In this document: positions 1-64,000 of the stretch, piece by piece
Layout of the letters: each line of letters begins with the position of its first letter
How positions within the stretch are numbered: the first letter of the stretch is position 1
From: Escherichia coli
GTDB taxonomy: Bacteria > Pseudomonadota > Gammaproteobacteria > Enterobacterales > Enterobacteriaceae
Length of the DNA: 64,000 nucleotides
NCBI RefSeq assembly: GCF_044324785.1
Contig: NZ_CP172127.1
Direction: 5' to 3' (one strand)
Program-made: the position numbers and the translations under genes
Notes under the pieces: generated by a model
The model's input: only the letters and a program-made list of their open reading frames with translations
What the model was told of the DNA's origin: nothing
Database searches by the model: none

Positions 1-272
1 AGTAAGAGGGAGAAAATTAACGGTCAGTCCGCACGCTATAACCAAATTGTTCAGCTAAGAAAGAAAACCAGAGATGCTAATCGAAGGGTGAACACAACGG
101 CATTGTTATGTTTATTTATATAGTTAGTTTTATAGCTAAAATTGAAATTATAAAAATAAATAATGAATTAGCAGGAGCATCAACAGTAATATCTTAATCT
201 CTGGTCGATTTATGTAAAACCGACCAGTATTATCGATAAATTATCGTCTGACTTATTTTGCTTCGATAAAGC

Positions 273-617
273 TTACACCGCAGCCACAATCTTAATTTCA
301 ACTTTATACTTCGGGTTCATCAAACCCGCTTGTACCGTGCAGCGCACCGGCGCATGACCCGCGACAACCCAGGCATCCCACGCTTTATTCATCGCCGCGA
401 AGTCGTTTTTATCGGCCAGGAAAATGGTGGCATCCAGAATGCTCGATTTATTGCTGCCCTGTTTTTCCAGCACGGCGTCAATCTGCGCCAGCGTGTTGGC
501 GGTTTGCTCAAAGGCATCGGCGTCGAGGTTTTCCGGTACACCAGTGTAGTAGAGCGTGTTGTTGTGGATTACTACATCAGACCAGCGGGCTTCAGCATCG
601 ATACGAACGATAGTCAT
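273..617 (-). CDS. yoaB: RidA/YjgF-family protein YoaB
   Basis: Track ORF 273..665 trimmed to the tandem ATG at 615-620; product begins MTIVRIDAEAR (114 aa). Confidence 0.85.
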   Translation of the reverse strand: MTIVRIDAEARWSDVVIHNNTLYYTGVPENLDADAFEQTANTLAQIDAVLEKQGSNKSSILDATIFLADKNDFAAMNKAWDAWVVAGHAPVRCTVQAGLMNPKYKVEIKIVAAV

Positions 618-724
618 CATTTTGTCCTCATTATACTTCCATTTTCGTGCTGCAAAGACTGCCACAATGTGAGGTCGCCGTCACCACTTCAACTGGCGAA
701 AGCGCCCTCATCCTGACATAATCC

Positions 725-740
725 CTGTTCAAATCAACAG
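725..740. promoter_or_regulatory. LexA box (SOS operator) upstream of yoaA
   Basis: CTGTTCAAATCAACAG fits CTGT-N8-ACAG; sits 9 bp before the yoaA GTG start in the yoaB-yoaA divergent region. Confidence 0.6.
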
Positions 741-748
741 GGGGTAGT

Positions 749-2659
749 GTGACGGACGATTTTGCACCAGACGGTCAGCTGGCGAAAGCGATACCAGGCT
801 TTAAGCCGCGAGAACCACAGCGACAGATGGCGGTAGCCGTCACCCAGGCGATAGAAAAAGGCCAGCCGCTGGTGGTGGAAGCAGGAACCGGTACGGGCAA
901 AACCTACGCTTACCTGGCCCCTGCGCTGCGGGCGAAAAAGAAAGTCATTATCTCGACCGGCTCAAAAGCGTTGCAGGATCAGCTCTACAGCCGCGATTTG
1001 CCAACAGTCTCAAAGGCGTTGAAATATACGGGCAACGTGGCGTTGCTGAAAGGGCGCTCAAACTACCTCTGCCTCGAACGTCTCGAACAGCAGGCGCTGG
1101 CGGGCGGCGATCTGCCGGTACAAATCTTAAGCGATGTGATCCTGCTGCGCTCCTGGTCTAATCAAACAGTCGATGGTGATATCAGCACCTGCGTCAGCGT
1201 GGCGGAAGATTCACAGGCGTGGCCGCTGGTCACCAGCACCAACGACAACTGTCTTGGCAGCGACTGCCCGATGTATAAAGATTGCTTTGTGGTCAAAGCA
1301 CGTAAAAAAGCGATGGACGCCGATGTGGTGGTGGTAAACCATCATCTCTTTCTGGCGGATATGGTGGTTAAAGAGAGTGGATTTGGCGAGTTGATCCCGG
1401 AAGCGGACGTCATGATCTTCGACGAAGCCCATCAGCTACCGGACATTGCCAGCCAGTATTTTGGTCAGTCACTCTCCAGTCGACAACTGCTCGACCTGGC
1501 AAAAGACATCACCATCGCCTACCGCACCGAATTAAAAGACACCCAGCAGTTACAAAAGTGCGCTGATCGTCTTGCCCAGAGTGCGCAGGATTTTCGTCTG
1601 CAACTCGGTGAGCCAGGTTATCGCGGTAACCTGCGTGAGCTGTTAGCTAATCCGCAAATTCAGCGGGCATTTTTACTGCTCGATGACACCCTGGAACTTT
1701 GTTATGACGTGGCGAAACTGTCACTGGGGCGTTCCGCCTTGCTGGATGCGGCATTTGAGCGCGCCACGTTGTATCGCACACGGCTGAAGCGGCTAAAAGA
1801 GATCAATCAGCCGGGCTACAGCTACTGGTACGAATGCACTTCGCGCCATTTTACTCTGGCTCTCACGCCGCTCAGCGTGGCGGATAAATTCAAAGAGTTA
1901 ATGGCGCAAAAGCCCGGTAGCTGGATCTTCACCTCAGCAACGCTGTCGGTGAACGACGATCTGCATCATTTCACCTCGCGGCTTGGGATAGAACAGGCGG
2001 AGTCGTTGCTATTGCCAAGCCCGTTTGATTACAGCCGCCAGGCGTTACTCTGTGTGCCGCGCAACCTGCCGCAAACCAATCAACCGGGCTCCGCACGGCA
2101 ACTGGCGGCAATGTTGCGACCGATCATCGAAGCTAACAACGGTCGTTGTTTTATGCTTTGTACCTCGCACGCCATGATGCGCGATCTGGCCGAGCAGTTC
2201 CGCGCTACCATGACGCTTCCCGTTTTGTTGCAGGGGGAAACCAGCAAAGGGCAACTGTTGCAGCAATTTGTCAGTGCCGGTAATGCGCTTCTTGTGGCAA
2301 CCAGTAGTTTCTGGGAAGGGGTGGACGTGCGTGGCGATACATTGTCATTGGTAATTATCGACAAATTGCCGTTTACCTCGCCGGATGATCCACTGTTAAA
2401 AGCGCGCATGGAAGATTGTCGTTTGCGCGGTGGCGACCCGTTCGATGAAGTACAACTGCCGGATGCGGTGATTACTCTCAAGCAGGGAGTAGGGCGACTG
2501 ATTCGCGACGCCGACGATCGCGGCGTGCTGGTGATTTGCGATAATCGGCTGGTGATGCGCCCTTACGGCGCGACGTTTCTCGCCAGTCTGCCGCCCGCGC
2601 CGCGCACCCGTGACATTGCCCGTGCGGTTCGCTTCCTTGCGATACCATCCTCCAGGTAA
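749..2659 (+). CDS. yoaA: DinG/XPD-family ATP-dependent helicase YoaA
   Basis: 636-aa ORF with GTG start; Walker A AGTGTGKT, DEAH-type box DEAHQL, Cys-rich Fe-S motif CLGSDCPMYKDC. Confidence 0.9.
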   Translation: MTDDFAPDGQLAKAIPGFKPREPQRQMAVAVTQAIEKGQPLVVEAGTGTGKTYAYLAPALRAKKKVIISTGSKALQDQLYSRDLPTVSKALKYTGNVALLKGRSNYLCLERLEQQALAGGDLPVQILSDVILLRSWSNQTVDGDISTCVSVAEDSQAWPLVTSTNDNCLGSDCPMYKDCFVVKARKKAMDADVVVVNHHLFLADMVVKESGFGELIPEADVMIFDEAHQLPDIASQYFGQSLSSRQLLDLAKDITIAYRTELKDTQQLQKCADRLAQSAQDFRLQLGEPGYRGNLRELLANPQIQRAFLLLDDTLELCYDVAKLSLGRSALLDAAFERATLYRTRLKRLKEINQPGYSYWYECTSRHFTLALTPLSVADKFKELMAQKPGSWIFTSATLSVNDDLHHFTSRLGIEQAESLLLPSPFDYSRQALLCVPRNLPQTNQPGSARQLAAMLRPIIEANNGRCFMLCTSHAMMRDLAEQFRATMTLPVLLQGETSKGQLLQQFVSAGNALLVATSSFWEGVDVRGDTLSLVIIDKLPFTSPDDPLLKARMEDCRLRGGDPFDEVQLPDAVITLKQGVGRLIRDADDRGVLVICDNRLVMRPYGATFLASLPPAPRTRDIARAVRFLAIPSSR

Positions 2660-2716
2660 TTTGTTACGGAGTATGGTATGATGCGCGCCTTTTTATTGAT
2701 CTAAGCACGAAGACCC

Positions 2717-3412
2717 ATGCGAATTCTGGCTATCGATACCGCGACAGAGGCCTGCTCTGTCGCTCTGTGGAACGACGGCACTGTCAACGCTCATTTTGAG
2801 CTTTGCCCTCGTGAACATACTCAACGAATTTTACCGATGGTGCAGGATATCCTGACCACCAGCGGAACTTCCCTGACTGACATTAACGCTCTGGCTTACG
2901 GGCGCGGCCCCGGTAGCTTTACTGGCGTGCGCATTGGTATTGGCATCGCGCAAGGGCTGGCACTTGGCGCAGAGCTGCCGATGATTGGCGTCTCCACGCT
3001 AATGACGATGGCGCAAGGGGCGTGGCGCAAAAACGGCGCAACACGCGTGCTGGCAGCCATTGACGCGCGAATGGGCGAAGTTTACTGGGCCGAATATCAG
3101 CGTGATGAAAACGGTATCTGGCACGGTGAAGAAACCGAAGCCGTACTCAAACCTGAACTCGTTCATGAACGGATGCAACAGCTTTCCGGGGAATGGGTGA
3201 CGGTAGGTACAGGCTGGCAAGCCTGGCCGGATCTCGGTAAAGAGAGCGGGCTGGTTTTGCGCTACGGAGAAGTTTTACTGCCAGCGGCGGAAGATATGCT
3301 GCCGATTGCTTGTCAGATGTTTGCCGAGGGTAAAACGGTGGCGGTGGAACATGCCGAACCGGTTTATTTACGTAACAACGTCGCATGGAAGAAACTTCCG
3401 GGCAAAGAATGA
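2717..3412 (+). CDS. tsaB: tRNA t6A37 threonylcarbamoyltransferase partner TsaB (YeaZ)
   Basis: 231-aa ORF; N-terminus [17 protein letters not shown] typical of the Kae1/TsaB/YeaZ family. Confidence 0.9.
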
Positions 3413-3450
3413 ATCTTAAGAGTATGCCCTGAGAAAAAAGGAGTCGCATC

Positions 3451-4032
3451 ATGGCGGTTCAAAAGAATGTTATCAAAGGCATACTGGCAGGTACGTTTGC
3501 GCTAATGCTGAGCGGTTGTGTCACTGTGCCGGACGCCATTAAAGGCAGCAGTCCCACGCCGCAACAAGATTTAGTTCGGGTGATGAGTGCGCCGCAGCTG
3601 TACGTTGGTCAGGAGGCTCGCTTTGGCGGCAAAGTGGTTGCGGTACAAAACCAGCAAGGGAAAACCCGCCTGGAAATTGCTACCGTACCGCTGGACAGCG
3701 GTGCCAGACCGACGCTGGGAGAACCTTCTCGCGGGCGCATTTATGCCGATGTGAATGGTTTTCTTGATCCGGTCGATTTCCGTGGGCAGCTGGTGACAGT
3801 TGTCGGGCCAATCACCGGTACGGTTGACGGAAAAATCGGCAACACGCCCTATAAATTTATGGTGATGCAGGCAACAGGTTACAAACGTTGGCATTTAACC
3901 CAGCAGGTGATTATGCCGCCTCAGCCGATTGATCCATGGTTTTATGGCGGTCGTGGCTGGCCCTATGGCTACGGCGGATGGGGCTGGTATAATCCCGGCC
4001 CTGCGAGAGTACAAACAGTTGTAACTGAATAA
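3451..4032 (+). CDS. yeaY: Slp-family outer-membrane lipoprotein YeaY
   Basis: 193 aa; signal peptide ending in lipobox LSGC. Confidence 0.85.
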
Positions 4033-4053
4033 TTGCTTGTTTTTAAAGAAAAA

Positions 4054-4078
4054 GAAACAGCGGCTGGTCCGCTGTTTC
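4054..4078. promoter_or_regulatory. FadR operator-like inverted repeat (distal site) and hairpin after yeaY
   Basis: GAAACAGCGG-CTGGT-CCGCTGTTTC is a perfect 10-bp inverted repeat containing CTGGTC; matches the distal fadD FadR site as I recall it. Confidence 0.5.
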
Positions 4079-4147
4079 TGCATTCTTACGGTAAAGATAA
4101 AAATAAATAGTGACGCGCTTCGCAACCTTTTCGTTGGGTAATTATCA

Positions 4148-4164
4148 AGCTGGTATGATGAGTT
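4148..4164. promoter_or_regulatory. FadR operator (proximal site) in fadD promoter
   Basis: AGCTGGTATGATGAGTT fits the FadR consensus AnCTGGTCnGAcnnGTT; about 70 bp before the fadD TTG start. Confidence 0.6.
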
Positions 4165-4236
4165 AATATTATGTTAACGGCATGTATATCATTTGGGGTT
4201 GCGATGACGACGAACACGCATTTTAGAGGTGAAGAA

Positions 4237-5922
4237 TTGAAGAAGGTTTGGCTTAACCGTTATCCCGCGGACGTTCCGACGGAGATCAACCCTGACCGTT
4301 ATCAATCTCTGGTAGATATGTTTGAGCAGTCGGTCGCGCGCTACGCCGATCAACCCGCGTTTGTGAATATGGGGGAGGTGATGACCTTCCGCAAACTGGA
4401 AGAACGCAGTCGCGCGTTTGCCGCTTATTTGCAACAAGGGTTGGGACTGAAGAAAGGCGATCGCGTTGCGTTGATGATGCCTAATTTATTGCAATATCCG
4501 GTGGCGCTGTTTGGCATTTTGCGTGCCGGGATGATTGTCGTAAACGTTAACCCGTTGTATACCCCGCGTGAACTTGAGCATCAGCTTAACGATAGCGGCG
4601 CATCGGCGATTGTTATCGTGTCTAACTTTGCCCACACTCTGGAAAAAGTGGTTGATAAAACCGCCGTTCAGCACGTAATTCTGACCCGTATGGGCGATCA
4701 GCTATCTACGGCAAAAGGCACGGTAGTCAATTTCGTTGTTAAATACATCAAGCGTCTGGTGCCGAAATACCATCTGCCAGATGCCATTTCATTTCGTAGC
4801 GCCCTGCACAACGGCTACCGGATGCAGTACGTCAAACCCGAACTGGTGCCGGAAGATTTAGCTTTCCTGCAATACACCGGCGGTACCACTGGTGTGGCGA
4901 AAGGCGCGATGCTGACTCACCGCAATATGCTGGCGAACCTGGAACAGGTTAACGCGACCTATGGTCCGCTGTTGCATCCGGGCAAAGAGCTGGTGGTGAC
5001 GGCGCTGCCGCTGTATCACATTTTTGCACTGACCATTAACTGCCTGCTGTTTATCGAACTGGGTGGGCAGAACCTGCTTATCACTAATCCGCGCGATATT
5101 CCAGGGTTGGTAAAAGAGTTAGCGAAATATCCGTTTACCGCTATCACTGGCGTTAACACCTTGTTCAATGCGTTGCTGAACAATAAAGAGTTCCAGCAGC
5201 TGGATTTCTCCAGTCTGCATCTTTCCGCAGGCGGAGGGATGCCTGTTCAGCAAGTGGTGGCAGAACGTTGGGTGAAACTGACTGGACAGTATCTGCTGGA
5301 AGGTTATGGCCTGACCGAGTGTGCGCCGCTGGTCAGCGTTAACCCGTATGATATTGATTATCATAGTGGTAGCATCGGTTTGCCGGTGCCATCGACGGAA
5401 GCCAAACTGGTGGATGACGACGACAACGAAGTACCACCGGGTCAACCGGGTGAGCTTTGTGTCAAAGGACCGCAGGTGATGCTGGGTTACTGGCAGCGTC
5501 CGGATGCTACCGATGAAATCATCAAAAATGGCTGGTTACACACCGGCGACATCGCGGTGATGGATGAAGAAGGATTCCTGCGCATTGTCGATCGTAAAAA
5601 AGACATGATTCTGGTTTCCGGTTTTAACGTCTATCCCAACGAGATTGAAGATGTCGTCATGCAGCATCCTGGCGTACAGGAAGTCGCGGCTGTTGGCGTA
5701 CCTTCCGGCTCCAGTGGTGAAGCGGTGAAAATCTTCGTAGTGAAAAAAGATCCATCGCTTACCGAAGAGTCACTGGTGACTTTTTGCCGCCGTCAGCTCA
5801 CGGGCTACAAAGTACCGAAGCTGGTGGAGTTTCGTGATGAGTTACCGAAATCTAACGTCGGAAAAATTTTGCGACGAGAATTACGTGACGAAGCGCGCGG
5901 CAAAGTGGACAATAAAGCCTGA
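4237..5922 (+). CDS. fadD: long-chain fatty-acid-CoA ligase FadD
   Basis: AMP-binding signature [12 protein letters not shown]; conserved N-terminus [14 protein letters not shown] starts at TTG 4237 after a GAGGTG RBS; track ORF extends upstream to ATG 4171. Confidence 0.9.
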
Positions 5923-5941
5923 GCGTTAAGTCAGTCGTCAG

Positions 5942-5967
5942 ACGCCGGTTAATCCGGCGTTTTTTTT
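5942..5967 (+). terminator. intrinsic terminator of fadD
   Basis: ACGCCGG-TTAAT-CCGGCGT stem-loop followed by T8, 20 bp after the fadD stop. Confidence 0.8.
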
Positions 5968-5991
5968 GACGCCCACTAAAGAGAATACAAT

Positions 5992-7119
5992 TTGAATTAC
6001 CAAATGATTACCACGGACGATGCGCTGGCTTCTTTGTGTGAAGCCGTCCGTGCCTTTCCGGCGATAGCCCTGGATACTGAATTTGTTCGTACGCGCACCT
6101 ATTACCCGCAACTGGGTCTAATTCAACTTTTTGATGGTGAGCATCTGGCGCTAATTGATCCTCTCGGGATCTCCGACTGGTCACCGCTGAAAGCGATCCT
6201 GCGCGATCCGTCCATCACAAAATTTCTCCATGCGGGCAGTGAAGATCTGGAAGTGTTCCTCAATGTCTTTGGCGAATTACCACAACCCTTGATTGACACG
6301 CAAATCCTTGCTGCCTTCTGCGGACGCCCGATGTCATGGGGTTTCGCTTCCATGGTGGAAGAGTATTCCGGCGTTACGCTGGACAAGAGTGAATCGCGCA
6401 CCGACTGGCTGGCCAGACCGCTGACCGAACGTCAGTGTGAATACGCAGCGGCGGATGTCTGGTATCTGTTACCGATCACCGCAAAGCTTATGGTAGAAAC
6501 GGAGGCCTCCGGCTGGCTACCTGCGGCGCTGGATGAATGCCGCCTGATGCAAATGCGTCGTCAGGAAGTCGTTGCACCGGAAGATGCCTGGCGTGATATT
6601 ACCAATGCCTGGCAGTTACGCACACGCCAACTGGCCTGTCTGCAACTGTTAGCCGACTGGCGACTGCGCAAGGCGCGGGAGCGCGATCTGGCGGTGAACT
6701 TTGTCGTGCGTGAAGAGCATTTGTGGTCGGTAGCGCGTTATATGCCGGGAAGTTTAGGCGAACTGGACAGCCTGGGCTTATCCGGTAGCGAAATCCGCTT
6801 TCACGGTAAAACGCTGCTGGCGCTGGTGGAAAAAGCGCAGACATTGCCGGAAGAGGCCTTACCGCAGCCGATGCTTAACCTGATGGACATGCCGGGTTAT
6901 CGTAAAGCGTTTAAAGCGATTAAGTCGTTGATTACTGACGTGAGCGAAACGCACAAGATCAGCGCCGAATTGCTGGCATCGCGTCGGCAAATCAACCAAC
7001 TGCTGAACTGGCACTGGAAACTGAAACCGCAGAACAATTTGCCGGAGCTGATTTCCGGCTGGCGTGGTGAGCTGATGGCGGAAGCATTACACAATTTATT
7101 GCAGGAATATCCGCAGTAA
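5992..7119 (+). CDS. rnd: ribonuclease D
   Basis: 375-aa ORF MNYQMITTDDALASL starting at TTG 5992 (non-ATG start is established for rnd). Confidence 0.9.
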   Translation: MNYQMITTDDALASLCEAVRAFPAIALDTEFVRTRTYYPQLGLIQLFDGEHLALIDPLGISDWSPLKAILRDPSITKFLHAGSEDLEVFLNVFGELPQPLIDTQILAAFCGRPMSWGFASMVEEYSGVTLDKSESRTDWLARPLTERQCEYAAADVWYLLPITAKLMVETEASGWLPAALDECRLMQMRRQEVVAPEDAWRDITNAWQLRTRQLACLQLLADWRLRKARERDLAVNFVVREEHLWSVARYMPGSLGELDSLGLSGSEIRFHGKTLLALVEKAQTLPEEALPQPMLNLMDMPGYRKAFKAIKSLITDVSETHKISAELLASRRQINQLLNWHWKLKPQNNLPELISGWRGELMAEALHNLLQEYPQ

Positions 7120-7125
7120 AATCTT

Positions 7126-7168
7126 CCGAAGCCGGACTGGGCGCGCTCAGCGCCACATCCGGCTTCGG
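7126..7168. terminator. long palindromic hairpin between convergent rnd and yeaX
   Basis: CCGAAGCCGGA...TCCGGCTTCGG 11-bp stem with an inner GGCGC/GCGCC stem; lies between the two stop codons. Confidence 0.5.
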
Positions 7169-7172
7169 CAAA

Positions 7173-8138
7173 CTACAAATCCAACACCAGGCGTTTACCC
7201 TTCGCGCGCGAACAACAGATCAACATACTTTGCTGGCTGGCACGCTCTTCATCGCTAAAATACTGATCCCGATGGTCAGCTTCACCTTCCAGTATTGCCG
7301 TTTCGCAGGTTCCGCATACCCCTTCACGACATAAACATTCCACTTTCGCTGCTTTATTATTTTCAATAACCTGCAAAATAGTCATCTCTTCCGGCACCAC
7401 ATACTCTTTACCGGAACGGGCAAGCACCAGGGTAAATGCATCGCCGGTTTTGTCTTCAATCGCAAATTGTTCAAAGTGCAGCGTATCGGCGGCGATGTCC
7501 AGACGCGCAGCTTCACTTCTTACCGCCTCATTTAGCGCTTCGGGGCCACAGGTATAAACATGTGTGCCAGGTTCGATATCCGCCAATAATCGCGCTAATT
7601 CCAGTCGTGTTCCGGTTGATGAATGATGCAAATGGACTTTCTCAGCCTGCGGATGCTGGACTAGCTCATCACGAAATGCGCAACTTTCTGGATTTCGTGA
7701 GCAGTAATGTAACTGCCAGTCGACGTCGCTGTATTGCATCTCTGCCAGGTGCGACAGGAAAGGGGTGATACCAATGCCTCCCGCGATAAACAGATGCTTT
7801 CTGGCCGAGGGAATTAGCGCAAACAGGTTATTAGGCGTTGAAATCGTTAACCGATCGCCCACTTTTACCTGCTGATGCAAAAAGCGGGAACCGCCGCGCG
7901 AGTTTTCCTCCAGCCGAACGGCAATCTGATAACAAGAGGTGTCATGCGGCGAACTCAGTAGTGAATACGCATTGCTGTACTCGTTATCACCATCGCTCAT
8001 CTGCACAATGACGTGACTTCCTCCGGTAAACGCAGGTAATGGTTTGCCATCGGTTGCCACCAGCGTGAAGCGTTTCACCTGTTCGGTAAGCGGTTCAATT
8101 TGGCTCACCTGTACTTCAAACATTTGATAGTCTGACAT
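7173..8138 (-). CDS. yeaX: reductase subunit of Rieske-type carnitine monooxygenase (CntB-like)
   Basis: 321 aa; C-terminal plant-type 2Fe-2S motif CREGVCGTCE. Confidence 0.85.
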   Translation of the reverse strand: MSDYQMFEVQVSQIEPLTEQVKRFTLVATDGKPLPAFTGGSHVIVQMSDGDNEYSNAYSLLSSPHDTSCYQIAVRLEENSRGGSRFLHQQVKVGDRLTISTPNNLFALIPSARKHLFIAGGIGITPFLSHLAEMQYSDVDWQLHYCSRNPESCAFRDELVQHPQAEKVHLHHSSTGTRLELARLLADIEPGTHVYTCGPEALNEAVRSEAARLDIAADTLHFEQFAIEDKTGDAFTLVLARSGKEYVVPEEMTILQVIENNKAAKVECLCREGVCGTCETAILEGEADHRDQYFSDEERASQQSMLICCSRAKGKRLVLDL

Positions 8139-8193
8139 TGCTGTACTCCATCAAAAATCAGCCCAGCGGCGGAAAATACCGCCGCCGATGTCA

Positions 8194-9318
8194 TTAGTCC
8201 TTAAACACCTGCGCCAGCAGATTATGGAAATGGGCGATACCATGTTCGGAAATTCCGCTACCGCTACTGTCGGCCATGATGCGCCCCTGACCACGATAGC
8301 CACGCGATTTCAGCCCTTTCTGTACGCTTTCAACCAGACGTAAATCTTCCGGACGGAACACATCGCGATACCACTCAATCAGCGATTTTTGCTCGTCGGT
8401 TAACTCTTCATTGGTGAAGTAAATATCGTAGTTTTGCAGGGTAGTTTCAGAATCCACCGGGAATTCATAAATGACCGTCATCATCCCTTTGATCGGGGTG
8501 ACGTTCAGCATCGTGCACGGCCACAGCCAGAAACCGTGGAATGCCGCATCCGTGCCCTCTTCGAATTTGAAAGACTGTTCGGACGGTTTGGCGAAACCGT
8601 ACTGCAGCGTCCAGTTACCGTGCATGGTGTGCCAGTAACGATCAACCTGAACGGAGTCGGAGAAACCTGGATGCGCCGGACCACAGTGATAGCACTCGAG
8701 ATAGTTATCGACAATGTTCTTCCAGTTGGCAGGCGTGCGGGTGGTAAAGCGGGCCGCCAGTTTCAGGTCGTGGACTTCCGGGCAGGCTTCCAGCACTTTC
8801 GCGCCCAGACCGGGTAACTGATCTTCTACGCTGGTGGCGTTGGGGTCCATGTTGATGAAGACGAATCCGGCATATTCTTCCAGACGCACCGGAACCAGTT
8901 GCGCTTTGTCGCTATCGAAATTGGCGACGTTTTCGCAGTTACGTGCATGGGCCAGATTGCCATCGAGTTTGAATGCCCATGCGTGATACGGGCAGGTAAT
9001 CACATTTTTTGCTTTTCCTTCACCGCTCAACAACTGATGACCACGGTGCGGACACACGTTATAGAACGCGCGCAAAACCTTATCACGACCGCGTACCAGC
9101 ACGATGCTTTCGCCAATGATCTCACGCGTCACATAATCATTGGCATTAGCCAGTTCGCTGCTGTGAGCGACGCAAATCCAGCTTTTGGCGAAGACGTTCT
9201 CTTTTTCGTGTTCAAAGGCGTTCTGATCGGTATAAAAACGGGCAGGAATGGTCCACGCCTCTTGCGGGTTAGCGCAAAAATTTTCGGGTAGTACAAAGTC
9301 AGGGCTCAGATTGCTCAT
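8194..9318 (-). CDS. yeaW: Rieske oxygenase subunit of carnitine monooxygenase (CntA-like)
   Basis: Rieske motif CPHRGHQ...CPYHAW; conserved start MSNLSPDFVLPE at ATG 9318; track ORF is upstream-extended. Confidence 0.85.
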   Translation of the reverse strand: MSNLSPDFVLPENFCANPQEAWTIPARFYTDQNAFEHEKENVFAKSWICVAHSSELANANDYVTREIIGESIVLVRGRDKVLRAFYNVCPHRGHQLLSGEGKAKNVITCPYHAWAFKLDGNLAHARNCENVANFDSDKAQLVPVRLEEYAGFVFINMDPNATSVEDQLPGLGAKVLEACPEVHDLKLAARFTTRTPANWKNIVDNYLECYHCGPAHPGFSDSVQVDRYWHTMHGNWTLQYGFAKPSEQSFKFEEGTDAAFHGFWLWPCTMLNVTPIKGMMTVIYEFPVDSETTLQNYDIYFTNEELTDEQKSLIEWYRDVFRPEDLRLVESVQKGLKSRGYRGQGRIMADSSGSGISEHGIAHFHNLLAQVFKD

Positions 9319-9349
9319 AGGGTTACCTTTATCGTTAGGATGATGGCGC

Positions 9350-10960
9350 TCAGTTGTCGCCTTTGAATACGGTTCCCGCAGGGAGCACTGGTGTTTTTTC
9401 CAGGGCTTCAACCGGTGTCTGCGGGAGATAATGTTCAACTTGATGAGCCGGAATGTCGGCGTAATCCTGTTTCAGCCAGCGAATAAATCCGCCGACTTTC
9501 ACCAGTAAAATGACGAGGAAGGGAAGGGCTGTGAGCACGACGGTGGTTTTCATCGTTTCCAGCGAAGCACCGGTAAACAAGATGGAAAGCGGGATCAGAG
9601 TGATCACCACGCACCAGAAAAGACGCAGCCCACGGTCAGGATCTTCACCTTCCTGGAGATTACGCGTACTGGTCGCCGCCATGGTGTAGGCCACCGCATC
9701 CATATGCGAGGCAAGGAAAATAATCATCACGCCCAGGTATGCGGCGAGGAACAATTTACCGGCTGGCAACGACATCAGAACTTGCTGCACAGCTGTTTCA
9801 CCGCCCAGTGTTTCCAGCACCTGTGGGACGTTGATTACGCCATTGATAAACTGATGAATGGCATAGCTTTCCATTACGCCGAAGAAGAACCAGCAACCGA
9901 CGGTGCTGCCGAGGATCAGTCCCCAGATAACTTCTTTAATCTTATGACCGCGGGAAACGCGGGTGACAAACATTGCTACGCCAGGCGTGTATGAGATCCA
10001 CCACAGCCAGTAGAAAACGGTCCAGTTGCGGGTAAATGAACCATCGCCAAGCGGATCGGTGAATAAGCTCATTTGCAGGAAGTTTTGCGTGGTCAGGCCG
10101 ATGGCATTGATGATGCTGTTGGTAATAAATTCGGTTGGACCGACAATCAGCACCAGTAATGGCAGCAGGAACGCGCCCCAGCCAACCATTTTGCTCAGAC
10201 GTTGCAAACCGTTGTTGATACCAATCCATGAGCTTAGGCAAAAAATGCCGCCGGAAAGCAGGATCACAAATGCCTGCACGGTGAAGTTATCGGGTAAACC
10301 GGTCAGTGCGGAAAGTCCACGAGTAAAGGTTGCTGCGGTGACAACAAGGGAAATAGTCAGTGCGCCGACAGTGGCGATCAGGAACATCAAATCAACCAGT
10401 TTTCCCCATGGGCCTTGCGGGCGAACGCCGGTAATCGCGGCAATAATGCCGGAAAGACTCAGACCTTTGTTTTTCCGCACATGAAAGTGATAAGCCATGA
10501 TTAATGAGGCCAGCGTATAAGTTGCCCAGGCGCTGATGCCCCAGTGGAAGAAGGAGTAAGGGACGCTAAATTCGAGTGCCTGTTGTGAACGCGGTGCGAT
10601 ATTTAATCCAGGCGTTTGATAATAATAGGCCCATTCAGCAACCCCCCAATAAAGCGTAGAAGAACCTAAACCGGCACAAATAAACATAAACAGCCAGGAG
10701 AGCGTGCTGTATTCCGGTTTTCCTTCGCCAAGACGAATATTGCCGTATTTACTGGTGGCTAAATAAATCACCAGTCCCATTGCCAGCAAAACCAATACCT
10801 GTACGGCGGAACCTAACGTACGCGTAACAAAAGTGTATATTGCGTTGGCCGCGTCGGCCGATTGTTGTGGGAAAAGGCTTAATGCAGCTGCGATGAAAAG
10901 AATGGCCACCAGGCTGATGCTTATCAGCGGCACATCTTTTTTCTTAACATTGCTCATCAT
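9350..10960 (-). CDS. yeaV: BCCT-family (betaine/carnitine/choline) transporter YeaV
   Basis: Multi-TM ORF directly upstream of yeaW on the same strand; exact start uncertain (track ORF 536 aa may be N-terminally extended). Confidence 0.8.
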
Positions 10961-11165
10961 GAGTCATCTCCTGGGCATAAAAGCCCGTCTCTGGCTTTTG
11001 CCAGTTGTAATTATTTGCAGGGTAATGAGTTGTATGTTGTGTTTAACAAATTGATTATTTGCATGTTACATAAATTAAACAATTAAGAATACGGAAAGCC
11101 ATAAAACACGAAACGGAAACAATAAAAGGTGAAATGACGCAGGTTATTAACTGCAAAGAACGAAT

Positions 11166-11190
11166 AAAAAAACCGCGTCAGTGACGCGGT
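11166..11190 (-). terminator. intrinsic terminator of dmlA
   Basis: On the minus strand ACCGCG-TCACTGA-CGCGGT followed by T7, 20 nt after the dmlA stop. Confidence 0.75.
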
Positions 11191-11210
11191 TCAAATAAAC
11201 TGGTTTGACC

Positions 11211-12296
11211 TTAACGCAAAATAATTTTGCAAATCGCGTCGGCAACCTGTGGCGTGGTGGCACTGCCTTTCATATCCGGTGTTTTCGGCCCGTGAGCAAT
11301 CACTTCTTCAATCGCTGCCAGAATACCGTTATGCGCTTGCTGGAAACGCTCATCGCCATTGCCGAGAAAATCGAGCATCATTGCACCGGCCCAAATTGTG
11401 GCAATAGGGTTAGCAATATTTTTCCCGTAGATATCCGGCGCGGAACCGTGAACAGGCTCGAAGAGCGACGGGAAAGTGCGTTCCGGATTCAGGTTGGCGG
11501 ATGGGGCAATGCCAATGGTGCCGGTGCAGGCCGGGCCAAGATCGGAAAGGATATCGCCAAACAAATTGGACGCCACCACCACATCGAAGCGTTCCGGCTG
11601 CATCACAAAACGCGCGCAGAGAATATCAATATGCTGCTTGTCCCAGCGGATCTCCGGGTAATTCTCGGCCATTGCTTCCACTCGCTCATCCCAGTACGGC
11701 ATGCTGATGGCTAAACCGTTTGATTTAGTGGCAGAGGTTAGCGTCTTACGTGGGCGGCTTTGCGCAAGTTCGAAGGCATAACGCAAAATGCGATCGACAC
11801 CACGACGCGTAAATACCGATTCCTGAATGACGACTTCATGCTCTGTACCTTCATTCACTCTACCGCCGAGCGAGGAATATTCGCCTTCGGTGTTTTCCCT
11901 GACCACGTAAAAATCGATGTCGCCAGGCTGTTTTCCCGCCAGCGGGCAGGGAACGCCAGGAAAGAGACGAACCGGGCGCAGGTTGACGTACTGGTCGAAT
12001 TCACGACGAAATTTCAGCAGCGAACCCCACAACGAAATATGGTCCGGAACGGTGTCCGGCCAGCCGACGGCACCAAAATAGATGGCGTCGAAACGGCTAA
12101 GTTGCTCATGCCAGTCGTCCGGCATCATTTTACCGTGATGGCTGTAATACTCGCAGCTCGCCCACTCCATTTGCTCAAAACTCAAGGCGAAGCCCCAGCG
12201 CTCAGCGGCAGCCTGTAACACGCGAATCCCTTCAGGAAGGACTTCTTTGCCAATCCCGTCTCCCGGGATCGCAGCAATACGCATCGTTTTCATCAT
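11211..12296 (-). CDS. dmlA: D-malate dehydrogenase (decarboxylating), isocitrate/isopropylmalate DH family
   Basis: 361-aa ORF MMKTMRIAAIPGDGIGKEV with the family N-terminal fold signature. Confidence 0.85.
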   Translation of the reverse strand: MMKTMRIAAIPGDGIGKEVLPEGIRVLQAAAERWGFALSFEQMEWASCEYYSHHGKMMPDDWHEQLSRFDAIYFGAVGWPDTVPDHISLWGSLLKFRREFDQYVNLRPVRLFPGVPCPLAGKQPGDIDFYVVRENTEGEYSSLGGRVNEGTEHEVVIQESVFTRRGVDRILRYAFELAQSRPRKTLTSATKSNGLAISMPYWDERVEAMAENYPEIRWDKQHIDILCARFVMQPERFDVVVASNLFGDILSDLGPACTGTIGIAPSANLNPERTFPSLFEPVHGSAPDIYGKNIANPIATIWAGAMMLDFLGNGDERFQQAHNGILAAIEEVIAHGPKTPDMKGSATTPQVADAICKIILR

Positions 12297-12398
12297 TGGG
12301 TTCTCACTTCCTGACCATCAAAATTGACAACATCACCATCCTATAATTGACTGAAAAGGAATTAATCCCCGTAACTGGTGAAACATAAAACACGAATC

Positions 12399-13322
12399 AT
12401 GAATAATTTACCGCTGCTGAACGATTTGCGCGTCTTTATGCTGGTGGCTCGCCGGGCTGGTTTTGCCGCCGTGGCGGAAGAACTGGGCGTTTCACCGGCG
12501 TTCGTCAGCAAGCGCATCGCCTTGCTGGAGCAAACGCTAAACGTGGTGTTGTTACACCGCACCACCCGCCGCGTCACCATTACCGAAGAAGGAGAGCGGA
12601 TTTATGAATGGGCGCAGCGGATTTTGCAGGATGTCGGTCAGATGATGGACGAACTTTCTGACGTGCGTCAGGTGCCACAGGGGATGCTGCGTATTATCAG
12701 CAGCTTTGGTTTTGGACGACAGGTGGTGGCTCCGGCGTTATCAGCGCTGGCGAAGGCGTATCCGCAACTGGAATTACGTTTTGATGTGGAAGACCGGCTG
12801 GTCGATTTGGTCAATGAAGGTGTCGATCTCGATATTCGCATTGGCGATGACATCGCCCCTAATTTAATCGCCCGCAAACTGGCGACCAATTACCGCATTC
12901 TCTGCGCGTCGCCGGAATTTATTGCGCAACATGGCACGCCGAAACATTTAACCGATCTTTCTGCATTGCCGTGCCTGGTCATTAAAGAGCGCGATCATCC
13001 TTTTGGTGTCTGGCAATTACGCAATAAAGAAGGCCACCATGCGATTAAAGTCACCGGCCCACTGTCGTCTAATCATGGAGAAATTGTCCATCAGTGGTGT
13101 CTCGATGGGCAGGGGATTGCTCTGCGTTCCTGGTGGGATGTTAGCGAAAACATTGCCAGTGGTCATTTAGTGCAAGTGCTACCGGAATATTACCAGCCAG
13201 CGAACGTCTGGGCCGTTTATGTTTCAAGGCTGGCGACGTCAGCGAAAGTGCGGATAACGGTAGAATTTTTACGCCAGTATTTTGCCGAGCACTACCCGAA
13301 TTTTTCACTGGAGCATGCCTGA
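12399..13322 (+). CDS. dmlR: LysR-type transcriptional regulator DmlR
   Basis: N-terminal HTH MNNLPLLNDLRVFMLVARRAGFAAVAEELGVSPAFVS; divergent from dmlA; track ORF trimmed to ATG 12399. Confidence 0.85.
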   Translation: MNNLPLLNDLRVFMLVARRAGFAAVAEELGVSPAFVSKRIALLEQTLNVVLLHRTTRRVTITEEGERIYEWAQRILQDVGQMMDELSDVRQVPQGMLRIISSFGFGRQVVAPALSALAKAYPQLELRFDVEDRLVDLVNEGVDLDIRIGDDIAPNLIARKLATNYRILCASPEFIAQHGTPKHLTDLSALPCLVIKERDHPFGVWQLRNKEGHHAIKVTGPLSSNHGEIVHQWCLDGQGIALRSWWDVSENIASGHLVQVLPEYYQPANVWAVYVSRLATSAKVRITVEFLRQYFAEHYPNFSLEHA

Positions 13323-13379
13323 TTAATGATTCAATTATCGGGTTGATATCGGGTTAAAACCTGATTTTCTCCTTTCTAA

Positions 13380-14087
<708 letters not shown>

Positions 14088-14094
14088 TACTTTC

Positions 14095-14114
14095 AGCCCG
14101 CGTTGTCGCGGGCT
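14095..14114 (+). terminator. hairpin after leuE (terminator candidate)
   Basis: AGCCCGCG-TTGT-CGCGGGCT 8-bp GC stem 8 nt after the leuE stop; weak U-tract. Confidence 0.45.
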
Positions 14115-14169
14115 TCCCATCTGTAATCCTCCCTGATTCTTCTCTGATATGGTGCTAAAAAGTAACCAA

Positions 14170-14194
14170 TAAATGGTATTTAAAATGCAAATTA
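14170..14194. promoter_or_regulatory. NsrR-like operator upstream of yeaR-yoaG
   Basis: AT-rich imperfect inverted repeat AAATGGTATTT-A-AAATGCAAATT resembling the 11-1-11 NsrR motif, about 70 bp before yeaR. Confidence 0.5.
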
Positions 14195-14259
14195 TCAGGC
14201 GTACCCTGAAACGGCTGGAATAAACCATTTTCAGCGCATTCACCGAAGGAGGGAAAAGG

Positions 14260-14619
14260 ATGCTGCAAATCCCACAGAATTATATTCATACGCGCTCAAC
14301 GCCTTTCTGGAATAAACAAACTGCGCCTGCCGGAATATTCGAACGTCATCTTGATAAAGGAACGCGCCCGGGAGTTTACCCACGCCTTTCCGTTATGCAT
14401 GGGGCGGTCAAATATCTCGGCTACCCTGATGAACACAGTGCAGAGCCTGATCAAGTGATCCTTATCGAAGCGGGGCAGTTTGCGGTGTTCCCTCCAGAAA
14501 AGTGGCACAACATTGAAGCCATGACTGACGATACTTATTTCAACATTGACTTCTTCGTTGCCCCTGAAGTCCTGATGGAAGGTGCGCAACAACGGAAAGT
14601 CATTCATAACGGGAAATGA
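14260..14619 (+). CDS. yeaR: DUF1971 protein YeaR
   Basis: 119-aa ORF; 3-nt gap to yoaG suggests an operon. Confidence 0.85.
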   Translation: MLQIPQNYIHTRSTPFWNKQTAPAGIFERHLDKGTRPGVYPRLSVMHGAVKYLGYPDEHSAEPDQVILIEAGQFAVFPPEKWHNIEAMTDDTYFNIDFFVAPEVLMEGAQQRKVIHNGK

Positions 14620-14622
14620 ATC

Positions 14623-14805
14623 ATGGGCAAAGCAACGTATACCGTGACCGTCACCAATAACAGCAATGGCGTTTCTGTCGATTATGAAACAGAGACGCCG
14701 ATGACTTTGCTGGTGCCAGAAGTGGCGGCTGAAGTGATAAAAGATCTGGTGAATACCGTGCGTTCTTATGACACGGAAAACGAACATGATGTTTGTGGTT
14801 GGTAA
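14623..14805 (+). CDS. yoaG: DUF1869 small protein YoaG
   Basis: 60-aa ORF MGKATYTVTVTNNSNG immediately after yeaR. Confidence 0.8.
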   Translation: MGKATYTVTVTNNSNGVSVDYETETPMTLLVPEVAAEVIKDLVNTVRSYDTENEHDVCGW

Positions 14806-14952
14806 TTATCTCTGATCGTTGATGGCGCAATTTCTGCGCCATCGCAAAAAAATCCTCCGTGATGCTCGTCACAAATTTTGCCCTCCCGATGTTGTGCTAT
14901 GCTTTTTATCAGCGACTAACCCGCTAATGCAAAACAGATAAGTGAGGAAACA

Positions 14953-15201
14953 ATGGGCATTCTGTCATGGATTATTTTTGGGCTTATTGCCGGTATTCTG
15001 GCGAAGTGGATCATGCCAGGTAAAGATGGTGGTGGATTCTTTATGACTATCCTGCTGGGGATAGTCGGTGCCGTAGTCGGCGGATGGATCAGCACGCTGT
15101 TTGGCTTTGGTAAAGTCGATGGCTTCAATTTTGGCAGCTTCGTGGTTGCCGTTATTGGCGCGATTGTCGTGCTGTTTATCTACAGAAAGATTAAAAGTTA
15201 A
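14953..15201 (+). CDS. yeaQ: GlsB/YeaQ/YmgE-family small membrane protein
   Basis: 82-aa glycine-rich two-TM ORF MGILSWIIFGLIAGILAKW. Confidence 0.85.
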   Translation: MGILSWIIFGLIAGILAKWIMPGKDGGGFFMTILLGIVGAVVGGWISTLFGFGKVDGFNFGSFVVAVIGAIVVLFIYRKIKS

Positions 15202-15214
15202 CGTTTAAATTGCA

Positions 15215-15249
15215 CAAAGGCTGCACACAGGCAGCCTTTGCTATTTTCT
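15215..15249. terminator. terminator hairpin after yeaQ
   Basis: CAAAGGCTGC-ACACAG-GCAGCCTTTG 10-bp perfect stem followed by CTATTTTCT; lies between the yeaQ stop and the yoaJ stop. Confidence 0.7.
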
Positions 15250-15259
15250 AGATGTGACG

Positions 15260-15334
15260 TTACCACCATCCCAGCTCAGTGCCGAGTACGACAATAATCG
15301 CCACACCCATCATAATAATCGTTGTTTTTTTCAT
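15260..15334 (-). CDS. yoaJ: small membrane protein YoaJ (24 aa)
   Basis: Direct reverse-complement reading gives MKKTTIIMMGVAIIVVLGTELGWW then stop; below the ORF-track size cutoff. Confidence 0.75.
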   Translation of the reverse strand: MKKTTIIMMGVAIIVVLGTELGWW

Positions 15335-15336
15335 CT

Positions 15337-15435
15337 TTATGCTCCCGGGGCAGCATAGCCGCCAATAAAAAACCATGCTAAAAATACGACCGCTGTAATA
15401 AAGATTACAACCGGAAAAATAATACCGATTCGCAT
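15337..15435 (-). CDS. yoaK: small membrane protein YoaK (32 aa)
   Basis: Direct reading gives MRIGIIFPVVIFITAVVFLAWFFIGGYAAPGA then stop; ends 2 nt before the yoaJ start. Confidence 0.75.
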   Translation of the reverse strand: MRIGIIFPVVIFITAVVFLAWFFIGGYAAPGA

Positions 15436-15467
15436 GTTATCACCAATCAAAAGGATGTGAATACGCC

Positions 15468-16493
15468 TCAGGAATGTAGCGCTGGATGCGCGACAAAAGG
15501 GGTTTTCTGTTTGTGTTTTTTCTCCTGATACATCGCGATATCGGCAGCATGCAGGGCACTGTCTGCATCGGTCGTTTCAGGATCGACTTCTACTATGCCA
15601 AGACTGGCACCGGGATAATACAAATCAACATCACCTAAGTGATATTCTCCACGTATTTGCTGTTGAATACGTTCTCGCAGCGACGAAATATCCGCATTCT
15701 CGTTGTTCAGTGAAACAACCAAAAACTCATCACCGCCGAGACGACCAATAACTTCGCCATTTTGCTGGAGCGTATTAAGGCGCTCGCCAACCTGAATGAG
15801 GAACAAATCACCACTATTATGACCAAAACGATCGTTGATTAATTTGAAGTTATCCAGATCGATAAACGCGATCATTATCTTATGGTTAAGATGTCGGGCG
15901 AGAGAAAACAGCGTCGTCAGGTTTTCAAAAATCGCCCGCCGATTCGGTAGCCCGGTTAACGAGTCGGTATACGATTGCGCAATCAGCGCAGCATTGGCTT
16001 CGCGCAGCTGTTCTACCAGCGCCTCTTTTTGAATATATTGTGCAATCAGTCCGGCGAATAACTGCAAAACCTGTTCCGCGCGTTCACTCCACTGGCGCTT
16101 CTCACTACTGGCGGCGCAAAGCGTGCCATAGAATGATCCATCCGGTAAGTGAATTGGCGTGCTCAGAAATGTGGTGATGCCAAGATTGCGTGCCGCAATA
16201 CAGTCGCCCCAACGGTCAGGGACTTCATCGCTGAAAAAGCAGTTTTCATCAATGGCGCGTTTGCATAACGAGTAATCCCACGAGACGGTAAAATTCTCCG
16301 GGATGTGCATTTTCTGGCTGTTACGGGCAAACATAATATGCTGCAGGCGCGCTTCGACATCCACTTTGGTCAGGTAGGTTGATTCCATATCAGTGACCAT
16401 TTCCAGCATCTCCAGAAGCTGTCGGACCAGGCTTTCCAGTGACTGTTCTTTGGCAAGGGATTGCGAGACGCGGGCGATAATCTGATCTGACAC
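15468..16493 (-). CDS. dgcP: diguanylate cyclase DgcP (YeaP), GAF-GGDEF
   Basis: GGDEF motif RLGGDEF with I-site-like RxxD context; GTG start at 16493 gives the 341-aa product; track ORF extended upstream. Confidence 0.85.
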   Translation of the reverse strand: MSDQIIARVSQSLAKEQSLESLVRQLLEMLEMVTDMESTYLTKVDVEARLQHIMFARNSQKMHIPENFTVSWDYSLCKRAIDENCFFSDEVPDRWGDCIAARNLGITTFLSTPIHLPDGSFYGTLCAASSEKRQWSERAEQVLQLFAGLIAQYIQKEALVEQLREANAALIAQSYTDSLTGLPNRRAIFENLTTLFSLARHLNHKIMIAFIDLDNFKLINDRFGHNSGDLFLIQVGERLNTLQQNGEVIGRLGGDEFLVVSLNNENADISSLRERIQQQIRGEYHLGDVDLYYPGASLGIVEVDPETTDADSALHAADIAMYQEKKHKQKTPFVAHPALHS

Positions 16494-16675
16494 GAAACAA
16501 CTCCAGGATACGGCGGGTAAATGCTGATTATTTAATCTTTGCAGGCATGATAAAACATCATCAACAAAGATGAAACAAGGCGTAATATGATTTGAGTGAA
16601 TGTAATAAAAATAGTGCTGCAAAACAAAACGATACCGCGATACTCTAAGCCTGGATAAATATGTGAGATCAATAA

Positions 16676-16930
16676 ATGAAAATTATCAGTTTTGTTCTGC
16701 CTTGCTTGCTGGTTCTGGCTGGTTGTTCAACCTCTTCTCAGCCAGAAGCACCTAAACCGCCGCAGATTGGTATGGCAAATCCGGCGTCGGTCTATTGCCA
16801 GCAGAAGGGCGGGACGCTCATTCCAGTGCAGACAGCGCAAGGGGTCAGCAACAATTGCAAATTACCGGGCGGTGAAACGATTGATGAATGGGCATTGTGG
16901 CGACGGGACCATCCGGCTGGTGAAAAATAA
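16676..16930 (+). CDS. yoaF: DUF333 lipoprotein YoaF
   Basis: 84 aa; signal peptide with lipobox LAGC. Confidence 0.8.
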   Translation: MKIISFVLPCLLVLAGCSTSSQPEAPKPPQIGMANPASVYCQQKGGTLIPVQTAQGVSNNCKLPGGETIDEWALWRRDHPAGEK

Positions 16931-16951
16931 CCGCCGGATGCTGTACTAAAA

Positions 16952-17299
16952 TCACAAGCTACGTAGCCAGTCGGCCAGCACCAGCGCATGGTTCTGCGTG
17001 GTGTTTTTTGCTGAGTAGAGCAGGGTCAGCGGCTGTTTTTTGGCGATGTCCGCCAGCCGCTTTCCTTCTTGCTCGTGTTGCGCCAGTTCTGCAAGATATT
17101 GCTCGCGAAAGGTTGCAAAATCGACGACTTCGCCGTGAAAGGCTTTGCGCAGTTCCGTTGACGGCGTGATTTCTTTATCCCACTCATCAAGGGCTAAATC
17201 GGTTTTTTTGATACCACGCGGCCAGAGGCGGTCGACCAGTACGCGATAACCATCGCTCTGTTCTGCCGGATCATAAACGCGTTTGCACTGAATATTCAT
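16952..17299 (-). CDS. yeaO: DUF488 protein YeaO
   Basis: 115-aa product from ATG 17299 (MNIQCKRVYD); track ORF has a 7-codon upstream extension. Confidence 0.8.
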   Translation of the reverse strand: MNIQCKRVYDPAEQSDGYRVLVDRLWPRGIKKTDLALDEWDKEITPSTELRKAFHGEVVDFATFREQYLAELAQHEQEGKRLADIAKKQPLTLLYSAKNTTQNHALVLADWLRSL

Positions 17300-17353
17300 C
17301 GTGTTTGTTCTCCCTTCCACGCATGATTGGTCACGTCACTATAGCACCGGATA

Positions 17354-18535
17354 TTAGCGAATTTCTTTGTCTCTCCCGGCGCAAAGTCCGAAAATCGCCA
17401 TCAGTAGTGAAAGTATGGCAACACCCATCAATGGTATGGACCAGTCACCGTTAGTATCGTGTATTTTACCCATCAGCGGCGGCCCACAGGCTGCCAGCAA
17501 ATACCCGACGGATTGTGCCATCCCCGAGAGTGCCGCCGCCTGATGCGCAGAACTTGCCCGAAGACCAATGAACGTCAACCCTAGTATCATTGTTGCGCCG
17601 GAACCAAAACCGAAAAGCAGAGTCCAGGTGATCGCGTGCGCTGGCATAAAGCAGAGCCCAACCGCGCCCACTGCGCACATCAAGGCAACGAACGCTGCAA
17701 TACCACGCTGATCTTTCACATGATGTAAGAAAAGTGGGATCAGCAAACCGGGAGCTGCTGTGGCTAGTTGCAGCAAACCATGCAGTGAACCCGCCTGTGC
17801 TTCGCTATAGCCGTGACTGATGAGGATCGCCGGAAGCCAGCCAATAATCACGTAATAGATCAGTGAGTTGATCCCAAGAAACAATGTTACCTGCCAGGCA
17901 AGCGGCGAACGCCAGATACCCCGAGTATGTAAGGCGCGTGAGGTACTCAAATTTGCATGTTGTTGACTTCGCCACTGTGGCAGCCATAAAAAAAGAGCCA
18001 GCAGAGGAAAACACATCAGCATGAGCAACGCGCCTTGCCAGCCAAAACCGTTCAAAGCCAGCGGCACGACCATAGCCGATCCCAGTGCCGCTGCAGCTCC
18101 CATTGTCAGGGAATATGCGCCGGTAAGTCTGGCGACGGAATGAGGGAAATCGCGTTTAATTAATCCTGGCAGTAAGACATTGCCTAATGCAATCCCACCG
18201 CCAATGACCGCTGTACCGCCAAATAATAAGTAAGGCGAAGGGAGAGAGCGAATTGCGATACCAGCACAGATCAAAAGTAACGCGGCAAACAGGCTACGCT
18301 CCATACCAAAACGTCGCGCCACCGGGGCAGCCAGCGGTGAGATTAGCGCAAAGGCTAATAATGGCAGGGTGGTCAATAAGCCGGTTTGCGCCGTCGTCAG
18401 CGAGTAAGCGAAACGAATCGTATCCAGTAACGGTGCTGCGCCGGTAAAGGTGACGCGTAATGTTGTGGCAATCATTAGAATGCCAGCGATAAGGACAATC
18501 CTGTTTTTGCCGCTTAATGAAGTTGAACAGGTCAT
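17354..18535 (-). CDS. yeaN: MFS transporter YeaN (NimT)
   Basis: 393-aa 12-TM-like ORF divergent from the AraC-family regulator yeaM. Confidence 0.8.
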   Translation of the reverse strand: MTCSTSLSGKNRIVLIAGILMIATTLRVTFTGAAPLLDTIRFAYSLTTAQTGLLTTLPLLAFALISPLAAPVARRFGMERSLFAALLLICAGIAIRSLPSPYLLFGGTAVIGGGIALGNVLLPGLIKRDFPHSVARLTGAYSLTMGAAAALGSAMVVPLALNGFGWQGALLMLMCFPLLALFLWLPQWRSQQHANLSTSRALHTRGIWRSPLAWQVTLFLGINSLIYYVIIGWLPAILISHGYSEAQAGSLHGLLQLATAAPGLLIPLFLHHVKDQRGIAAFVALMCAVGAVGLCFMPAHAITWTLLFGFGSGATMILGLTFIGLRASSAHQAAALSGMAQSVGYLLAACGPPLMGKIHDTNGDWSIPLMGVAILSLLMAIFGLCAGRDKEIR

Positions 18536-18631
18536 ATGCTTCTCATTGTTACAAACGAGGCTGTACCTTACCGTTTTTATTGTTATGTTGAATCAAGCTA
18601 AAATGACAAATTATCGCTAAATTCGGACAAA

Positions 18632-19453
18632 ATGATGCATAGGTTGAATCTCAATGGCTATGAACCCGACCGACACCATGAAGCCGCGGTCGCATTTTGT
18701 ATTCACGCCGGAACGGATGAGTTAACCAGTCCTGTACATCAGCACCGCAAAGGGCAGCTGATACTGGCGCTACATGGTGCAATTACCTGTACGGTGGAAA
18801 ATGCTTTGTGGATGGTGCCGCCGCAATATGCGGTTTGGATACCGGGAGGGGTGGAACATAGCAATCAAGTGACAGCTAACGCTGAACTCTGTTTTCTGTT
18901 TATCGAACCCAGCGCAGTGACAATGCCGACAACCTGTTGCACATTGAAAATATCGCCCTTATGCCGGGAATTAATTTTAACCCTGGCAAACAGGACGACG
19001 ACTCAGCGTGCTGAGCCGATGACCCGCAGATTAATTCAGGTCCTGTTTGATGAACTCCCTCAGCAGCCACAACAACAGCTGCACCTACCCGTTTCTTCTC
19101 ATCCTAAAATTCGCGCGATGGTGGAGATGATGGCGAAAGAGCCCGTCGAGTGGGGGTCATTGGGGCAATGGGCTCGCTTTTTTGCGATGAGTGAACGCAA
19201 TCTTGCCCGACTGATAGTGAAAGAGACGGGGTTGAGTTTTCGCCAGTGGCGTCAGCAGTTACAGCTGATTATGGCGCTTCAGGGATTAGTGAAAGGCGAT
19301 ACTGTACAGAAAGTTGCTCATACGCTGGGGTATGATTCAACAACGGCCTTTATTACTATGTTTAAGAAAGGCCTGGGGCAAACGCCAGGCCGATATATTG
19401 CGGGATTAACTACTGTTTCCCCACAATCAGCGAAACCAGACCCGCGGCAATAA
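18632..19453 (+). CDS. nimR: AraC-family transcriptional regulator NimR (YeaM)
   Basis: 273 aa; cupin-like N-terminus and C-terminal AraC HTH ([23 protein letters not shown]). Confidence 0.85.
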
Positions 19454-19856
19454 GCGGGCCAACCGGTACGCCGCGAAACAGCGCCACGCCCAAAACAGTG
19501 CCCACCAGCAGCCCGGCGACCAGTTGCGGCTGGCTGCCCATTAACGTCACGCCGCGCCCACCTAGCCAGGAGACAATAACGCCTACTGCAATTGCCACCA
19601 GCGATTTCCAGTTCAGAAACGAGTGAATCAGGGTTGAGGGCGGTAGCGTCCCGCTGGCGATGGGGGCCATAACGCCAATCGTCAGAATGATTATCCCGAT
19701 ACTTAGCCCCTGTTTTTCAATCCACGGGAAAAAGGTGCTTAACGGTGTGACGCGGACAATGATTAACACCAGAATTGAAACGGCGACAGTGGTGTTATGA
19801 CTGATAAAGCCCAGCGCAGCTAACCCGAGCAGGATCAGCAAAGTGACATCAAACAT
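19410..19856 (-). CDS. yeaL: DUF441 inner-membrane protein YeaL
   Basis: 148-aa hydrophobic ORF; its 3' end overlaps the nimR 3' end by 44 nt. Confidence 0.8.
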
Positions 19857-20025
19857 CGTGGTTTCCTTGCCAAAGAATAATAAGCCTGCTTACTTTACGC
19901 TTGCTGCAGGAAGGAAGTAGAAAATCTTTACGTTTTTTGCATAAAAAATCAGGCGAACTGTCATCAAACTGCCATTTGCGCACGCTAACAATAACGTGAA
20001 AACAGCTATCTCCCGGGGGCATACT

Positions 20026-20130
20026 ATGAACGATCAAATGTTCGTCGAGACTCTGATTATCACGTCATCGTTTTTTGCCATTGCTGTTGTGCTGGTTTTG
20101 TCCGTTCTTCTTATCGAACGGACAGGCTAG
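20026..20130 (+). CDS. yoaI: small membrane protein YoaI (34 aa)
   Basis: Direct reading gives [34 protein letters not shown] then TAG; stop codon abuts the yeaK stop. Confidence 0.75.
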
Positions 20131-20634
20131 TTACGCAGTGCGGCGGAAATTGACCAGTTCTGGTTGCGCAATGCGCAAATAATCCGCGGTTTTCAAAATA
20201 ACGGATTTATCCAGCATGCCTGCATTGAAGGCGATTTCATCAAATCGTTCGAAGAGTAGGGGATCGGCAACCAGTTTGAGTTTTGGATGGAAGCTGAAAG
20301 GGGGGATCGCGCCGAAGACACAGCCTGTGAGTTCATCGACTTCCGCCGGGCTGGCCAACGAAGCGCGTAATCCGCCTATATGGCTGGCGAGTTGGCTCAG
20401 ATCGGCCTGTTGATCGGCAGCGAGGATCGCCAGAACATGTTGATTTACACCATTGCCTTTGACTTTACATACCAGTGCCTTAGCCCCCTGGCCTAAAGCG
20501 GTGCCACGAATTTCTGACACCGCTTCACATTTACCTACCGCTTCATGGGTAACGACGCGGAAGTCAGCACCTTCTTGTGATAATAAAGCGATTAACCGCT
20601 GATGCGTCACGCTTCCTTTAGCCATTTCAGTCAT
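20131..20634 (-). CDS. yeaK: YbaK/ProX-type aminoacyl-tRNA deacylase YeaK
   Basis: 167-aa ORF MTEMAKGSVTHQRLIALLSQEGADFRVVTHEA. Confidence 0.8.
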   Translation of the reverse strand: MTEMAKGSVTHQRLIALLSQEGADFRVVTHEAVGKCEAVSEIRGTALGQGAKALVCKVKGNGVNQHVLAILAADQQADLSQLASHIGGLRASLASPAEVDELTGCVFGAIPPFSFHPKLKLVADPLLFERFDEIAFNAGMLDKSVILKTADYLRIAQPELVNFRRTA

Positions 20635-20676
20635 TTCATGCTCCTGAGATTACAAGCAAACAACCACAGAAGGTTA

Positions 20677-22167
20677 TCATGAACGGCTGTTTTTGTTCTG
20701 CTTATTGACATATAAACGCTCATCGGAAGCTTTATACGCATCATGTAACGTATCGTTTTCTTTCATCGCGTAAATACCGGAAGAGAAGCCGATCTCTTTC
20801 TGCGGCGCGATATGTTGCAGACGTTTTTCGATACGTTCAGGCAGTTGTGCTGCAATTTGCGGCGTTGAATCGACAAGAATGATGCAGAATTCATCGCCAC
20901 CGAGTCGGATGGCATAATCACTTTTACGAATCGACTGTTTAATCGCCTGCGCTAATAACGTAATCGCTAAATCCCCCTCCTGATGACCGAGGGTGTCATT
21001 TATTTGCTTTAACTTGTCCATGTCAATTGCAATAAACATCACCGAAGAACCGGATTGCACCAGTTTCTGCAACCGCTGCTCCAGTTCAGGGGTTAAAATT
21101 TTGCGATTATACAGTCCAGTCATCGCATCACTAATATTTTCTCGCGACACATTTTGGTATAAACGGAAGTGCATCCGGACCATATTCAACAAAATTAATG
21201 CCGTCAAAATCCAGAACAGAACGCTTTTCCACGAAGACGTGATAAAGTAAAGAATATCAATGGATAACGAGACACGAATGCCGCCCGGTAAGTCATGGAC
21301 GTAACTGACATACTGGAACAGATTATCTTCGCTCTGGTTGATGATAATGTCGCGCCCCGAATCGGTATCGGTTAGCGTGACATTGAGAAAACGCCAGAGG
21401 AGAGGGCGGTCATGAGTGTAAAAGATATTCCGCAGATTGTTTTTGTTAATATCCAGCAGCACAATCCCTTTTAGCTGCCCTGCGACATATACCGGCGTCA
21501 GCAAACTCATCACGTTCTGTTTAGTACGCTGATCCTGGTAAATGCTCGATAATACGGTACGCCCGGTAAATACCTTTTCAATATCTTTGCGATCGATGCC
21601 AATACTTCCTGACTGCAGGAAAGACCAGTTATTCATCGCAAAGTACTCAACATTAACCGGCTCATAAAAATAGACATAGCGGTCATTGAGATCGAGATAA
21701 TAGTGAAATTTCTCTTCGGCCATCCCAAGACCTGAACCGTAATCATCCTGGTGGCGGTTGCCTTCCACTGCCTGATCAAAAGCGGGTAATAGTGCAGCAG
21801 CTTCCACAATTGTGTCGCAGTCAGTGGATGCGGTTTGTAGTGTGCCGCGTAAGCCCGGGTATTTATGGGCAGTCAGGTTTAAGCCATGGGTATTATTGGC
21901 AGACTCAAAAGCCTCGCAGATGGCGCGCCGCTGTTCTGGCGACACTTCCGACTGCTCAGCAGCGAGAGCGCGCATCACATGCGCGGCAATACTCTGATTC
22001 TGATACTTATCATAAAGAAAGGAGGAGTCTGCTCTCTGCACGATATAGCGCAGATAGGCACTCATTGCTCTGTCGCTGGCGACAAGTTCAAAAATAAGGA
22101 AGGAAGATGTCAGCACAATGACACTTGCGGCGATAAAATGCCGGAGCATTCTATGGTGCAATTTCAT
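20677..22167 (-). CDS. dgcJ: membrane diguanylate cyclase DgcJ (YeaJ)
   Basis: GGDEF motif RLGGDEF; two TM segments flanking a periplasmic sensor region; conserved start MKLHHRMLRHF at ATG 22167 (track ORF extended by 60 codons). Confidence 0.85.
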   Translation of the reverse strand: MKLHHRMLRHFIAASVIVLTSSFLIFELVASDRAMSAYLRYIVQRADSSFLYDKYQNQSIAAHVMRALAAEQSEVSPEQRRAICEAFESANNTHGLNLTAHKYPGLRGTLQTASTDCDTIVEAAALLPAFDQAVEGNRHQDDYGSGLGMAEEKFHYYLDLNDRYVYFYEPVNVEYFAMNNWSFLQSGSIGIDRKDIEKVFTGRTVLSSIYQDQRTKQNVMSLLTPVYVAGQLKGIVLLDINKNNLRNIFYTHDRPLLWRFLNVTLTDTDSGRDIIINQSEDNLFQYVSYVHDLPGGIRVSLSIDILYFITSSWKSVLFWILTALILLNMVRMHFRLYQNVSRENISDAMTGLYNRKILTPELEQRLQKLVQSGSSVMFIAIDMDKLKQINDTLGHQEGDLAITLLAQAIKQSIRKSDYAIRLGGDEFCIILVDSTPQIAAQLPERIEKRLQHIAPQKEIGFSSGIYAMKENDTLHDAYKASDERLYVNKQNKNSRS

Positions 22168-22347
22168 GATAAATGGCACTCCTTCGGTTAGTGAAACGAG
22201 AAAACCAGTTAAAGTTCGATTGCGGCCTGGCACAGGGGCGCTAATTATACTCATCTCTGCGCCGCTGGGGAGGGGAAATTTAGGGGTAATAGTAATAAAT
22301 TGTATGCAAAAGCCACGCAAAAAGCATGGCTCTGAATATTTTTGCAC

Positions 22348-23823
22348 TTAAATATGATGAATAATCACTTTGTTGCCCCCATCGCTTTTCGCTTCGCGTA
22401 AGGCTTTATCTGCTTCCGTCATGACAAGCGAGATATTACGTGTGTCACCCGTTGAAAAAACCGTGCCAATACTGATGGTCATTTGCTCAGGAACATCATA
22501 TCTGTTACTAAAGCCGGTCAGGAGTTCGACATTTTTACGCATACGATCCGCAATGATTTTTGCCTGGGCACTATTGAGTTCGGTAAATAGCAAGCCAAAC
22601 ACCTCACCCTCCAGTCGCGCTAAAATATCATCGGGGCGGATGCTTTGCTGGATAATATCGACAATTGAAACCAGCACTTTATCACCCACACGATGTCCCC
22701 ATTGGGCATTGATGCGTTTGAACTGATTAATATCAACCAGCATGACACAGAAGTCCTTAACAACAGGTCGCGACAATAATGACTCTACGCTGTTGAAAAA
22801 GTAGCGCCGATTATAAATATTGGTCAGCACATCATGAACTGCCAGTTTGCTGGAGAGTTGCAGTTCCTGAAAAATGTTATAAATCAGAAAAGACACAACA
22901 AACAGTTTACTGGAGACTTCAATCCCGCGACTGATATACCAGATGGTATAATTATACTCATCCAGAGTCAGTAGAAGTAAGTTGCAGCATAGCGATGCCA
23001 GACATAATAATGCTATTAACGGCCATAGTTCGCTGGCTAATCGTGTACGCATGATAATAAAGAACAGTAAAAATGCCCACAGACAAACCAATATTTTTGT
23101 ATAGTTGATTCCCCAGGTCGCAGTATGGTTGTCCGGACAGTAATCGACGACATACAAAGAATAGTCAGCGTTATAACTGCTCAGATTGTGTGCCAGAAGG
23201 GGAAAAACTAAAAAAGGAATCAGCGCCAGCAACAGGATCCCCGTTTTTTTCTTATTGTTGTCAAGGATGTTGTCTTTACCATAACAAAAGAGCGCCAGCG
23301 AGGTTAAACAAATAAAACTGAGTTGGCGGAAAATATAGAAAATAGAAACATCATTCGACTTTGTCTGGATCAGTGTGCTGTCGTTGATTGGTTTATGGAT
23401 AATTACAATGGTTTCAACTAAATAGATAAGGCCACTTAAAAATGCAAGGCTTAAAATGAGTGTTGGTAAAATTTGTTTGTTAGTGAAATATTTCATTAAC
23501 ATGAAAAGAAAAATGACGGCGTTAAGGAAAAACAAAGCCACAACAACCATCAGGTAATTCATCTGTGGGATGAGTTTTACATTCGTGTTTTCGTTATATA
23601 AGGTAGTAATGCAAAATAAAATTAACGTCAGCAATAAACTGAAAATAAAAAAGCCTTGAGCTTTTAATTTTTGTGTACCCATAGAAACCATAAAAAGGAG
23701 AGCAATGTGAGTGCTGGATTTTATTGATGGCAGAGATATATAGTTTTGACCAGGATCAATTTTCGTTAACGATAAAAAATATTTAAAGAATAACCCCAGG
23801 GAAACACGTGTTGACCGAATCAT
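22348..23823 (-). CDS. cdgI: membrane GGDEF-domain protein CdgI (YeaI) with degenerate active site
   Basis: 491 aa; multi-TM N-terminus; GGDEF position reads EGEVF, so probably not a cyclase. Confidence 0.8.
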   Translation of the reverse strand: MIRSTRVSLGLFFKYFLSLTKIDPGQNYISLPSIKSSTHIALLFMVSMGTQKLKAQGFFIFSLLLTLILFCITTLYNENTNVKLIPQMNYLMVVVALFFLNAVIFLFMLMKYFTNKQILPTLILSLAFLSGLIYLVETIVIIHKPINDSTLIQTKSNDVSIFYIFRQLSFICLTSLALFCYGKDNILDNNKKKTGILLLALIPFLVFPLLAHNLSSYNADYSLYVVDYCPDNHTATWGINYTKILVCLWAFLLFFIIMRTRLASELWPLIALLCLASLCCNLLLLTLDEYNYTIWYISRGIEVSSKLFVVSFLIYNIFQELQLSSKLAVHDVLTNIYNRRYFFNSVESLLSRPVVKDFCVMLVDINQFKRINAQWGHRVGDKVLVSIVDIIQQSIRPDDILARLEGEVFGLLFTELNSAQAKIIADRMRKNVELLTGFSNRYDVPEQMTISIGTVFSTGDTRNISLVMTEADKALREAKSDGGNKVIIHHI

Positions 23824-23969
23824 TTTTCCGAATGATTGTTTTCTGGAACTAAATTGTGTAAAGGTTATGCTGTCATATTTAAAGCGATTGTAAGCTAATG
23901 TATGTAATAAATGAGATAATTTACAGTGAGCTAAAAATCAGCCAGGCGATAATGACCCGGCTGATAGTT

Positions 23970-25265
<1,296 letters not shown>

Positions 25266-25365
25266 CTACATTTGCCAACTGTATGCTACGCCTGTGTTGC
25301 CGCTTCTCTGGCCCACGGTTCGCTGTCGTTGTAGGCCCGGTAGCATGTGTACCGGGCCAGGGTTG

Positions 25366-27300
25366 TTAAGACGATTTACGTACGCGCAAATACCATTCGC
25401 ACAGTAAACGCACCTGTTTACGGGTGTAGCCTTTTTCCATCATACGGTCGACAAAGTCGTCATGTTTCTTCTGCTCGTCGGTTGACGTTTTGGCGTTAAA
25501 CGAAATAACCGGCAACAGCTCCTCGGTATTGGAGAACATTTTCTTCTCAATAACCGTGCGCAGTTTTTCATAGCTGGTCCAGTTCGGATTGCGTCCGCTG
25601 TTATTCGCTCTGGCGCGCAGTACGAAGTTAACAATCTCGTTGCGGAAATCTTTTGGATTACTGATCCCCGCCGGTTTCTCGATTTTCTCCAGCTCGGCGT
25701 TAAGAGACTCGCGGTCAAACAACTGCCCGGTATCCGGATCGCGATACTCCTGATCCTGAATCCAGAAATCCGCGTAGGTAACATAACGGTCGAAAATGTT
25801 TTGCCCATATTCGGAATAGGATTCAAGGTAGGCCGTCTGGATCTCTTTGCCGATAAACTCGGCATATTTCGGGATCAGATAACCTTTCAGGAACTCCAGA
25901 TAGCGTTCTGCCTGCTCTTGCGGGAACTGCTCGCGCTCGATCTGCTGTTCCAGGACGTAGAACAGATGGACCGGGTTTGCCGCCACTTCTACATGATCGA
26001 AGTTGAACACGCGGGAGAGGATCTTAAACGCAAAACGCGTCGACAGACCGTTCATCCCTTCATCGACACCGGCATAGTCACGATATTCCTGATACGACTT
26101 GGCTTTGGGATCGGTGTCTTTCAGACTTTCGCCATCATAAACCCGCATCTTTGAATAAATGCTGGAGTTTTCTGGCTCTTTCAGGCGCGAAAGAATGGAG
26201 AAACGTGACAGTGTTTCCAGCGTGCCAGGGGCGCAGGGGGCGTGAGTCAATTCACTGTGATTAAGCAATTTCTCGTAGATTTTGATCTCTTCGGAAATGC
26301 GCAAGCAATACGGCACCTTCACGATGTAAACACGATCGAGGAAGGCTTCGTTGTTTTTGTTATTACGGAAAGTGACCCATTCGGATTCGTTCGAGTGGGC
26401 GAGAATAATCCCGTTGAACGGCAGGGCGGAGATACCTTCCGTCCCGTTGTAGTTACCTTCCTGAGTGGCGGTTAGCAAGGGATGCAGCACTTTTATCGGT
26501 GCTTTAAACATCTCGACAAATTCCATGATCCCCTGATTGGCGCGGCACAGCGCACCGGAATAGCCGTAGGCGTCCGGGTCATTCTGCGCGTAGTGTTCGA
26601 GTTTACGAATATCGACTTTCCCAACCAGCGCGGAGATGTCCTGGTTGTTCTCATCACCGGGTTCCGTTTTGGCGATAGCAATTTGTTGCAGAATTGACGG
26701 CCAGACCTTCACTACCCGGAACTTAGTGATATCGCCACCAAATTCATGCAGGCGTTTTGCCGCCCACGGCGACATGATGGTGCCGAGATAACGGCGAGGA
26801 ATGCCATACTCTTTTTCCAGAATCTGCGCATCTTCCTGCGGATTGAAAAGACAGAACGGATGATCGTTGACCGGGCTACGCTCACCGTTGGCGCTCAATA
26901 CATAAATCGGTACGAGCTGCATTAATGATTTCAGTCGCTCAGCAAGCGATGATTTACCCCCACCCACAGGCCCCAGCAGATACAGGATTTGTTTCTTCTC
27001 TTCCAGCCCCTGAGCCGCGTGTTTCAGATAAGAGACAATCTGTTCAATCGCGTCTTCCATGCCGTAAAACTCTTCAAACGCCGGATAACGTGCAATGACC
27101 CGGTTAGAAAAGAGTCGAGAAAGTCTGGGTTCCTGGGCTGTATCGACCATGACAGGCTCACCGATAGCCATCAATAGCCGCTCAGCCGCGTTGGCATAAG
27201 CACTGCGATCTTGCCGACAAGTGGTAAGAAACTCCTGCAGTGTGAACTCTTCGTCCTTGGCAGCTTCATATCGCTGGCGATAGTGATCGAATATATTCAT
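25366..27300 (-). CDS. yeaG: PrkA-family serine protein kinase YeaG
   Basis: 644 aa; AAA-type Walker A GPVGGGKSSLAERL in the N-terminal domain. Confidence 0.9.
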   Translation of the reverse strand: MNIFDHYRQRYEAAKDEEFTLQEFLTTCRQDRSAYANAAERLLMAIGEPVMVDTAQEPRLSRLFSNRVIARYPAFEEFYGMEDAIEQIVSYLKHAAQGLEEKKQILYLLGPVGGGKSSLAERLKSLMQLVPIYVLSANGERSPVNDHPFCLFNPQEDAQILEKEYGIPRRYLGTIMSPWAAKRLHEFGGDITKFRVVKVWPSILQQIAIAKTEPGDENNQDISALVGKVDIRKLEHYAQNDPDAYGYSGALCRANQGIMEFVEMFKAPIKVLHPLLTATQEGNYNGTEGISALPFNGIILAHSNESEWVTFRNNKNNEAFLDRVYIVKVPYCLRISEEIKIYEKLLNHSELTHAPCAPGTLETLSRFSILSRLKEPENSSIYSKMRVYDGESLKDTDPKAKSYQEYRDYAGVDEGMNGLSTRFAFKILSRVFNFDHVEVAANPVHLFYVLEQQIEREQFPQEQAERYLEFLKGYLIPKYAEFIGKEIQTAYLESYSEYGQNIFDRYVTYADFWIQDQEYRDPDTGQLFDRESLNAELEKIEKPAGISNPKDFRNEIVNFVLRARANNSGRNPNWTSYEKLRTVIEKKMFSNTEELLPVISFNAKTSTDEQKKHDDFVDRMMEKGYTRKQVRLLCEWYLRVRKSS

Positions 27301-27403
27301 GGTATGCCGTCCTTTCGTTTTTTAGCACAGGTTAAGAGCCGTTCATATGAATAGTAGAGGCTCCCGGAAGAGGTAAACTGAACGACGTCTCTTGCTAAAA
27401 CAC

Positions 27404-27419
27404 AGCAACTCTCATGCCA
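27404..27419 (-). promoter_or_regulatory. sigma54 promoter of yeaGH
   Basis: Minus strand reads TGGCAT-GAGAG-TTGCT, matching TGGCAC-N5-TTGCW with correct GG/GC spacing, about 105 nt before the yeaG ATG. Confidence 0.65.
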
Positions 27420-27735
27420 TTTTATCGACGATGAGAACAACGTGCCCGGTGATACACCTTCAAAATTAAGCGTAGATGGCAAATGGAAAACTTGCCTACA
27501 CGGCTTTCTTAATTTCAATGGCATATCAACAACTCATCCATAAATTTTGCATAATTAATGTAAAGACCAGGGTCGCCAGTAACGCTAAATTCATTTGGCT
27601 GTAAGCGCGATGTCATCCGCGTCAGGAAAATTAAACAGTTACTTTAAAAAATGAAAACGTAAAAAGGTTGGGTTTCGATGTATTGACGGGTAAACTTTGT
27701 CGCCCGCTAAACATTTGTTTAAGGAATGATTAATT

Positions 27736-28482
27736 GTGACCAAACTCAAACTTCTGGCACTTGGAGTGCTTATCGCAACGTCTGCAGGCGTAGCGCACGC
27801 TGAAGGTAAATTTTCCCTGGGCGCAGGCGTAGGTGTCGTTGAACACCCATATAAAGATTACGATACCGATGTTTACCCAGTACCGGTAATCAACTATGAA
27901 GGCGATAACTTCTGGTTCCGTGGCTTAGGTGGTGGTTACTACCTGTGGAATGACGCAACGGACAAACTTTCAATTACCGCTTATTGGTCGCCGCTTTACT
28001 TCAAAGCGAAAGACAGTGGCGATCACCAAATGCGTCACCTGGATGACCGTAAGAGCACCATGATGGCTGGTCTGTCTTATGCTCACTTTACCCAGTACGG
28101 TTACCTGCGTACCACCCTGGCTGGCGATACCCTGGATAACAGCAACGGCATCGTCTGGGATATGGCCTGGTTGTATCGTTACACCAACGGTGGCCTGACC
28201 GTGACTCCGGGTATTGGTGTGCAGTGGAACAGCGAAAACCAGAACGAATACTATTATGGCGTATCGCGCAAAGAGTCTGCTCGCAGCGGTCTGCGTGGCT
28301 ATAACCCGAACGACAGCTGGAGCCCTTACCTGGAGCTGAGCGCCAGCTACAACTTCCTCGGCGACTGGAGTGTTTACGGTACCGCGCGCTACACCCGTCT
28401 GTCTGATGAAGTTACTGACAGCCCAATGGTGGATAAATCCTGGACTGGCCTGATTTCTACCGGGATCACCTACAAATTCTGA
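27736..28482 (+). CDS. mipA: MltA-interacting outer-membrane protein MipA
   Basis: 248 aa; GTG start; cleavable signal peptide ...AGVAHA, beta-strand-rich, C-terminal F. Confidence 0.85.
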   Translation: MTKLKLLALGVLIATSAGVAHAEGKFSLGAGVGVVEHPYKDYDTDVYPVPVINYEGDNFWFRGLGGGYYLWNDATDKLSITAYWSPLYFKAKDSGDHQMRHLDDRKSTMMAGLSYAHFTQYGYLRTTLAGDTLDNSNGIVWDMAWLYRYTNGGLTVTPGIGVQWNSENQNEYYYGVSRKESARSGLRGYNPNDSWSPYLELSASYNFLGDWSVYGTARYTRLSDEVTDSPMVDKSWTGLISTGITYKF

Positions 28483-28513
28483 TAATGCATCTTTCCAGGG
28501 CATTTTGTGCATA

Positions 28514-28538
28514 AAAACAGGGCGTAATGCCCTGTTTT
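28514..28538 (+). terminator. intrinsic terminator of mipA
   Basis: AAAACAGGGC-GTAAT-GCCCTGTTTT perfect 10-bp stem ending in a T-run, 32 nt after the stop. Confidence 0.75.
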
Positions 28539-28571
28539 GCATTACGGTGGTGCAATACCTGGGAGGAAACA

Positions 28572-29426
28572 ATGCAACAAAAAATGATTCAATTTAGTGG
28601 CGATCTCTCACTGCCAGCCATAGGGCAGGGAACATGGTATATGGGCGAAGATGCCAGTCAGCGTAAAACAGAAGTTGCTGCACTACGCGCGGGCATTGAG
28701 CTCGGTTTAACCCTCATTGATACCGCCGAAATGTATGCTGATGGCGGTGCCGAAATGGTGGTTGGGGAAGCATTAACCGGCCTGCGTGAGAACGTCTTTC
28801 TCGTCTCTAAAGTCTATCCGTGGAATGCTGGCGGGCAAAAAGCGATAAATGCATGCGAAGCCAGTTTACGCCGTCTCAATACTGATTATCTCGATCTCTA
28901 CTTATTACACTGGTCTGGCAGTTTCGCTTTTGAAGAGACTGTCGCAGCGATGGAAAAATTGATTGCCCAGGGAAAAATCCGCCGCTGGGGCGTTTCTAAC
29001 CTTGATTATGCCGATATGCAGGAACTCTGGCAGCTGCCGGGGGGAAATCAGTGTGCCACTAATCAGGTGCTTTACCATCTCGGTTCACGAGGGATTGAGT
29101 ACGATCTACTCCCCTGGTGCCAGCAACAGAAGATACCGGTGATGGCTTACAGTCCGTTAGCTCAGGCCGGGCGGTTGCGCAATGGGCTGCTAAAAAACGC
29201 AGTAGTCAACGAAATTGCACATGCTCACAATATCAGCGCGGCACAAGTATTGTTAGCGTGGGTAATCAGCCATCAGGGGGTGATGGCGATTCCAAAAGCG
29301 GCCACGATAGCCCATGTCCAACAAAATGCGGCTGTGCTTGAGGTTGAACTTTCGTCAGCGGAATTAGCTATGCTGGATAAGGCATATCCGGCACCAAAAG
29401 GTAAAACTGCGCTGGATATGGTGTGA
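28572..29426 (+). CDS. yeaE: aldo-keto reductase YeaE
   Basis: 284-aa product MQQKMIQFSGD from ATG 28572 with GGGAGG RBS; AKR fold. Confidence 0.85.
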   Translation: MQQKMIQFSGDLSLPAIGQGTWYMGEDASQRKTEVAALRAGIELGLTLIDTAEMYADGGAEMVVGEALTGLRENVFLVSKVYPWNAGGQKAINACEASLRRLNTDYLDLYLLHWSGSFAFEETVAAMEKLIAQGKIRRWGVSNLDYADMQELWQLPGGNQCATNQVLYHLGSRGIEYDLLPWCQQQKIPVMAYSPLAQAGRLRNGLLKNAVVNEIAHAHNISAAQVLLAWVISHQGVMAIPKAATIAHVQQNAAVLEVELSSAELAMLDKAYPAPKGKTALDMV

Positions 29427-29435
29427 TGTTGATAC

Positions 29436-29460
29436 GTGCCGGATGCATCGCACCCGGCAC
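29436..29460. repeat. REP-like palindrome between convergent yeaE and yeaD
   Basis: GTGCCGGATGCATCGCACCCGGCAC with 7-bp stems; GCCGGATGC resembles REP elements. Confidence 0.45.
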
Positions 29461-29476
29461 ACAACATTAACGCAAA

Positions 29477-30361
29477 TTAACGTTTGGCAACGCGAATGGA
29501 TTGCGCCAGATGTGCAGGTTTTTCTTTGGTGACTTTTTGCGTTTCTGAAGCGTAAGCCGTTTCTACACAAACAAAGGTCTTGTAGCCATCGTCCGGCATG
29601 TCGCCCATGCTAACTGAAAGCGCCGGTCCCGGATTCCAGCCTACAACGTTCAGATGATGCTGGTGACCTACGGCGATAATACGATTCAGCGCTTCATCAT
29701 TAATCACGCTGCAATCTTGCGGATTCAGATACACGCGATCGGTACGGTCAGGGAAGGTCTGAATACCGTCGGTCAGTACATCTTCTTTCGCGTCATTCAC
29801 TTTATCAATGAAGCGATCGCCCAGCCCACTGACGCTTACCTTAGCGATATCACCCACGTTAAAGTAGGTATGCAGGGCAGAGGTGGTTTCAAATTCGCCA
29901 TGTGATTCAAGATCGATTTCACAGGTTTTACCCACGCGGAAATGCGCTAACAGCGTAAAGTCGTGCGGCCAGAATTTTTTCGTCTCTTCGCTTTGCGTCA
30001 ATTCAAAAGTCAGCGCTACGCCATCAGCATCTTCATGATGTGATTTCAGCGTCCACGGCAGGTTGCGGGCAAAACCGTGCGCAGGCAGGCCTTGTTGTGC
30101 AGCCGGACCAAACCACGGCCAGCAAACCGGTACGCCACCGCGAATAGCGACGCCATTTTTGAACGGTGTGTTATTGCTCAACCACAGAACTTCTTCTTCA
30201 CCCGCAGGTTTCCATGAGAGAAGGTGTGCGCCCTGTAATGCAAAAGAGGCTTTTACCTGGGGATGATCGACCACAATGAGGTCCAGTTCATCCAGTTTAC
30301 GACGGGAGAGGACAGGGGAGATTTGTTCGATGACCGGAAGGGCAAAAATTTTCTTAATCAT
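29477..30361 (-). CDS. yeaD: aldose-1-epimerase-family protein (glucose-6-phosphate 1-epimerase) YeaD
   Basis: 294-aa product from ATG 30361 (MIKKIFALPVIEQ); track ORF carries 7 extra codons. Confidence 0.85.
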   Translation of the reverse strand: MIKKIFALPVIEQISPVLSRRKLDELDLIVVDHPQVKASFALQGAHLLSWKPAGEEEVLWLSNNTPFKNGVAIRGGVPVCWPWFGPAAQQGLPAHGFARNLPWTLKSHHEDADGVALTFELTQSEETKKFWPHDFTLLAHFRVGKTCEIDLESHGEFETTSALHTYFNVGDIAKVSVSGLGDRFIDKVNDAKEDVLTDGIQTFPDRTDRVYLNPQDCSVINDEALNRIIAVGHQHHLNVVGWNPGPALSVSMGDMPDDGYKTFVCVETAYASETQKVTKEKPAHLAQSIRVAKR

Positions 30362-30392
30362 GACGCAGTCCTTTAACTTCATTTTATCAGGT

Positions 30393-30423
30393 AAAAAAAA
30401 GAGCGACCGAAGTCGCTCTTTTT
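30393..30423. terminator. bidirectional intrinsic terminator (gapA / yeaD)
   Basis: A8-GAGCGAC-CGAA-GTCGCTC-T5; on the minus strand the stem is followed by a U-tract 21 nt after the gapA stop. Confidence 0.8.
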
Positions 30424-30444
30424 AGATCACAGTGTCATCTCAAC

Positions 30445-31452
<1,008 letters not shown>

Positions 31453-31647
31453 CTATTTGTTAGTGAATAAAAGGTTGCCTGTAAAATTACAAAAACCTTA
31501 CGCAGCGTCAAGCGGAATCGTGTCAATCATTGCGACAAATCAATCCTGTGCCTAAGCATTACGCGACTGACTCGCCTCACTCTTCCTTTGGGCTTGAGAC
31601 CACATGGGGTCGGCGTCCCGAATTTTAAAGGGCAATTACGATAAAAA

Positions 31648-31663
31648 TGTGATTTTCATCACG
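31648..31663. promoter_or_regulatory. CRP-like binding site in the gapA-msrB divergent region
   Basis: TGTGATTTTCATCACG matches TGTGA-N6-TCACA at 9 of 10 half-site positions. Confidence 0.5.
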
Positions 31664-31781
31664 ATTTAGGTGCAGCCATTTCGTCGAGATCAAGTTTAGG
31701 ACAAATTTTTGCCAGTTGGTGTTAATGTTTTGTTAGAATCAGTCGCGTAATGTGAGCACGATTAAAGTGAGATGTGAGCAA

Positions 31782-32195
31782 ATGGCTAATAAACCTTCGG
31801 CAGAAGAACTGAAAAAAAATTTGTCCGAGATGCAGTTCTACGTGACGCAGAATCATGGGACAGAGCCGCCATTTACGGGTCGTTTACTGCATAACAAGCG
31901 TGACGGCGTATATCACTGTTTGATCTGCGATGCCCCGCTGTTTCATTCCCAAACCAAGTATGATTCCGGCTGTGGCTGGCCCAGTTTCTACGAACCGGTG
32001 AGTGAAGAATCCATTCGTTATATCAAAGACTTGTCACATGGAATGCAGCGCATAGAAATTCGTTGCGGTAACTGTGATGCCCATCTGGGGCATGTCTTCC
32101 CCGACGGGCCGCAGCCAACGGGCGAACGTTATTGTGTTAACTCTGCCTCTTTACGCTTTACCGATGGCGAAAACGGCGAAGAAATCAACGGTTGA
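31782..32195 (+). CDS. msrB: methionine-R-sulfoxide reductase MsrB
   Basis: 137 aa from ATG 31782; two CxxC zinc motifs (CLICDAP, CGNCDAH) and catalytic RYCVNSASL. Confidence 0.9.
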
Positions 32196-32236
32196 AAAAA
32201 CGATTCAGCAACTTATTCCACAGGAGCGGAAAAATT

Positions 32237-32509
32237 ATGAATCTTGATGACATTATCAACAGCATGACGCCTGAGGTATACCAGCGTTTGTCAACAGCCG
32301 TTGAACTGGGTAAGTGGCCAGATGGCGTTGCGCTGACCGAGGAACAAAAAGAGAACTGCCTGCAACTGGTGATGCTGTGGCAAGCCCGCCATAATACCGA
32401 AGCTCAGCATATGACAATTGACACAAATGGTCAGATGGTTATGAAGAGCAAACAACAGTTAAAAGAAGATTTTGGTATCTCAGCAAAGCCTATTGCCATG
32501 TTTAAGTAA
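32237..32509 (+). CDS. yeaC: DUF1315 protein YeaC
   Basis: 90-aa product MNLDDIINSMTPEVYQRL; overlaps the msrB end region, suggesting an operon. Confidence 0.8.
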   Translation: MNLDDIINSMTPEVYQRLSTAVELGKWPDGVALTEEQKENCLQLVMLWQARHNTEAQHMTIDTNGQMVMKSKQQLKEDFGISAKPIAMFK

Positions 32510-32878
32510 GTGGTTTATCCCCTTTTTGCCGCGATTATAAAGGGGATATCCAACAATAACCCCACGACTCATCTCAATTATCTCGTCACGACCAGGCAAA
32601 GCCCCAGCCCGGTCTCTTGCAGTCGCGTTCACGCCTGAATGACTTCTCCTGAACTTAAGTCTCAGACCTATTTGGCCGGTAATCCCTCTCAAATTTGCTC
32701 ATTTTGCGTTCCGCCTTCCATCAACCTGTAACAGATCCAGCCATTTTCTGCGTAATTGTGATCTCAGTTGTAAAACGCAGATCATTATCTGTGTTTTGCA
32801 GATTTAATGTTGACCTCAAAAATCATGTGGGTAAGTATGATGACCATCTAAGCAAAACAAAACACAGAGGATGACGCA

Positions 32879-33955
32879 ATGAAAGCACTGGCTCGGTTTG
32901 GCAAAGCCTTTGGCGGCTACAAGATGATCGATGTGCCACAACCCATTTGTGGCCCGGAAGATGTAGTGATTGAAATTAAAGCCGCGGCAATCTGCGGCGC
33001 AGACATGAAGCACTACAATGTCGATAGCGGTTCTGATGAGTTTAACTCTATCCGCGGCCATGAGTTCGCAGGTTGTATTACGCAGGTTGGTGAAAAAGTC
33101 AAAGACTGGAAAGTGGGGCAACGCGTCGTGTCGGATAACAGCGGTCACGTCTGCGGCGTTTGTCCGGCCTGTGAACAAGGTGATTTTCTGTGTTGTACAG
33201 AAAAAGTAAACCTTGGTCTGGATAACAATACCTGGGGCGGTGGTTTTTCCAAATATTGTCTGGTTCCTGGCGAAATTCTCAAAATTCATCGTCATGCGTT
33301 GTGGGAAATCCCTGATGGTGTTGATTATGAGGACGCAGCCGTACTTGACCCTATCTGTAATGCCTACAAATCCATCGCGCAGCAATCGAAATTCCTTCCT
33401 GGTCAGGATGTGGTCGTCATCGGCACTGGCCCACTCGGGCTGTTCTCCGTACAAATGGCGCGGATTATGGGGGCGGTAAATATCGTCGTCGTTGGTCTGC
33501 AAGAAGATGTGGCGGTCCGCTTTCCGGTTGCAAAAGAACTGGGTGCGACGGCTGTAGTAAATGGTTCTACCGAAGATGTGGTGGCGCGCTGCCAGCAAAT
33601 TTGTGGCAAAGACAATCTGGGACTGGTGATTGAATGCTCCGGTGCCAATATCGCACTGAAACAAGCCATCGAAATGCTCCGCCCGAACGGGGAAGTGGTA
33701 CGCGTTGGAATGGGCTTCAAACCTCTTGATTTCTCGATTAATGACATTACCGCCTGGAACAAAAGCATCATTGGGCATATGGCCTATGACTCCACCTCAT
33801 GGCGTAACGCTCTCCGGCTATTAGCCAGCGGCGCTATCAAAGTCAAACCGATGATCACGCATCGTATCGGCCTGTCGCAATGGCGCGAAGGGTTTGAAGC
33901 GATGGTCGATAAAACCGCAATCAAAGTGATCATGACTTACGACTTTGATGAATAA
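32879..33955 (+). CDS. ydjL: zinc-dependent MDR-family alcohol/polyol dehydrogenase YdjL
   Basis: 358 aa; catalytic Zn motif GHEFAG and structural Zn Cys cluster CGVCPACEQGDFLCC. Confidence 0.85.
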   Translation: MKALARFGKAFGGYKMIDVPQPICGPEDVVIEIKAAAICGADMKHYNVDSGSDEFNSIRGHEFAGCITQVGEKVKDWKVGQRVVSDNSGHVCGVCPACEQGDFLCCTEKVNLGLDNNTWGGGFSKYCLVPGEILKIHRHALWEIPDGVDYEDAAVLDPICNAYKSIAQQSKFLPGQDVVVIGTGPLGLFSVQMARIMGAVNIVVVGLQEDVAVRFPVAKELGATAVVNGSTEDVVARCQQICGKDNLGLVIECSGANIALKQAIEMLRPNGEVVRVGMGFKPLDFSINDITAWNKSIIGHMAYDSTSWRNALRLLASGAIKVKPMITHRIGLSQWREGFEAMVDKTAIKVIMTYDFDE

Positions 33956-33981
33956 CTACTCTCCTGAAGGAACGTTATCGC

Positions 33982-35361
33982 ATGGAACAGATAACAAAAC
34001 CGCATTGTGGTGCACGGCTGGATCGCTTACCGGATTGCCGCTGGCATTCGTCAATGTTTGCTATCGTCGCGTTTGGCTTGCTTGTCTGCTGGAGTAATGC
34101 CGTTGGTGGCTTGATCCTCGCGCAGCTGAAAGAGTTGGGCTGGACAGATAATTCCACCACTGCCACATTCTCAGCAATCACGACCGCCGGAATGTTTCTC
34201 GGTGCGCTGGTTGGCGGCATCATCGGTGACAAAACCGGTCGCAGAAATGCGTTCATCCTCTATGAGGCCATTCATATTGCCTCGATGGTGGTCGGTGCTT
34301 TTTCACCGAATATGGATTTCCTTATTGCCTGCCGTTTTGTGATGGGCGTTGGGCTGGGAGCTTTACTGGTGACGCTGTTTGCTGGGTTCACCGAATATAT
34401 GCCCGGTAGAAATCGCGGAACGTGGTCCAGTCGGGTTTCCTTTATTGGCAACTGGTCATATCCGCTCTGTTCATTGATTGCGATGGGACTCACGCCGCTG
34501 ATTAGTGCTGAGTGGAACTGGCGGGTACAACTGCTTATCCCTGCAATATTGTCGCTTATCGCTACGGCGCTGGCCTGGCGCTACTTTCCTGAATCCCCGC
34601 GCTGGCTGGAATCGCGCGGACGGTATCAGGAAGCCGAGAAAGTCATGCGGAGTATAGAAGAAGGCGTCATACGCCAGACGGGTAAACCTTTGCCGCCCGT
34701 GGTTATTGCTGATGACGGTAAAGCGCCACAAGCGGTGCCGTATTCAGCCTTACTGACAGGCGTATTACTGAAACGCGTGATATTAGGTTCTTGTGTGCTG
34801 ATTGCCATGAACGTTGTGCAGTACACACTAATTAACTGGTTGCCAACGATATTCATGACCCAGGGGATTAATTTAAAAGACTCGATTGTTTTAAATACCA
34901 TGAGTATGTTTGGCGCGCCATTTGGTATTTTTATTGCCATGCTGGTGATGGATAAAATTCCGCGTAAAACAATGGGTGTGGGGCTATTAATCCTGATTGC
35001 GGTGCTCGGATATATCTATTCACTGCAAACCAGTATGTTGCTCATAACGTTGATTGGTTTCTTCCTGATTACTTTCGTCTATATGTACGTTTGCTATGCC
35101 TCGGCAGTGTATGTCCCTGAAATCTGGCCGACAGAGGCCAAACTCCGTGGCTCCGGTCTGGCGAATGCGGTAGGGCGAATCAGTGGTATTGCCGCACCTT
35201 ATGCCGTTGCAGTGCTGCTCAGTAGTTATGGCGTAACGGGAGTCTTTATTCTTCTGGGGGCGGTTTCAATTATTGTCGCAATTGCTATCGCCACCATTGG
35301 AATTGAAACCAAAGGTGTCTCCGTTGAAAGTTTAAGTATTGATGCAGTAGTCAATAAATAA
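33982..35361 (+). CDS. ydjK: MFS sugar/metabolite transporter YdjK
   Basis: 459-aa 12-TM ORF with MFS motif GDKTGRR between TM2 and TM3. Confidence 0.85.
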   Translation: MEQITKPHCGARLDRLPDCRWHSSMFAIVAFGLLVCWSNAVGGLILAQLKELGWTDNSTTATFSAITTAGMFLGALVGGIIGDKTGRRNAFILYEAIHIASMVVGAFSPNMDFLIACRFVMGVGLGALLVTLFAGFTEYMPGRNRGTWSSRVSFIGNWSYPLCSLIAMGLTPLISAEWNWRVQLLIPAILSLIATALAWRYFPESPRWLESRGRYQEAEKVMRSIEEGVIRQTGKPLPPVVIADDGKAPQAVPYSALLTGVLLKRVILGSCVLIAMNVVQYTLINWLPTIFMTQGINLKDSIVLNTMSMFGAPFGIFIAMLVMDKIPRKTMGVGLLILIAVLGYIYSLQTSMLLITLIGFFLITFVYMYVCYASAVYVPEIWPTEAKLRGSGLANAVGRISGIAAPYAVAVLLSSYGVTGVFILLGAVSIIVAIAIATIGIETKGVSVESLSIDAVVNK

Positions 35362-35377
35362 TACTGGTGGATTCAAA

Positions 35378-36421
35378 ATGAAAAATTCAAAAGCAATATT
35401 GCAGGTGCCGGGCACAATGAAAATTATTTCAGCAGAAATACCTGTGCCTAAAGAAGATGAAGTTTTGATTAAAGTGGAATATGTCGGTATTTGTGGTTCA
35501 GATGTACATGGTTTTGAATCAGGCCCGTTTATTCCGCCTAAAGACCCAAATCAAGAAATTGGCCTGGGACATGAATGCGCCGGGACGGTTGTGGCTGTGG
35601 GAAGCCGTGTGCGCAAATTTAAAGCGGGGGATCGGGTAAATATCGAACCTGGCGTTCCTTGCGGTCACTGTCGTTACTGTCTGGAAGGCAAATATAACAT
35701 CTGCCCGGACGTTGATTTTATGGCGACACAACCTAACTACCGCGGCGCATTAACGCACTATCTGTGTCATCCGGAGAGCTTTACTTACAAACTGCCCGAC
35801 AATATGGACACGATGGAAGGGGCGCTGGTGGAGCCTGCCGCAGTCGGGATGCATGCCGCGATGCTGGCAGATGTTAAACCGGGTAAGAAGATAATTATTC
35901 TGGGAGCGGGTTGTATTGGTTTGATGACGTTGCAAGCGTGCAAATGCCTGGGAGCAACGGAAATTGCCGTCGTTGATGTACTGGAAAAACGTCTGGCAAT
36001 GGCGGAACAGCTTGGTGCGACAGTGGTTATTAACGGCGCAAAAGAAGACACTATTGCACGCTGTCAGCAATTTACCGAAGACATGGGCGAAGATATTGTT
36101 TTCGAAACAGCGGGTTCTGCGGTCACCGTTAAACAGGCACCTTATCTGGTAATGCGCGGCGGTAAAATTATGATTGTTGGTACTGTACCGGGCGATTCGG
36201 CAATCAATTTCCTCAAAATCAATCGCGAAGTCACTATCCAGACAGTATTCCGCTATGCCAATCGTTATCCGGTCACGATTGAAGCTATTTCCACAGGGCG
36301 ATTCGATGTGAAATCGATGGTGACACATATTTACGATTATCAGGATGTACAACAGGCATTTGAAGAGTCGGTTAACAACAAACGCGACATTATTAAAGGC
36401 GTTATTAAAATTAGCGATTAA
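35378..36421 (+). CDS. ydjJ: zinc-dependent MDR-family dehydrogenase YdjJ
   Basis: 347 aa; GHECAG and CGHCRYC zinc motifs; Rossmann GAGCIG. Confidence 0.85.
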   Translation: MKNSKAILQVPGTMKIISAEIPVPKEDEVLIKVEYVGICGSDVHGFESGPFIPPKDPNQEIGLGHECAGTVVAVGSRVRKFKAGDRVNIEPGVPCGHCRYCLEGKYNICPDVDFMATQPNYRGALTHYLCHPESFTYKLPDNMDTMEGALVEPAAVGMHAAMLADVKPGKKIIILGAGCIGLMTLQACKCLGATEIAVVDVLEKRLAMAEQLGATVVINGAKEDTIARCQQFTEDMGEDIVFETAGSAVTVKQAPYLVMRGGKIMIVGTVPGDSAINFLKINREVTIQTVFRYANRYPVTIEAISTGRFDVKSMVTHIYDYQDVQQAFEESVNNKRDIIKGVIKISD

Positions 36422-36441
36422 TTAATACGGGAGAACAGAAT

Positions 36442-37278
36442 ATGCTCGCAGATATCAGATATTGGGAAAACGATGCCACAAATAAACATTATGCAATTGC
36501 CCATTTTAACGTATGGAATGCAGAAATGTTGATGGGCGTTATCGACGCAGCCGAAGAAGCGAAATCACCGGTTATTATTTCTTTTGGTACAGGTTTTGTC
36601 GGCAACACCTCATTTGAAGATTTCTCTCACATGATGGTATCAATGGCACAAAAAGCAACGGTGCCGGTAATAACTCATTGGGATCATGGTCGGAGTATGG
36701 AGATTATTCATAACGCCTGGACTCATGGTATGAATTCATTAATGCGTGATGCTTCCGCGTTTGATTTCGAAGAAAATATTCGTTTAACCAAAGAGGCTGT
36801 TGATTTTTTCCATCCGCTGGGTATTCCGGTAGAGGCGGAATTAGGGCATGTCGGTAATGAAACCGTTTATGAGGAAGCTCTGGCGGGCTATCACTATACC
36901 GATCCTGACCAGGCGGCTGAATTTGTTGAACGTACGGGCTGTGACTCATTGGCTGTCGCCATCGGCAACCAGCATGGGGTTTATACGTCAGAGCCACAAT
37001 TGAACTTTGAGGTCGTCAAACGCGTACGCGATGCCGTTTCTGTTCCGCTGGTTTTGCACGGTGCATCGGGGATCAGTGATGCCGACATTAAAACTGCAAT
37101 TTCGTTGGGTATCGCGAAAATCAACATTCATACGGAGCTCTGTCAGGCCGCAATGGTAACAGTGAAAGAAAACCAGGATCAGCCTTTCCTGCATTTAGAA
37201 CGTGAAGTACGTAAAGCTGTAAAAGAACGGGCATTGGAAAAAATTAAACTGTTCGGTTCTGATGGCAAAGCGGAATAA
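36442..37278 (+). CDS. ydjI: class II (metal-dependent) aldolase YdjI
   Basis: 278-aa ORF with class II fructose-bisphosphate/tagatose-bisphosphate aldolase family features. Confidence 0.8.
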   Translation: MLADIRYWENDATNKHYAIAHFNVWNAEMLMGVIDAAEEAKSPVIISFGTGFVGNTSFEDFSHMMVSMAQKATVPVITHWDHGRSMEIIHNAWTHGMNSLMRDASAFDFEENIRLTKEAVDFFHPLGIPVEAELGHVGNETVYEEALAGYHYTDPDQAAEFVERTGCDSLAVAIGNQHGVYTSEPQLNFEVVKRVRDAVSVPLVLHGASGISDADIKTAISLGIAKINIHTELCQAAMVTVKENQDQPFLHLEREVRKAVKERALEKIKLFGSDGKAE

Positions 37279-37282
37279 TGAT

Positions 37283-38230
37283 ATGGATAATCTCGACGTT
37301 ATTTGTATAGGTGCCGCTATTGTTGATATTCCATTGCAACCGGTCAGTAAAAATATCTTTGATGTGGATTCTTATCCTCTTGAAAGAATCGCAATGACCA
37401 CCGGGGGTGATGCAATAAATGAAGCAACAATTATTTCTCGTCTGGGCCATCGCACAGCATTAATGAGTCGTATTGGTAAAGATGCCGCCGGGCAATTTAT
37501 TCTCGACCATTGCCGCAAAGAGAATATTGATATTCAAAACCTGAAGCAGGACGTCAGCATAGATACCTCTATTAACGTTGGACTGGTGACGGAGGATGGC
37601 GAGCGGACGTTTGTTACAAACCGTAACGGCAGTCTGTGGAAATTGAATATTGACGATGTTGATTTTTCGCGGTTTTCTCAGGCGAAATTATTATCACTGG
37701 CCAGTATTTTCAACAGTCCTCTATTGGATGGTAAAGCGCTAACAGAAATTTTTACGCAAGCTAAAGCCCGGCAGATGATTATCTGTGCCGATATGATCAA
37801 ACCGCGGTTGAATGAAACGCTGGATGATATTTGCGAAGCATTGAGTTATGTCGATTATCTGTTTCCTAATTTTGCCGAGGCAAAATTACTCACCGGGAAA
37901 GAGACACTGGATGAAATTGCTGACTGCTTTCTTGCGTGCGGCGTAAAAACGGTGGTGATTAAAACGGGTAAAGACGGCTGCTTTATCAAGCGTGGTGACA
38001 TGACGATGAAGGTGCCGGCGGTCGCAGGAATAACCGCCATCGACACTATTGGCGCAGGCGATAACTTTGCTTCTGGCTTTATAGCGGCTCTGTTAGAAGG
38101 CAAAAATCTGCGTGAATGCGCACGCTTTGCCAATGCAACGGCTGCTATTTCGGTTTTAAGCGTCGGTGCCACCACCGGTGTAAAAAACAGAAAGCTGGTC
38201 GAACAATTGCTGGAAGAATACGAAGGATAA
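37283..38230 (+). CDS. ydjH: PfkB-family sugar kinase YdjH
   Basis: 315 aa from ATG 37283; ribokinase-family motif DTIGAGDNFASGF. Confidence 0.85.
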   Translation: MDNLDVICIGAAIVDIPLQPVSKNIFDVDSYPLERIAMTTGGDAINEATIISRLGHRTALMSRIGKDAAGQFILDHCRKENIDIQNLKQDVSIDTSINVGLVTEDGERTFVTNRNGSLWKLNIDDVDFSRFSQAKLLSLASIFNSPLLDGKALTEIFTQAKARQMIICADMIKPRLNETLDDICEALSYVDYLFPNFAEAKLLTGKETLDEIADCFLACGVKTVVIKTGKDGCFIKRGDMTMKVPAVAGITAIDTIGAGDNFASGFIAALLEGKNLRECARFANATAAISVLSVGATTGVKNRKLVEQLLEEYEG

Positions 38231-38239
38231 TGAAGGCAA

Positions 38240-39220
38240 ATGAAAAAGATACCTTTAGGCACAACGGATATAACGCTTTCGCGAATGGGGTTGGGGACAT
38301 GGGCCATTGGCGGCGGTCCTGCATGGAATGGCGATCTCGATCGGCAAATATGTATTGATACGATTCTTGAAGCCCATCGTTGCGGCATTAACCTGATTGA
38401 TACTGCGCCAGGATATAACTTTGGCAATAGTGAAGTTATCGTCGGTCAGGCGTTAAAAAAACTGCCCCGTGAACAGGTTGTAGTAGAAACCAAATGCGGC
38501 ATTGTCTGGGAACGAAAAGGGAGTTTATTCAACAAAGTTGGCGATCGGCAGTTGTATAAAAACCTTTCCCCGGAATCTATCCGCGAAGAGGTAGAAGCCA
38601 GCTTGCAACGTCTGGGTATTGATTACATCGATATCTACATGACGCACTGGCAGTCGGTGCCGCCATTTTTTACGCCGATCGCTGAAACTGTCGCAGTGCT
38701 CAATGAGTTAAAGGCCGAAGGGAAAATTCGCGCTATCGGCGCTGCTAACGTCGATGCTGACCATATCCGCGAGTATCTGCAATATGGTGAACTGGATATT
38801 ATTCAGGCGAAATACAGTATCCTCGACCGGGCAATGGAAAGCGAACTGCTGCCGCTATGTCGTGATAATGGCATTGTGGTTCAGGTTTATTCCCCGCTAG
38901 AGCAGGGATTGTTGACCGGTACCATCACTCGTGATTACGTTCCGGGCGGCGCTCGGGCAAATAAAGTCTGGTTCCAGCGTGAAAACATGCTGAAAGTGAT
39001 TGATATGCTTGAACAGTGGCAGCCACTCTGTGCTCGTTATCAGTGCACAATTCCCACTCTGGCACTGGCGTGGATATTAAAACAGAGTGATTTAATCTCC
39101 ATTCTTAGTGGGGCTACTGCACCGGAACAGGTACGCGAAAATGTCGCGGCATTGAATATCAACTTATCGGATGCAGACGCAACATTGATGAGGGAAATGG
39201 CAGAGGCCCTGGAGCGTTAA
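38240..39220 (+). CDS. ydjG: aldo-keto reductase YdjG
   Basis: 326-aa AKR-fold ORF 10 nt after ydjH. Confidence 0.85.
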   Translation: MKKIPLGTTDITLSRMGLGTWAIGGGPAWNGDLDRQICIDTILEAHRCGINLIDTAPGYNFGNSEVIVGQALKKLPREQVVVETKCGIVWERKGSLFNKVGDRQLYKNLSPESIREEVEASLQRLGIDYIDIYMTHWQSVPPFFTPIAETVAVLNELKAEGKIRAIGAANVDADHIREYLQYGELDIIQAKYSILDRAMESELLPLCRDNGIVVQVYSPLEQGLLTGTITRDYVPGGARANKVWFQRENMLKVIDMLEQWQPLCARYQCTIPTLALAWILKQSDLISILSGATAPEQVRENVAALNINLSDADATLMREMAEALER

Positions 39221-39246
39221 ATACTCAACACGATTCACCTCTGTTT

Positions 39247-39274
39247 CTGTGAAAACTGTGATGAAAATCTGTGA
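39247..39274. promoter_or_regulatory. three direct CTGTGA repeats upstream of ydjF (candidate operator)
   Basis: CTGTGA at 39247, 39256 and 39269, with a fourth TGTGAT at 39327; about 85 bp before the ydjF GTG start. Confidence 0.35.
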
Positions 39275-39356
39275 TTCAAACAGGTTATTTTGAAAGTAAA
39301 CATCGGTTATGCGATAATCGCGCTAATGTGATGTAAAAAGATACAGGGGTGTAATC

Positions 39357-40115
39357 GTGGCGGCAAAAGACAGGATTCAGGCAATTAAGCAAATGGTTGC
39401 CAACGATAAAAAGGTGACAGTCTCAAATTTGAGTGGGATTTTTCAAGTAACCGAAGAAACCATTCGCCGCGATCTTGAGAAGCTGGAAGATGAAGGCTTT
39501 TTGACCAGAACCTATGGTGGTGCTGTTTTAAATACAGCGATGTTGACGGAGAATATCCATTTTTATAAGCGCGCTTCATCGTTTTATGAAGAGAAGCAGC
39601 TTATTGCACGCAAGGCACTACCCTTTATCGACAATAAAACCACTATGGCAGCCGATTCCAGTAGTACCGTTATGGAATTGCTCAAATTGTTGCAGGACCG
39701 TAGTGACCTGACGTTGCTAACCAACTCGGCGGAAGCGATTCATGTTCTGGCTCAATCAGAAATTAAAGTCGTTTCAACGGGGGGGGAACTAAACAAAAAT
39801 ACACTTTCCCTGCAAGGAAGAATTACTAAAGAGATCATCAGCCGCTACCATGTCGATATCATGGTAATGAGTTGTAAAGGTCTTGATATTAACAGCGGCG
39901 CGCTGGACTCTAACGAAGCGGAAGCTGAAATCAAAAAGACAATGATCCGTCAGGCGACAGAAGTTGCGTTATTGGTTGATCACTCTAAGTTTGATCGCAA
40001 AGCTTTTGTCCAGTTAGCTGACTTTAGTCATATTAATTACATAATAACTGATAAATCACCGGGTGCAGAGTGGATAGCATTTTGCAAAGACAATAATATC
40101 CAGCTGGTGTGGTAA
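39357..40115 (+). CDS. ydjF: DeoR-family transcriptional regulator YdjF
   Basis: 252 aa; GTG start; N-terminal HTH and C-terminal DeoR sugar-binding domain. Confidence 0.85.
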   Translation: MAAKDRIQAIKQMVANDKKVTVSNLSGIFQVTEETIRRDLEKLEDEGFLTRTYGGAVLNTAMLTENIHFYKRASSFYEEKQLIARKALPFIDNKTTMAADSSSTVMELLKLLQDRSDLTLLTNSAEAIHVLAQSEIKVVSTGGELNKNTLSLQGRITKEIISRYHVDIMVMSCKGLDINSGALDSNEAEAEIKKTMIRQATEVALLVDHSKFDRKAFVQLADFSHINYIITDKSPGAEWIAFCKDNNIQLVW

Positions 40116-40231
40116 TTTAAGCACACGTTGTCAATATTATTTGTTCCTGCGCCTGGAAATAAAATGATGATAAAGATGCGGCAAGTGAATTTGCCGCAAT
40201 TGCTACCTTTTTAGCAAATCCGAGGCACCTA

Positions 40232-41510
40232 ATGGAACAATATGATCAAATTGGCGCAAGACTGGACCGCTTGCCTTTGGCCCGGTTTCATTATCGTATA
40301 TTTGGTATTATAAGCTTTAGTCTGTTATTAACGGGTTTTTTGAGTTATTCAGGCAATGTTGTTTTAGCAAAGCTGGTAAGCAATGGATGGTCAAATAATT
40401 TCCTCAATGCCGCCTTTACCTCGGCATTAATGTTTGGTTATTTCATCGGCTCTCTTACCGGTGGGTTCATCGGTGATTATTTTGGGCGGCGCAGGGCTTT
40501 TCGCATAAATCTTCTCATCGTCGGTATTGCGGCAACAGGGGCCGCTTTTGTCCCTGATATGTACTGGCTCATCTTCTTTCGCTTCCTGATGGGCACAGGA
40601 ATGGGGGCGCTGATTATGGTTGGCTATGCTTCGTTTACGGAGTTTATCCCCGCGACGGTGCGTGGAAAATGGTCCGCGCGGCTCTCATTTGTCGGTAACT
40701 GGTCGCCCATGTTGTCTGCGGCGATAGGCGTGGTGGTTATCGCTTTTTTTAGTTGGCGGATAATGTTTCTGCTGGGTGGTATTGGCATACTGTTAGCCTG
40801 GTTTCTCTCAGGTAAATACTTTATTGAGTCGCCTCGATGGTTGGCGGGGAAAGGACAAATCGCAGGTGCAGAAAGCCAACTTCGTGAAGTAGAGCAGCAA
40901 ATTGAAAGAGAGAAGAGTGTTCGTTTACCCCCGCTTACTTTGAATCAGAGCAACAGCAAGGCTAACATAATCAATGGTACTTTCTGGCTGCTGTTTAAAG
41001 GGAAAATGTTACGACGTACATTAGTCGCGATTACTGTTTTAATTGCAATGAACATTTCACTTTATACCATCACCGTATGGATACCGACCATATTTGTTAA
41101 CTCCGGCATTGATGTCGATAAATCAATATTAATGACTGCTGTTATTATGATTGGTGCTCCGGTAGGAATATTTATTGCGGCATTAATTATTGATCATTTT
41201 CCTCGTCGATTATTTGGCTCCGCCTTACTTATTATTATTGCCGTGTTAGGCTATATCTATTCAATTCAGACTACAGAGTGGGCGATTTTAATCTATGGCC
41301 TGGTGATGATCTTCTTTTTATACATGTATGTTTGCTTCGCGTCGGCGGTTTATATCCCGGAGCTTTGGCCAACGCATTTACGCCTGCGCGGTTCAGGTTT
41401 CGTTAATGCCGTCGGACGGATCGTCGCGGTCTTCACGCCTTATGGCGTTGCGGCACTATTAACGCATTATGGGTCAATCACGGTGTTTATAGTGCTTGGC
41501 GTGATGTTAG

Positions 41511-41533
<23 letters not shown>
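40232..41533 (+). pseudogene. ydjE: MFS transporter ydjE, 3'-truncated by IS5 insertion
   Basis: Reading frame enters IS5 at codon 427 and ends after 7 IS-encoded residues (GKVRTSP); the displaced final 26 codons continue in frame at 42706..42789. Confidence 0.75.
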
Positions 41534-42705
<1,172 letters not shown>

Positions 42706-42789
42706 TTAGTGCTCTGTGCGCTGGTTCTCTCCATTTTTGGCATCGAAACGCGGAAGGTGTCATTGGAAGAGATTTCTGAGGTGAATTAA
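42706..42789 (+). other. ydjE: displaced 3' remnant of ydjE (last 26 codons plus stop)
   Basis: Joining 41510 to 42710 restores an in-frame MFS C-terminus ...VMLVLCALVLSIFGIETRKVSLEEISEVN, total 452 aa. Confidence 0.7.
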
Positions 42790-42839
42790 ATCTTTCGTTG
42801 ATGGCGTCAATTGCCAGAGGTACCACTGACGTGTTTTAT

Positions 42840-42874
42840 CTGGCCTACAATGGCAGTACAGAATTGTAGGCCAG
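42840..42874. repeat. REP-like palindrome between ydjE and pncA
   Basis: CTGGCCTACAAT...ATTGTAGGCCAG perfect 12-bp stem with 11-nt loop, 8 nt before the pncA stop. Confidence 0.5.
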
Positions 42875-42881
42875 CATAAAA

Positions 42882-43523
42882 TTACTCCTGCGTCTCTTCC
42901 CAGTCTGCCAGCGTATATAGCGTTGCCCCAGCTGCTGACATCTCCATAAACGCGTGCGCACTGTCCTGGGGCTGGATATTCACGCCACGACAACCATCGG
43001 TAATCACGTTTACCTTATAACCTAACTGTAACGCGTCCAGCACGGTAAACTTCACGCAATAGTCAGTAGCCAGGCCCATAACGATCAATTCATCGATTTC
43101 ATGATCGCGTAACCAGTCATCGAGAGAGGTTTTCTGCCGACGGCCGTTATCAAAAAAGGCACTGTAACTGTCAACTAAAAGATTTTCGCCTTTATGGAAC
43201 ACCGCTGCGATCGCTTTTTGGTTCAGTAACGGATGTAATTGTGCGCCTTCACTGTTCTGCACACAGTGATCTGGCCAGAAGGTTTGTGGCAAACCGTCGA
43301 GTTGGCCTGGCGTATAAGGCTCTACACCGTGCTGACTGGCAAAACTGCCGTGATTCGCCGGGTGCCAGTCCTGACTGGCGATAACCGCTTCACCGCGCGA
43401 CTGGCACCAGTCAATCAGGCGGTTAGCGACATCCACCGTACTGTCACCTTCCGGCACGGCGAGCGCGCCACCAGCACAGAAATCATTTTGTAAATCGACC
43501 AGTAACAGGGCGCGAGGGGGCAT
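42882..43523 (-). CDS. pncA: nicotinamidase/pyrazinamidase PncA
   Basis: 213-aa product MPPRALLLVDLQNDF from ATG 43523; isochorismatase-like fold. Confidence 0.9.
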   Translation of the reverse strand: MPPRALLLVDLQNDFCAGGALAVPEGDSTVDVANRLIDWCQSRGEAVIASQDWHPANHGSFASQHGVEPYTPGQLDGLPQTFWPDHCVQNSEGAQLHPLLNQKAIAAVFHKGENLLVDSYSAFFDNGRRQKTSLDDWLRDHEIDELIVMGLATDYCVKFTVLDALQLGYKVNVITDGCRGVNIQPQDSAHAFMEMSAAGATLYTLADWEETQE

Positions 43524-43533
43524 TGCAGTCTCC

Positions 43534-44550
43534 TTAATCATCCGGCGTCAGTTCGCCGCGCAGGTTTTGGCTCATGGCCTTGCGAATGGTTTCAGTATCC
43601 AGTTCCTGGCTAAGCAGGTAATGCAGTTTGGTTAGCGTGGCTTCTACAGTCATATCTGCACCGCCAATAACGCCGGCATGGGCGAGGGCGTTACCAGTGG
43701 CATACCCCCCCATGTTCACTTTACCGGACATACATTGTGTCAGGTTGACCACCACAATACCGCGATCGCTGGCTTCTTGTAATTCCTGCAGGAAGGCTTT
43801 GTTTTGTGGCGCATTACCCACGCCATATGAGCGCAGAATCAATGCTTTCACCGGTTGGCGCAGAAAATTGCGCACGACGTCAGCAGAAATCCCCGGATAA
43901 ATCGTCACTACGCCAATTGGTTGTGGCGTGATTGGATGAACGATCAATTCCCCTTCACCGTGCGGGGCGGGTGGCGTATTCAAACGACGAATATGGATAC
44001 CTGCTTCCAGTAACGGAGGAAGGTTTGGAGAGGCAAACGCATCAAAACCATCGGCATGGGCTTTGGTAGTGCGGTTGCCGCGATACAATCGGTTATTGAA
44101 AAAGAGCGTTACTTCGTTGATCGGATAATTCGCCGCAACGTACAACGCATTCAGCAGATTAATTTGTCCGTCAGAGCGTAACTCAGCCAGCGGGATTTGT
44201 GACCCTGTCACAATGACCGGTTTACCGAGATTCTCGAGCATGAACGACAGTGCAGAGGCGGTATACGCCATCGTGTCGGTGCCGTGCAGAATGACAAAAC
44301 CATCATAGTCGTCATAGTGCGCTTTAATATCTTCAGCAATATGCTGCCAGTCTTCTGGCGTCATATCAGAAGAATCCATCAGCGGCGTATATTCATGAAT
44401 GGTGAAATCTGGCATCTCCGGGCGATGGAATTCCGGCATCAGCGCCAGTTGGCGTTGTAGATGACCTGACACCGGAATATAACCCTGCTCGGAACGCTGC
44501 ATCCCGATGGTCCCGCCCGTGTAGGCGACGTAAATTGATTTCTTTTGCAT
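43534..44550 (-). CDS. ansA: cytoplasmic L-asparaginase I
   Basis: 338 aa from ATG 44550; asparaginase motif VAYTGGTIGM; 10-nt gap to pncA. Confidence 0.9.
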   Translation of the reverse strand: MQKKSIYVAYTGGTIGMQRSEQGYIPVSGHLQRQLALMPEFHRPEMPDFTIHEYTPLMDSSDMTPEDWQHIAEDIKAHYDDYDGFVILHGTDTMAYTASALSFMLENLGKPVIVTGSQIPLAELRSDGQINLLNALYVAANYPINEVTLFFNNRLYRGNRTTKAHADGFDAFASPNLPPLLEAGIHIRRLNTPPAPHGEGELIVHPITPQPIGVVTIYPGISADVVRNFLRQPVKALILRSYGVGNAPQNKAFLQELQEASDRGIVVVNLTQCMSGKVNMGGYATGNALAHAGVIGGADMTVEATLTKLHYLLSQELDTETIRKAMSQNLRGELTPDD

Positions 44551-44715
44551 GATATTGATATGAATGATATCGAAAGAGCAAAAGTATATACGTGAGGCAG
44601 GGGGAGCGCACCTGATACTATGCGGATAAGGAAATATGGGGCGAGACAGCGGGAAGAGGATTCGTAGAGGTAAAAATAATGTGGCCGACGATCTGTCGGC
44701 CAATCAGTACAAGAC

Positions 44716-56007: not shown

Positions 56008-56661
56008 TTATCGCAGTTTGTTGTAATTTTCTGACCACTGCGCCATATCCAGAACAGAACTATCAGCAGGAACATCCTGGAGATCGTGCGTTACCTGAAC
56101 GACGGGGATCGCCAGGGCGCGAACTTCGCTAAATACCCACTGGCGAAAATTATCGCGCAGAGCTACATCAAGACGGCTGAATGGCTCATCCAGTAGCAAC
56201 GCTTTTGGCTGAGCGAGAAGAGCGCGAAGCAGAGCAACGCGCGCTCGCTGACCACCGGACAGAGTAGCAGGATCCTGATGGAACATACCGCCAAGCCCCG
56301 CACGCTCCAGCGCATCATTTACCGCATCGCGCCTTGCAATACCTTTGAGTGCCGCTGGCAGAGCCAGCAGTAAATTTTGCCCGACGCTGAACTGGTCAAA
56401 TAACAGTGCATCCTGGAAAAGAATGCCAATCTGACGCTCTGCGGTGGGTAGCATGTCAATCCGTTGCTCATTGAGCCATAGCTCACCTGTACAAGAAAAC
56501 TGTCCGGCCAGCGCACCAATCATCCATGAAAACAGAGTGGATTTTCCACAGCCAGACGGCCCCATTAACGTGACAATGTCACATTTATCCACCGTAAAGT
56601 TAACGTTTGTCAGCAAGCAGCTTTCTGGTAAACGTAGCGAAACATTTTTCACGCAGAGCAT
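56008..56661 (-). CDS. ynjD: ABC transporter ATP-binding protein YnjD
   Basis: 217 aa from ATG 56661; Walker A GPSGCGKST and ABC signature LSGGQRAR. Confidence 0.85.
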   Translation of the reverse strand: MLCVKNVSLRLPESCLLTNVNFTVDKCDIVTLMGPSGCGKSTLFSWMIGALAGQFSCTGELWLNEQRIDMLPTAERQIGILFQDALLFDQFSVGQNLLLALPAALKGIARRDAVNDALERAGLGGMFHQDPATLSGGQRARVALLRALLAQPKALLLDEPFSRLDVALRDNFRQWVFSEVRALAIPVVQVTHDLQDVPADSSVLDMAQWSENYNKLR

Positions 56662-58196
56662 TAGCGGAGTCCTTGTCTGACATAACCTACCCATTTTGCG
56701 ACTAACGCGGTCAGGGCAAAAATAATAAGCGGTAATAGCAGTTGCCATAAAGCCTGGGCGGCGAGAATACCGTTGCTGCCGCCGCTGCTTAATGCCACCG
56801 CTTCAGTGGTGAGCGTCGGAAAACGCCCCGCGCCCAGCCACAGCGTCGGCATATACTGTGCAATACTGACTGAAAATCCCACCGCGAAGGCAATCAGCGT
56901 AGGGCGTAGCATAAGCGGACATTTCACGTAAAAGAAGATTTTGGACTGCGACCAGCCCAGTGTTTGCGCAATCAAAATTAACCGTGAATCAATGCGCTGC
57001 CAGGCGGGTTGCAGGATAAACAGCATCCACGGCATTACCCACAGCAGATGCCCCCAGACCACCGCCGTCCAGCTTCCATCCAGGTTTAGCCATAGAGCCA
57101 GCGTGTACTGGCCCGCCACCAGTGGCAGAGCGGGTAATAAAATGGGCAACCATAGCCACAACTGGCGACGCTGTGGCCCCCATTCCAGCCACAGCAGTAA
57201 CAGGAGCAAAGCGATGAATGTCGCCACCAGCCCCATTGTCAGGCTGTTGATGAGCGCTTCACTATTGATCGTCGACTGATCCGCGAGGATCGCCAGCAGA
57301 ACCACACACAGCACACCGGTCAAGGGTAAAAAACTCGCCAGCGTATTGCCTGGCAATAAAGACGTGGCAGGCTTACGAACGCCATCTACGCGGGGAATAT
57401 TACGCCGCCAGCCACGCCATAGCAGATAGCCCAGCAAAACGTAGGCGGCGAGTAACAGCATCAGCAGCAGGCTGGCGAGTGCGCCTTTCGCTTGTTGATC
57501 GGCGTCGCCCTGAGTTAACCACTGCCAGCTAATTACTGCCAGCGTCGGTGGATTACCTGGCCCAAGAATAATCGCCACATCCACGACCGACAGCGACCAG
57601 GCAACAATCGCCAGCATCGCCATTGCTAATGCAGGCGCGACGGAGGGCAACAGCAGCCAGTTCAGGCATTGCCAGCGGCTGTAGCCCAGCGAATCCAGCA
57701 CAATGACCTGCTGCAATAGCCGTTTTTCGCTCAATACTGCCGCTAAGATCCACAGCAGAAATGCGCTTTCTTTCACCGCCAGGGTGAGGCCCAGCCCAAT
57801 ACCCAATTTATCCATTGGCGGAGTGAAATATGGGAAATAGTCATAAAGCAGCCCTCCGTCAGCAAAGAGCAGAAGGGTGCTGGTGGCAAAAGCCACATGG
57901 GGAATGGCGAGCAGCCACGGCAGACGGGCGCACATACGCTGCCATTTCGGCCCAGGCCACAGCGCCACAATCACCAGCAGGGCAATCAACAACGCCCCGA
58001 CCGCCGCGATGGTTGTCGACACCAGCGTTGCCAGTAATGCCTGCGGTAACTGTGGATCGGCAAATAACGTCTGCCAGTGTGTCAACGACAAAGCAGGCGA
58101 TATCAGCGTGAGAGCTGCCGGGATCAGCGGTGCATAAATCACCGCCACCATCGCCCACAGCAAAAAGATTAATGCGTACCGTAACGGTGTAGCCAT
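56661..58196 (-). CDS. ynjC: ABC transporter permease YnjC (fused double permease)
   Basis: 511 aa from ATG 58196; about 12 TM segments; stop overlaps the ynjD start by 1 nt. Confidence 0.85.
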   Translation of the reverse strand: MATPLRYALIFLLWAMVAVIYAPLIPAALTLISPALSLTHWQTLFADPQLPQALLATLVSTTIAAVGALLIALLVIVALWPGPKWQRMCARLPWLLAIPHVAFATSTLLLFADGGLLYDYFPYFTPPMDKLGIGLGLTLAVKESAFLLWILAAVLSEKRLLQQVIVLDSLGYSRWQCLNWLLLPSVAPALAMAMLAIVAWSLSVVDVAIILGPGNPPTLAVISWQWLTQGDADQQAKGALASLLLMLLLAAYVLLGYLLWRGWRRNIPRVDGVRKPATSLLPGNTLASFLPLTGVLCVVLLAILADQSTINSEALINSLTMGLVATFIALLLLLLWLEWGPQRRQLWLWLPILLPALPLVAGQYTLALWLNLDGSWTAVVWGHLLWVMPWMLFILQPAWQRIDSRLILIAQTLGWSQSKIFFYVKCPLMLRPTLIAFAVGFSVSIAQYMPTLWLGAGRFPTLTTEAVALSSGGSNGILAAQALWQLLLPLIIFALTALVAKWVGYVRQGLR

Positions 58197-59338
58197 TCTT
58201 GTTCCAGCGCATTTACCCAACCTGCGTGCGGTTCAGCCAGTACCGGCGGCAGATCTTGCGGCATTCTTGATTGCAATGTTTCGCGCTGCCCATCAGGCAG
58301 TTTTTGCGGATCGAGAACAGAAGGATCGCCCCAGACAGCGGGATCTGCTTTACGCAATTGCGCATCGGGTGAGAGCAAGAAATTGGCAACTACCTTCGCC
58401 GCAGCACTGGCATTCGCGTTGGCAGGAATGGTGACGAAATGCACGTTGCCAATCATCCCCTCGCGAAAGCCAAAACTGTAACTGCTTGCAGGCAAATCGC
58501 CGCTGGCGATTTTTTGCTGCGCATGCGCGGGGTTAAAGGTCAGCGACAGGCGCAATGTGCCGGCTTTCAGCAGAGCATCCATCCGCGCGGGCGAAGGCGG
58601 GAAATCCTTTCCTTCGCGCCATAAATACGGATGCAGCGTATCAAGATATTGCCACAAGGGCGCAGTGACACGGGCGAAAGTCGCATCGTCCGGCGCTTCT
58701 TTTAATGCTGTGGGATCTGGCGTTAGCATAATCAGCAACTGTTCAAGAAACGCCGTGCCGGTAAAGTCCGGTGGGCGCGGATAGGTAACCGTGCCGGGAT
58801 TGGCTTTAGCAAACTCCAGTAAGGCTTGCGGCGTTTGTGGTGGCTGTGGCGTAACATCGCGGCGGGCGATAAATGTCAGTTGTGCGCCACCCCAGGGCGA
58901 TTCAGCCCCTTCTGTAGGCACTGAAAAATCTTCCCGCACCGGCAGCTGTGTGTCGACATAGCGCCAGTTGGGCAGAGTCTCCGCCCAGCCCGTTTGTAAT
59001 AAATTGGCCTCTTTTAAGGTGCGGAAGTTTTCGCCGTTCACCCAGAGCAGATCCACCGAGCCGCCCGTTTTACGTCCGGCAGCAGCTTCGGTCTGAATGC
59101 GCTTCACCGCGTCTGCGGCATCCGCGAGACGAACAATCTTCAGGTTTATAGCGTAATGGGTTTTCATCTCGCCGCTAACCCAGTCGAGATAGCGGTTAAT
59201 TGCGGTATCGCCGCCCCAGGCGTTAAACCATACGGTTTGTCCTTTGGCCTCATTTTTTATTTCCTGCCAGTCACTGGCATGTGTTGCCAAAGAAAACAGC
59301 GATAACAATCCCAGCAACCACCCACAATGGCGCATCAT
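58169..59338 (-). CDS. ynjB: ABC transporter periplasmic substrate-binding protein YnjB
   Basis: About 388 aa; signal peptide MMRHCGWLLGLLSLFSLATHA; 3' end overlaps the ynjC start by 28 nt. Confidence 0.85.
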   Translation of the reverse strand: MMRHCGWLLGLLSLFSLATHASDWQEIKNEAKGQTVWFNAWGGDTAINRYLDWVSGEMKTHYAINLKIVRLADAADAVKRIQTEAAAGRKTGGSVDLLWVNGENFRTLKEANLLQTGWAETLPNWRYVDTQLPVREDFSVPTEGAESPWGGAQLTFIARRDVTPQPPQTPQALLEFAKANPGTVTYPRPPDFTGTAFLEQLLIMLTPDPTALKEAPDDATFARVTAPLWQYLDTLHPYLWREGKDFPPSPARMDALLKAGTLRLSLTFNPAHAQQKIASGDLPASSYSFGFREGMIGNVHFVTIPANANASAAAKVVANFLLSPDAQLRKADPAVWGDPSVLDPQKLPDGQRETLQSRMPQDLPPVLAEPHAGWVNALEQEWLHRYGTH

Positions 59339-59344
59339 CTCTCC

Positions 59345-59893
59345 TTAAGAACGTTTTTCAGGAATACGGCACAGCCCCTGAGCGGGAATGTCCATGGCAG
59401 AATTAAAACGAGCCGACAGGTTTTGCAGGCCGATCAATGCCGTCAGTTCGGTGAGCGCCTGGGCGTCAAAATGCGCAGCCAGTCGGGTACGCAGGGCATC
59501 ATCGACCGTTGGCGGCGTTACGCTTGCGGCTTCGGCGTACTCCAGCGCCAGCCGTTCTTCATCGCTAAAGAGCGGGCTTTGCCGCCAGTCAGCCACTGCC
59601 AGCAGTTTATCGGTGCTGCCAGTGCGCTCGGCGACTTTCATACTGGTGATATCCACGCAAAACTCACACAGACACATTTGCGCAATGCGCGCGCTGACAA
59701 GCGATCGCACTACCGGATCCAGCGGTGAGCGTTTGCGCTCCAGCCAGCCGACAAACATCGACACCAGATAAAAGATAAACGGGATCCGCCCCCACCAGCG
59801 AATCGGGCTTAGCACCTCGCCGTAATGGCGACGATGCAGCCACGCCTGCGGACGTAAAATGAAAGGAATTTTGCTAAGCGGCGGTAAACCCAT
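59345..59893 (-). CDS. ynjA: carboxymuconolactone-decarboxylase/AhpD-like protein YnjA
   Basis: 182-aa ORF with Cys pair CLCEFC characteristic of AhpD-like proteins. Confidence 0.8.
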   Translation of the reverse strand: MGLPPLSKIPFILRPQAWLHRRHYGEVLSPIRWWGRIPFIFYLVSMFVGWLERKRSPLDPVVRSLVSARIAQMCLCEFCVDITSMKVAERTGSTDKLLAVADWRQSPLFSDEERLALEYAEAASVTPPTVDDALRTRLAAHFDAQALTELTALIGLQNLSARFNSAMDIPAQGLCRIPEKRS

Positions 59894-60600
59894 CAGGCAT
59901 TCCTCTTCTGGCGCTCAAGCCATATTTTCTTCGCCATAAAAATCACCACGGTCAGGGCAAACAGAATAAACAGTCCGGTGACAAACCAGAAAGTACCGCC
60001 TGTTAACATGCTGCCCGCCCAGGAATAAACAATAGTCGCCGGTAACTGACCAAGCCCGGTGGCGATAAAAAACGAGCGAAAACGTATTGAAGTCAAACCG
60101 GCAGCATAGCTGATTGGATCGAAAGGGACAAAAGGCAATAACCGACATACCAGGATGGTGTGTTTGCCGTAGCGAGTGAAAAAGCCGTCCATACTCTCAA
60201 GCACGGTCTTGCCGGTTAATTTTTCCACCACTTCGCGGCCCATCACTCTGGCGATAAAAAAGCACAGCGCCGCGCCGGCCATCGAACTGGTCCACGACAG
60301 CAAGCCACCCCAGAACGCGCCAAACAGCGACGCATTGGCAAAGGTGATCAAAAACGCAGGTAGCGGTGCAGCAATGGCCTGTAAAATCATCAACAAGAAC
60401 GATACAACTGCCGCTAGTGCGCCGTAAGACTGAATAAAGCGTTCTATACCCTGTTGGTCCACGGCGGCAAACGCCGTAACGCTGCGATTGATAAACTCAT
60501 GGACGCCGGGAAGCAGCGCCCATGCCAGCAGCATAGCGAACAACAGGATGATGAGGGTTATACGGTAGTACCAGATTTTTCGCGATTGCATCTTCATCAT
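59893..60600 (-). CDS. ydjZ: TVP38/TMEM64 (DedA-related) membrane protein YdjZ
   Basis: 235-aa multi-TM ORF; stop overlaps the ynjA start (ATGA). Confidence 0.8.
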   Translation of the reverse strand: MMKMQSRKIWYYRITLIILLFAMLLAWALLPGVHEFINRSVTAFAAVDQQGIERFIQSYGALAAVVSFLLMILQAIAAPLPAFLITFANASLFGAFWGGLLSWTSSMAGAALCFFIARVMGREVVEKLTGKTVLESMDGFFTRYGKHTILVCRLLPFVPFDPISYAAGLTSIRFRSFFIATGLGQLPATIVYSWAGSMLTGGTFWFVTGLFILFALTVVIFMAKKIWLERQKRNA

Positions 60601-60614
60601 CCTTTATCCTGGCT

Positions 60615-61292
60615 TTATTCGGTGATTTTAAAGGTAACCGTTGCCAGCGTGTTATCCGCCGGGAGAACCGAGGCATTGCCTTTGAATTTCACTTCGCCGC
60701 GTTTTTCCACCGCACCATAAGTGTATGTTGCATTGCTGACGATGCCGACCGGGCAGCTATCCAGACACACCAGGCAACCCGTTTTCTTCTCTTCTGCTGC
60801 CGTTAAATTACCGCCAAAGCGCATGTCCAGTTTCTTGCCATTACTGTCAACAATCACTTCATCGAAGGAATACGCTTTTGCCGCCCCTTGCCAGTTGACC
60901 GAAATATCCAGTTTGCTGCCTGTGACATGAGTCGTTTCTTTATTATCCATCGTCATGTTTTCGCCCGGCGTACCACCTGCCTCTTTCAGGGCTTCATAAA
61001 ATGCTTTCGGGGTCGCATAACCCATAAACAGCGATTTATGTCCGTTGGAGCCATCTTTAAACACAATACCGTGACGAGTGTCGTCGGTGAGGAAACGACC
61101 ATTAATTTGCACCAGCATGGTTACCGTATGGTTATTAGCATCGACACGCAGCGGTTGGCTGTTCGAAAGTCCGTCGTATTCCACTTTTGCCGCCGCATTC
61201 TCTTGTTGATCGCAGCCGCTAAGCCCAGCAACAGCCAGTAAACAGAGTGCAGCCAGTCCTTTTTTCCATGACACTGAATAATGTTGCAACAT
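60615..61292 (-). CDS. ydjY: secreted/lipoprotein-like protein YdjY
   Basis: 225 aa from ATG 61292 (MLQHYSVSWKKGLAALCLLAVAGLSGC, lipobox LSGC); track ORF extended by 54 codons. Confidence 0.8.
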   Translation of the reverse strand: MLQHYSVSWKKGLAALCLLAVAGLSGCDQQENAAAKVEYDGLSNSQPLRVDANNHTVTMLVQINGRFLTDDTRHGIVFKDGSNGHKSLFMGYATPKAFYEALKEAGGTPGENMTMDNKETTHVTGSKLDISVNWQGAAKAYSFDEVIVDSNGKKLDMRFGGNLTAAEEKKTGCLVCLDSCPVGIVSNATYTYGAVEKRGEVKFKGNASVLPADNTLATVTFKITE

Positions 61293-61296
61293 CGTT

Positions 61297-62007
61297 CTAT
61301 CCTTCATTTTTTGGGTGAGAAAGTGGGCTGCGGCGAGAAGCAGACAGATCCACATGTTTGTGTCGGGCGTAGAGTTTTGCGAGCTGGACGAGAATAAACA
61401 GCGCCAGGCCCGCCAGACAGAGTTGTAAAATAAAGCGCAGCGTAATGCCTTCATTGGCGAGATCGCTTGCCATCACGGTATAAATAACAATACCGGGCAG
61501 GGTCGTGAGTGCCGAAATAAGGGTATAAGGCCAGAAGGCGATTGTGGTTAATCCGTAAGCGTAATTTTGAATATTGTAAGGAAACAACGGGATTAAGCGG
61601 GTCAGAATAAGAAAATCAATACCGTTACGCGCAATGCCTTTTTCAATGGCCTGAAAGGTATGGCTATGGCCAACGTATTTCAGCAGTAAATCACGTCCCA
61701 GCCAGCGCGCCAGCAGGAATGAGCACGAGGAGGCCAGCGTGGCGGCAATTAATGATAGTAGTGTCCCTAAGAGCGGGCCAAAAACTATTCCTCCAGCGAT
61801 CACCAGTATGCTTCCTGGTAACAGAAAGAGGGTGGCAATGATGAATAACAGAATATAGAGGCTATAACCGAACAATCCGCTCTGGCGAATGAGTGTCAGT
61901 AAGTGAGGTAAATCGGTGAGCAGCTCGAATAAACCGAAAGCGTGGAAAGCGTAAATGACCAGCGCAAAAATAAGACAGGCAAACAGAAATTTACGCTCAG
62001 CGTTCAT
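61297..62007 (-). CDS. ydjX: TVP38/TMEM64 (DedA-related) membrane protein YdjX
   Basis: 236 aa from ATG 62007 (MNAERKFLFACLIFALV); paralogous in architecture to ydjZ. Confidence 0.8.
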   Translation of the reverse strand: MNAERKFLFACLIFALVIYAFHAFGLFELLTDLPHLLTLIRQSGLFGYSLYILLFIIATLFLLPGSILVIAGGIVFGPLLGTLLSLIAATLASSCSFLLARWLGRDLLLKYVGHSHTFQAIEKGIARNGIDFLILTRLIPLFPYNIQNYAYGLTTIAFWPYTLISALTTLPGIVIYTVMASDLANEGITLRFILQLCLAGLALFILVQLAKLYARHKHVDLSASRRSPLSHPKNEG

Positions 62008-62173
62008 TGTGGAGTTTCCTATATCAAACTTGATAATAGAGAAGTGGTCAGACAACTAAAAACGCAGTGACGGTATAACAAAGGGCGGCAGGCAACAAAT
62101 CATTACTGACAGTTTGTTGATTTTTCTCAAGGTTAATTCTCCTGACCCAGTTTGAGCCAGGAGAACAGCTAAA

Positions 62174-62980
62174 TTAGCGGCGGAAGGTCGCCCAGACGGG
62201 GGCGTGATCGGACGGTTTTTCCATGCTGCGGATTTCATAGTCGATGCCGGTTTCTACGCAACATTCTGCCAGCGGTTGGCTGGCGAGAAGCAGGTCGATA
62301 CGCAGACCGCGGTTATCGTCAAAACCTTTTGAGCGGTAATCAAACCATGAGAAACGATCGGCTGTTTGCGGATTCGCATGGCGGAAGGTATCGACCAACC
62401 CCCAGCTCATCAGTCTCTCCATCCATTCGCGTTCTTCAGGAAGGAAAGAGCATTTTCCGGTACGCAGCCAGCGCTTACGGTTCTCTTCGCCAATGCCAAT
62501 ATCCAGGTCGCCAGGACTGATATTCATATCGCCCATAATCAGCACCGGATTTTCACGCTTGAGTTCGGTTTCCAGGTAGTTTTGCAGATTCTGATAAAAC
62601 TGCGCCTTTGCCGGGAATTTTATCGGATGGTCGCGGCTTTCACCCTGCGGGAAGTAACCGTTGATCACGGTAACATTGCCCAGCGTCGAGGGGATTTCAG
62701 CCATAATAATTCGCCGTTGCGCCTCTTCGTCATCACCCGGAAAACCGCGACGCACGGCAATCGGCGTCTCTTTGGTCAGCAGCGCCACGCCATAATGGCC
62801 TTTCTGCCCGTGATAAAACACGTTGTAGCCGAGCTTCGCCACCTCTTCGAGCGGAAACATATCGTCATGAACTTTTGTCTCCTGCAGGCCAATCACATCC
62901 GGTTGGTGCTTTTCGACGATGGCTTCAAGCTGGTGAGGTCTGGCGCGCAGGCCGTTGATATTAAAAGAGACAAATTTCAT
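62174..62980 (-). CDS. xthA: exodeoxyribonuclease III
   Basis: 268 aa from ATG 62980 ([18 protein letters not shown]); AP-endonuclease fold. Confidence 0.9.
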
Positions 62981-63102
62981 AGTCGCTGCCATTTATTCAG
63001 ATAAAGAGTGCGTGGATGGTAGCAGAATTTCGCTTTGCGTACCGCCTGTTGTTAAGTGATTTGATCGATGGTTGTTAATGATGTCAACGATGGCGCAAAA
63101 AA

Positions 63103-63139
63103 TGCCCGCTTTTGGTGCGCGCTGCGTCAGAATGGCGCA
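63103..63139. promoter_or_regulatory. two adjacent NtrC-like enhancer sites upstream of astC
   Basis: TGCGTCAGAATGGCGCA (63123-63139) matches TGCACC-N5-GGTGCA at 13 of 17 positions; weaker TGCCCGCTTTTGGTGCG at 63103-63119; about 200 bp before the sigma54 promoter. Confidence 0.45.
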
Positions 63140-63337
63140 GTAATTTCCAGTAAATTTCGTCAATGATCACAATTCCAGAATTATATTTTACTTCTGCATA
63201 ACATTACGTTTTTTATTCTTTTTATTCACCCACATCGCAAACGTATTCACTTTATATGCACTTTAAATGCATATGGTTTGGTTATAACTCCTTGATTTCC
63301 AGTTAGCCTCCGCCGTTTATGCACTTTTATCACTGGC

Positions 63338-63353
63338 TGGCACGAACCCTGCA
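63338..63353 (+). promoter_or_regulatory. sigma54 promoter of the ast operon
   Basis: TGGCACGAACCCTGCA matches TGGCACG-N4-TTGCA with correct spacing, about 70 bp before the astC ATG. Confidence 0.7.
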
Positions 63354-63389
63354 ATCTACATTTACAGCGCAAACATTACTTATTATTAA

Positions 63390-64000
<611 letters not shown>

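Follow-up and report, generated by a model that had tools for sequence, protein, structure and literature searches.

The yoaB–yoaC spacer of Escherichia coli: a yoaB 3′ untranslated region ending at a conserved stem-loop beside AT-rich DNA upstream of yoaC

Location and composition of the segment

The segment described here is positions 1–272 of a 64 000-nt stretch of Escherichia coli DNA (NZ_CP172127.1), referred to below as the window. A first-pass annotation, made from the letters and their open reading frames, had placed it downstream of yoaB, and this is correct: yoaB is on the minus strand, its protein is 100% identical to the K-12 counterpart, and yoaA and tsaB are the further neighbours beyond it. 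The check proposed at that time, extension to the left, was carried out in annotated genomes and identifies the flanking locus as yoaC (99 a.a., DUF1889, on the same strand as yoaB), whose ATG is 150 bp to the left of position 1. The segment is therefore the yoaB-proximal two thirds of the yoaB–yoaC spacer (272 bp of the 421 bp found in E. coli, according to the annotated records of Rb-50, K-12 MG1655 and CFT073). The first 700 bases of the window are matched in 5424 out of 5426 complete E. coli genomes, at 95–99.6% identity and with a median of one copy per genome. The features that define the setting are as follows.

273–617, minus strand: yoaB coding sequence (RidA/RutC family, 114 a.a.; stop codon at 273–275), given as context and outside the finding itself
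1–196, minus strand: far-upstream DNA of yoaC, at a distance of 150 to 345 bp from its ATG
90–200, no strand assigned: AT-rich core (23% GC) with little conservation, which one lineage does without

The strong AT-richness reported for the segment is real (32.4% GC, versus 49.8% for the whole 64-kb window) but uneven: GC content is 43% at positions 1–100 and 20% at 101–200. Positions 107–216 (21.8% GC) are the lowest-GC 110-mer within the 64 kb, and 110-nt stretches as low in GC as 90–199 make up 0.036% of the total. Stop codons do occur in every frame, as had been noted (five to nine per frame in all six frames, the longest open run being 40 codons), and no gene can be called; the spacer also carries no annotated gene in K-12, Rb-50 or CFT073.

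The 3′ end of yoaB

The inverted repeat CTGGTCG...CGACCAG seen in the first-pass annotation lies exactly at 201–227, and the stem extends to 11 pairs. The point missed there is that this hairpin belongs to the end of the yoaB transcript. Two features are needed here.

197–272, minus strand: yoaB 3′ untranslated region (3′UTR) of 76 nt, starting directly behind the stop codon and running to the RNA 3′ end mapped by Term-seq
201–227, minus strand: conserved stem-loop with 11 pairs (one of them G.U) and a 5-nt loop; the RNA 3′ end lies 4 nt beyond it, and no U-tract follows

The Term-seq data are those of Adams et al. 2021 (PMC7815308, supplementary file 1), in which an RNA 3′ end at K-12 position 1893787 (plus strand) is listed as 'orphan', with 6545 reads in LB at OD 0.4, 1585 in LB at OD 2.0 and 1225 in M63 glucose. 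This position maps to window position 197 on the minus strand, 76 nt beyond the end of the yoaB stop codon and 4 nt past the base at which the pairing of the stem ends; the stem itself begins 45 nt past the stop codon. The end was classed as 'orphan' only because its distance of 76 nt from the yoaB stop exceeds the 50-nt cutoff used for 'primary' ends. On the yoaB-sense (minus) strand the hairpin folds at −18.5 kcal/mol (z = −5.2; none of 200 shuffled sequences was as good), and on the plus strand at −13.9 kcal/mol (z = −3.3); the plus-strand fold is weaker, as a pair that is G.U in the sense RNA becomes a C/A mismatch there. The whole 76-nt 3′UTR has a folding energy of −21.4 kcal/mol (z = −4.6); its principal structure is the terminal hairpin. 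Positions 272–197 of the minus strand are the 3′UTR of yoaB, ended by a conserved hairpin.

The same dataset (PMC7815308) shows the yoaB 3′ end peaking in exponential LB, and the end at the yoaC terminator (1894498) higher in stationary phase and in minimal medium. As growth conditions change, one end becomes more abundant where the other becomes less so, which is consistent with separate transcription units.

Conservation of the stem-loop

We surveyed the spacer using one genome per species. Among the 23 species with yoaC, yoaB adjoins yoaC in Escherichia only, where the spacers are 271–470 bp long. In the spacer alignment the stem is retained in all six Escherichia lineages despite their diverged flanks: the two arms are CTGGTCGGTTT/AAATCGACCAG in E. 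coli, CTGACCGATT/AATCGGTCAG in Escherichia sp. MOD1-EC7003 (locus L003), CTGGCCG/CGGCCAG in L004, CTGGCCG/TGGCCAG in L005 and CTGGTCGATT/AATCGACCAG in E. albertii. Each lineage's hairpin folds at −12 to −18 kcal/mol, and the stem has been kept in MOD1-EC7003 even though ∼150 bp right beside it were deleted. Paired cells amount to 93% of the stem alignment, versus 16–48% when the partner is slid by one to three columns. Two pairs covary, both partners having changed, one from G-C to A-U and the other from U-A to C-G (three lineages, with U.G as an intermediate); the covariation score was reached by 10 out of 500 shuffles, and as there are only eight sequences we take it as supportive, not conclusive. 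The wobble pairs can form on the yoaB-sense strand alone, which argues for an RNA element and against a protein-bound DNA palindrome.

Formation of the yoaB 3′ end

What follows the stem does not look like an intrinsic terminator. The 8 nt after it are AGAGAUUA in this window (two U) and AGAGAAUA in K-12 (one U), so the U-tract of 7–8 nt expected after the G+C-rich stem-loop of an intrinsic terminator is lacking in E. coli, which has one or two U in the first 8 nt. A terminator scan called no intrinsic-terminator-like site in E. coli, L004 or E. albertii (L006). The 3′ ends of intrinsic terminators usually lie about 7–9 nt after the stem, and the 4 nt seen here are nearer than expected. These observations make a canonical Rho-independent terminator of yoaB unlikely, despite a stable stem-loop 45 nt past the stop with a precise 3′ end, the absence of the site from a table of Rho-terminated regions, and a partial U-tract after the stem in the sister lineages L004, L005 and L007. 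The sequences there (UGUUUU or UGUUUA) indicate that a weak intrinsic terminator is possible in those three lineages, perhaps with a residual activity in E. coli.

Given the missing U-tract, the most likely mechanism is that transcription runs past the hairpin, ends through Rho and is followed by trimming. RNA polymerase would continue beyond the hairpin into AT-rich, G-poor DNA that is not translated; transcription would end diffusely there, probably via Rho; and 3′-to-5′ exonucleases (PNPase and RNase II) would trim the RNA back to the stem, which would shield the yoaB message. The stem-loop at 227–201 would in this way set the steady-state 3′ end of yoaB mRNA at 197, and the arrangement would keep yoaB and yoaC as separate transcription units. 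A class of this kind was described by Dar and Sorek 2018 (NAR 46:6797; PMC6061677): Rho-terminated E. coli mRNAs that end precisely just past stable stem-loops without uridine tracts, show a mild enrichment of C over G further downstream, and are trimmed to the stem by PNPase and RNase II. By analogy, the yoaB hairpin fits this class of protective stem-loops. The 196 nt downstream contain 37 C and 25 G on the sense strand (C/G = 1.48), a mild bias at a low absolute C content. Dependence of the yoaB end on Rho is unsupported by the table of Rho-termination regions in PMC7815308 (supplementary file 2), which has no entry here, a result that low yoaB expression or coverage could have produced by masking one.

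An Escherichia islet between yoaB and yoaH

The contexts of YoaB orthologues reveal how the spacer is placed. Only 0–11 bp lie between yoaB and yoaH, a convergent pair, in Salmonella, Enterobacter, Klebsiella and Kosakonia. In K-12 the two convergent genes are separated by an insert of 840 bp (37% GC), made up of the 421-bp spacer, yoaC (44% GC) and a further spacer of 120 bp that holds a bidirectional terminator. The yoaB–yoaH junction of Kluyvera and Yokenella is occupied by a different gene, of 350 a.a. Since yoaB and yoaH abut in the first four genera and the other two carry another gene there, positions 1–272 are the left arm of an Escherichia-specific islet. An origin of the hairpin ancestral to yoaB itself is rejected, because yoaB has no spacer following it in four other genera; judging from these gene contexts, the hairpin would have come with the islet or evolved inside it. 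Searches found no phage relatives of the islet and no flanking repeats. A plasmid origin was also considered and rejected: the four 'plasmid' matches are large E. coli records (0.42–4.9 Mb) with 96–98% identity, the same as chromosomes.

LysR-type regulators upstream of yoaC

Published ChIP-seq data place the LysR-type regulator YhaJ on this DNA. With YhaJ-FLAG in the uropathogenic strain CFT073, peaks span 2045235..2045664 and 2045249..2045656 (Connolly 2019, PMC6765310 SI Table S4), with centres at 2045445 and 2045463 and PS scores of 7.22 and 2.29. A peak at yoaC is also present in EHEC (centres 2570803 and 2570798; PS 10.44 and 21.14; PMC6765310 Table S3, where the name reads 'yooC'), in the fourth row of the table, after yhhW, ybiJ and yqjF. 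The peaks thus come from two pathotypes and four replicates, and the projection onto the window uses the CFT073 coordinates (locus L026) only. YhaJ occupies the segment in vivo. The two features concerned are listed below.

193–211, no strand assigned: YhaJ ChIP-seq peak centres of the CFT073 replicates, projected onto the window; they fall on top of the hairpin
130–145, plus strand: T-N11-A motif assigned to YhaJ by the ChIP authors, TTATAGATAAAATTGA in K-12, CFT073 and EHEC and TTATAGCTAAAATTGA in the window

Relative to the yoaC ATG, the peak centres are 342–360 bp upstream and the assigned motif is 279–294 bp upstream. In both strains 65–66 bp separate the motif from the peak centre, a distance that does not exceed 12 bp for the best YhaJ sites. 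The YhaJ sites listed in the ChIP paper imply a consensus of TCAA-N5-TTGA, to which the assigned motif has two mismatches, and such matches occur at chance frequency. The window allele (TTATAGCTAAAATTGA) further alters an A found in every other YhaJ site listed, and the exact 49-mer carrying it is found in at least 226 complete genomes. The spacer contains no copy of the published exact YhaJ box, TCA-N7-TGA, and TCAA-N5-TTGA has no match near the peak centre, the best matches in the spacer carrying two mismatches, at chance level. The putative assignment of the YhaJ motif to 130–145 is accordingly a weak one.

That the CFT073 peak centres (window positions 193 and 211) fall on the hairpin and not on the assigned motif raises another explanation, in which the inverted repeat at 201–227 would act as double-stranded DNA, recognized as a palindromic operator by some dimeric protein, perhaps YhaJ, and not as an RNA hairpin. 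The repeat, however, bears no resemblance to TCAA-N5-TTGA, its symmetrical double changes and G.U-type asymmetry are those expected of RNA pairing and not of a palindrome contacted by protein, and an RNA 3′ end lies 4 nt past it on the strand that pairs best. We consider the operator very unlikely and continue to regard the repeat as the end of the yoaB message.

Sites of LysR-type regulators usually lie at about −65/−35 of the regulated promoter. In the ChIP paper (PMC6765310) yoaC is called a 'known regulated gene' of YhaJ, and the main text of the two likely source papers for this statement does not mention yoaC. A second LysR-type regulator, YeiE, is reported to bind upstream of RNA polymerase at yoaC and to activate it (Gao et al. 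2018, PMC6237786). The AT-rich remainder of the segment is upstream regulatory or spacer DNA of yoaC, and YhaJ bound there would act on yoaC.

Put together, positions 1–272 are probably what these lines of evidence suggest, and we hold this reading with good confidence: the yoaB 3′UTR ending at a conserved stem-loop, together with the YhaJ-bound AT-rich upstream DNA of yoaC, both within an Escherichia islet.

A possible role for H-NS

The first-pass annotation offered two alternatives for the segment. One, the edge of a neighbouring locus, holds, given that yoaC starts 150 bp outside the window; the other, a regulatory region silenced by an H-NS-type protein, has its support at the level of sequence only. 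The site in question is the following.

233–242, plus strand: exact 10/10 match to the H-NS motif tCGATAAATT, a candidate site that overlaps the E. coli-specific palindrome TTATCGATAA (230–239)

This motif is a high-affinity H-NS motif, and H-NS prefers acquired DNA of low GC content (Lang et al. 2007, PMC2094087). The match at 233–242 is the sole exact one in the 64 kb, where matches with one mismatch occur at only about twice the chance expectation, and it is exact or has one mismatch in most Escherichia lineages. H-NS may accordingly be proposed to nucleate at 233–242, to spread over the AT-rich core and to silence yoaC or spurious promoters. The proposal gains from the neighbourhood of the lowest-GC segment of the 64 kb, from the uniqueness of the exact motif in the window and its general retention across Escherichia, and from the nature of the segment, a lineage-specific low-GC insertion of the type favoured by H-NS (PMC2094087). 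However, at only about 110–180 bp the AT-rich tract offers little room for a silencing filament, chance can produce a 10-mer match in DNA this rich in A and T, and a literature search for yoaC together with H-NS met only the YhaJ study. The yoaC 3′ end, moreover, is readily detected in three growth conditions, which indicates that yoaC is not silent. We regard silencing of this kind as conceivable but doubtful, and H-NS binding at the site, which would be compatible with our main explanation, as an equally tentative suggestion.

The two proteins could also be combined in a counter-silencing scheme, which would differ from classical LysR activation: H-NS would nucleate at 233–242 and coat the arm, and YhaJ, in response to quinone-like compounds, would remove or reshape the H-NS coat and so open the yoaC promoter ∼200 bp away. 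We think this scheme rather improbable. If it were true, YhaJ, a conserved core regulator, would have taken over the control of a recently acquired islet with a single gene, in DNA that also specifies, as RNA, the hairpin at the end of the yoaB message.

The yoaC promoter and constraint on the AT-rich core

The first-pass annotation had also foreseen that extension might reveal simply the leader of a flanking gene. This is not what was found, as the conserved DNA preceding yoaC, ∼90 bp before the ATG across genera and ∼165 bp across Escherichia, is entirely outside the window. In the coordinates of locus L001, a TATAAT (3931–3926), the inverted repeat CCTGAATGTCAACAGG (3966–3951) and the block shared across genera all lie below 4001. 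The conserved region, a predicted yoaC promoter, thus lies to the left of position 1; a promoter may also be located inside positions 1–272. A sigma-70 promoter scan gave matches at or below chance.

Constraint differs sharply between the two parts of the spacer: comparing K-12 with four non-coli Escherichia lineages, identity is 47–78% inside the window, versus 85–93% in the yoaC-proximal 130 bp. Within the core (about 90–200), identity among Escherichia species is 47–72%. In MOD1-EC7003 (L003) the AT-rich core is wholly absent while the hairpin and the promoter-proximal block are present, and in Buttiauxella, Citrobacter, Lelliottia and Kosakonia, where yoaC is located elsewhere, only the ∼90 bp before its ATG are conserved. 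The poor conservation together with the deletion in MOD1-EC7003 suggests that the AT-rich core may be without function.

In its full form, this reading takes the core (about 90–200) as a functionless remnant of horizontal acquisition, with only the hairpin and the outside yoaC promoter under selection and with opportunistic YhaJ binding. The identity of 47–72%, against 85–93% for the yoaC-proximal 130 bp, points in this direction, and so do the loss of the core from MOD1-EC7003 with retention of both hairpin and promoter, the restriction of conservation in other genera to just the ∼90 bp upstream of yoaC, a YhaJ motif at chance level, and the insertion of Tn6330 and IS1 between yoaB and yoaC tolerated in strain PT62 (PMC9045152). 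But the YhaJ peak recurs reproducibly in both pathotypes and stands in the fourth row of the EHEC table, yoaC has been described as a known YhaJ-regulated gene (PMC6765310), and the segment is present in 5424 out of 5426 E. coli genomes. We treat a core devoid of function as a possibility to be entertained, and retain the reading of the core as YhaJ-bound upstream DNA of yoaC. The segment is an ordinary intergenic region, the AT-rich part of which is weakly constrained.

Other candidates in the spacer

A pair of palindromes with the sequence TTATCGATAA (one at 230–239, the other 26–35 nt before the yoaC ATG) was tried as looping operators and rejected: the pair is broken in CFT073 and unconserved in other Escherichia species.

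An unannotated small gene or a small RNA in the core was weighed as well. A 29-a.a. hydrophobic ORF is present on the plus strand (108–197), with a promoter-like hexamer pair on the same strand at 115–142. ORFs rich in I, F, K and N, however, arise by chance in AT-rich DNA, and promoter-like matches are at chance frequency; the ORF has no Shine–Dalgarno sequence recognizable by eye, its stop codon differs in K-12, and MOD1-EC7003 has lost this poorly conserved segment. There is no Term-seq 3′ end on the plus strand in the spacer, and Rfam 15 searched with relaxed thresholds gave a best E-value of 0.29 or worse, far below gathering scores. Such a gene or RNA is highly improbable, and the core remains upstream DNA of yoaC in our reading.

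Significance of the locus

For annotation, the analysis assigns an 'orphan' Term-seq 3′ end to yoaB, which thereby gains a defined 76-nt 3′UTR, and it groups yoaC and the AT-rich arm into a small Escherichia-specific islet at a junction that holds other cargo in Kluyvera and Yokenella. The islet status helps explain the odd regulation of yoaC, with a LysR-type regulator bound far upstream. The locus is also a concrete place in which to look for H-NS/LysR interplay on a very small piece of acquired DNA. As yoaC has a reported phenotype, sensitivity to boric acid, and no known function (PMC11502571), a map of its control region is of some practical use. Beyond annotation, the importance of the locus is little.

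Comparison with known systems

The yoaB hairpin resembles the protective stem-loops of Dar and Sorek in being stable, in having a precise 3′ end directly after it, in lacking a U-tract and in the mild excess of C over G beyond; it differs in that Rho action and exonuclease trimming at yoaB are deduced and in that the site is missing from the Rho-region table of Adams et al. 2021. Unlike a REP element, the hairpin sequence is single copy per genome.

Like the regions of the YhaJ regulon (yqjF, ybiJ, yhaK and yhhW; Palevsky 2016, Connolly 2019), the yoaC spacer is occupied by YhaJ in vivo and has a T-N11-A-type sequence nearby. Its motif, however, is degenerate compared with the best YhaJ sites (TAGA-N5-TTGA, with TAGC in this strain) and 65 bp off the peak centre, and, in contrast to other YhaJ targets, it is ∼280 bp from the ATG instead of beside the promoter.

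With regard to H-NS, the segment looks like the nucleation sites in acquired DNA reported by Lang et al. 2007, having an exact consensus beside an AT-rich tract in lineage-specific low-GC DNA; unlike those sites, the tract of the yoaC arm is short and yoaC is expressed, and the likeness is one of sequence alone. No integrase, repeats or mobile-element relatives were found for the islet as a whole; its closest counterparts are the small lineage-specific islets between convergent core genes, which it resembles in carrying a single small gene together with a promoter and a terminator for it.

Promoter and terminator elements around yoaC

The spacer between yoaB and yoaC extends to the left of window position 1, and the features below are given in the coordinates of L001, an E. 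coli locus covering this side.

3852-3970: yoaC-proximal block, 85-93% conserved within Escherichia
3931-3926: perfect TATAAT, inside the block
3966-3951: inverted repeat CCTGAATGTCAACAGG, inside the block

Between genera, conservation in this block is limited to CTTTGAT ... GGTNCATA ... GGTTAATTTTAAGGATAAGA, a pattern suggesting that yoaC has a second promoter, older and nearer the ATG. Within yoaC and on its other side, outside the window, 3' ends are listed by the Term-seq study (Adams et al. 2021; PMC7815308) at the following K-12 positions.

1894457 (-) and 1894498 (+): 3' ends on both strands, between yoaC and yoaH
1894397 (-): Rho-dependent antisense end, listed within yoaC

The two 3' ends between yoaC and yoaH, one per strand, lie on either side of a single hairpin, GGACGCTTTTAATCACATATAAAAAGCGTCC, which is therefore a bidirectional terminator common to both genes.

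Start of yoaB and other regions of low GC content

The mechanical call for yoaB differs from the annotated gene:

273-665 (window), - strand: yoaB open reading frame, GTG start, 130 a.a.

The annotated protein has 114 a.a. (start at window 617), and this RefSeq start agrees with the orthologues from other genera (114 a.a.). The next-lowest GC contents in the 64 kb (26-27% per 110 nt) are found at window 23404-23513, 23831-23940, 63179-63288 and 11028-11137.

Variation and insertions in the spacer

At window 130-145, to which the YhaJ motif was assigned (PMC6765310), the source strain carries the allele TTATAGCTAAAATTGA, which changes the A that all other listed YhaJ sites have at this place in the half-site. 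At least 226 complete genomes, among them that of the E. coli type strain DSM 30083, contain the exact 49-mer with this allele, and a strain-specific difference in YhaJ binding is possible. In Escherichia sp. MOD1-EC7003 the spacer (L003 2227-2500) measures just 271 bp. It lacks some 150 bp equivalent to window ∼40-195, the assigned motif included, yet retains the yoaC-proximal block and the hairpin of window 201-227 in full.

The published isolate PT62 has Tn6330 (ISApl1-mcr-1) and IS1 between yoaB and yoaC (PMC9045152), so transposons do target the AT-rich spacer in the wild. In 27 of the 5424 matching genomes, no one location accounts for 80% or more of the 700-bp query; these genomes may carry insertions in the spacer like those of PT62.

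The yoaB/yoaH junction in other genera

In Kluyvera and Yokenella a gene other than yoaC occupies the place that yoaC has in Escherichia:

L030 1881-2933 and L032 1880-2932 (loci of Kluyvera and Yokenella), opposite strand: 350-a.a. gene at the yoaB/yoaH junction

This gene has a GC content of 57-59% and a faint match to DUF7716, and a G+C-rich hairpin lies after yoaB, ahead of the gene, in both loci. The convergent yoaB/yoaH junction appears to be a repeatedly used insertion point.

Follow-up and report, generated by a model that had tools for sequence, protein, structure and literature searches.

A palindrome that ends a few nucleotides before the start codon of yoaA in Escherichia coli raises two questions: whether it is a LexA operator that places this gene in the SOS regulon, and which part of the region upstream of yoaA it acts on. 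The first has an answer in the literature. The box is the LexA operator of yoaA, already known and tested in 2021 (PMC8378479), and the membership of a helicase that links clamp-loader chi to the repair of blocked 3' ends in the SOS regulon, by way of a defined operator, is likewise already known. Here we add an extended -10 element that abuts the box, conservation of this arrangement across the Enterobacteriaceae, and a natural variant in which the CAG triplet of the operator is replaced by CCG.

Anatomy of the yoaA upstream region

The stretch of DNA analysed, hereafter the window, covers 64 kb of an E. coli chromosome. An earlier note made from these letters had reported the palindrome CTGT-N8-ACAG upstream of yoaA. 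It is present on the + strand as CTGTTCAAATCAACAG at positions 725-740, and its dyad runs at least 1 bp further on each side than had been described. The complete inverted repeat has two arms of six nucleotides, CCCTGT (723-728) and ACAGGG (737-742), and fills the 20-bp frame of a LexA operator, CCCTGTTCAAATCAACAGGG (723-742, no strand assigned). It thereby has the dyad expected of an SOS box, consisting of a 16-bp CTG-N10-CAG core (725-740) within a repeat that reaches CCCTGT/ACAGGG. We assign the element from its sequence, its heterology index, its conservation and a published mutation.

The gene downstream, yoaA, occupies positions 749-2659 of the + strand, begins with GTG and encodes a helicase of the DinG/XPD family with 636 amino acids, as identified from the list of open reading frames, the NCBIfam equivalog NF053712 and annotation in E. 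coli genomes. The product matches NF053712 ('DNA repair helicase YoaA') over its full length with 922.5 bits against a cut-off of 680, and the DinG models give scores under their own cut-offs. Its translation contains cysteines in NYLCLERL and NCLGSDCPMYKDC, among others, and the four Fe-S cysteines of DinG are conserved in YoaA (Brown et al. 2015). Eight bases (741-748) lie between CTGTTCAAATCAACAG and the GTG codon at 749; the distance of 9 bp given previously is the difference between the coordinates 749 and 740. A Shine-Dalgarno-like sequence read from the letters, AGGGGGT (739-745, + strand), likely serves yoaA. It overlaps the right edge of the box, with which it shares the last two nucleotides of the 16-mer and the last four of the 20-mer.

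On the other side lies yoaB (273-617, - strand), a divergent neighbour annotated as a member of the RidA family and considered here as context. The gene order is yoaB (-), yoaA (+), tsaB, yeaY, fadD and rnd. Many E. coli genomes match a 301-bp probe around the box with 100% identity, and in them too it lies between yoaB and yoaA. About 105 bp separate the box from the start codon of yoaB, a gene that it probably does not control. In a ciprofloxacin time course yoaB was without induction, with a log2 fold change of 0.03 to -1.01 (PMC11002266).

Promoter architecture

We identified an extended -10 element, TGaCATAAT, at positions 714-722 of the + strand, with the TG at 714-715 and the hexamer CATAAT at 717-722. 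Its assignment to the yoaA promoter derives from conservation, and its function is putative. A candidate -35 element, TGGCGA (694-699, + strand), lies 17 bp from the -10 hexamer. It is weak, matching TTGACA at three of six positions. In the 75 unique upstream sequences from Enterobacteriaceae, its TGGC core is invariant or nearly so, with each column at 90% or more. A scan of positions 500-900 for consensus promoters and terminators returned no matches; it missed this promoter because it required at least four of six matches in the -35, which is poor here, and the promoter was accordingly assigned from conservation.

Transcription from sigma-70 promoters usually starts at a set distance from the -10, and by this distance the yoaA start is predicted at 728-731 of the + strand, 6-9 nucleotides past the hexamer of the -10, a position that falls within the LexA box. 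The 20-bp operator frame opens one base after the hexamer and spans the predicted +1. Our literature search found neither an experimental transcription start for yoaA nor a description of an extended -10 that abuts the LexA box in this promoter.

Strength of the motif

The bare pattern CTGT-N8-ACAG is not significant. It has one match in the 64-kb window where 0.64 are expected, and at least one match is found in 51 of 100 shuffles. The looser pattern CTG-N10-CAG has 29 matches in the window. Dinucleotide shuffles yield 12.6 +/- 4.0 matches of this kind and none reached 29. Most of the 29 matches are located inside genes, where CTG and CAG are common codons, so that the excess may be a matter of codon usage and not of LexA sites.

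To grade the box we used a heterology index (HI) of the Lewis type, calculated from a matrix of 26 E. coli operators of published compilations; all values given are approximate. The customary HI limit for a LexA box is 15, and the 20-bp consensus is TACTG(TA)5CAGTA. With this approximate matrix the yoaA box has an HI of 11.7, which is inside the limit and in the weak range. It is the best of the 127,962 20-mers of the window and poorer than all 26 operators of the matrix. Three other 20-mers in the window have an HI of 13 or less, and by this matrix about one 20-mer as good as the yoaA box is expected by chance per 64 kb. The published HI of yoaA, reportedly going back to Courcelle et al. 2001, is 13, joint weakest with polB in Table 1 of PMC11228462. 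The significance of the box therefore comes from its position, its conservation and the published experiments, and not from the motif.

The second-best LexA-like 20-mer of the window, CACTGGTGTTTTTTCCAGGG / CCCTGGAAAAAACACCAGTG at 9386-9405, has an HI of 12.3. Since it is located inside the yeaV coding region, we rejected it as a LexA site; it is probably a chance match.

Conservation across the Enterobacteriaceae

We compared yoaA loci from species-representative genomes, using the best 80 of 557 relatives. All of these are Enterobacteriaceae and they represent about 30 genera, including Escherichia, Citrobacter, Salmonella, Enterobacter, Kosakonia, Raoultella, Kluyvera, Atlantibacter, Siccibacter and others, as well as Klebsiella indica. 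The homologous proteins covered were those with at least 87% identity. Enough upstream sequence was available for 79 loci, which together with the window gave 80 rows and 75 unique sequences.

The sequence CTGACATAAT followed by CTG-N10-CAG is found in all 79 usable loci among these best 80 of 557 relatives, so that both the triplets and their spacing are conserved in orthologous promoters, as is characteristic of an SOS box. The gap between CTGACATAAT and the box is two nucleotides, or three in two of the loci. All ten bases of CTGACATAAT are 100% invariant in the 80 rows, whereas the upstream flank averages 64% column identity, and the consensus of the extended -10 across loci is TGnCATAAT. 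Within the box, all six columns of CTG and CAG are invariant compared to one of the ten interior columns (Fisher p = 0.0009, 75 unique sequences). The ten interior columns have a mean identity of 0.66, about equal to the 0.64 of the upstream flank. The conserved anatomy of -10 and operator is the part of this account that comes from the present analysis.

The fourth position of the box is T or G in the left half and A or C in the right, and mixed forms of the type CTGT...CCAG are present. Both alternatives are known from LexA half-sites, for example those of ruvAB, cho and uvrB. Next to CTG, the interior of the orthologous boxes is rich in C and G, in contrast to the AT of the consensus. By the approximate matrix these boxes have HI values of 7.2-13.8 with a median of 11.2, and the box is weak in every genus among the best 80 of 557 relatives, in none of which it comes near the consensus. 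Judged from the aligned sequences, this conservation across genera independently supports LexA/SOS control of yoaA.

The distance from the box to the matched start codon is variable, with gaps of 8, 12, 13, 23, 38 or 47 nucleotides, mostly 8 and 12. The larger gaps are probably due to tblastn matches that begin at a downstream codon. In loci of the Enterobacter type, 12 nucleotides separate the box from the start codon, GAGAGAG comes after the box, and the overlap with the Shine-Dalgarno sequence is lost. The fixed distance to the -10 together with the variable distance to the start codon indicates that the conserved partner of the box is the promoter and not the ribosome-binding site. The overlap with the ribosome-binding region to which the earlier note drew attention is literally there in the window (AGGGGGT, 739-745) but is probably incidental, and the overlap likely to matter for function is that with the putative promoter, namely the -10 and the predicted start site.

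One locus, in Escherichia coli strain SCPM-O-B-8794 (approximately 1360-1475 of locus L005), differs in its upstream sequence, which shows no relation to what lies between yoaB and yoaA in other Escherichia. Its neighbourhood appears rearranged or replaced, and the -10 (CTGACATAAT) and the operator are intact.

Published evidence for LexA control

According to later papers, Courcelle 2001 was the first to flag yoaA/yoaB as potentially LexA-regulated (PMC8378479). Sutera et al. 2021 (J Bacteriol 203:e00228-21, PMC8378479) fused the 132-bp yoaB-yoaA intergenic region to luxCDABE; the primers of this fusion map to positions 617-748 of the window. AZT induced the fusion, and a lexA3(Ind-) allele blocked most of the induction, the early phase especially. 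Changing CTG(N)10CAG at 'position -24', where N10 is TTCAAATCAA, to CCC(N)10GGG resulted in high constitutive expression with no further rise on AZT (PMC8378479). This work establishes that control in vivo depends on LexA and that the CTG and CAG triplets are needed. Two of the checks suggested in the earlier note, a reporter in a lexA(Ind-) background and induction by an agent that damages DNA or blocks replication, had therefore already been published, with the predicted outcome. The constitutive mutant and the block by lexA3, with which the conservation described above agrees, bear out the proposal that yoaA is under SOS control by LexA through this box. In the searchable literature we came across no EMSA, footprint or ChIP evidence that LexA binds the yoaA box directly.

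The text of PMC8378479 describes changes to the two triplets only, while 10 bases differ in the mutagenic primer, in which each 5-mer is reversed: CCCTG has become GTCCC, and CAGGG has become GGGAC. By the approximate 26-operator matrix, the HI of the mutant box is 32. An inverted repeat is still present in the mutant. The changes also fall in the discriminator, in the initially transcribed region and in the Shine-Dalgarno region, so that some of the high basal expression could stem from a changed promoter and not from lost repression.

Genome-wide data agree that yoaA is inducible by DNA damage, in line with the reports to which the earlier note referred. An RNA-seq study from 2024 places yoaA among the classic SOS genes, with 4.0-fold induction by AZT, a lexA dependence of 1.6-fold and an sspA dependence of 1.2-fold (PMC11228462). 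In the ciprofloxacin time course, induction of yoaA was rapid and small, with a maximum log2 fold change of 0.68 (PMC11002266). Unlike most SOS genes, yoaA fell after 50 min, which led to the suggestion of additional regulation (PMC11002266). The measured effects are modest, both for lexA3 dependence and for ciprofloxacin. A 2025 review treats LexA control of yoaA as established.

In the fusion experiments, lexA3 still allowed a slow induction in late growth. It reached about 30% of the wild-type level at 180 min, 6-fold above that of untreated cells, and the box mutant lacked this slow phase (PMC8378479). The late induction in lexA3 is unexplained by simple LexA cleavage.

Comparison with known LexA operators

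The yoaA box of E. coli K-12 (MG1655 1,893,244-1,893,259) is the same site as that in the window and identical in sequence, with the same N10, a CTG located 24 nucleotides before GTG and the same 132-bp intergenic region. It shares the 16-bp CTG-N10-CAG palindrome, which at yoaA lies in the putative promoter, with the canonical gammaproteobacterial SOS box TACTG(TA)5CAGTA found at umuDC, recA and sulA, for example. A LexA dimer reads the canonical palindrome and RecA-stimulated self-cleavage relieves repression, as is very probable for yoaA too. In contrast to the canonical box, the yoaA flanks are CC/GG rather than TA/TA, and TTCAAATCAA agrees with the alternating TA pattern at few positions. 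These mismatches in flanks and interior lead us to predict low affinity and leaky repression.

A similar case is dinG, where a weak non-consensus LexA operator likewise precedes a gene for an Fe-S helicase of the DinG/XPD family. The dinG operator is asymmetric, with TTG for CTG in one half, whereas the yoaA box retains both CTG and CAG and departs from the (TA)5 consensus in its interior. The LexA box of dinG was reportedly described by Lewis and Mount in 1992. Published HI values are 8.6 for dinG and 13 for yoaA, and the corresponding inductions by AZT, both modest, are 3.2-fold and 4.0-fold (PMC11228462, Table 1).

Proposed mechanism

We consider it very probable that positions 723-742 form a functional low-affinity LexA operator that confers SOS repression by promoter occlusion, relieved when RecA stimulates LexA self-cleavage. 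In this scheme we infer the promoter elements, the point at which transcription starts and the step of steric occlusion. In an undamaged cell, a LexA dimer bound to the operator would cover roughly -7 to +13 and would block either binding of RNA polymerase or formation of the open complex, keeping yoaA low. Because the site is weak, repression would be incomplete. Single-stranded DNA at stalled forks would then activate RecA and bring about self-cleavage of LexA, leaving the operator empty and yoaA transcribed. The YoaA helicase acts with HolC (chi) in the tolerance of chain-terminated 3' ends.

Alternative explanations

The alternative that survives best retains the LexA operator and adds a second control that is independent of LexA cleavage, such as a growth-phase or nutritional signal. 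Although we think this rather unlikely, several observations point in its direction. These are the slow phase of induction that persists in lexA3 and is lost in the box mutant (PMC8378479), a lexA dependence of 1.6-fold for a 4-fold induction (PMC11228462), the drop of yoaA after 50 min (PMC11002266), and an operator that is weak (HI 7.2-13.8, approximate matrix) in every genus of the best 80 of 557 relatives. However, we found no further conserved motif in the 75 unique sequences besides the -10, the box and the partly conserved -35, and sspA dependence amounts to 1.2-fold (PMC11228462). Moreover, the box mutant is already maximal, so its missing late phase may represent saturation, and the late phase itself may be an artefact of the plasmid reporter.

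A second alternative is a translational or structural control that does not involve LexA, in which the palindrome would fold, as RNA or DNA, into a hairpin in the yoaA leader and mask the Shine-Dalgarno sequence. The 6+6 repeat can form an 8-bp stem that includes the G-rich Shine-Dalgarno region, with a minimum free energy of -14.8 kcal/mol for positions 715-775, and the fourth position of the arms mostly covaries, being T-A in 11 box types and G-C in 7. However, this fold is no better than those of shuffled sequences (z = -0.60, with 55 of 200 shuffles equal or better), and in 5 of the 23 box types a mixed T..C or G..A combination would break the pair. A start about 7 nucleotides past the -10 would also place the left arm outside the mRNA. 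In addition, the published mutant keeps a 5+5 inverted repeat and is nonetheless constitutive, and the luxCDABE reporter, the induction of which was mostly blocked by lexA3, is presumably translated from its own ribosome-binding sites (PMC8378479). An Rfam scan of positions 1-3000 at E <= 1 gave no matches. We rejected the hairpin, which is very improbable, on the grounds of the shuffles, the mixed box types, the lack of an Rfam match and the mutant that retains the palindrome.

Finally, a chance match of CTGT-N8-ACAG with no regulatory role would fit the 0.64 matches expected per 64 kb, the 51% of shuffles with at least one, the marginal HI and the three other 20-mers in the window at HI 13 or less, but is scarcely credible given that CTG and CAG are invariant at a fixed distance from an invariant -10 in about 30 genera (best 80 of 557 relatives) while the interior and flanks drift, and given the operator mutation and lexA3 data (PMC8378479).

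Natural variation in the operator

Of 5426 complete E. coli genomes, 5274 carry an exact match to the 30-mer that spans the -10 and the box. In 127 of the 5426 we identified a variant, CTGTTCAAATCAACCG, in which CAG is changed to CCG (A to C at position 739 of the window; position 190 of locus L082). The variant marks a sub-lineage of E. coli. It disrupts one of the triplets, without exception conserved in about 30 other genera (best 80 of 557 relatives), and raises the HI from 11.7 to 15.7 by the approximate matrix. Based on these sequence comparisons, we predict that LexA represses yoaA less strongly in the carriers. We found no paper in the searchable literature that links yoaA regulation with this variant.

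With 723-742 taken as a low-affinity LexA operator, the weakness of the site might itself be of use. We suggest, tentatively, that selection, rather than drift toward or away from the consensus, keeps the affinity low, that yoaA may thereby respond when LexA falls only slightly or when a signal independent of cleavage arrives, and that the CCG lineage is partly constitutive for yoaA. If this were true, the rise seen late in growth in lexA3 would be a candidate for an effect of such a cleavage-independent signal. YoaA made in excess competes with HolD for HolC. Because of this competition, strains with the CCG variant could have an altered balance between replication and repair, or an altered tolerance of chain-terminating nucleosides. 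The variant could also serve as a ready-made test of repression by a weak LexA box.

Carriers of the variant include SE15 and two records titled O25b:H4-ST131. We rejected it as a marker of all ST131, since the box of EC958 is wild-type.

Follow-up and report, generated by a model that had tools for sequence, protein, structure and literature searches.

The spacer between yeaY and fadD in the 64,000-nt stretch of Escherichia coli DNA analyzed here (hereinafter the window) is very probably the canonical E. coli fadD control region. The two FadR operators, the CRP site, the ArcA box, the transcription start and the TTG initiation codon found in this interval are all already published. Thus, the interpretation offered by the first-pass annotation, which was made from the sequence alone, is supported as a correct rediscovery of known biology; the leader features it described are all present, either exactly where it placed them or within 1–2 nt. 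The gene order yoaA–tsaB–yeaY–fadD–rnd corresponds to the E. coli gene content of this region, and positions 4025–4245, which include the yeaY–fadD spacer, are 100% identical to K-12 MG1655. Accordingly, this is the same locus as the published K-12 fadD promoter (Black et al. 1992; DiRusso et al. 1993; Feng & Cronan 2012; Park et al. 2013), with an unchanged sequence and the same operators, CRP and ArcA elements, transcription start and TTG. All but one of the 5426 complete E. coli genomes carry the region. It occurs once per genome, which rules out a REP-like repeated element. On its 5′ side, yeaY (plus strand, ORF 3451–4032; a Slp-family lipoprotein in RefSeq) ends in a TAA at 4030–4032. On its 3′ side, the fadD coding sequence (plus strand, 4237–5922) specifies a 561-aa long-chain-fatty-acid–CoA ligase in both the ORF list and RefSeq. 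The comparisons across species given below draw on fadD orthologues from 80 Enterobacterales species recovered with tblastn.

Transcription of fadD has reportedly been mapped by Black and colleagues to an A lying 60 bp 5′ of the start codon. The start as given by Feng & Cronan (2012), who refer to Black et al., falls on the plus strand at position 4177, which precedes the TTG by 60 nt and is indeed occupied by an A. Based on the spacing to this published start, we infer that TAATAT (4164–4169, plus strand) serves as the −10 hexamer, with TTATCA (4142–4147) as a putative weak −35-like counterpart; a weak sigma-70 promoter of this form would initiate transcription at A4177. The −10 region, AGTTAATAT, is kept in 78/80 species. 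A simple promoter scan does not pick up the published promoter; its one hit, as against 0.7 expected, is TTAATA-18-TATCAT at 4163–4192. The CRP-cAMP site, AGTGA-CGCGCT-TCGCA (4109–4124), is centered at about −60.5, which is a class I position, and lies inside the CRP probe of Feng & Cronan. That probe was shifted by cAMP-CRP, and deletion of crp reduced fadD-lacZ expression (PMC3460868); CRP-cAMP bound here activates the fadD promoter. The ArcA-P box comprises three direct repeats spanning 4160–4191, with GAGTTAATATTATGTTAA (4160–4177) as its core 18-mer. The supplements of Park et al. (2013) list the same ArcA sequence, with a ChIP-seq peak, at −16 to +16, where ArcA-P represses fadD under anaerobic conditions. 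The CRP motif is preserved in 76 of the 80 species, as are the ArcA repeats, GTTAA-N6-GTTAA; counting the proximal FadR site as well, each of these three elements is retained by at least 95% of the set.

The proximal FadR operator OD1 (site 1), AGCTGGTATGATGAGTT, occupies 4148–4164, i.e., −29 to −13 relative to the transcription start and 73–89 nt 5′ of the TTG at 4237. The FadR-type site that the first-pass annotation had claimed here is an experimentally defined operator: the gel-shift probes of Feng & Cronan (2012, PMC3460868), who cite Black et al. (1992) for DNase I footprints, are exactly the two fadD operator sequences, and site 1 was bound by FadR with high affinity and released by acyl-CoA. 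OD1 adjoins the −10 hexamer and overlaps the core promoter with its published start at 4177. The footprints that Black and colleagues are said to have obtained in 1992 extend from −13 to −29 and from −99 to −115, intervals which map exactly to 4148–4164 and 4062–4078. FadR seated on OD1 occludes the promoter, and long-chain acyl-CoA relieves this by releasing it.

Downstream of the transcription start, the 60-nt leader is unstructured, folding less than its shuffled versions (z = +2.2). With respect to a possible pairing of small RNAs with the conserved block of the fadD 5′-UTR, the only match in the RIL-seq paper was the name of an author among its references, and a search of the text of the CpxQ preprint found no mention of the fadD mRNA, the fadD 5′ region or a fadD fusion. 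The section headings of that preprint attribute the repression of fad genes to FadL downregulation. A conserved uORF beginning at ATG 4182 was also considered and discarded, as this ATG lacks conservation and most species have CAG in place of its stop codon, TAG 4224.

The initiation codon of fadD is the TTG at 4237–4239 (plus strand), as the first-pass annotation held in preference to the upstream ATG of the mechanical ORF track. RefSeq (K-12 and PGAP-annotated genomes), the N-terminally sequenced set of EcoGene, which includes fadD with the downstream start, and the 80 orthologues all concur on this codon. Five nucleotides before it lies a Shine-Dalgarno element, GAGGTG (4226–4231), whose duplex with the anti-SD is worth about −7.1 kcal/mol and is at −6 kcal/mol or below in 79/80 species; the G residues at −11 and −8 are invariant across the 80 orthologues. 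The codon itself is TTG in 75 species and GTG in the remaining 5, with ATG in none, and each of the 80 tblastn alignments starts from residue 1. From the TTG onward, the entropies at the three codon positions are 0.25/0.08/1.23, as against 0.89/0.83/1.19 upstream of it. This onset of period-3 conservation indicates that the protein-level constraint starts exactly at the TTG. Moreover, in six species no in-frame start codon is available between the TTG and the nearest 5′ in-frame stop, which in two of the six lies just 18 nt 5′ of the TTG. No solved E. coli FadD structure that might document the N-terminus was found in the PDB. The N-terminus of FadD was reportedly sequenced by Black and colleagues in 1992, with a TTG initiation codon as the outcome. 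The leader ends in GAGGTG, 5 nt and the TTG as the real start of the 561-aa enzyme.

Of the alternatives that we considered, the one that survives best supplements the TTG rather than replacing it. An in-frame ATG at 4204–4206, 33 nt (11 codons) 5′ of the TTG, is preceded by an SD-like GGGG (4195–4198) and a 5-nt spacer, making 4195–4206 (plus strand) a candidate secondary start or standby site. We consider it possible, though doubtful on present evidence, that this ATG is also used, either to start a minor FadD proteoform of 572 aa or to hold ribosomes on standby for the weak UUG. An ATG is found at exactly −33 in 70/80 species; a GGGG or GAGG lies 5–7 nt before it, even in genera whose leaders have otherwise diverged, and its anti-SD duplex is at −4 kcal/mol or below in 70/80 species as compared to 17% of background positions. 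Species that lose the ATG mostly lose the SD-like element too, and two of them gain a stop at −18. The frame from −33 is open in each of 50 distinct sequences, about 18 of which would be expected to contain a stop; over nine diverged lineages, this gives P ~0.009, an approximate figure as the lineages are related. Further, Hon-yaku (2007) scored the −33 site above the true start and placed fadD among the multi-start candidates, with a “+11 codon” alternative start. Weighing against its use, the N-terminally verified product (EcoGene set) begins at the TTG, the 11 extra residues show little conservation at the protein level, and the module is missing in 10/80 species. Among initiation-profiling and N-terminomics sources, the supplements of TRAINSPOTTER and PMC11005335 and the body text of the Ribo-RET preprint make no mention of fadD.

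The second region of note lies immediately downstream of yeaY, where a perfect 11-nt inverted repeat with the arms AGAAACAGCGG (4053–4063) and CCGCTGTTTCT (4069–4079) flanks the loop CTGGT (4064–4068). The first-pass annotation had described it as a distal perfect palindrome containing CTGGTC, which is indeed present at 4064–4069; the spacing from the yeaY stop is, however, 20 nt and not the 22 nt that it gave. On the plus strand, we interpret this stem-loop (4053–4079), based on the inverted repeat, its folding and its covariation, as a probable intrinsic terminator of yeaY. The RNA segment 4033–4100 folds with −23.3 kcal/mol (z = −4.5), a stability equaled by none of 200 shuffled sequences. 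Six of the 11 stem pairs are GC, and the GC-rich part, CAGCGG/CCGCUG, is extended by A-U pairs. In 48 Enterobacteriaceae, 99.6% of the 480 stem cells are paired, whereas slid controls pair in 41–72% of the cells. Double, i.e., compensatory, changes are seen in 4 of 10 pairs (27 cells), and none of 500 shuffles matched the covariation score. Unlike the stem, the loop is variable among the orthologues; in Citrobacter youngae, for example, it reads CTCGT, a change that leaves the hairpin intact. A T-rich tail follows and reaches about 4088: in E. coli it reads UUUCUGCAUUCU, and T accounts for 7 of the 12 nt that follow the GC core, as compared to a mean of 8.2/12 across the 48 orthologues, and in Enterobacter it has seven consecutive T residues. 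A simple terminator scan calls the hairpin on the minus strand only; the plus-strand call is missed because the E. coli tail is interrupted (UUUCUGCAUUCUU). At the same distance, Serratia, Yersinia, Pantoea and Pectobacterium possess unrelated hairpins with T-runs.

In its architecture, the hairpin resembles the bidirectional type of Rho-independent terminator, in which an A-tract precedes the stem and a U-tract follows it: it shares with this class the GC stem with an A-U extension, a loop of 3–5 nt and the T-rich tail, here 20 nt after a stop codon, and its minus-strand version passes the scan. It differs from them in that its plus-strand U-tract is interrupted and the genes on either side run in the same direction instead of converging. 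The first-pass annotation had raised the possibility that the palindrome doubles as the yeaY terminator. The compensatory base changes favor this proposal, but the matching RNA 3′ end is absent from the Term-seq tables that we searched: the yeaY 3′ end has no entry in the tables of Adams (2021) or in the TERMITe supplements, and the former list only the fadD/SroD terminator. In this regard, yeaY may be poorly expressed. The distal palindrome is primarily an RNA hairpin, which most likely functions as the intrinsic terminator of yeaY.

The same DNA also contains the distal FadR operator OD2 (site 2), GGCTGGTCCGCTGTTTC (4062–4078), which is centered at about −107, has no overlap with the core promoter and lies within the site-2 probe of Feng & Cronan. 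An alternative reading of the palindrome would be that it is a second operator important for fadD, for instance by repressing cooperatively with the first or by blocking read-through from yeaY, with the hairpin being incidental. FadR footprints and shifts the distal DNA in vitro, acyl-CoA releases it, and Citrobacter, Klebsiella and Enterobacter were stated to retain the sites and their spacing for the most part (PMC3460868). The center-to-center distance of 86 bp to the proximal site amounts to about 8.2 helical turns. Against this reading, the affinity of FadR for site 2 is more than 10-fold below that for site 1, with oleoyl-CoA releasing both (PMC3460868), and a 2022 review covering both fadD sites (PMC9329746) calls a position near −107 “surprising” for a repressor. 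It is the stem that is conserved, and its compensatory changes are explained only by a hairpin, whether of RNA or DNA. The half-site has its TGG core in the variable loop, with CTGGTC, whose CTGGT is supplied by the loop, found in only 9/80 species; OD2 consequently looks lineage-specific. Its intact part is confined to the left half-site CTGGTC, and its overall match to the FadR consensus, at 9/16, is that of the background, with orthologues lacking CTGGT still scoring 7–8/16. The center of the FadR site, at 4070, is displaced by 4 bp from the dyad center at 4066, an offset implying that the symmetry of the palindrome belongs to the hairpin and not to FadR. Finally, in the more distant genera this location is taken by terminator-like hairpins of unrelated sequence. 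We therefore regard an important second operator as unlikely. The location of OD2 in a covarying, probable terminator hairpin, along with the lack of conservation of its key bases, instead suggests that it is incidental. In E. coli and a handful of further genera, the loop reads CTGGT and, with the 3′ arm, makes up a weak FadR site that is bound in vitro and is probably of secondary status. A bolder version of these proposals, to which we attach only tentative credence, combines two conserved in-frame modules, a moderate SD with AUG and a strong SD with UUG, of which the AUG would be used in vivo, for a minor proteoform or as a standby compensating for a deliberately weak UUG, with OD2 as a lineage-specific by-product of the yeaY terminator loop.

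Resemblance to the FadR consensus is, by itself, not significant for either site, being near or at background. OD1 agrees with the consensus aaCTGGTCnGACC(T/A)Gtt at 12 of 16 informative positions, a level reached by 13 matches in the 64-kb window as against 5.7 ± 2.8 in Markov-shuffled sequence. Nine other loci in the window score at least 12/16, matching as well as or better than the proximal site, and five of these are situated within long ORFs. Match counts so close to random expectation might invite the view that the FadR-like sequences are functionless chance similarities. It is not the consensus match that rises above chance but the hairpin fold, the conservation of the proximal site and the published binding work. 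The proximal core CTGGTA...AGTT is kept nearly invariant in 77/80 species, where it lies between −83 and −94 relative to the initiation codon and at a fixed distance to the −10, and both sites bind FadR directly in published work on the identical sequence. For the proximal site, this view is already refuted, and for the two sites together it is highly improbable.

Weaker still, and effectively refuted, is translation from the ATG at 4171–4173 (plus strand), from which the mechanical ORF track reads a 583-aa protein, 22 codons too long for fadD. This ATG is the earliest start codon that follows the 5′ in-frame stop, and it recurs at −66 in many Enterobacteriaceae, but it lies 4–6 nt 5′ of the published transcription start (−6 to −4) inside the −10/ArcA block, a placement that explains its conservation, and lacks a Shine-Dalgarno, while the orthologue alignments show indels between it and the TTG, in-frame stops 18–78 nt 5′ of the TTG in most cases and no codon-type conservation 5′ of the TTG, which both RefSeq and EcoGene use.

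The regulatory setup can be compared with that of fadL, whose promoter is the only other one in the fad regulon to have a pair of FadR sites. The two promoters share CRP activation, ArcA repression and modest repression by FadR. However, the fadL sites are 8 bp apart, of equal affinity and located at the promoter, whereas those of fadD are about 68 bp apart, with the distal one being weak and embedded in the probable terminator hairpin of the upstream gene. Tandem in-frame initiation sites, for their part, are known from genes such as infB and clpB. Like the tandem-start genes, a class surveyed by Ribo-RET, fadD has two conserved SD-plus-start modules in one frame, 11 codons apart; unlike them, its verified N-terminus corresponds to the UUG, and the upstream AUG is a candidate only. 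To the published picture of fadD, our comparisons add the covariation of the hairpin, the non-conserved half-site of OD2, the conserved UUG and the conserved SD and AUG at −33.

As a discovery, these results are minor, because the elements are already documented in the primary literature, reviews and RefSeq. As a quality check, they expose the over-extension of fadD by a mechanical ORF track and indicate that the sequence-only reasoning was sound. For specialists of the fad regulon, two points stand out: the puzzling distal FadR site falls in a covarying hairpin that is probably a terminator, and a UUG start has been kept order-wide beside a conserved in-frame AUG equipped with its own SD-like element.

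The yoaA, tsaB, yeaY, fadD and rnd genes lie on the plus strand of the window. The stretch from 3900 to 4400 is matched in 5425 of 5426 complete E. coli genomes, and positions 4025–4245 do not differ from K-12 MG1655 at a single base, so that the published K-12 experiments carry over directly to this locus. At the other end of the gene, the SroD sRNA (Rfam RF00370, 115 bits; 5881–5966), the sole Rfam match in the 64-kb window, overlaps fadD over its final 42 nt, along with the fadD terminator; Term-seq 3′ ends at K-12 1888017–1888020 (Adams 2021) correspond approximately to 5963–5966.

The first-pass annotation placed the start of fadD at the plus-strand TTG at 4237 rather than at the upstream ATG at 4171, from which the mechanical ORF track begins on the same strand, and this assignment is borne out. 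A GAGGTG lies five nt before the TTG, which is also the RefSeq CDS start in K-12 and in PGAP-annotated genomes, and an earlier study had the true fadD start 11 codons after an ATG that scored higher (Hon-yaku 2007). In a comparison of fadD loci from 80 Enterobacterales species, tblastn matches start at residue 1 in every species, with the start codon being TTG in 75, GTG in five and ATG in none. The upstream duplex with the anti-Shine-Dalgarno sequence is at or below −6 kcal/mol in 79 of them. Column entropies by codon position are 0.25/0.08/1.23 bits from the TTG onward, as compared to 0.89/0.83/1.19 bits over the 21 nt following an in-frame ATG at −33 from the TTG, indicating that strong constraint on the protein sets in at the TTG. 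In six species, reading back in frame from the TTG reaches a stop without passing any start codon, and in two Chimaeribacter species this stop is a mere 18 nt before the TTG. The order-wide retention of a non-AUG start suggests that a weak start codon is being selected for and is not a product of drift. The 94 nt that begin at the transcription start, comprising a 60-nt leader and the opening 34 nt of the CDS, are less structured than shuffles (z = +2.2), which suits such a start codon. Black et al. in 1992 (J Biol Chem 267:25513) reportedly determined the FadD N-terminus with TTG as the initiation codon, and are said to have mapped the transcription start to an adenine 60 bp upstream, with footprints at −13 to −29 and −99 to −115. 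Placed at 4177 (an A), this start puts those footprints exactly on 4148–4164 and 4062–4078.

The ATG at −33 (4204) might itself be used, whether as a secondary start or for ribosome standby, and fadD is already among the candidate multiple-start genes (Hon-yaku 2007). It occurs exactly 33 nt before the TTG in 70 of the 80 species and has its own SD-like element five to seven nt before it (GGGG in E. coli and GAGG in distant genera; element and ATG together span 4195–4206), with an anti-SD duplex at or below −4 kcal/mol in 70 of the 80 as compared to 17% of background positions; species without this ATG have mostly lost the element too. The intervening 30 nt lack an in-frame stop in all 50 distinct sequences, while about 18 of the 50 would be expected to have one under shuffling (P ~0.009 for the open frame across nine diverged lineages). 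Against this, the verified FadD N-terminus corresponds to the TTG, the extension upstream of it shows poor conservation at the protein level, and the sources searched for profiling and N-terminomics evidence are silent, there being no mention of fadD in the TRAINSPOTTER and PMC11005335 supplements or in the main text of the Ribo-RET preprint; on balance, we consider actual use of this ATG rather doubtful. As for ATG 4171, it is rejected as the fadD start for lying upstream of the transcription start (−6 to −4) and lacking a Shine-Dalgarno, its recurrence across species being due to its location inside the conserved −10/ArcA block.

Each promoter-proximal element keeps a fixed distance to the start codon: the CRP motif is present in 76 of the 80 species, the core of the proximal FadR operator O1 in 77 (as the near-invariant AACTGGTAnGCTGAGTT in 64), the −10 hexamer in 78 and the ArcA GTTAA-N6-GTTAA repeat in 76. 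The proximal FadR-type motif recognized at first pass, AGCTGGTATGATGAGTT (4148–4164), is a published gel-shift probe: Feng and Cronan (2012, PMC3460868) used exactly the two fadD FadR-site sequences and found that FadR binds site 1 well and site 2 more than 10-fold more weakly, with oleoyl-CoA freeing both; they credit the DNase I footprints to Black et al. 1992 and DiRusso et al. 1993. The probe that they call site 2 represents the distal site (4062–4078), and the two sites may be numbered the wrong way round in the figure of that paper. In the same study, cAMP-CRP binds a probe containing AGTGACGCGCTTCGCA (4109–4124), and crp deletion reduces fadD-lacZ expression. The fadD ArcA box, GAGTTAATATTATGTTAA, has a third repeat downstream and a strong ChIP-seq peak (Park et al. 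2013, PMC3798270, including supplements); positioned at −16 to +16 (4160–4191), it adjoins the proximal FadR site. In a simple sigma-70 scan, the published fadD promoter scores 8/12 and goes uncalled, the call falling instead on TTAATA-18-TATCAT at 4163–4192, with an implied transcription start at ~4199; with one match versus 0.7 expected by chance, this call is probably noise.

Resemblance to the FadR consensus alone hardly exceeds chance. Scored against aaCTGGTCnGACC(T/A)Gtt, as quoted in a 2022 review (PMC9329746; 16 informative positions), the proximal site has 12 of 16, with 13 such matches in the window versus 5.7 ± 2.8 in shuffled sequence, and the distal site has 9 of 16, which is background level. 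Other matches at least as good as the proximal operator (12–13/16) lie at 40697–40713 and 34450–34466, both inside long ORFs, and at 62042–62058 and 11198–11214. To our knowledge, none of these is at a FadR target, and they illustrate the poor discrimination afforded by the consensus alone. What does rise above chance is the hairpin fold of the distal site, the deep conservation of the proximal elements and the published direct binding experiments.

The distal perfect inverted repeat with CTGGTC is likewise present, its 11-bp arms (4053–4063 and 4069–4079) enclosing a CTGGT loop; it begins 20 nt, rather than the 22 nt originally given, after the plus-strand yeaY stop codon (4030–4032). The hairpin folds at −23.3 kcal/mol (z = −4.5), and its stem pairs in 99.6% of cells across 48 distinct Enterobacteriaceae sequences, with compensatory double changes in four of 10 stem pairs (e.g., A-U to G-C). 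The observed covariation score was reached by none of 500 shuffles, and slid partners pair in just 41–72%. The 12 nt past the GC core contain a mean of 8.2 T, with seven consecutive T in Enterobacter and the weakest tracts (6–7) in E. coli and Citrobacter. Unrelated hairpins with T-runs occur at the same position, ~150–175 nt before the start, in Serratia, Yersinia, Pantoea, Erwinia and Pectobacterium. The covarying stem, T tract and equivalents in other genera are the signature of a predicted intrinsic terminator for the upstream gene, yeaY. The proposal that the palindrome doubles as the yeaY terminator thus draws support from stem covariation; a search for a yeaY 3′ end in the Adams 2021 Term-seq tables and TERMITe supplements returned none. 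A simple terminator scan calls the hairpin solely on the minus strand, where it is followed by TTTTTCTTTAA, and it thus has the layout of a bidirectional terminator. The genes on either side run in the same direction, however, and we know of no minus-strand transcript at 4053–4079.

The loop is variable (CTGGT, CTCGT, CTTGT, CCGGT, TCA and others), and CTGGTC, the half-site that creates the distal FadR site (OD2) in E. coli, is found in just 9 of the 80 species. The right half of OD2 is the 3′ arm of the stem, and the center of the whole FadR site (4070) does not coincide with the dyad of the hairpin (4066) but is offset by 4 bp. A FadR site near −100 has been described as surprising and untested in vivo (PMC9329746). 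Given these features, along with the weaker binding, the most economical reading would have selection acting on the hairpin, with OD2 following from the loop sequence as a weak, lineage-specific by-product.

Overall, the first-pass observation is confirmed and its interpretation supported, but the fadD control region belongs to the established biology of a model gene. The mildly new aspects are comparative only: the covariation of the predicted terminator, the lack of conservation of the OD2 half-site, the UUG start across the order and the conserved SD and AUG at −33.

Follow-up and report, generated by a model that had tools for sequence, protein, structure and literature searches.

Support for UUG initiation of rnd in Escherichia coli, in a leader that contains the fadD terminator hairpin and U tract

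Weak or non-AUG initiation codons that are combined with an A/U-rich enhancer or a poor ribosome-binding site are known from fepB (GUG with an AU-rich enhancer), pcnB and infC (AUU), as well as from rnd, the gene for RNase D. The logic is the same in each: expression is held down by the non-canonical initiator, at a level set by an A/U-rich element upstream or by a poor binding site. Zhang and Deutscher reportedly confirmed the UUG of rnd by N-terminal protein sequencing in a 1988 NAR study. Their J Biol Chem work of 1989 is said to have mapped a single rnd promoter about 70 nt upstream and to have found higher expression with AUG, and their PNAS work of 1992 reportedly found that the U's, and not the stem-loop, are required, deletion of the stem-loop alone being without effect. 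According to reviews, in the passages that treat rnd, its mRNA is read from a UUG codon and has a U-rich translational enhancer to which 30S subunits bind and which is active in vivo (citing Zhang & Deutscher 1992), and a J Biol Chem paper of 1989 on rnd (PMID 2681190) bears 'Evidence for translational regulation' in its title. The UUG start and U-rich enhancer of rnd are thus already known, having been published in 1988-1992, and rnd is among the first examples of this combination. Unlike the elements of fepB, pcnB and infC, the U-rich element of rnd doubles as the tail of an intrinsic terminator, common to the upstream gene and a small RNA.

Here we describe the rnd locus in a 64,000-nucleotide stretch of E. 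coli DNA (contig NZ_CP172127.1; hereafter the window), to whose positions all coordinates refer unless K-12 is named. The gene is an open reading frame of 375 amino acids with a TTG start, present as such in the program-made ORF table. Its product matches the NCBIfam RNase D equivalog NF008089 over residues 1-375 with 750.5 bits (cut-off 516) and the broad RNase D equivalog TIGR01388, also of NCBIfam, with 544.8 bits (cut-off 298.95); the latter model begins at residue 5. The domain matches (PF01612 at residues 3-169, PF00570 at 213-279 and PF21293 at 301-366) amount to a DEDD 3'-5' exonuclease domain followed by two HRDC domains, the architecture of RNase D, and the product differs at two residues from the solved E. 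coli RNase D, PDB 1YT3, which has 375 residues and begins MNYQM. An earlier note on this DNA had placed the rnd frame at TTG 5992, with the N-terminus MNYQM, 25 nt after the T8 tract of a hairpin; direct reading and the ORF table bear this out (5992 - 5967 = 25), and all of its coordinates and distances are right. The features of the region are as follows, from 5' to 3'.

5881-5966, + strand: SroD small RNA (RF00370), comprising the 3' end of fadD and the terminator; described in the literature
5885-5890, + strand: -35-like hexamer GTGACG, within fadD codons, 17 nt upstream of GACAAT
5908-5913, + strand: -10-like hexamer GACAAT, within fadD codons, its last base 7 nt before 5920 (6 nt between)
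5920, + strand: rnd transcription start, from K-12 position 1888063 (minus strand)
5920-5922, + strand: fadD stop codon TGA, by direct reading
5940-5962, + strand: extended hairpin from the terminator scan, 9 bp of which 6 are G-C
5942-5960, + strand: GC-rich hairpin with a 7-bp core, ACGCCGG (5942-5948), loop TTAAT and CCGGCGT (5954-5960)
5960-5967, + strand: U8, the tail of the terminator; also the U-rich translational enhancer published for the rnd mRNA
Between T8 (5960-5967) and the in-frame TAA (5977-5979), + strand: GACGCCCAC, by direct reading of 5700-6300
5977-5979, + strand: in-frame TAA that closes the rnd frame upstream
5979-5984, + strand: weak Shine-Dalgarno (SD) sequence AAGAGA, duplex with the 16S 3' end of -2.9 kcal/mol
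5992-5994, + strand: rnd UUG initiation codon, from the ORF table, K-12 annotation, 1YT3 and comparison
5992-7119, + strand: rnd coding sequence, 375 codons plus stop
6004-6006, + strand: ATG, codon 5 (Met), in frame (TTG AAT TAC CAA ATG = M N Y Q M)

The window represents another E. coli strain than K-12, and the rnd (b1804) leader of K-12 is the same locus, with the same UUG start, the same hairpin and U8 between promoter and start, and the same U-rich enhancer. There is no difference of substance between the two leaders: the only base that differs is 5986 (T in the window, A in K-12), at position -6 in the spacer between SD and start. The 601 bases around the rnd start have a match in 5425 of 5426 E. 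coli genomes and are 100% identical to several complete genomes, including those of strains Ecol_316 and THO-008. A megablast search of all E. coli genomes with 75 nt of the leader matched 2149, a number probably lowered by the word size and by the common A variant at 5986. Downstream of rnd, E. coli carries yeaX and yeaW (carnitine monooxygenase; window 7173-9438), and Salmonella and distant relatives (L083, L085, L089-L092) carry minE and minD on the opposite strand, a synteny unlike that of E. coli. Upstream, fadD (start region, window 4171-4239) is also annotated from a TTG, at 4237, preceded by the strong SD AGAGGTGA at 4225-4232; its longest ORF, of 583 aa, starts at ATG 4171, which some gene callers use (L084). 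Two neighbouring genes are thus annotated with UUG starts.

The in-frame TAA shuts the rnd frame upstream, which leaves TTG 5992 and ATG 6004 as the only candidates for the start. TTG 5992 is the first initiator after this stop codon and has an SD, weak as it is, at functional spacing: AAGAGA is separated by 7 nt from TTG 5992 and by 19 nt from ATG 6004. A search for pairing with the 16S 3' end found, apart from AAGAGA, no SD-like element between 5965 and either candidate start. Between the U tract and the TTG there are 24 nt.

To get a comparative view of this start, we assembled rnd leader DNA from 80 Enterobacteriaceae species and Salmonella. One of the six peptide patterns with which the loci were collected was MNYQMITT itself, and loci with MTYQ, MNYQI and other N-termini were still recovered; a distant RNase D set was collected without this bias. 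Among the 76 distinct Enterobacteriaceae leaders, 72 have TTG and 4 have GTG as codon 1 of rnd, and none has CTN or TTA, whereas all six leucine codons are in use at the internal leucine codon 12. Codons 2-4 change almost only at the third position (AAT/AAC, TAC/TAT, CAA/CAG), with a per-site variability of 0.28-0.39 at +6, +9 and +12 and of 0.08 or less at +4, 5, 7, 8, 10 and 11. The three-base periodicity therefore begins immediately after the TTG, at +4. The spacer from -7 to -1 is variable and non-periodic. The AGAGA of positions -12 to -8 shows no or almost no variation across 74 distinct sequences. The ATG at codon 5 is kept in 75 of the 76 leaders and replaced by ATT in one species (L049).

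Many distant RNase D representatives, at about 35-54% identity, have an N-terminus of the form M-[N/D/K/Q]-[Y/F]-x-[L/F/W]-I, with Leu or Phe rather than Met at residue 5. The DNA of four distant rnd genes reads GTG GAT TAC CGA CTG, GTG AAT TAT CAA TTG, ATG AAT TAT CAA CTG and GTG GAT TAC CAA TTT, such that the equivalent of codon 1 is GTG in three and ATG in one, and a non-AUG start also occurs outside the Enterobacteriaceae. Given Leu or Phe at residue 5 and GTG or ATG at codon 1 in these homologues, position 1 is the ancestral N-terminus, and Met5 is an Enterobacteriaceae-specific replacement.

The two candidates are also divided between annotations. The curated rnd of K-12 MG1655 has 1128 nt and starts at the TTG, and PGAP annotates 1116 nt from ATG 6004 in all four RefSeq E. 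coli strains sampled (NZ_AP022536, NZ_AP018784, NZ_CP100966 and NZ_CP018957). In database records, the exact 371-aa form is found on at least 1000 contigs versus 154 for the 375-aa form; among the homologue matches listed, the Salmonella entries and most Citrobacter entries have 375 aa. PGAP may prefer the ATG because the TIGR01388 model begins at residue 5.

If ATG 6004 were the sole start, the protein would have 371 aa and TTG AAT TAC CAA would be untranslated leader. This reading can draw on the PGAP calls, on the commoner database form, on the TIGR01388 boundary and on a canonical codon that nearly every leader keeps. Against it, the conserved SD is 19 nt off with nothing SD-like nearer, the 12 nt upstream of the ATG vary synonymously, at third positions only, and the TTG is exchanged with GTG alone; L049 carries ATT instead of the ATG, Leu or Phe is encoded there in distant homologues, which begin at the codon-1 equivalent, and both the curated K-12 annotation and PDB 1YT3 have 375 aa. 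We regard a sole start at ATG 6004 as extremely unlikely. Dual initiation, with the main product from UUG 5992 and a minor isoform of 371 aa from ATG 6004, has in its favor two legitimate initiators 12 nt apart in a stretch that is unstructured when folded. It is nonetheless very doubtful, as the ATG has no SD in range, Met5 is not ancestral and was lost in L049 without visible compensation, and we found no report of two RNase D isoforms in the literature. A tetracycline ribosome-profiling supplement has no entry for rnd/b1804 and is neutral on the start codon. Initiation at TTG 5992 rather than at ATG 6004 is thus supported by the K-12 annotation, the 375 residues of 1YT3, the literature and the comparative DNA. 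The earlier note had named initiation at the ATG as the outcome that would count against its TTG; this is indeed the PGAP start in 4/4 strains, yet the evidence here goes against that annotation, which is probably a truncation of rnd by four codons.

Transcription of rnd begins within the end of the upstream gene. In the SMRT-Cappable-seq operon table (PMC6131387, Supplementary Data 2), an rnd-only operon, 'b1804', has its transcription start site at K-12 position 1888063, marked 'same' as RegulonDB, and the part of the table around the locus contains no fadD-rnd operon. Neighbouring entries fit NC_000913.3 coordinates, and the conversion to the window is 1893983 minus the K-12 coordinate, in an alignment without indels here and with one substitution (5986). 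The start site accordingly coincides with the first base of the fadD stop codon (5920), and the rnd leader is 72 nt long. This position, -72, agrees with the promoter distance of about 70 nt that is said to have been mapped. The start site is upstream of both the hairpin, by only 22 nt, and U8, so that both belong to the rnd leader and have to be read through in every rnd transcript.

A default promoter scan of 5600-6200 found nothing, GTGACG and GACAAT having 8 of 12 matches, and the rnd promoter was assigned by hand from the published start site. We infer that it is embedded in the last fadD codons, with GTGACG/GACAAT as its hexamers. In about 80 Enterobacteriaceae loci, the fadD sequence CGT GAC GAA GC (5884-5894) shows no synonymous change in CGT GAC GAA, and GAC AAT AA (5908-5915) is nearly invariant at the nucleotide level, whereas codons nearby vary freely. 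These frozen fadD codons are consistent with either an embedded promoter or a constraint from SroD.

The terminator scan returned a single site, the hairpin stem at 5940-5962 followed by the T run. The hairpin alone folds with -14.4 kcal/mol (z = -6.1 versus shuffles) and is 99.3% paired across an alignment of 67 distinct leaders from Enterobacteriaceae, two of its pairs showing compensatory changes (CG to UA and GC to AU). A U-rich tract is present in 67/67 aligned leaders, mostly as T7-T9 or T6AT and in a few as shorter or interrupted forms (T5AT, T5ATT). The hairpin is not a chance feature, and the TTG, the SD and the U tract are likewise conserved. Directly after the U tract (5968-5976), a GC-rich box is kept across genera (GACGCC in E. 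coli, GGCGC/GGGCGC elsewhere; L003-L085), and weak pairing of this box with the sequence just 5' of the hairpin is possible. In Enterobacter-type leaders (L025-L029, L033, L038 and others), the tract, 27 nt before the start, reads TTTTTTATGGGCGC; its ATG is without an SD and is not in E. coli, and in some lineages it is in frame with rnd with no stop between, such that gene callers could add a 9-residue N-terminal extension.

In K-12, Term-seq under three growth conditions (PMC7815308) detected strong RNA 3' ends at positions 1888017, 1888018 and 1888020. They lie 27-29 nt before the rnd ORF, and the Term-seq table assigns them to fadD and sroD as the primary 3' end. In the window, whose hairpin and U tract are identical in sequence to those of K-12, they correspond to 5966, 5965 and 5963, within the T8 tract. 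A GC-rich stem-loop thus stands directly before a U run in which RNA 3' ends are found in vivo in K-12, as expected of an intrinsic terminator. One further Term-seq 3' end falls inside rnd at window ~6100 (K-12 1887883, minus strand), ~108 nt into the coding sequence; it is in one of the three condition tables, apparently that for minimal medium, judging by table order.

The same hairpin and U tract form the terminator of SroD. The match to Rfam RF00370 is full-length (115.2 bits versus a gathering score of 50, E = 2e-24), and SroD scored above the gathering threshold in 9 of 10 other genera tested. An Rfam match to snoR9 (16 bits versus 90) was rejected as noise. The 5' end of SroD, 5881, is inside fadD, 39 nt before the point at which rnd transcription starts (5920). 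SroD is therefore not simply an aborted rnd leader, and resembles instead a piece of the 3' end of fadD. The earlier description of hairpin and T8 as the fadD terminator is accordingly upheld by the Term-seq 3' ends, and was incomplete in that the two are also in the rnd 5' UTR, given the start site at 5920, and form the SroD 3' end.

From these elements, the most likely pathway is as follows. The rnd mRNA starts at 5920, from a probable weak promoter within the last fadD codons, and every rnd transcript has to read through the hairpin and U8. One hairpin both ends fadD transcripts and forms the SroD 3' end; on rnd transcripts, it would presumably act as an attenuator. In read-through transcripts, 30S subunits would bind via the weak SD AAGAGA, aided by the upstream U8 as a U-rich enhancer, and ribosomal protein S1 may bind the U tract, as the usual explanation has it. 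The weak promoter, the terminator in the leader, the weak SD and the UUG, acting in series, would keep RNase D low, presumably for a purpose, and the U tract would partly compensate for them. The U run does lie upstream of the SD within the transcribed leader, where an enhancer would be placed. Its function as an enhancer is as reported in the literature; conservation of the tract fits an enhancer and a terminator alike. We consider this explanation as a whole, with rnd read from UUG 5992, a weak promoter, a read-through leader and a weak SD aided by U8, to be very probably correct.

The earlier note had tied the non-ATG start and the upstream structure to translational control of rnd, and its suggestion that the stem-loop matters raises the possibility that the stem-loop itself, and not the U tract, is the control element, through folding of the leader or as a binding site. 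The extreme conservation of the hairpin would suit this, as would a short flanking helix of 3 bp in which the box that follows the U tract pairs with bases just 5' of the hairpin (alignment A1, columns 17-19 with 56-58), which is 85.6% paired with some two-sided changes. Such double changes are few, however, and pairing in the flanking helices is weak (duplex z of -0.8 on average; 65% paired) and missing in Salmonella; moreover, a terminator role for fadD and SroD fully explains why the hairpin is conserved, and the reviews, where they treat rnd, name the uridine-rich sequence as the required element. Control by the stem-loop itself is thus unlikely, and of the earlier claim the UUG and the U tract stand, in keeping with the reviews, whereas the stem-loop is disfavored. 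A second helix that would enclose the U tract, predicted for E. coli between 5923-5930 at the 5' end of the leader and 5965-5972, is 65% paired across genera and was rejected as a conserved feature. A broader conjecture is that the hairpin and U8 form one shared switch for fadD mRNA, SroD and rnd, in which the GGCGC/GACGC box and the weak pairing would tune read-through versus termination and couple RNase D synthesis to conditions that alter terminator efficiency or fadD/SroD output; we think this improbable. The preferred reading remains that of a terminator whose U tract also serves the rnd mRNA as an enhancer.

With this analysis, the UUG start of rnd gains independent, non-experimental support from an initiator-only codon 1, from a periodicity that begins at codon 2 and from Leu/Phe at position 5 in distant homologues. 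A by-product is comparative evidence that the common RefSeq rnd start, ATG 6004, is four codons short. Another is that the rnd leader, the fadD terminator and SroD are linked. The practical news is that the sampled PGAP-annotated RefSeq E. coli genomes and, by contig counts, many other records probably carry RNase D four residues short.

Follow-up and report, generated by a model that had tools for sequence, protein, structure and literature searches.

The yeaV-yeaW-yeaX locus of Escherichia coli: an intact transporter allele beside a carnitine monooxygenase

What does the yeaV-yeaW-yeaX locus do in an Escherichia coli strain that carries all of it, and do the common laboratory strains speak for the species? 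We addressed this in a 64,000-nt stretch of E. coli DNA (contig NZ_CP172127.1), hereafter the window. With high confidence, the region is the E. coli version of an aerobic system that converts carnitine and gamma-butyrobetaine to trimethylamine (TMA), present in the window as the intact allele. The gene content and enzyme chemistry of the locus are already established, and we add no new biology to them; what the window carries is an intact yeaV allele that has been lost from the K-12 and B laboratory strains. The features of the region are:

7126-7168, no strand assigned: long hairpin in the gap where yeaX and rnd converge, a probable bidirectional terminator (from folding)
7173-8138, minus strand: yeaX (= cntB), NADH-dependent FMN/[2Fe-2S] reductase subunit, 321 aa (domains, match to 2pia)
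8139-8193, minus strand: yeaW-yeaX spacer, 55 nt, with a hairpin, a T-run and the yeaX ribosome-binding site GGAG
8194-9318, minus strand: yeaW (= cntA), carnitine monooxygenase oxygenase subunit, 374 aa (match to CntA, 6y8j)
9319-9349, minus strand: yeaV-yeaW spacer, 31 nt, carrying the yeaW ribosome-binding site AAGG
9350-10960, minus strand: yeaV, full-length BCCT-family transporter, 536 aa
10832-11056, no strand assigned: 225-bp segment that the window retains and that K-12 and E. coli B have lost
10961-11169, minus strand: yeaV upstream region, the probable yeaVWX promoter/operator (five-genus alignment, repeats)
11170-11192, minus strand: intrinsic terminator after dmlA (10-bp stem plus T7)
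11211-12296, minus strand: dmlA (yeaU), decarboxylating D-malate dehydrogenase (PF00180, TIGR02089)
12399-13322, plus strand: dmlR (yeaT), divergent LysR-type regulator (HTH_1 and LysR_substrate)

The yeaV, yeaW and yeaX genes follow one another in that order on the minus strand as three consecutive open reading frames, and the ORF list of the window agrees exactly with the outer coordinates given in an earlier note on this DNA (7173-10960) and with the 31-nt gap that it counted from the yeaV stop to the yeaW ATG (9319-9349). The motifs it had picked out are also present (CPHRGHQ at YeaW 89-95, CPYHAW at YeaW 109-114 and CREGVCGTC at YeaX 270-278), and both its gene names and its reading of the locus as CntA/CntB plus an importer are borne out by the domain, family and structure matches as well as by RefSeq annotation, which in the best-matching E. 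coli genome gives these three genes at equal lengths. That annotation places no extra gene, and no oxygenase beta subunit gene, within the yeaV-yeaX span, where the sole other ORF listed on that strand at 60 aa or more is one of 69 aa that lies within yeaW in a different frame. The ORF list shows no frameshifts or stops in the window's copy of the locus, and dN/dS against K-12 is 0-0.11 for all of its genes (at most 0.11 for yeaV, yeaX and dmlA), indicating strong purifying selection. We also considered whether the window is atypical DNA, its best genome match being just 99.0% identical, and ruled this out; per-gene identities from fadD to leuE are 98-99.7%, an ordinary between-lineage divergence.

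YeaW starts at ATG 9318 and stops at 8194; the mechanical ORF extends to TTG 9438, but homology begins at the ATG. The protein contains Rieske and Ring_hydroxyl_A domains (about 1e-23 each), is 73% identical to the Acinetobacter baumannii oxygenase CntA (PDB 6y8j, E 9e-197), and is identical in amino-acid sequence to K-12 YeaW, from which its gene differs by 14 synonymous and 0 non-synonymous changes. All 18 ligand and substrate-pocket residues that we checked against CntA, using its published ligand list (PMC7948474), are conserved. The Rieske [2Fe-2S] ligands are YeaW C89, H91, C109 and H112 (CntA C86, H88, C106 and H109), and the mononuclear iron triad is H211, H216 and D325 (CntA H208, H213 and D323). 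YeaW E208 aligns with CntA E205, which we take to be the bridging Glu between the Rieske cluster and the mononuclear iron; a text search for 'Glu205' in PMC7948474 returned no occurrence. The quaternary-amine pocket is identical, with YeaW Y206, F260, Y317, F321, Y228, N272 and Y297 corresponding to CntA Y203 (pi-cation), F258, Y315, F319, Y225, N270 and Y295. A Cys pair is kept as well (YeaW C209/C212, CntA C206/C209), as are F219 and F250.

The neighbouring YeaX has Fer2, NAD_binding_1 and FAD_binding_6 domains and matches phthalate dioxygenase reductase (2pia) over its full length (E 5e-55), with C270, C275, C278 and C308 as the cluster cysteines. Residues R271, K313 and D320, found to be functionally relevant (PMC9508527), are all present; none of the seven positions at which this YeaX differs from that of K-12 is one of these or a cluster cysteine. 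The window thus encodes an alpha-only oxygenase and, next to it, an FMN/NADH/[2Fe-2S] reductase made as a single polypeptide, as does A. baumannii with CntA/CntB (EC 1.14.13.239; PDB 6Y8J, 6Y9D; group V Rieske oxygenases), a system that likewise lacks a beta subunit gene and has a phthalate dioxygenase reductase-type reductase. In vitro the subunits can be exchanged between the two systems, and YeaX gives 100% activity with CntA (PMC9508527).

Formation of TMA from carnitine, which the earlier note had predicted, is in fact established for purified E. coli YeaX/YeaW: the proteins convert L-carnitine, NADH and O2 to TMA and malic semialdehyde, cleaving L-carnitine at about 1.3 umol/min/mg, are still active at 0.4% O2, and contain FMN, plant-type and Rieske [2Fe-2S] clusters and mononuclear Fe (PMC9508527). 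The substrate range had been called uncertain, and in vitro it is largely known. According to the summary in PMC9508527, carnitine and gamma-butyrobetaine support high activity, glycine betaine medium activity and choline very little; in a newer assay, the A. baumannii enzyme had no activity on choline or glycine betaine (PMC11353897).

Judged by its gene order, the unit is best read as really consisting of five genes, with dmlR divergent from dmlA-yeaV-yeaW-yeaX (the dmlR start being taken as in the RefSeq annotation of the best-matching genome). A divergent LysR regulator and a decarboxylating D-malate dehydrogenase stand beside bcct-cntA-cntB in the window; dmlA adjoins the BCCT gene in six other genera, and a divergent LysR gene is found in six. 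The dmlA product is an orthologue of the MDH of the A. baumannii carnitine pathway (72% identity), and that of dmlR an orthologue of the carnitine regulator CarR (45% identity; PMC11353897). In A. baumannii the cluster is carR-mdh-bcct-hyd-cntA-msadh-cntB, with hyd preceding cntA and msadh between cntA and cntB; the window lacks both but keeps the order and orientation of the rest (LysR divergent from Iso_dh, then BCCT, CntA and CntB). The acylcarnitine hydrolase gene hyd has no place in the 31 nt between yeaV and yeaW, its absence also being reported (PMC11353897), and the same cluster without hyd occurs in Klebsiella, Citrobacter/Salmonella, Serratia, Pseudomonas and Cupriavidus. The malic-semialdehyde dehydrogenase (Aldedh) is likewise absent from between cntA and cntB, where the 55-nt spacer lies instead, and is missing in Shimwellia too. 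An msadh orthologue was found in none of 5,426 E. coli genomes, the best match being gabD (69% nucleotide identity), the gene for succinate-semialdehyde dehydrogenase. A complete catabolic route is therefore not assured, and the malic-semialdehyde step would be either missing or supplied by GabD or Sad.

The transporter is where the strains differ. The start of yeaV had been called uncertain; in the window it is settled at ATG 10960, giving 536 aa that align end-to-end with NCBIfam NF007412 (1-536 of 536, 1030 bits), and the uncertainty belongs to K-12, because there yeaV is truncated at its 5' end by a 225-bp deletion. The start is conserved in alignments with Klebsiella and Citrobacter, and an AGGAG ribosome-binding site lies 8 nt ahead of it. 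The BCCT domain is complete (PF02028, residues 14-499, profile positions 3-485 of 485, E 3.9e-120) and includes TM1 and TM2, with hydropathy peaks at residues 7-35 and 43-73; orthologues of 532-548 aa occur across many genera at a coverage of at least 95%.

The aromatic box that we take from CaiT structures (CaiT W142, W147, Y150, W323, W324 and Y327) is conserved in YeaV as W140, W145, Y148, W320, W321 and Y324, as is a substrate-site Glu (E109). CaiT R262 and M331, which we assume to replace two Na+ sites and to underlie ion-independent exchange, are both Val in YeaV (V259, V328), so that YeaV lacks the residues of a CaiT-type antiporter. CaiT, the E. coli carnitine/gamma-butyrobetaine antiporter (PDB 2WSX, 3HFX), shares the BCCT fold but comes from the anaerobic cai operon and is just 29% identical to YeaV (E 1e-69); the closest solved structure is that of DddT (PDB 21FH and others; E 1e-100, residues 16-498), presumably a BCCT transporter of DMSP. 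A BCCT gene lies directly upstream of cntA in the window and in 7/7 other genera examined. One of these transporters, the carnitine/choline importer Aci01347 of A. baumannii, is of the same family and occupies the same place as YeaV, which likewise has just ~39 residues past its last predicted helix; Aci01347 is required for growth on carnitine and confers protonophore-sensitive 14C-carnitine uptake (PMC6562126), and the E. coli bcct gene (yeaV) has been equated with it at a published identity of 56% (PMC11353897). YeaV is thus probably an importer of carnitine and gamma-butyrobetaine. The K-12-derived strain MKH13 showed no carnitine uptake (PMC6562126) and would carry the truncated yeaV, and the sole data on YeaV itself, which point to an assorted range of metabolites, were obtained in Keio/ASKA strains of K-12, whose yeaV is truncated (PMC10971958).

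By alignment and BLAST breakpoints, the K-12 and B deletion corresponds to window positions 10832-11056 and takes yeaV codons 1-43 (TM1), the ribosome-binding site and 96 nt upstream, and with them one half of a dyad conserved in that region; in MG1655 and B alike, the PGAP annotation lists yeaV as a pseudogene 'missing N-terminus'. Among 5,426 complete E. coli genomes, the segment is present as in the window in 2,930 (~54%), yeaV is apparently truncated in ~26%, and the whole cluster is missing in ~19.5%, where the five-gene block has been lost by three deletions, for example in Nissle and UPEC strains. E. coli K-12, B and BL21 did not grow on carnitine, unlike A. baumannii, and BL21 extract was inactive (PMC11353897). 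BL21 probably carries the truncated allele too, so that the published negative in vivo results considered here would all come from truncated-allele strains, and non-growth on carnitine may for that reason be allele-specific.

Expression of the cluster appears to be organized differently from that of the A. baumannii type, in that a strong terminator (11170-11192) sets dmlA apart from yeaV. The best explanation is that yeaVWX forms its own transcription unit between this terminator and the yeaX/rnd hairpin (7126-7168; -38.8 kcal/mol, z -6.9). A five-genus alignment of the yeaV upstream region shows blocks conserved across enterobacteria, and the region holds a dyad, TGTTTAA-N28-TTAAACA, at 11040-11081 and a direct repeat, ATTATTTGCAnGnTA, at 11010 and 11054. 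A consensus scan found no sigma-70 promoter on the right strand between the dmlA terminator and the yeaV ATG. CRP control, predicted for yeaV in a genomic SELEX paper, was unsupported by our site scan, in which the only CRP-like match upstream of yeaV is the terminator hairpin and the window-wide count is that expected by chance. One 13-mer, TTCGTGTTTTATG, occurs in E. coli both between dmlR and dmlA and upstream of yeaV; we did not use it as a common operator. It may be coding sequence, should DmlR be a longer protein, and the extracted regions of other genera did not contain it. The yeaW-yeaX spacer, which occupies the position of the malic-semialdehyde dehydrogenase gene of other genera, contains a GC-rich, terminator-like hairpin (8163-8188; -26.2 kcal/mol, z -4.6), and in its 3' half it shows homology to the spacer between aldh and cntB in Klebsiella and Citrobacter. 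A cntB-proximal hairpin is seen in each genus when folded separately, but RNAalifold on a MAFFT alignment gave no consensus fold, the stems not being alignable. In a published survey of public expression data, no condition with substantial transcription of the cluster in E. coli was found (PMC11353897).

Based on these comparisons, a mechanism can be sketched. YeaV, a predicted 12-TM BCCT secondary transporter, would import the quaternary amine, most likely by proton symport and not by CaiT-type exchange. The subsequent chemistry has been shown in vitro for the E. coli proteins. YeaX passes two electrons from NADH via FMN and its plant-type [2Fe-2S] cluster to the Rieske cluster of trimeric YeaW, and Glu208 bridges the interface between YeaW subunits that the electrons then cross to reach the mononuclear iron (His211, His216, Asp325). 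O2 is activated and C4 of the substrate hydroxylated, and the hemiaminal collapses, giving TMA with malic semialdehyde from carnitine or with succinic semialdehyde from gamma-butyrobetaine; DmlA can carry D-malate on to pyruvate.

What this serves in the cell is a matter on which we can offer a tentative proposal: that intact-allele strains import carnitine or gamma-butyrobetaine and release TMA under micro-oxic conditions, with GabD or Sad handling the aldehyde, DmlA taking D-malate to pyruvate on the carnitine route and DmlR possibly in control, so that the belief that E. coli does not use carnitine would be a laboratory-strain effect. A rather doubtful rival reading is that the physiological substrate is gamma-butyrobetaine and not carnitine, formed anaerobically from carnitine by the cai pathway and reclaimed by YeaVWX when oxygen returns, with resident GabD or Sad oxidising the succinic semialdehyde to succinate. 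This would explain how E. coli could lose malic-semialdehyde dehydrogenase, whose closest sequence in the genomes is gabD. For CntA-type enzymes, gamma-butyrobetaine is about as good a substrate as carnitine (PMC9508527, PMC11353897, PMC5433236), and CntA, whose pocket YeaW shares, was crystallised with both ligands (PMC7948474). However, the dmlA/dmlR link is retained under purifying selection, and the five-gene block decays together in Nissle-type genomes, both of which fit the D-malate (carnitine) route better.

It seems unlikely that the cluster is not a carbon-source pathway at all and instead trims intracellular carnitine-type compatible solutes after osmotic stress, in homeostasis or detoxification, with the aldehyde handled non-specifically. 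Such a role has been proposed for clusters without msadh and/or mdh (PMC11353897), the three strains failed to grow on carnitine, and in O157:H7 in glucose minimal medium yeaV and yeaW are ~2-fold higher at growth-phase transitions (PMC2241611); the non-growing strains, however, are those with a known or presumed yeaV truncation, catabolic units typically place a dedicated importer next to a degrading enzyme, and dmlA is retained. That the locus is an evolutionary remnant leaving E. coli and functionless in most strains is very improbable, for although msadh is lost throughout and truncation and block deletion are frequent, purifying selection is very strong, the genes of the locus are unbroken in the window and the enzyme is highly active in vitro (PMC9508527).

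In summary, the carnitine/gamma-butyrobetaine-to-TMA locus of E. coli exists in three states, namely intact, transporter-truncated and absent. TMAO, a metabolite that has been linked to cardiovascular disease, is formed from TMA that gut bacteria make, and the cntA sequences recovered from human stool are mostly E. coli-like (PMC5433236). Since the negative in vivo tests and the sole YeaV transport screen were made with strains in the truncated state, in the case of BL21 presumably so, counts of cntA in metagenomes or extrapolation from K-12 may misjudge how much carnitine-derived TMA E. coli can produce.

The three-gene locus is real, the earlier note's interpretation of it is correct, and the system has already been characterised. 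A six-frame ORF list agrees exactly with the three consecutive minus-strand genes previously described; they are listed here with dmlA, which lies upstream of yeaV on the same strand.

9350-10960, minus strand: yeaV, BCCT transporter gene, 536 aa
9318 (ATG) to 8194 (stop), minus strand: yeaW, Rieske oxygenase gene, 374 aa
7173-8138, minus strand: yeaX, 2Fe-2S reductase gene, 321 aa
11211-12296, minus strand: dmlA, decarboxylating D-malate dehydrogenase gene

The order of a BCCT gene, an oxygenase gene 31 nt on and then a reductase gene (after a 55-nt spacer) is borne out by the ORFs, by motifs (CPHRGHQ at YeaW 89-95, CPYHAW at YeaW 109-114, CREGVCGTC at YeaX 270-278) and by Pfam/NCBIfam domains (BCCT in YeaV, Rieske and Ring_hydroxyl_A in YeaW, FAD/NAD/Fer2 in YeaX; E-values from 1e-120 to 1e-5, the weakest being one reductase domain). 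Plausible ribosome-binding sites are found 8 nt before yeaV (AGGAG), yeaW (AAGG) and yeaX (GGAG). The mechanical ORF of yeaW reaches upstream to a TTG at 9438, inside yeaV; counted from the ATG, homology to CntA sets in at residue 4, and this ATG is also the RefSeq start. Megablast of 7000-11300 gave matches in 5,425 of 5,426 complete E. coli genomes, annotated as BCCT family transporter (yeaV), carnitine monooxygenase, oxygenase subunit (yeaW), and carnitine monooxygenase reductase subunit (yeaX), with rnd and dmlA as the genes on either side. The best genome identity in this search was 99.0%, which represents normal between-lineage divergence, since per-gene identities from fadD to leuE are 98-99.7%.

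YeaW is 73% identical to the crystallised A. baumannii CntA (E = 9e-197), and its E208 is the conserved counterpart of CntA Glu205, the bridging glutamate known from the CntA literature. Besides this position, the residues mapped onto YeaW were taken from the published CntA structure (PMC7948474), and all those checked are kept: the Rieske ligands C89, H91, C109 and H112, the iron triad H211, H216 and D325, the pi-cation tyrosine Y206, the cysteine pair C209/C212, and the pocket residues F260, Y317, F321, F219, F250, Y228, N272 and Y297. YeaX is matched from end to end by phthalate dioxygenase reductase 2pia (E = 5e-55), and likewise by reductase domains from self-sufficient P450s; the four cluster cysteines are present, as are R271, K313 and D320, whose functional relevance comes from mutagenesis (PMC9508527). 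The assignment to the CntA/CntB type thus stands, and the trimethylamine-pathway reading of the enzyme was already established: purified E. coli YeaX and YeaW, in which FMN, both [2Fe-2S] clusters and the mononuclear iron were identified, deplete carnitine at about 1.3 umol/min/mg with matching O2 consumption, remain active at 0.4% O2, and form functional chimeras with CntA and CntB (Piskol et al., 2022; PMC9508527). Activity of the enterobacterial CntA orthologues is summarized as high with carnitine and gamma-butyrobetaine, medium with glycine betaine and very low with choline (PMC9508527); in a newer aldehyde assay the A. baumannii enzyme used carnitine and gamma-butyrobetaine only (PMC11353897).

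The unit is larger than yeaVWX: dmlA and the divergent LysR regulator gene dmlR, whose product is the orthologue of CarR, belong with the block. The arrangement LysR<>Iso_dh-BCCT-CntA-Aldedh-CntB recurs in Pseudomonas, Cupriavidus, Serratia, Klebsiella and Citrobacter/Salmonella. In A. baumannii, the aldehyde dehydrogenase specifically converts malic semialdehyde to D-malate, which the Iso_dh-family enzyme decarboxylates to pyruvate; E. coli has five orthologues of that cluster (45, 72, 56, 72 and 52% identity) but, unlike A. baumannii, lacks hyd, the acylcarnitine hydrolase gene, and msadh, the malic-semialdehyde dehydrogenase gene (Piskol et al., 2024; PMC11353897). A search of 5,426 E. coli genomes with the Klebsiella gene found no msadh orthologue, the best match being gabD at 69% nucleotide identity, and the Shimwellia block likewise lacks msadh. 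In its 3' half, the E. coli spacer between yeaW and yeaX shows homology to the one separating aldh from cntB in Klebsiella and Citrobacter, so the dehydrogenase gene looks to have been cleanly excised from the E. coli locus. The Helicobacter aurati genome (L007 7001-9721) has the BCCT-CntA pair only; a reductase, a dehydrogenase and a LysR gene are all missing beside it.

The earlier note had left the yeaV start uncertain, which holds for K-12, where the 5' end is deleted, but not for the window. There, the start at 10960 is well supported by the end-to-end match to NCBIfam NF007412 (residues 1 to 536 of 536), by orthologue lengths of 528-548 aa, mostly covering at least 95% of YeaV (Klebsiella, Citrobacter/Salmonella, Serratia, Yersinia, Xenorhabdus, Pseudomonas, Cupriavidus, Achromobacter, Aeromonas and Helicobacter), by a start context (...CAGGAG...ATG(A/T)TGAGCAA) common to the window, Klebsiella and Citrobacter, and by hydropathy peaks at about residues 7-35 (TM1) and about 43-73 (TM2). 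The Pfam BCCT match begins at profile position 3.

YeaV is probably a carnitine-type importer. A YeaV orthologue lies directly upstream of the CntA orthologue in 7/7 other genera examined. The substrate-contacting aromatic box and glutamate of CaiT are conserved in YeaV, but CaiT R262 and M331, the two residues tied to ion-independent exchange, are both valine, which favours symport over exchange. The A. baumannii importer Aci01347 is needed for growth on carnitine and mediates protonophore-sensitive uptake of carnitine and choline (PMC6562126), and 56% identity has been reported between this BCCT transporter and the E. coli bcct product, YeaV (Piskol et al., 2024; PMC11353897). The closest solved structure is that of DddT, a DMSP transporter, so the specificity of YeaV is not readable from homology alone. 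Untargeted metabolomics linked yeaV to pantothenate, kynurenate and, upon overexpression, carnitine (PMC10971958); as Keio/ASKA K-12 constructs were used, the yeaV gene there was truncated.

A strong intrinsic terminator follows dmlA, and an intergenic hairpin at 7126-7168 (-38.8 kcal/mol, z -6.9), on which yeaX and rnd converge, probably terminates transcription from both sides; together these suggest that yeaVWX is probably a separate transcription unit. The Nissle version of the latter hairpin is shorter. In the region upstream of yeaV, five enterobacterial genera share conserved blocks, and there are also a dyad (TGTTTAA-N28-TTAAACA, 11040-11081) and a 15-nt direct repeat; a consensus promoter and a CRP site were sought in this region and neither was found. 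DmlR may act here. In Klebsiella, the dmlA-yeaV spacer (L009 5497-6000) is 504 nt long; a REP-like repeat (GTAGCCCGGGTAAGGCGCAGCCGCTACCCGG...) occurs in it three times but is absent from E. coli. Every genus examined has a GC-rich hairpin, differing in sequence by genus, just before the ribosome-binding site of cntB/yeaX:

window 8163-8188, minus strand: E. coli hairpin
L009 10237-10293: Klebsiella hairpin
L010 10239-10290: hairpin of a further comparison genus
L008 11258-11298: hairpin of a further comparison genus
L011 8789-8856: hairpin of a further comparison genus

A T-run follows it in E. coli, Klebsiella and Citrobacter, and the element may set the oxygenase:reductase ratio, either as an attenuator within the operon or through mRNA stability.

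Two neighbouring genes have possible alternative starts. The plus-strand dmlR ORF has a possible GTG start at 12378 (314 aa) next to the RefSeq ATG at 12399 (307 aa). A longer DmlR protein is hinted at by the Arg-Ile just ahead of this Met, since Pseudomonas and Cupriavidus encode these two residues before their called starts as well. One 13-mer, TTCGTGTTTTATG, occurs both in the extra stretch (12378-12398) and upstream of yeaV (about 11100). The rnd ORF (5992-7119, plus strand) opens with a TTG at 5992 (375 aa, MNYQMITTDD...), and the RefSeq PGAP form, with an ATG start, is 4 codons shorter; RNase D has been reported to initiate at UUG.

Alignment of the window with MG1655 places the K-12 deletion at 10832-11056. 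Lost with these 225 bp are the first 43 codons of yeaV, its ribosome-binding site, 96 nt of upstream sequence, and half each of the dyad and the direct repeat. The K-12 form of YeaV has 481 aa, and RefSeq lists yeaV as a pseudogene ("missing N-terminus") in MG1655 and E. coli B. At least 80% of the locus is held by 4,367 of the 5,426 genomes, and the 225-bp segment by 2,930; yeaV is thus intact in about 54% and truncated as in K-12 in about 26%, the latter figure obtained by subtraction rather than by direct count. A further 1,058 or so (19.5%) match at the rnd end only. In Nissle (L003 6120-6540), three separate deletions, corresponding to window 7197-11185, 11223-11775 and 11949-13154, have taken yeaX-yeaW-yeaV and the greater part of both dmlA and dmlR, as in UPEC-type genomes; rnd and leuE are intact, and the leftover dmlA fragment is 92.5% identical between flanks that are 98% identical. 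The decay of all five genes together fits one functional unit, though it may reflect a single lineage history. Where present, the genes are under strong purifying selection: yeaW differs from its K-12 counterpart by 14 synonymous changes and no non-synonymous one, and yeaV, yeaX and dmlA have dN/dS values of 0.02-0.11.

These allele states bear on published negative results. BL21, B and K12 did not grow on carnitine, and BL21 extract was without activity (Piskol et al., 2024; PMC11353897); MKH13 took up no carnitine (Breisch et al., 2018; PMC6562126). RefSeq annotation gives K-12 and B the truncated yeaV, and BL21, as a B derivative, and MKH13, as a K-12 derivative, would carry it too. In the yeaV literature consulted, no mention of the truncation was found. 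As the strains used have, or would have, the truncated allele, we infer that these negatives do not apply to intact-allele strains such as that of the window. The points of remaining interest are the yeaV allele polymorphism and the in vivo function of the system in E. coli.

What the first reader, a model, noticed from the sequence alone, without database searches (positions are those of the whole stretch)
8166..8185. GC-rich hairpin between yeaW and yeaX inside the presumed operon
GCGGCGG-AAAATA-CCGCCGC lies in the 55-nt spacer between the yeaW stop and the yeaX start. On the transcript it is followed by a short U-rich stretch, so it could act as a partial terminator or translational-coupling element that sets the oxygenase-to-reductase ratio.
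Basis: seen in the sequence. Interest (0 to 1): 0.15.

Follow-up and report, generated by a model that had tools for sequence, protein, structure and literature searches.

The report
Conserved mRNA hairpin upstream of yeaX
The GC-rich hairpin between the E. coli carnitine-monooxygenase genes yeaW and yeaX is a real, conserved mRNA stem-loop left over from the spacer that once followed a now-deleted dehydrogenase gene; it is most likely an ordinary operon-internal stability or attenuation element, not a new kind of regulator.

Summary
GCGGCGG-N6-CCGCCGC lies at 8166..8185 in the 55-nt yeaW-yeaX spacer, and the genes are on the minus strand. On the transcript it extends to 10 pairs (8188..8163, -19.5 kcal/mol, z = -4.0).

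A 7-bp all-GC stem is not rare by itself: about 0.8 are expected per window and 2 were found. Comparison with relatives shows it is real:
- All 18 Escherichia, Citrobacter and related loci carry a stem-loop 18-25 nt upstream of the yeaX start.
- The stem sequences differ but the pairing is kept (89.7% of cells paired, against 33-49% when the partners are slid). Seven of 11 pairs carry compensatory changes.
- Between E. coli and E. albertii only 1 of 49 non-loop spacer bases differs, whereas flanking third-codon positions are only 60-67% identical.

New context: most relatives have a malic-semialdehyde dehydrogenase gene (msadh) between cntA and cntB. The E. coli spacer is the old msadh-cntB spacer. 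msadh was deleted independently in Escherichia and in the Citrobacter freundii complex, and the hairpin survived both deletions.

As a terminator the E. coli version is poor, because the U5 run starts 6 nt after the stem. The best reading is an intercistronic decay barrier and/or a weak attenuator that lowers yeaX relative to the upstream cistrons. This is untested. It is ordinary in kind and of low interest.

The parts
8194..9318 (-). yeaW (cntA), the Rieske oxygenase subunit of carnitine monooxygenase. The stop codon TAA is at 8196..8194.
   Evidence: ORF list. RefSeq annotation of the 100%-identical strain N3.
8139..8193 (-). The 55-nt yeaW-yeaX spacer. It is homologous to the msadh-cntB spacer of Citrobacter loci that still carry msadh.
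   Evidence: Escherichia reads 'TAA|TGACAT-hairpin-GGGCTGATTTTTGATGGAG'. Citrobacter R56 reads 'msadh TAA CGA TGACAG-hairpin-GGGCTGATTTTTAAGGGAG'.
8163..8188 (-). The stem-loop: 5' arm 8188..8179 (UCGGCGGCGG), loop 8178..8173 (UAUUUU), 3' arm 8172..8163 (CCGCCGCUGG). G8186.U8165 and U8188.G8163 are wobble pairs.
   Evidence: -19.5 kcal/mol, z = -4.0. Covariation on alignment A2. G.U pairs favour the sense strand: 89.7% paired against 81.7% on the antisense strand.
8153..8157 (-). A U5 run between the stem and the SD. It is kept as U5-U6 in all 18 Escherichia and Citrobacter-group loci. GA|UUU (8159..8155) fits the RNase E motif RN|WUU.
   Evidence: The motif is as quoted in PMC5927463. Cleavage here is inferred, not shown.
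8146..8149 (-). The yeaX Shine-Dalgarno sequence GGAG, 7 nt upstream of the ATG. It is invariant in alignment A2.
7173..8138 (-). yeaX (cntB), the reductase subunit. The ATG is at 8138..8136.

Best explanation
The inverted repeat encodes a stable stem-loop in the sense yeaVWX mRNA, just upstream of the yeaX ribosome-binding site. It is an inherited element. In the ancestral carnitine operon (bcct-cntA-msadh-cntB) it sat between the malic-semialdehyde dehydrogenase gene and the reductase gene. Escherichia lost msadh by a clean deletion, which placed the element 6 nt after the yeaW stop.

The most likely mechanism is an intercistronic boundary that makes yeaX mRNA less abundant than the upstream cistrons. 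RNase E would cut in the unstructured GA|UUUUU tract downstream of the stem. The stem-loop would then block 3'-to-5' exonucleases and preserve the upstream segment, while the yeaX fragment, left with a short unstructured monophosphorylated leader, decays faster. A minor share of RNA polymerase may also terminate at the stem plus U5.

Shown: the structure, its strand, its conservation and covariation, and its origin.
Inferred: the RNase E cut, the exonuclease block, any termination, and the effect on the YeaW:YeaX ratio.
For: Structure:
- Sense RNA folds at -19.5 kcal/mol, z = -4.0.
- A stem-loop is present in 18 of 18 Escherichia, Citrobacter and RIT691 loci at a fixed 18-25 nt from the yeaX ATG, with dG of -15 to -21 kcal/mol.
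- RNAalifold recovers the helix on its own.
- For the 11-pair helix, 89.7% of cells are paired against 33-49% when the partners are slid. Seven pairs carry double changes. 0 of 500 shuffles reach the observed covariation score.
- 17 G.U cells on the sense strand would be A.C mismatches on the other strand.

Constraint:
- E. coli against E. albertii: 1 of 49 non-loop spacer bases differs (a G.U to G-C change), 3 of 6 loop bases differ, and flanking third-codon positions are 60-67% identical.
- The probability of at most 1 change in 49 sites at a rate of 0.33 is 7.5e-8.
- 3772 of 4371 E. coli genomes are identical over 71 nt.
- Two of the three variants sampled keep pairing: G.U to G-C in O157, and G.U to A-U in strain 2021CK-00607.

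Origin:
- An msadh-like ORF of 477-514 aa as called (482-490 in most loci) lies between cntA and cntB in most of the 80 loci.
- The two deletion junctions differ, and both retain the hairpin.

Mechanism class:
- Protective 3' stem-loops and RN|WUU cleavage shape about 12% of E. coli operons and are usually conserved (PMC5927463).
- Analogous stable hairpins precede cntB in Pseudomonas, Paraburkholderia and many Acinetobacter.
- Weak hint: O157 microarray tables list yeaV and yeaW as induced, but not yeaX (PMC2241611).
Against: - There is no transcript-end, half-life or protein-ratio measurement for this spacer. Adams et al. 2021 list no 3' end there, but the operon is poorly expressed in laboratory media and the stored files may be truncated.
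- The direction of the effect is not established. The same stem could instead cap and stabilise the yeaX fragment.
- Xenorhabdus and several other lineages have spacers of 0-20 nt with no hairpin upstream of cntB, so the enzyme system does not require the element.
- One E. coli strain (O139:H1 P15-25) carries an A.C mismatch in the middle of the stem.
- Covariation in perfect palindromes can in principle arise from template-switch correction rather than selection.
Confidence: 0.45

Rival explanations
1. Leaky intrinsic (Rho-independent) terminator or attenuator. A fraction of RNA polymerases release the transcript at the stem plus U5, so fewer full-length yeaVWX transcripts are made.
For: - The consensus scan ranks it top by number of pairs among 16 terminator-like sites in 7.5 kb, alongside the real dmlA and fadD/sroD terminators.
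- The U5-U6 run is conserved in all 18 loci.
- In two orthologs the U-run abuts the stem as in canonical terminators: C. braakii copy b...CGCCGGGA|UUUUUA, and RIT691...GCCGGG|UUCUUUUUG.
- Paraburkholderia loci have canonical stem plus U5-6 upstream of cntB.
Against: - In E. coli the tail after the 10-bp stem is GCUGAUUUUU. The first 8 tail bases include only 3 U and 3 G/C, so the RNA:DNA hybrid at the release point would be strong (termination rules from general knowledge).
- The scan found 16 sites against 9.5 +/- 2.9 in shuffles, so a hit on its own is weak evidence.
- The stem-to-U distance varies from 0 to 6 nt among orthologs, which is not expected if termination efficiency were the selected trait.
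- There is no downstream promoter space, so strong termination would abolish the reductase the enzyme needs.
- No 3' end was found in the available data.
Confidence: 0.22
2. A 5' stabiliser or RBS insulator for yeaX, of the papBA type. Cleavage upstream of the stem would leave yeaX mRNA with a 5' stem-loop that protects it from RNase E. The stem would also keep the A/U-rich RBS region free of upstream pairing, raising rather than lowering reductase expression.
For: - The distance from stem to ATG is constant (18-25 nt), whereas the distance from the upstream stop varies from 6 to 21 nt.
- The U-tract plus SD region is invariant.
- papBA-like 5' structures were reported downstream of RNase E sites in 7 of 10 operons (PMC5927463).
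Against: - Only 5-6 nt separate the yeaW stop from the stem, and they contain no clear RN|WUU site.
- The constant distance to the ATG may simply reflect the geometry of the deletions, which lay upstream.
- No 5'-end data are available.
Confidence: 0.15
3. A relic with no current function in E. coli. The palindrome is a leftover msadh terminator or stabiliser, kept by short divergence time or by template-switch self-correction of quasi-palindromes.
For: - It is demonstrably inherited from the msadh-cntB spacer.
- E. coli strains do not grow on carnitine, and no monooxygenase activity was detected in BL21 grown in complex medium (PMC11353897).
- About 1,050 of 5,426 E. coli genomes lack the locus.
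- One strain carries a stem mismatch.
Against: - There is 1 change in 49 non-loop spacer bases against about 35% divergence at flanking third-codon positions between E. coli and E. albertii, while the loop changes freely.
- Stems differ between Citrobacter lineages but always pair, including through G.U intermediates, which self-correction at the DNA level would not favour.
Confidence: 0.13
4. A DNA-level element: a palindromic binding site for a regulator, or a cruciform.
For: A perfect 7-bp inverted repeat with a 6-bp spacer resembles a dimer operator.
Against: - The stem sequence is not conserved between lineages, only the complementarity. Operators conserve sequence.
- Wobble pairs fit RNA on the sense strand.
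- The site lies inside an operon, far from the promoter region upstream of yeaV.
Confidence: 0.03

Closest known systems
Protective intercistronic 3' stem-loops that cause differential decay within operons (malE-malF REP hairpins; the structures mapped by Dar & Sorek 2018, PMC5927463)
   Same: - A stable GC-rich stem-loop lies at the boundary between an upstream and a downstream cistron of one transcript.
- An unstructured RN|WUU-type tract lies next to it.
- The structure is conserved across related genera.
   Different: - It is not a REP/BIME copy. It is single-copy with an unrelated sequence.
- Most of the Dar & Sorek structures lie inside the downstream ORF, whereas this one is in the spacer.
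- No 3'-end or half-life data exist for this operon.
Partial intrinsic terminators inside operons
   Same: A GC-rich hairpin downstream of a stop codon, followed by a U-run, with the downstream gene dependent on read-through.
   Different: - The U-run is displaced 6 nt from the stem in E. coli.
- It abuts the stem only in two orthologs.
- Termination has not been measured.
papBA-type 5' stem-loop stabilisers
   Same: A hairpin in an intercistronic region immediately upstream of the RBS of the downstream gene.
   Different: No RNase E site is evident in the 5-6 nt between the stop codon and the stem, and the direction of the effect is unknown.
The carnitine degradation operon of Acinetobacter baumannii (carR, mdh, bcct, hyd, cntA, msadh, cntB; PMC11353897)
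   Same: The E. coli dmlR-dmlA-yeaV-yeaW-yeaX cluster is the orthologous cluster. The absence of msadh in E. coli is already published.
   Different: Added here: the E. coli yeaW-yeaX spacer is the surviving msadh-cntB spacer. msadh was lost twice, with different junctions, in Escherichia and in the C. freundii complex. The hairpins of the A. baumannii group lie after cntA rather than before cntB.

Membership tests
Intrinsic (Rho-independent) terminator | GC-rich stem-loop of about 5-12 bp with a short loop | tested here: met
   10 pairs (8 G-C, 2 G.U), 6-nt loop, -19.5 kcal/mol.
Intrinsic (Rho-independent) terminator | A U-tract starting within 0-2 nt of the 3' base of the stem | tested here: not met
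   The E. coli tail is GCUGAUUUUU. U5 starts at +6, and 3 of the first 8 bases are U. The feature is met only in orthologs L016 and L018.
Intrinsic (Rho-independent) terminator | Transcript 3' ends mapped in the U-tract, or termination shown in vitro | not testable with these tools
   No entry for the spacer in the held supplement of Adams et al. 2021. Other Term-seq supplements are not held.
Protective 3' stem-loop / differential operon decay | A stable RNA structure at the 3' boundary of the upstream segment, conserved in related species | tested here: met
Protective 3' stem-loop / differential operon decay | Different steady-state level and half-life of the upstream and downstream cistrons, with processed 3' ends at the base of the stem | not testable with these tools
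   The only hint is O157 microarray tables that list yeaV and yeaW but not yeaX.
REP/BIME repetitive extragenic palindromes | A multi-copy family with a shared consensus sequence | tested here: not met
   One match in the 64-kb window at up to 3 mismatches. Median of one place per genome for the 71-nt query.
Translational coupling element (termination-reinitiation or SD unmasking) | Stop and start codons overlapping or close together, or the SD/start sequestered in a structure that upstream translation opens | tested here: not met
   The gap is 55 nt. The SD lies 13 nt (8162..8150) 3' of the stem. The SD-containing fold has z = -0.72. The stem begins 6 nt or more past the stop in every locus.
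Any curated Rfam family | A covariance-model match | tested here: not met
   cmscan of 5500..13000 at E <= 5 finds only sroD at 5881..5966 and chance hits, and nothing in the spacer.

The most novel reading that the evidence does not exclude
The stem-loop plus U5 is a conditional attenuator whose read-through or cleavage is modulated, for example by temperature, by a protein or sRNA, or by translation of the upstream cistron. It would throttle the reductase relative to the oxygenase and limit uncoupled NADH oxidation, and it would have been kept for that reason through two independent losses of msadh.
Probability: 0.06. Interest if true: 0.4.

Novelty: new member of a known kind. Interest (0 to 1): 0.2.

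Why it matters
yeaWX (cntAB) produces trimethylamine from carnitine and is studied as a gut-microbiome cardiovascular risk factor. Whether a cntA-carrying E. coli makes active enzyme depends on both subunits being expressed. A conserved post-transcriptional boundary in front of the reductase gene would be one determinant of that. It should also be kept in mind when the two genes are cloned or quantified separately.

The evolutionary result is a tidy example of a regulatory RNA structure outliving the gene it used to follow: the spacer is the remnant of the msadh-cntB junction, retained after two independent deletions.

None of this changes current understanding of operon regulation. The element belongs to a common and well-described class.

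Tried and rejected
1. Rfam scan of 7.5 kb around the site: no family in the spacer.
2. Search for further copies in the window at up to 3 mismatches: none, so it is not a repeat family.
3. Experimental 3' ends:
   - Dar & Sorek 2018 supplements have no yeaV/W/X entry.
   - The Adams 2021 supplement has only a 3' end antisense to yeaX at MG1655 1886672(-), probably the rnd 3' UTR.
   - No supplements are held for PMC6061677, PMC9023263, PMC4161252 or PMC8848933.
4. PMC9508527 was searched for operon or subunit-ratio information: nothing relevant.
5. A second helix (CUGAU/GUCAG) enclosing the yeaX SD and AUG was proposed by RNAalifold, with one covarying pair at the wobble base of codon 2. I set it aside. 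It has only 5 pairs, 5 of 16 sequences break it, the covariation amounts to one or two events, and the fold is no better than shuffles (z = -0.72).
6. The apparent breakpoint at the hairpin in a DH5alpha record turned out to be a deletion between AGTACAGCAATG direct repeats in a record with several pseudogenes. It is not informative for function.
7. The statistical rarity of the repeat alone: rejected as an argument, because 0.8 all-GC 7-bp stems are expected per window.
8. The protein-homology, structure-prediction and metagenome tools were not needed for this question.

Full report
**1. What is in the sequence**

The window is E. coli; a 351-nt query around the site is 100% identical to strain N3. 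The genes are on the minus strand:
- yeaV: 9350..10960
- yeaW: 8194..9318
- yeaX: 7173..8138
- rnd is convergent on the plus strand, 5992..7119.

The plus strand at 8166..8185 reads GCGGCGG-AAAATA-CCGCCGC, exactly as reported. The spacer between the yeaW stop (TAA, 8196..8194) and the yeaX ATG (8138..8136) is 55 nt.

The transcript reads UAA-UGACA-UCGGCGGCGG-UAUUUU-CCGCCGCUGG-GCUGA-UUUUU-GAU-GGAG-UACAGCA-AUG. With one more G-C pair and two G.U pairs the stem reaches 10 pairs, 8188..8163.
- The sense RNA folds at -19.5 kcal/mol, z = -4.0, with 0 of 200 shuffles as good.
- The antisense RNA reaches only -14.9 kcal/mol, because the wobble pairs become A.C mismatches.

**2. Is it more than chance?**

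Not on the repeat alone. The 64-kb window has 62 perfect 7-bp stems with loops of 3-8 nt (28 +/- 7 expected), and 2 that are all-G/C (0.8 +/- 0.9 expected). The other all-GC stem, at 14096..14113, sits 9 nt after the stop of the ORF annotated as leuE.

The sequence is unique in the window, has no Rfam match and is unannotated in MG1655. The case for a real element therefore rests on comparison with relatives.

**3. Comparative evidence**

A scan of one genome per species with YeaW returned 80 loci. I located the cntA stop and the cntB start in each.

All Escherichia species keep the 55-nt spacer and the stem. The stems are:
- E. coli: CGGCGGCGG...CCGCCGCUG
- Escherichia sp. E1V33 and E. whittamii: ...CCGUCGCCG
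- E. albertii: ...CCGCCGCCG

Citrobacter and a related Enterobacteriaceae isolate (RIT691) have a stem-loop at the same place, 18-25 nt before the ATG, with dG of -15 to -21 kcal/mol. Their arm sequences are quite different, for example CCCGGCGCUG/CAGCGUCGGG, UCCGGCGCG/CGCGCCGGA and CCCGGUAAG/CUUGCCGGG.

On a 16-sequence alignment:
- RNAalifold predicts the helix without guidance.
- For an 11-pair helix, 89.7% of cells are paired, against 33-49% when the 3' partners are slid by 1-3 columns.
- Seven pairs carry changes on both sides.
- None of 500 shuffles reaches the observed covariation score.
- 17 cells are G.U on the sense strand, against 3 on the antisense strand. The structure is therefore an RNA feature of the yeaWX transcript, not a DNA or antisense feature.

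**4. Constraint**

Between E. coli and E. albertii, third-codon positions of yeaW and yeaX are only 60-67% identical. Yet the spacer has 4 differences in 55 nt. Three are in the 6-nt loop, and the fourth turns the G.U pair into G-C. At a neutral rate of 0.33, one change or fewer in 49 non-loop sites has a probability of 7.5e-8.

Within E. coli, 3772 of 4371 genomes with the locus are identical over 71 nt. Of the three variants I fetched:
- O157:H7 has U to C (G.U to G-C).
- A urinary isolate has G to A (G.U to A-U).
- One O139:H1 strain has a disruptive A.C mismatch in the stem.

Stem, U-tract and SD are constrained. The loop is free.

**5. Origin**

In most loci an ORF of about 1.45 kb separates cntA from cntB. 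This holds for several Citrobacter, Xenorhabdus, Acinetobacter, Pseudomonas, Paraburkholderia and Neisseriaceae. The ORF encodes 477-514 aa as called (482-490 in most loci).

It belongs to the succinate-semialdehyde dehydrogenase subfamily (TIGR01780, 702 bits against a cut-off of 646). It corresponds to the malic semialdehyde dehydrogenase (msadh) of the A. baumannii carnitine operon. The absence of msadh from the E. coli cluster is already published (PMC11353897 section 3.13).

What I add is the junction analysis.
- In msadh-bearing Citrobacter the hairpin lies between msadh and cntB: '...CAGGGGCTG TAA CGA TGACAG GTCCCGGCGCTG...CAGCGTCGGGCTGATTTTTAAGGGAG...ATG'.
- The Escherichia spacer starts at the matching TGACA right after the yeaW stop. 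The deletion therefore removed the cntA-msadh spacer, all of msadh, and 3 nt beyond its stop.
- The C. freundii-complex loci without msadh (C. portucalensis, C. braakii copy a, C. youngae ATCC 29220, On2M) have a different junction: yeaW TAA | CCAG(A/G)GGCTG TAA CGACAG... This still contains the last three codons and the stop of msadh.

msadh was therefore lost at least twice, and the hairpin, U-tract and SD module survived each time. The element did not arise to separate oxygenase from reductase. It is the upstream module of the reductase gene.

**6. How it probably works**

There is no room for a promoter between the stem and the ATG, so yeaX must be expressed from read-through transcripts.

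As an intrinsic terminator the E. coli version is poor. After the 10-bp stem come GCUGA and only then U5, so 3 of the first 8 tail bases are U. The genuine dmlA and fadD/sroD terminators in the same scan have T-runs that abut the stem. That scan also finds 16 sites where 9.5 +/- 2.9 are expected by chance.

Two orthologs do have a U-run that abuts the stem (C. braakii copy b and RIT691), and Paraburkholderia has canonical stem-plus-U5-6 hairpins before cntB. An ancestral terminator-like function, or some residual termination, is therefore plausible. The stem-to-U distance varies from 0 to 6 nt while the stem and the U5 are both kept. This fits better with a role for the two parts separately.

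My preferred model follows the documented class of differential operon decay (PMC5927463):
- The tract GA|UUUUU matches the RNase E motif RN|WUU.
- Cleavage there would leave the upstream cistrons ending in a strong 3' stem-loop that blocks exonucleases.
- The yeaX fragment would carry a short unstructured 5'-monophosphate leader and decay faster.
- The net effect is less reductase message than oxygenase message.

This is inference; no step has been measured. The only expression hint is that O157 microarray tables list yeaV (2.06-fold) and yeaW (2.43-fold) as induced at growth transitions but not yeaX (PMC2241611). That is weak.

**7. Rival readings**

1. Leaky terminator, as above (0.22).
2. 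A papBA-like 5' cap or RBS insulator that stabilises yeaX (0.15). The constant distance to the ATG supports it. Against it, there is almost no room and no clear cleavage motif between the stop and the stem.
3. A functionless relic (0.13). The origin and the weak physiology of the E. coli operon support it: no growth on carnitine, and no detectable monooxygenase activity in BL21 grown in complex medium. The constraint contradicts it.
4. A DNA operator (0.03). It is contradicted by conservation of the structure but not the sequence, and by the wobble pairs.

- The gap is 55 nt.
- The SD is outside the stem.
- The SD-enclosing alternative fold is no better than shuffles.
- The stem starts 6 nt or more past the upstream stop in every locus. 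That is just outside a terminating ribosome (general knowledge of the ribosome footprint), so upstream translation would not open it.

**8. Comparison with the known, and verdict**

This is an unannotated but ordinary member of the class of conserved intercistronic stem-loops, which act as protective structures or partial terminators.
- It is not a REP element or an Rfam family.
- It is not a canonical terminator in E. coli, because the U-tract adjacency test fails.
- Novelty: a new member of a known kind, with a small evolutionary twist as a relic of the msadh-cntB spacer.
- Interest is low (0.2).

Noticed in passing
L007-L011, L016-L018 and most of L020-L082 (between cntA and cntB); absent at window 8139..8193: An msadh-like ORF of 477-514 aa as called (482-490 in most loci) lies between cntA and cntB in most taxa. 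Escherichia and the C. freundii complex lost it by two different deletions (junctions TAA|TGACA and TAA|CCAGGGGCTGTAA).
   Followed up: yes
L013 and L016 (Citrobacter braakii ATCC 51113): One genome carries two cntA-cntB loci, one with msadh and one without. Their CntA proteins are 92% and 88% identical to the E. coli YeaW query.
   Followed up: no
L086:1400-1560 (E. coli SL124, NZ_CM194971.1): An IS1 element replaces yeaV-yeaW. Its terminal repeat (...GGCAGCATTACC) directly abuts the 5' base of the hairpin (CGGCGGCGG...), so yeaX and its upstream module are left behind alone.
   Followed up: partly
L001:3090-3400 (E. coli DH5alpha NZ_CP045741.1); window about 8148..8137 and about 7970..7959: This record lacks the start of yeaX. 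The break lies between two copies of the 12-nt direct repeat AGTACAGCAATG, and yeaV and yeaX are flagged as pseudogenes. It may be a real deletion or an assembly error.
   Followed up: partly
E. coli genome collection: About 1,050 of 5,426 complete E. coli genomes have no match to the yeaW-yeaX junction, so the locus is absent from, or very divergent in, a sizeable part of the species.
   Followed up: no
window 8157..8161 with 8132..8136 (minus strand): RNAalifold proposes a 5-bp helix CUGAU/GUCAG that encloses the yeaX SD and AUG. One A-U to U-A swap involves the wobble base of codon 2. Five of 16 sequences break it, and the fold is no better than shuffles.
   Followed up: partly
window 14096..14113 (+): The only other all-G/C 7-bp hairpin in the window (GCCCGCG-TTGT-CGCGGGC) sits 9 nt after the stop of the 212-aa ORF 13449..14087, annotated as leuE in strain N3, and is followed by TTCCCATCTG.
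   Followed up: partly
window 11170..11192 (-) and 5940..5962 (+): Two canonical terminators. One follows dmlA, upstream of yeaV, which implies that yeaVWX has its own promoter in the 250-nt gap. The other is the fadD terminator, which coincides with the sroD sRNA (Rfam RF00370 at 5881..5966, 115 bits).
   Followed up: no
MG1655 1886672 (-), inside yeaX (about window 7311): A supplement of Adams et al. 2021 lists a 3' end antisense to yeaX. It probably marks the convergent rnd transcript running about 190 nt into yeaX.
   Followed up: no
L028-L036 and L050-L065 (Acinetobacter), L040-L076 (Pseudomonas, Paraburkholderia): Stable hairpins are also common after cntA and/or before cntB in these distant operons. 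Xenorhabdus and some others have spacers of 0-20 nt with none.
   Followed up: partly

Follow-up and report, generated by a model that had tools for sequence, protein, structure and literature searches.

A very probable NsrR operator shares promoter DNA with the NarL activator site upstream of yeaR-yoaG in Escherichia coli

RESULTS

The yeaR-yoaG locus

We analyzed a 64,000-nucleotide stretch of Escherichia coli DNA (hereafter the window), in which the genes around the region of interest follow the order dmlR-leuE-yeaR-yoaG-yeaQ. Of 5426 complete E. coli genomes, 5421 contain a match to the 1.9 kb around the operator; identity reaches 99.8% in the closest of them, whose RefSeq annotation reads leuE, yeaR, yoaG, yeaQ and yoaJ. 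Over its full length the window is collinear with strain VCSW7 from yoaB to chbC, and the nsrR gene lies outside the window. The features discussed here are collected in Table 1.

TABLE 1 Features of the yeaR-yoaG locus, with positions counted from the first base of the window
Feature	Coordinates	Strand	Basis
NarL 7-2-7 activator site, TAACCAA-TA-AATGGTA (TAACCAATAAATGGTA)	14163..14178	+	Identical to the yeaR site in PMC10853779
Very probable NsrR operator, 11-1-11 inverted repeat AAATGGTATTT-A-AAATGCAAATT	14171..14193	.	Identity with Table 4 of PMC5320621, weight matrix, orthologues
Predicted -35 hexamer, TTTAAA, 4/6 to consensus	14179..14184	+	Counted from the published NarL center at -43.5
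Predicted -10 hexamer, TACCCT, 3/6 to consensus	14202..14207	+	Counted geometry; 17-bp spacer
Predicted transcription start (G), 46-nt leader	14214	+	Derived from the NarL center at -43.5
yeaR, 119 aa, DUF1971 (TehB N-terminal-like)	14260..14619	+	ORF, RefSeq annotation, Pfam PF09313 (E 1.7e-22)
yoaG, 60 aa, DUF1869	14623..14805	+	ORF, Pfam PF08956 (E 4.7e-33), PDB 1nei (E 7.8e-37)
10-bp stem-loop past yoaG, possible operon end	14820..14844	+	Strand folding, -17.2 kcal/mol, z -1.9

The yeaR stop codon (14617-14619) and the yoaG ATG are separated by 3 nt (TGAatcATG), so that a gene for a DUF1971 protein is followed closely, on the same strand, by a gene for a DUF1869 protein, and the two are co-induced in published experiments. 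Of 26 orthologous loci, 25 have a gap of 2 to 5 nt, which supports the two-gene operon with a 3-nt gap proposed in a first-pass annotation of this DNA. The description of both products as proteins of unknown function also still holds. YeaR matches PDB entry 3bb6, named "uncharacterized protein yeaR" (E = 9e-81), and neither this structure nor 1nei has an assigned function. YoaG is identical to its K-12 counterpart; a single amino acid of the operon differs, residue 56 of YeaR (window position 14425), which is Pro here and Ala in K-12 MG1655.

The stem-loop past yoaG is followed by A7, lacks a T-run and was not called by a terminator scan of the region; it is a possible operon end of uncertain terminator status. 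On the other side of the operon, 8 nt past the leuE stop codon, a perfect 8-bp GC-rich hairpin (AGCCCGCG TTGT CGCGGGCT, 14095-14114) is likely the leuE terminator, despite its poor T-run. Most Citrobacter and Salmonella orthologues have a GC-rich hairpin of different sequence at the same place after leuE.

The 3' end of yoaG is also a point at which genomes diverge, the match to the window breaking at 14769 in approximately 1150 of the 5421 E. coli genomes. In strain L725 (locus L032, 13431-15070) an IS200/IS605-family element containing a tnpA pseudogene plus an intact InsQ/TnpB gene on the yoaG strand lies between yoaG and yeaQ. This insertion, which the window does not carry, gives YoaG a slightly longer C terminus (62 aa).

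An inverted repeat upstream of yeaR matches NsrR sites

The first-pass annotation had placed an NsrR-like operator, an AT-rich imperfect 11-1-11 inverted repeat, about 70 bp before yeaR at positions 14170-14194 (TAAATGGTATTTAAAATGCAAATTA). The repeat is indeed present, with A or T at 19 of its 23 positions (83% AT) and complementarity between the arms at 8 of 11, but the proposed span includes one surplus base at each end, the 11-1-11 unit itself running from 14171 to 14193. This 23-mer, AAATGGTATTTAAAATGCAAATT, occurs only once in the window. The estimate of its distance was fair, as the yeaR ATG lies 66 nt past the end of the repeat and 78 nt past its center.

Arm symmetry by itself was no better than chance: the window contains 105 repeats of the 11-1-11 type with at least 8 of 11 complementary positions, compared with 83 +/- 10 in Markov-1 simulations. 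In addition, a generic inverted-repeat search with a 6-nt seed did not report the 11-1-11 repeat, and returned only the leuE-distal hairpin. Because the imperfect repeat was missed by the repeat finder, symmetry was not a useful criterion, and a matrix test was used instead.

We derived a symmetrized NsrR weight matrix, training it on the 16 distinct sites that Mehta et al. 2015 (PMC5320621, Table 4) list as ChIP-seq positive and leaving aside yeaR and all ChIP-negative sites. With this matrix the repeat scored 20.86 bits, ranking first among the ~64,000 positions of the window and falling between the lowest and the highest training site (12.8 and 31.0 bits). The runner-up in the window reached 11.1 bits, and the top score across 40 Markov-1 simulated windows was 18.7. 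The exact tail probability of the score is ~5e-8 per position, corresponding to ~0.003 expected occurrences per 64 kb. The resemblance of 14171-14193 to NsrR sites is beyond chance. No second NsrR site was found in the 64-kb window, where no other position reaches the lowest training-site score.

The sequence at 14171-14193 is, letter for letter, the yeaR NsrR site listed in Table 4 of PMC5320621, a predicted site with a PatSer ln P of -17.05, above the cut-off of the authors. A chance imperfect palindrome without function would account for the commonplace symmetry of the arms and for the silence of the repeat finder; it would account neither for the first rank and tail probability of the matrix score, nor for the assignment of the site to NsrR in print, nor for the conservation of the repeat across four genera within an otherwise divergent intergenic region (see below). 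This phylogenetic footprint effectively refutes such an explanation already, and we attribute to it almost no probability.

A further palindrome, at 63253-63275 inside chbC (TATATGCACTTTAAATGCATATG), has 9 of 11 complementary positions and an NsrR-like core, ATGCAnTTTAAATGCAT. It scored 10.1 bits on the NsrR matrix, below every training site, and is probably coincidental.

The repeat overlaps the NarL site and the predicted -35 hexamer

Two promoters can be fully activated by NarL alone; that of yeaR is one of them and has a single 7-2-7 site (PMC10853779, PMC7419079). This site is centered at -43.5, and the complex of NarL with RNA polymerase has been solved on the yeaR promoter by cryo-EM at 3.2 Å; phospho-NarL recruits the polymerase at yeaR through the alpha C-terminal domain (PMC10853779). 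NarL is the dominant positive control of yeaR. It was absent from the first-pass annotation, which was incomplete in that it missed the overlapping NarL site and Fis.

The positions of the -35 and -10 hexamers and of the transcription start were derived by counting from the NarL center at -43.5. The transcript in the cryo-EM complex begins with G, and the -35 element has been termed "intrinsically weak" (PMC10853779). Relative to the predicted start, the NsrR site extends from -43 to -21, with its center at -32. It thereby covers the predicted -35 hexamer, which is placed at the center of the repeat, and its left arm has 8 bp in common with the NarL site (right heptamer). Because of this overlap, repression and activation share DNA.

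A scan for sigma-70 consensus promoters between 13900 and 15000 found no promoter, as would be expected of a weak one that depends on an activator, with hexamers matching the consensus at only four and three of six positions; the result is not counter-evidence. A terminator-like match on the minus strand (14247-14230) was rejected as within chance, two such matches being found for 0.9 +/- 0.9 expected. A known riboswitch or small RNA was ruled out as an alternative, as Rfam returned no family in 13900-15300 even at E <= 1.

Published evidence for regulation by NsrR and nitric oxide

The yeaR site, NsrR as its regulator and the response of the operon to nitric oxide (NO) and nitrate are already known. 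In PMC5320621, yeaR is described as "known to be regulated by NsrR," with reference to Filenko 2007, Pullan 2007 and Lin 2007. In anaerobic cultures treated with nitrate as a source of NO, yeaR and yoaG were upregulated 160-fold and 168-fold, respectively, placing them among the top genes; ytfE and hcp were also among the most upregulated (PMC5320621). The published regulation and these expression changes support the NO-responsive control put forward in the first-pass annotation, while its NsrR-like operator is borne out by the identity with Table 4, the independent matrix and the phylogenetic footprint. As a NarL site is present as well as an NsrR site, the operon responds both to nitrate/nitrite, through NarL, and to NO, through NsrR.

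Other reports touch on the operon from different sides. In Salmonella, yoaG serves as a marker of the NsrR regulon, and the yeaR promoter is already in use as a nitrate/inflammation biosensor part. A yeaR-yoaG mutant of strain CFT073 kept the novel NO-scavenging activity that was tested (PMC5320621). An additional enterobacterial NsrR target given as "tehB homolog" by Rodionov 2005 may or may not be yeaR, and yeaR is unmentioned in Gilberthorpe 2007, a paper on NsrR.

NsrR ChIP-seq in CFT073 yielded no peak at yeaR despite an identical site, in aerobic L broth cultures at the mid-exponential stage of growth; the authors regarded the missing peak as a false negative (PMC5320621). The wording of the same paper suggests that the K-12 ChIP-chip targets did not include yeaR either.

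The NsrR-type site is conserved across four genera

We scanned the yeaR locus in one genome per species, which gave 26 loci from Escherichia, Citrobacter, Salmonella (arizonae and diarizonae) and Silvania. In all 26, the best NsrR-matrix match of the whole 3.3-kb locus was found at the orthologous place, with its center 73 to 84 nt before the ATG and scores of 11.4 to 24.2 bits. The right arm is degraded in the two Salmonella subspecies, whose sites scored 11.4 and 15.9 bits. At the species level, 5416 of 5426 E. coli genomes contain a 76-nt promoter core, with at least 99% identity in 4512. Over 14144-14226 the window does not differ from K-12 MG1655 at any base, the four single-nucleotide polymorphisms of the leuE-yeaR spacer relative to that strain all lying elsewhere.

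Two loci recovered in the survey were unusual. Silvania hatchlandensis (L027) has two tandem yeaR-like ORFs (1501-1845 and ~1858-2205) ahead of yoaG, and its best NsrR-type site, AAGTCGCATTTTAAATGCATTTT, scored 23.2 bits and is located upstream of the first of them. A 234-nt contig with a coverage of 0.8, assigned to Alkalicoccobacillus porphyridii (L028), encodes a YeaR fragment of 98% identity and almost certainly represents contamination of a Bacillales assembly by E. coli.

Seventeen upstream regions were then aligned, and identity was computed between the window and the 13 non-Escherichia sequences. The block 14163-14207 is 0.8 to 0.9 identical, versus ~0.35 for the remaining spacer and leader. 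In the non-Escherichia orthologues the NarL 7-2-7 site is conserved at 0.86, and the -10 region, TAMCCT, is kept at 0.83. Part of the conservation of the repeat must stem from the overlapping NarL site and -35 hexamer.

The position-wise pattern of conservation fits the 11-1-11 layout of NsrR sites. The center base (14182) varies, and positions 14183-14187 are nearly invariant or invariant; within the promoter spacer, the stretch 14185-14193 includes a conserved ATG (14185-14187) and ends with a TT (14192-14193) that is invariant in the aligned orthologues. Across the 23 positions, the information content of the matrix correlated with conservation (rho 0.53, p 0.009, the p value being indicative only, as the sequences are related). 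At the nine positions free of constraint from NarL or the -35 hexamer, the correlation was suggestive only (rho 0.62, p 0.08, indicative for the same reason).

In three Citrobacter loci the NarL 7-2-7 site has been replaced (GCCCCTTTTGGTGTA), those of C. sedlakii (L007), a Citrobacter metagenome-assembled genome (L011) and one C. amalonaticus strain (L024). All three keep an NsrR-type site of 21 to 22 bits (L007, 1409-1431; L011, 1409-1431; L024, 1408-1430), showing that the NsrR-like pattern is maintained independently of NarL. Judging from these sequences, the lineage may be under NO-only control.

These observations bear on the possibility that the block is a NarL-dependent promoter only, its resemblance to NsrR sites arising from AT-rich sequence and the induction by NO being indirect. 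The NarL site and activation by NarL have been demonstrated directly on this promoter (PMC10853779), the left arm and center of the repeat coincide with the right NarL heptamer and the -35 hexamer, and the CFT073 ChIP-seq peak is missing. AT-richness is nevertheless a poor match for a site score expected by chance so rarely in the window, and neither sigma-70 nor NarL places a sequence demand on the invariant TT or the conserved ATG of the spacer. With, in addition, the persistence of the NsrR-type site in the Citrobacter loci devoid of a NarL site and the statement in the literature that NsrR regulates yeaR (PMC5320621), we consider a promoter controlled by NarL only to be very unlikely.

DISCUSSION

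Our analyses indicate that the repeat at 14171-14193 is, with high confidence, an NsrR operator located in the sigma-70 promoter of the E. coli yeaR-yoaG operon. The best-supported reading is one of dual control, with repression by NsrR and activation by NarL. That the two sites overlap is seen directly from their coordinates, and the occlusion and competition outlined below are what this geometry would predict.

NsrR is an Rrf2-family iron-sulfur sensor of nitric oxide, and the reaction of NO with its Fe-S cluster destroys DNA binding. Without NO, holo-NsrR positioned over the -35 hexamer would block sigma region 4 by steric occlusion, and it would also compete with phospho-NarL at the promoter-proximal heptamer, such that occupancy by NsrR would keep yeaR-yoaG off or low. 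In the presence of NO, nitrosylation of the cluster would cause NsrR to leave the operator. Nitrate or nitrite would lead NarX and NarQ to phosphorylate NarL, which would then bind at -43.5 and recruit RNA polymerase via the alpha C-terminal domain. Because repressor and activator share promoter DNA, full expression would need both the loss of NsrR and the gain of NarL.

A third protein may act on the same DNA. Fis is abundant in rich aerobic medium during fast growth, and its footprint is said to overlap the NarL site centered at -43.5. According to the title of Squire et al. 2009, Fis-dependent repression competes with activation by NarL at the yeaR promoter. One could therefore propose that the AT-rich repeat is mainly a Fis site from which Fis represses by displacing NarL, with no role for NsrR, a proposal with which that title agrees, as does the fact that the NsrR ChIP was made in rich medium, where Fis is abundant. 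Binding by Fis and binding by NsrR are not, however, exclusive explanations, and both the match to the matrix and the distribution of conserved and free positions fit the 11-1-11 layout of NsrR specifically, so that a Fis site without NsrR function appears extremely improbable.

A more tentative extension of the dual-control reading, which we regard as doubtful though conceivable, is that the 31 bp from 14163 to 14193 are common to NarL, NsrR and Fis with mutually exclusive occupancy, and that C. sedlakii and C. amalonaticus have been rewired to NO-only control. If Fis occupies the promoter during rich aerobic growth, NsrR would be absent from it under those conditions, which would explain the negative ChIP-seq result, and NsrR would matter at yeaR only when Fis is low. 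If the loss of NarL control holds, the C. sedlakii/C. amalonaticus lineage would represent a small natural case of regulatory rewiring.

This check shows that the first-pass annotation could recognize a genuine operator from sequence alone. To that annotation it adds the overlapping NarL site, and an NsrR-type pattern kept in four genera, including loci from which the NarL site is missing.

The operators of other Rrf2 regulators, such as IscR or Streptomyces NsrR at hmpA, likewise involve a dimeric winged-helix repressor and an AT-rich inverted repeat overlapping promoter elements, and these repressors, too, are released by ligand or cluster chemistry. Their sequence motif differs, and it is the NsrR-specific matrix, together with the literature, that assigns the yeaR site to NsrR.

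As for activation, the other promoter that depends on NarL only, independently of Fnr, is that of ogt, which needs two tandem 7-2-7 sites where yeaR needs one (PMC10853779, PMC7419079). The cited literature on NarL-activated promoters describes no NsrR site at ogt.

The closest relatives of the yeaR site are the NsrR operators of ytfE, hmp, hcp-hcr and ygbA (consensus AAGATGCATTT-N-AAATGCATCTT), which have the same 23-bp 11-1-11 layout. Like them, the yeaR site lies in a promoter and has a score within the ChIP-positive range, although it is a weaker palindrome than the ytfE operator (20.9 compared with 31 bits). Unlike the ytfE-type operators, it had no ChIP-seq peak in CFT073, and it overlaps the site of an activator, NarL.
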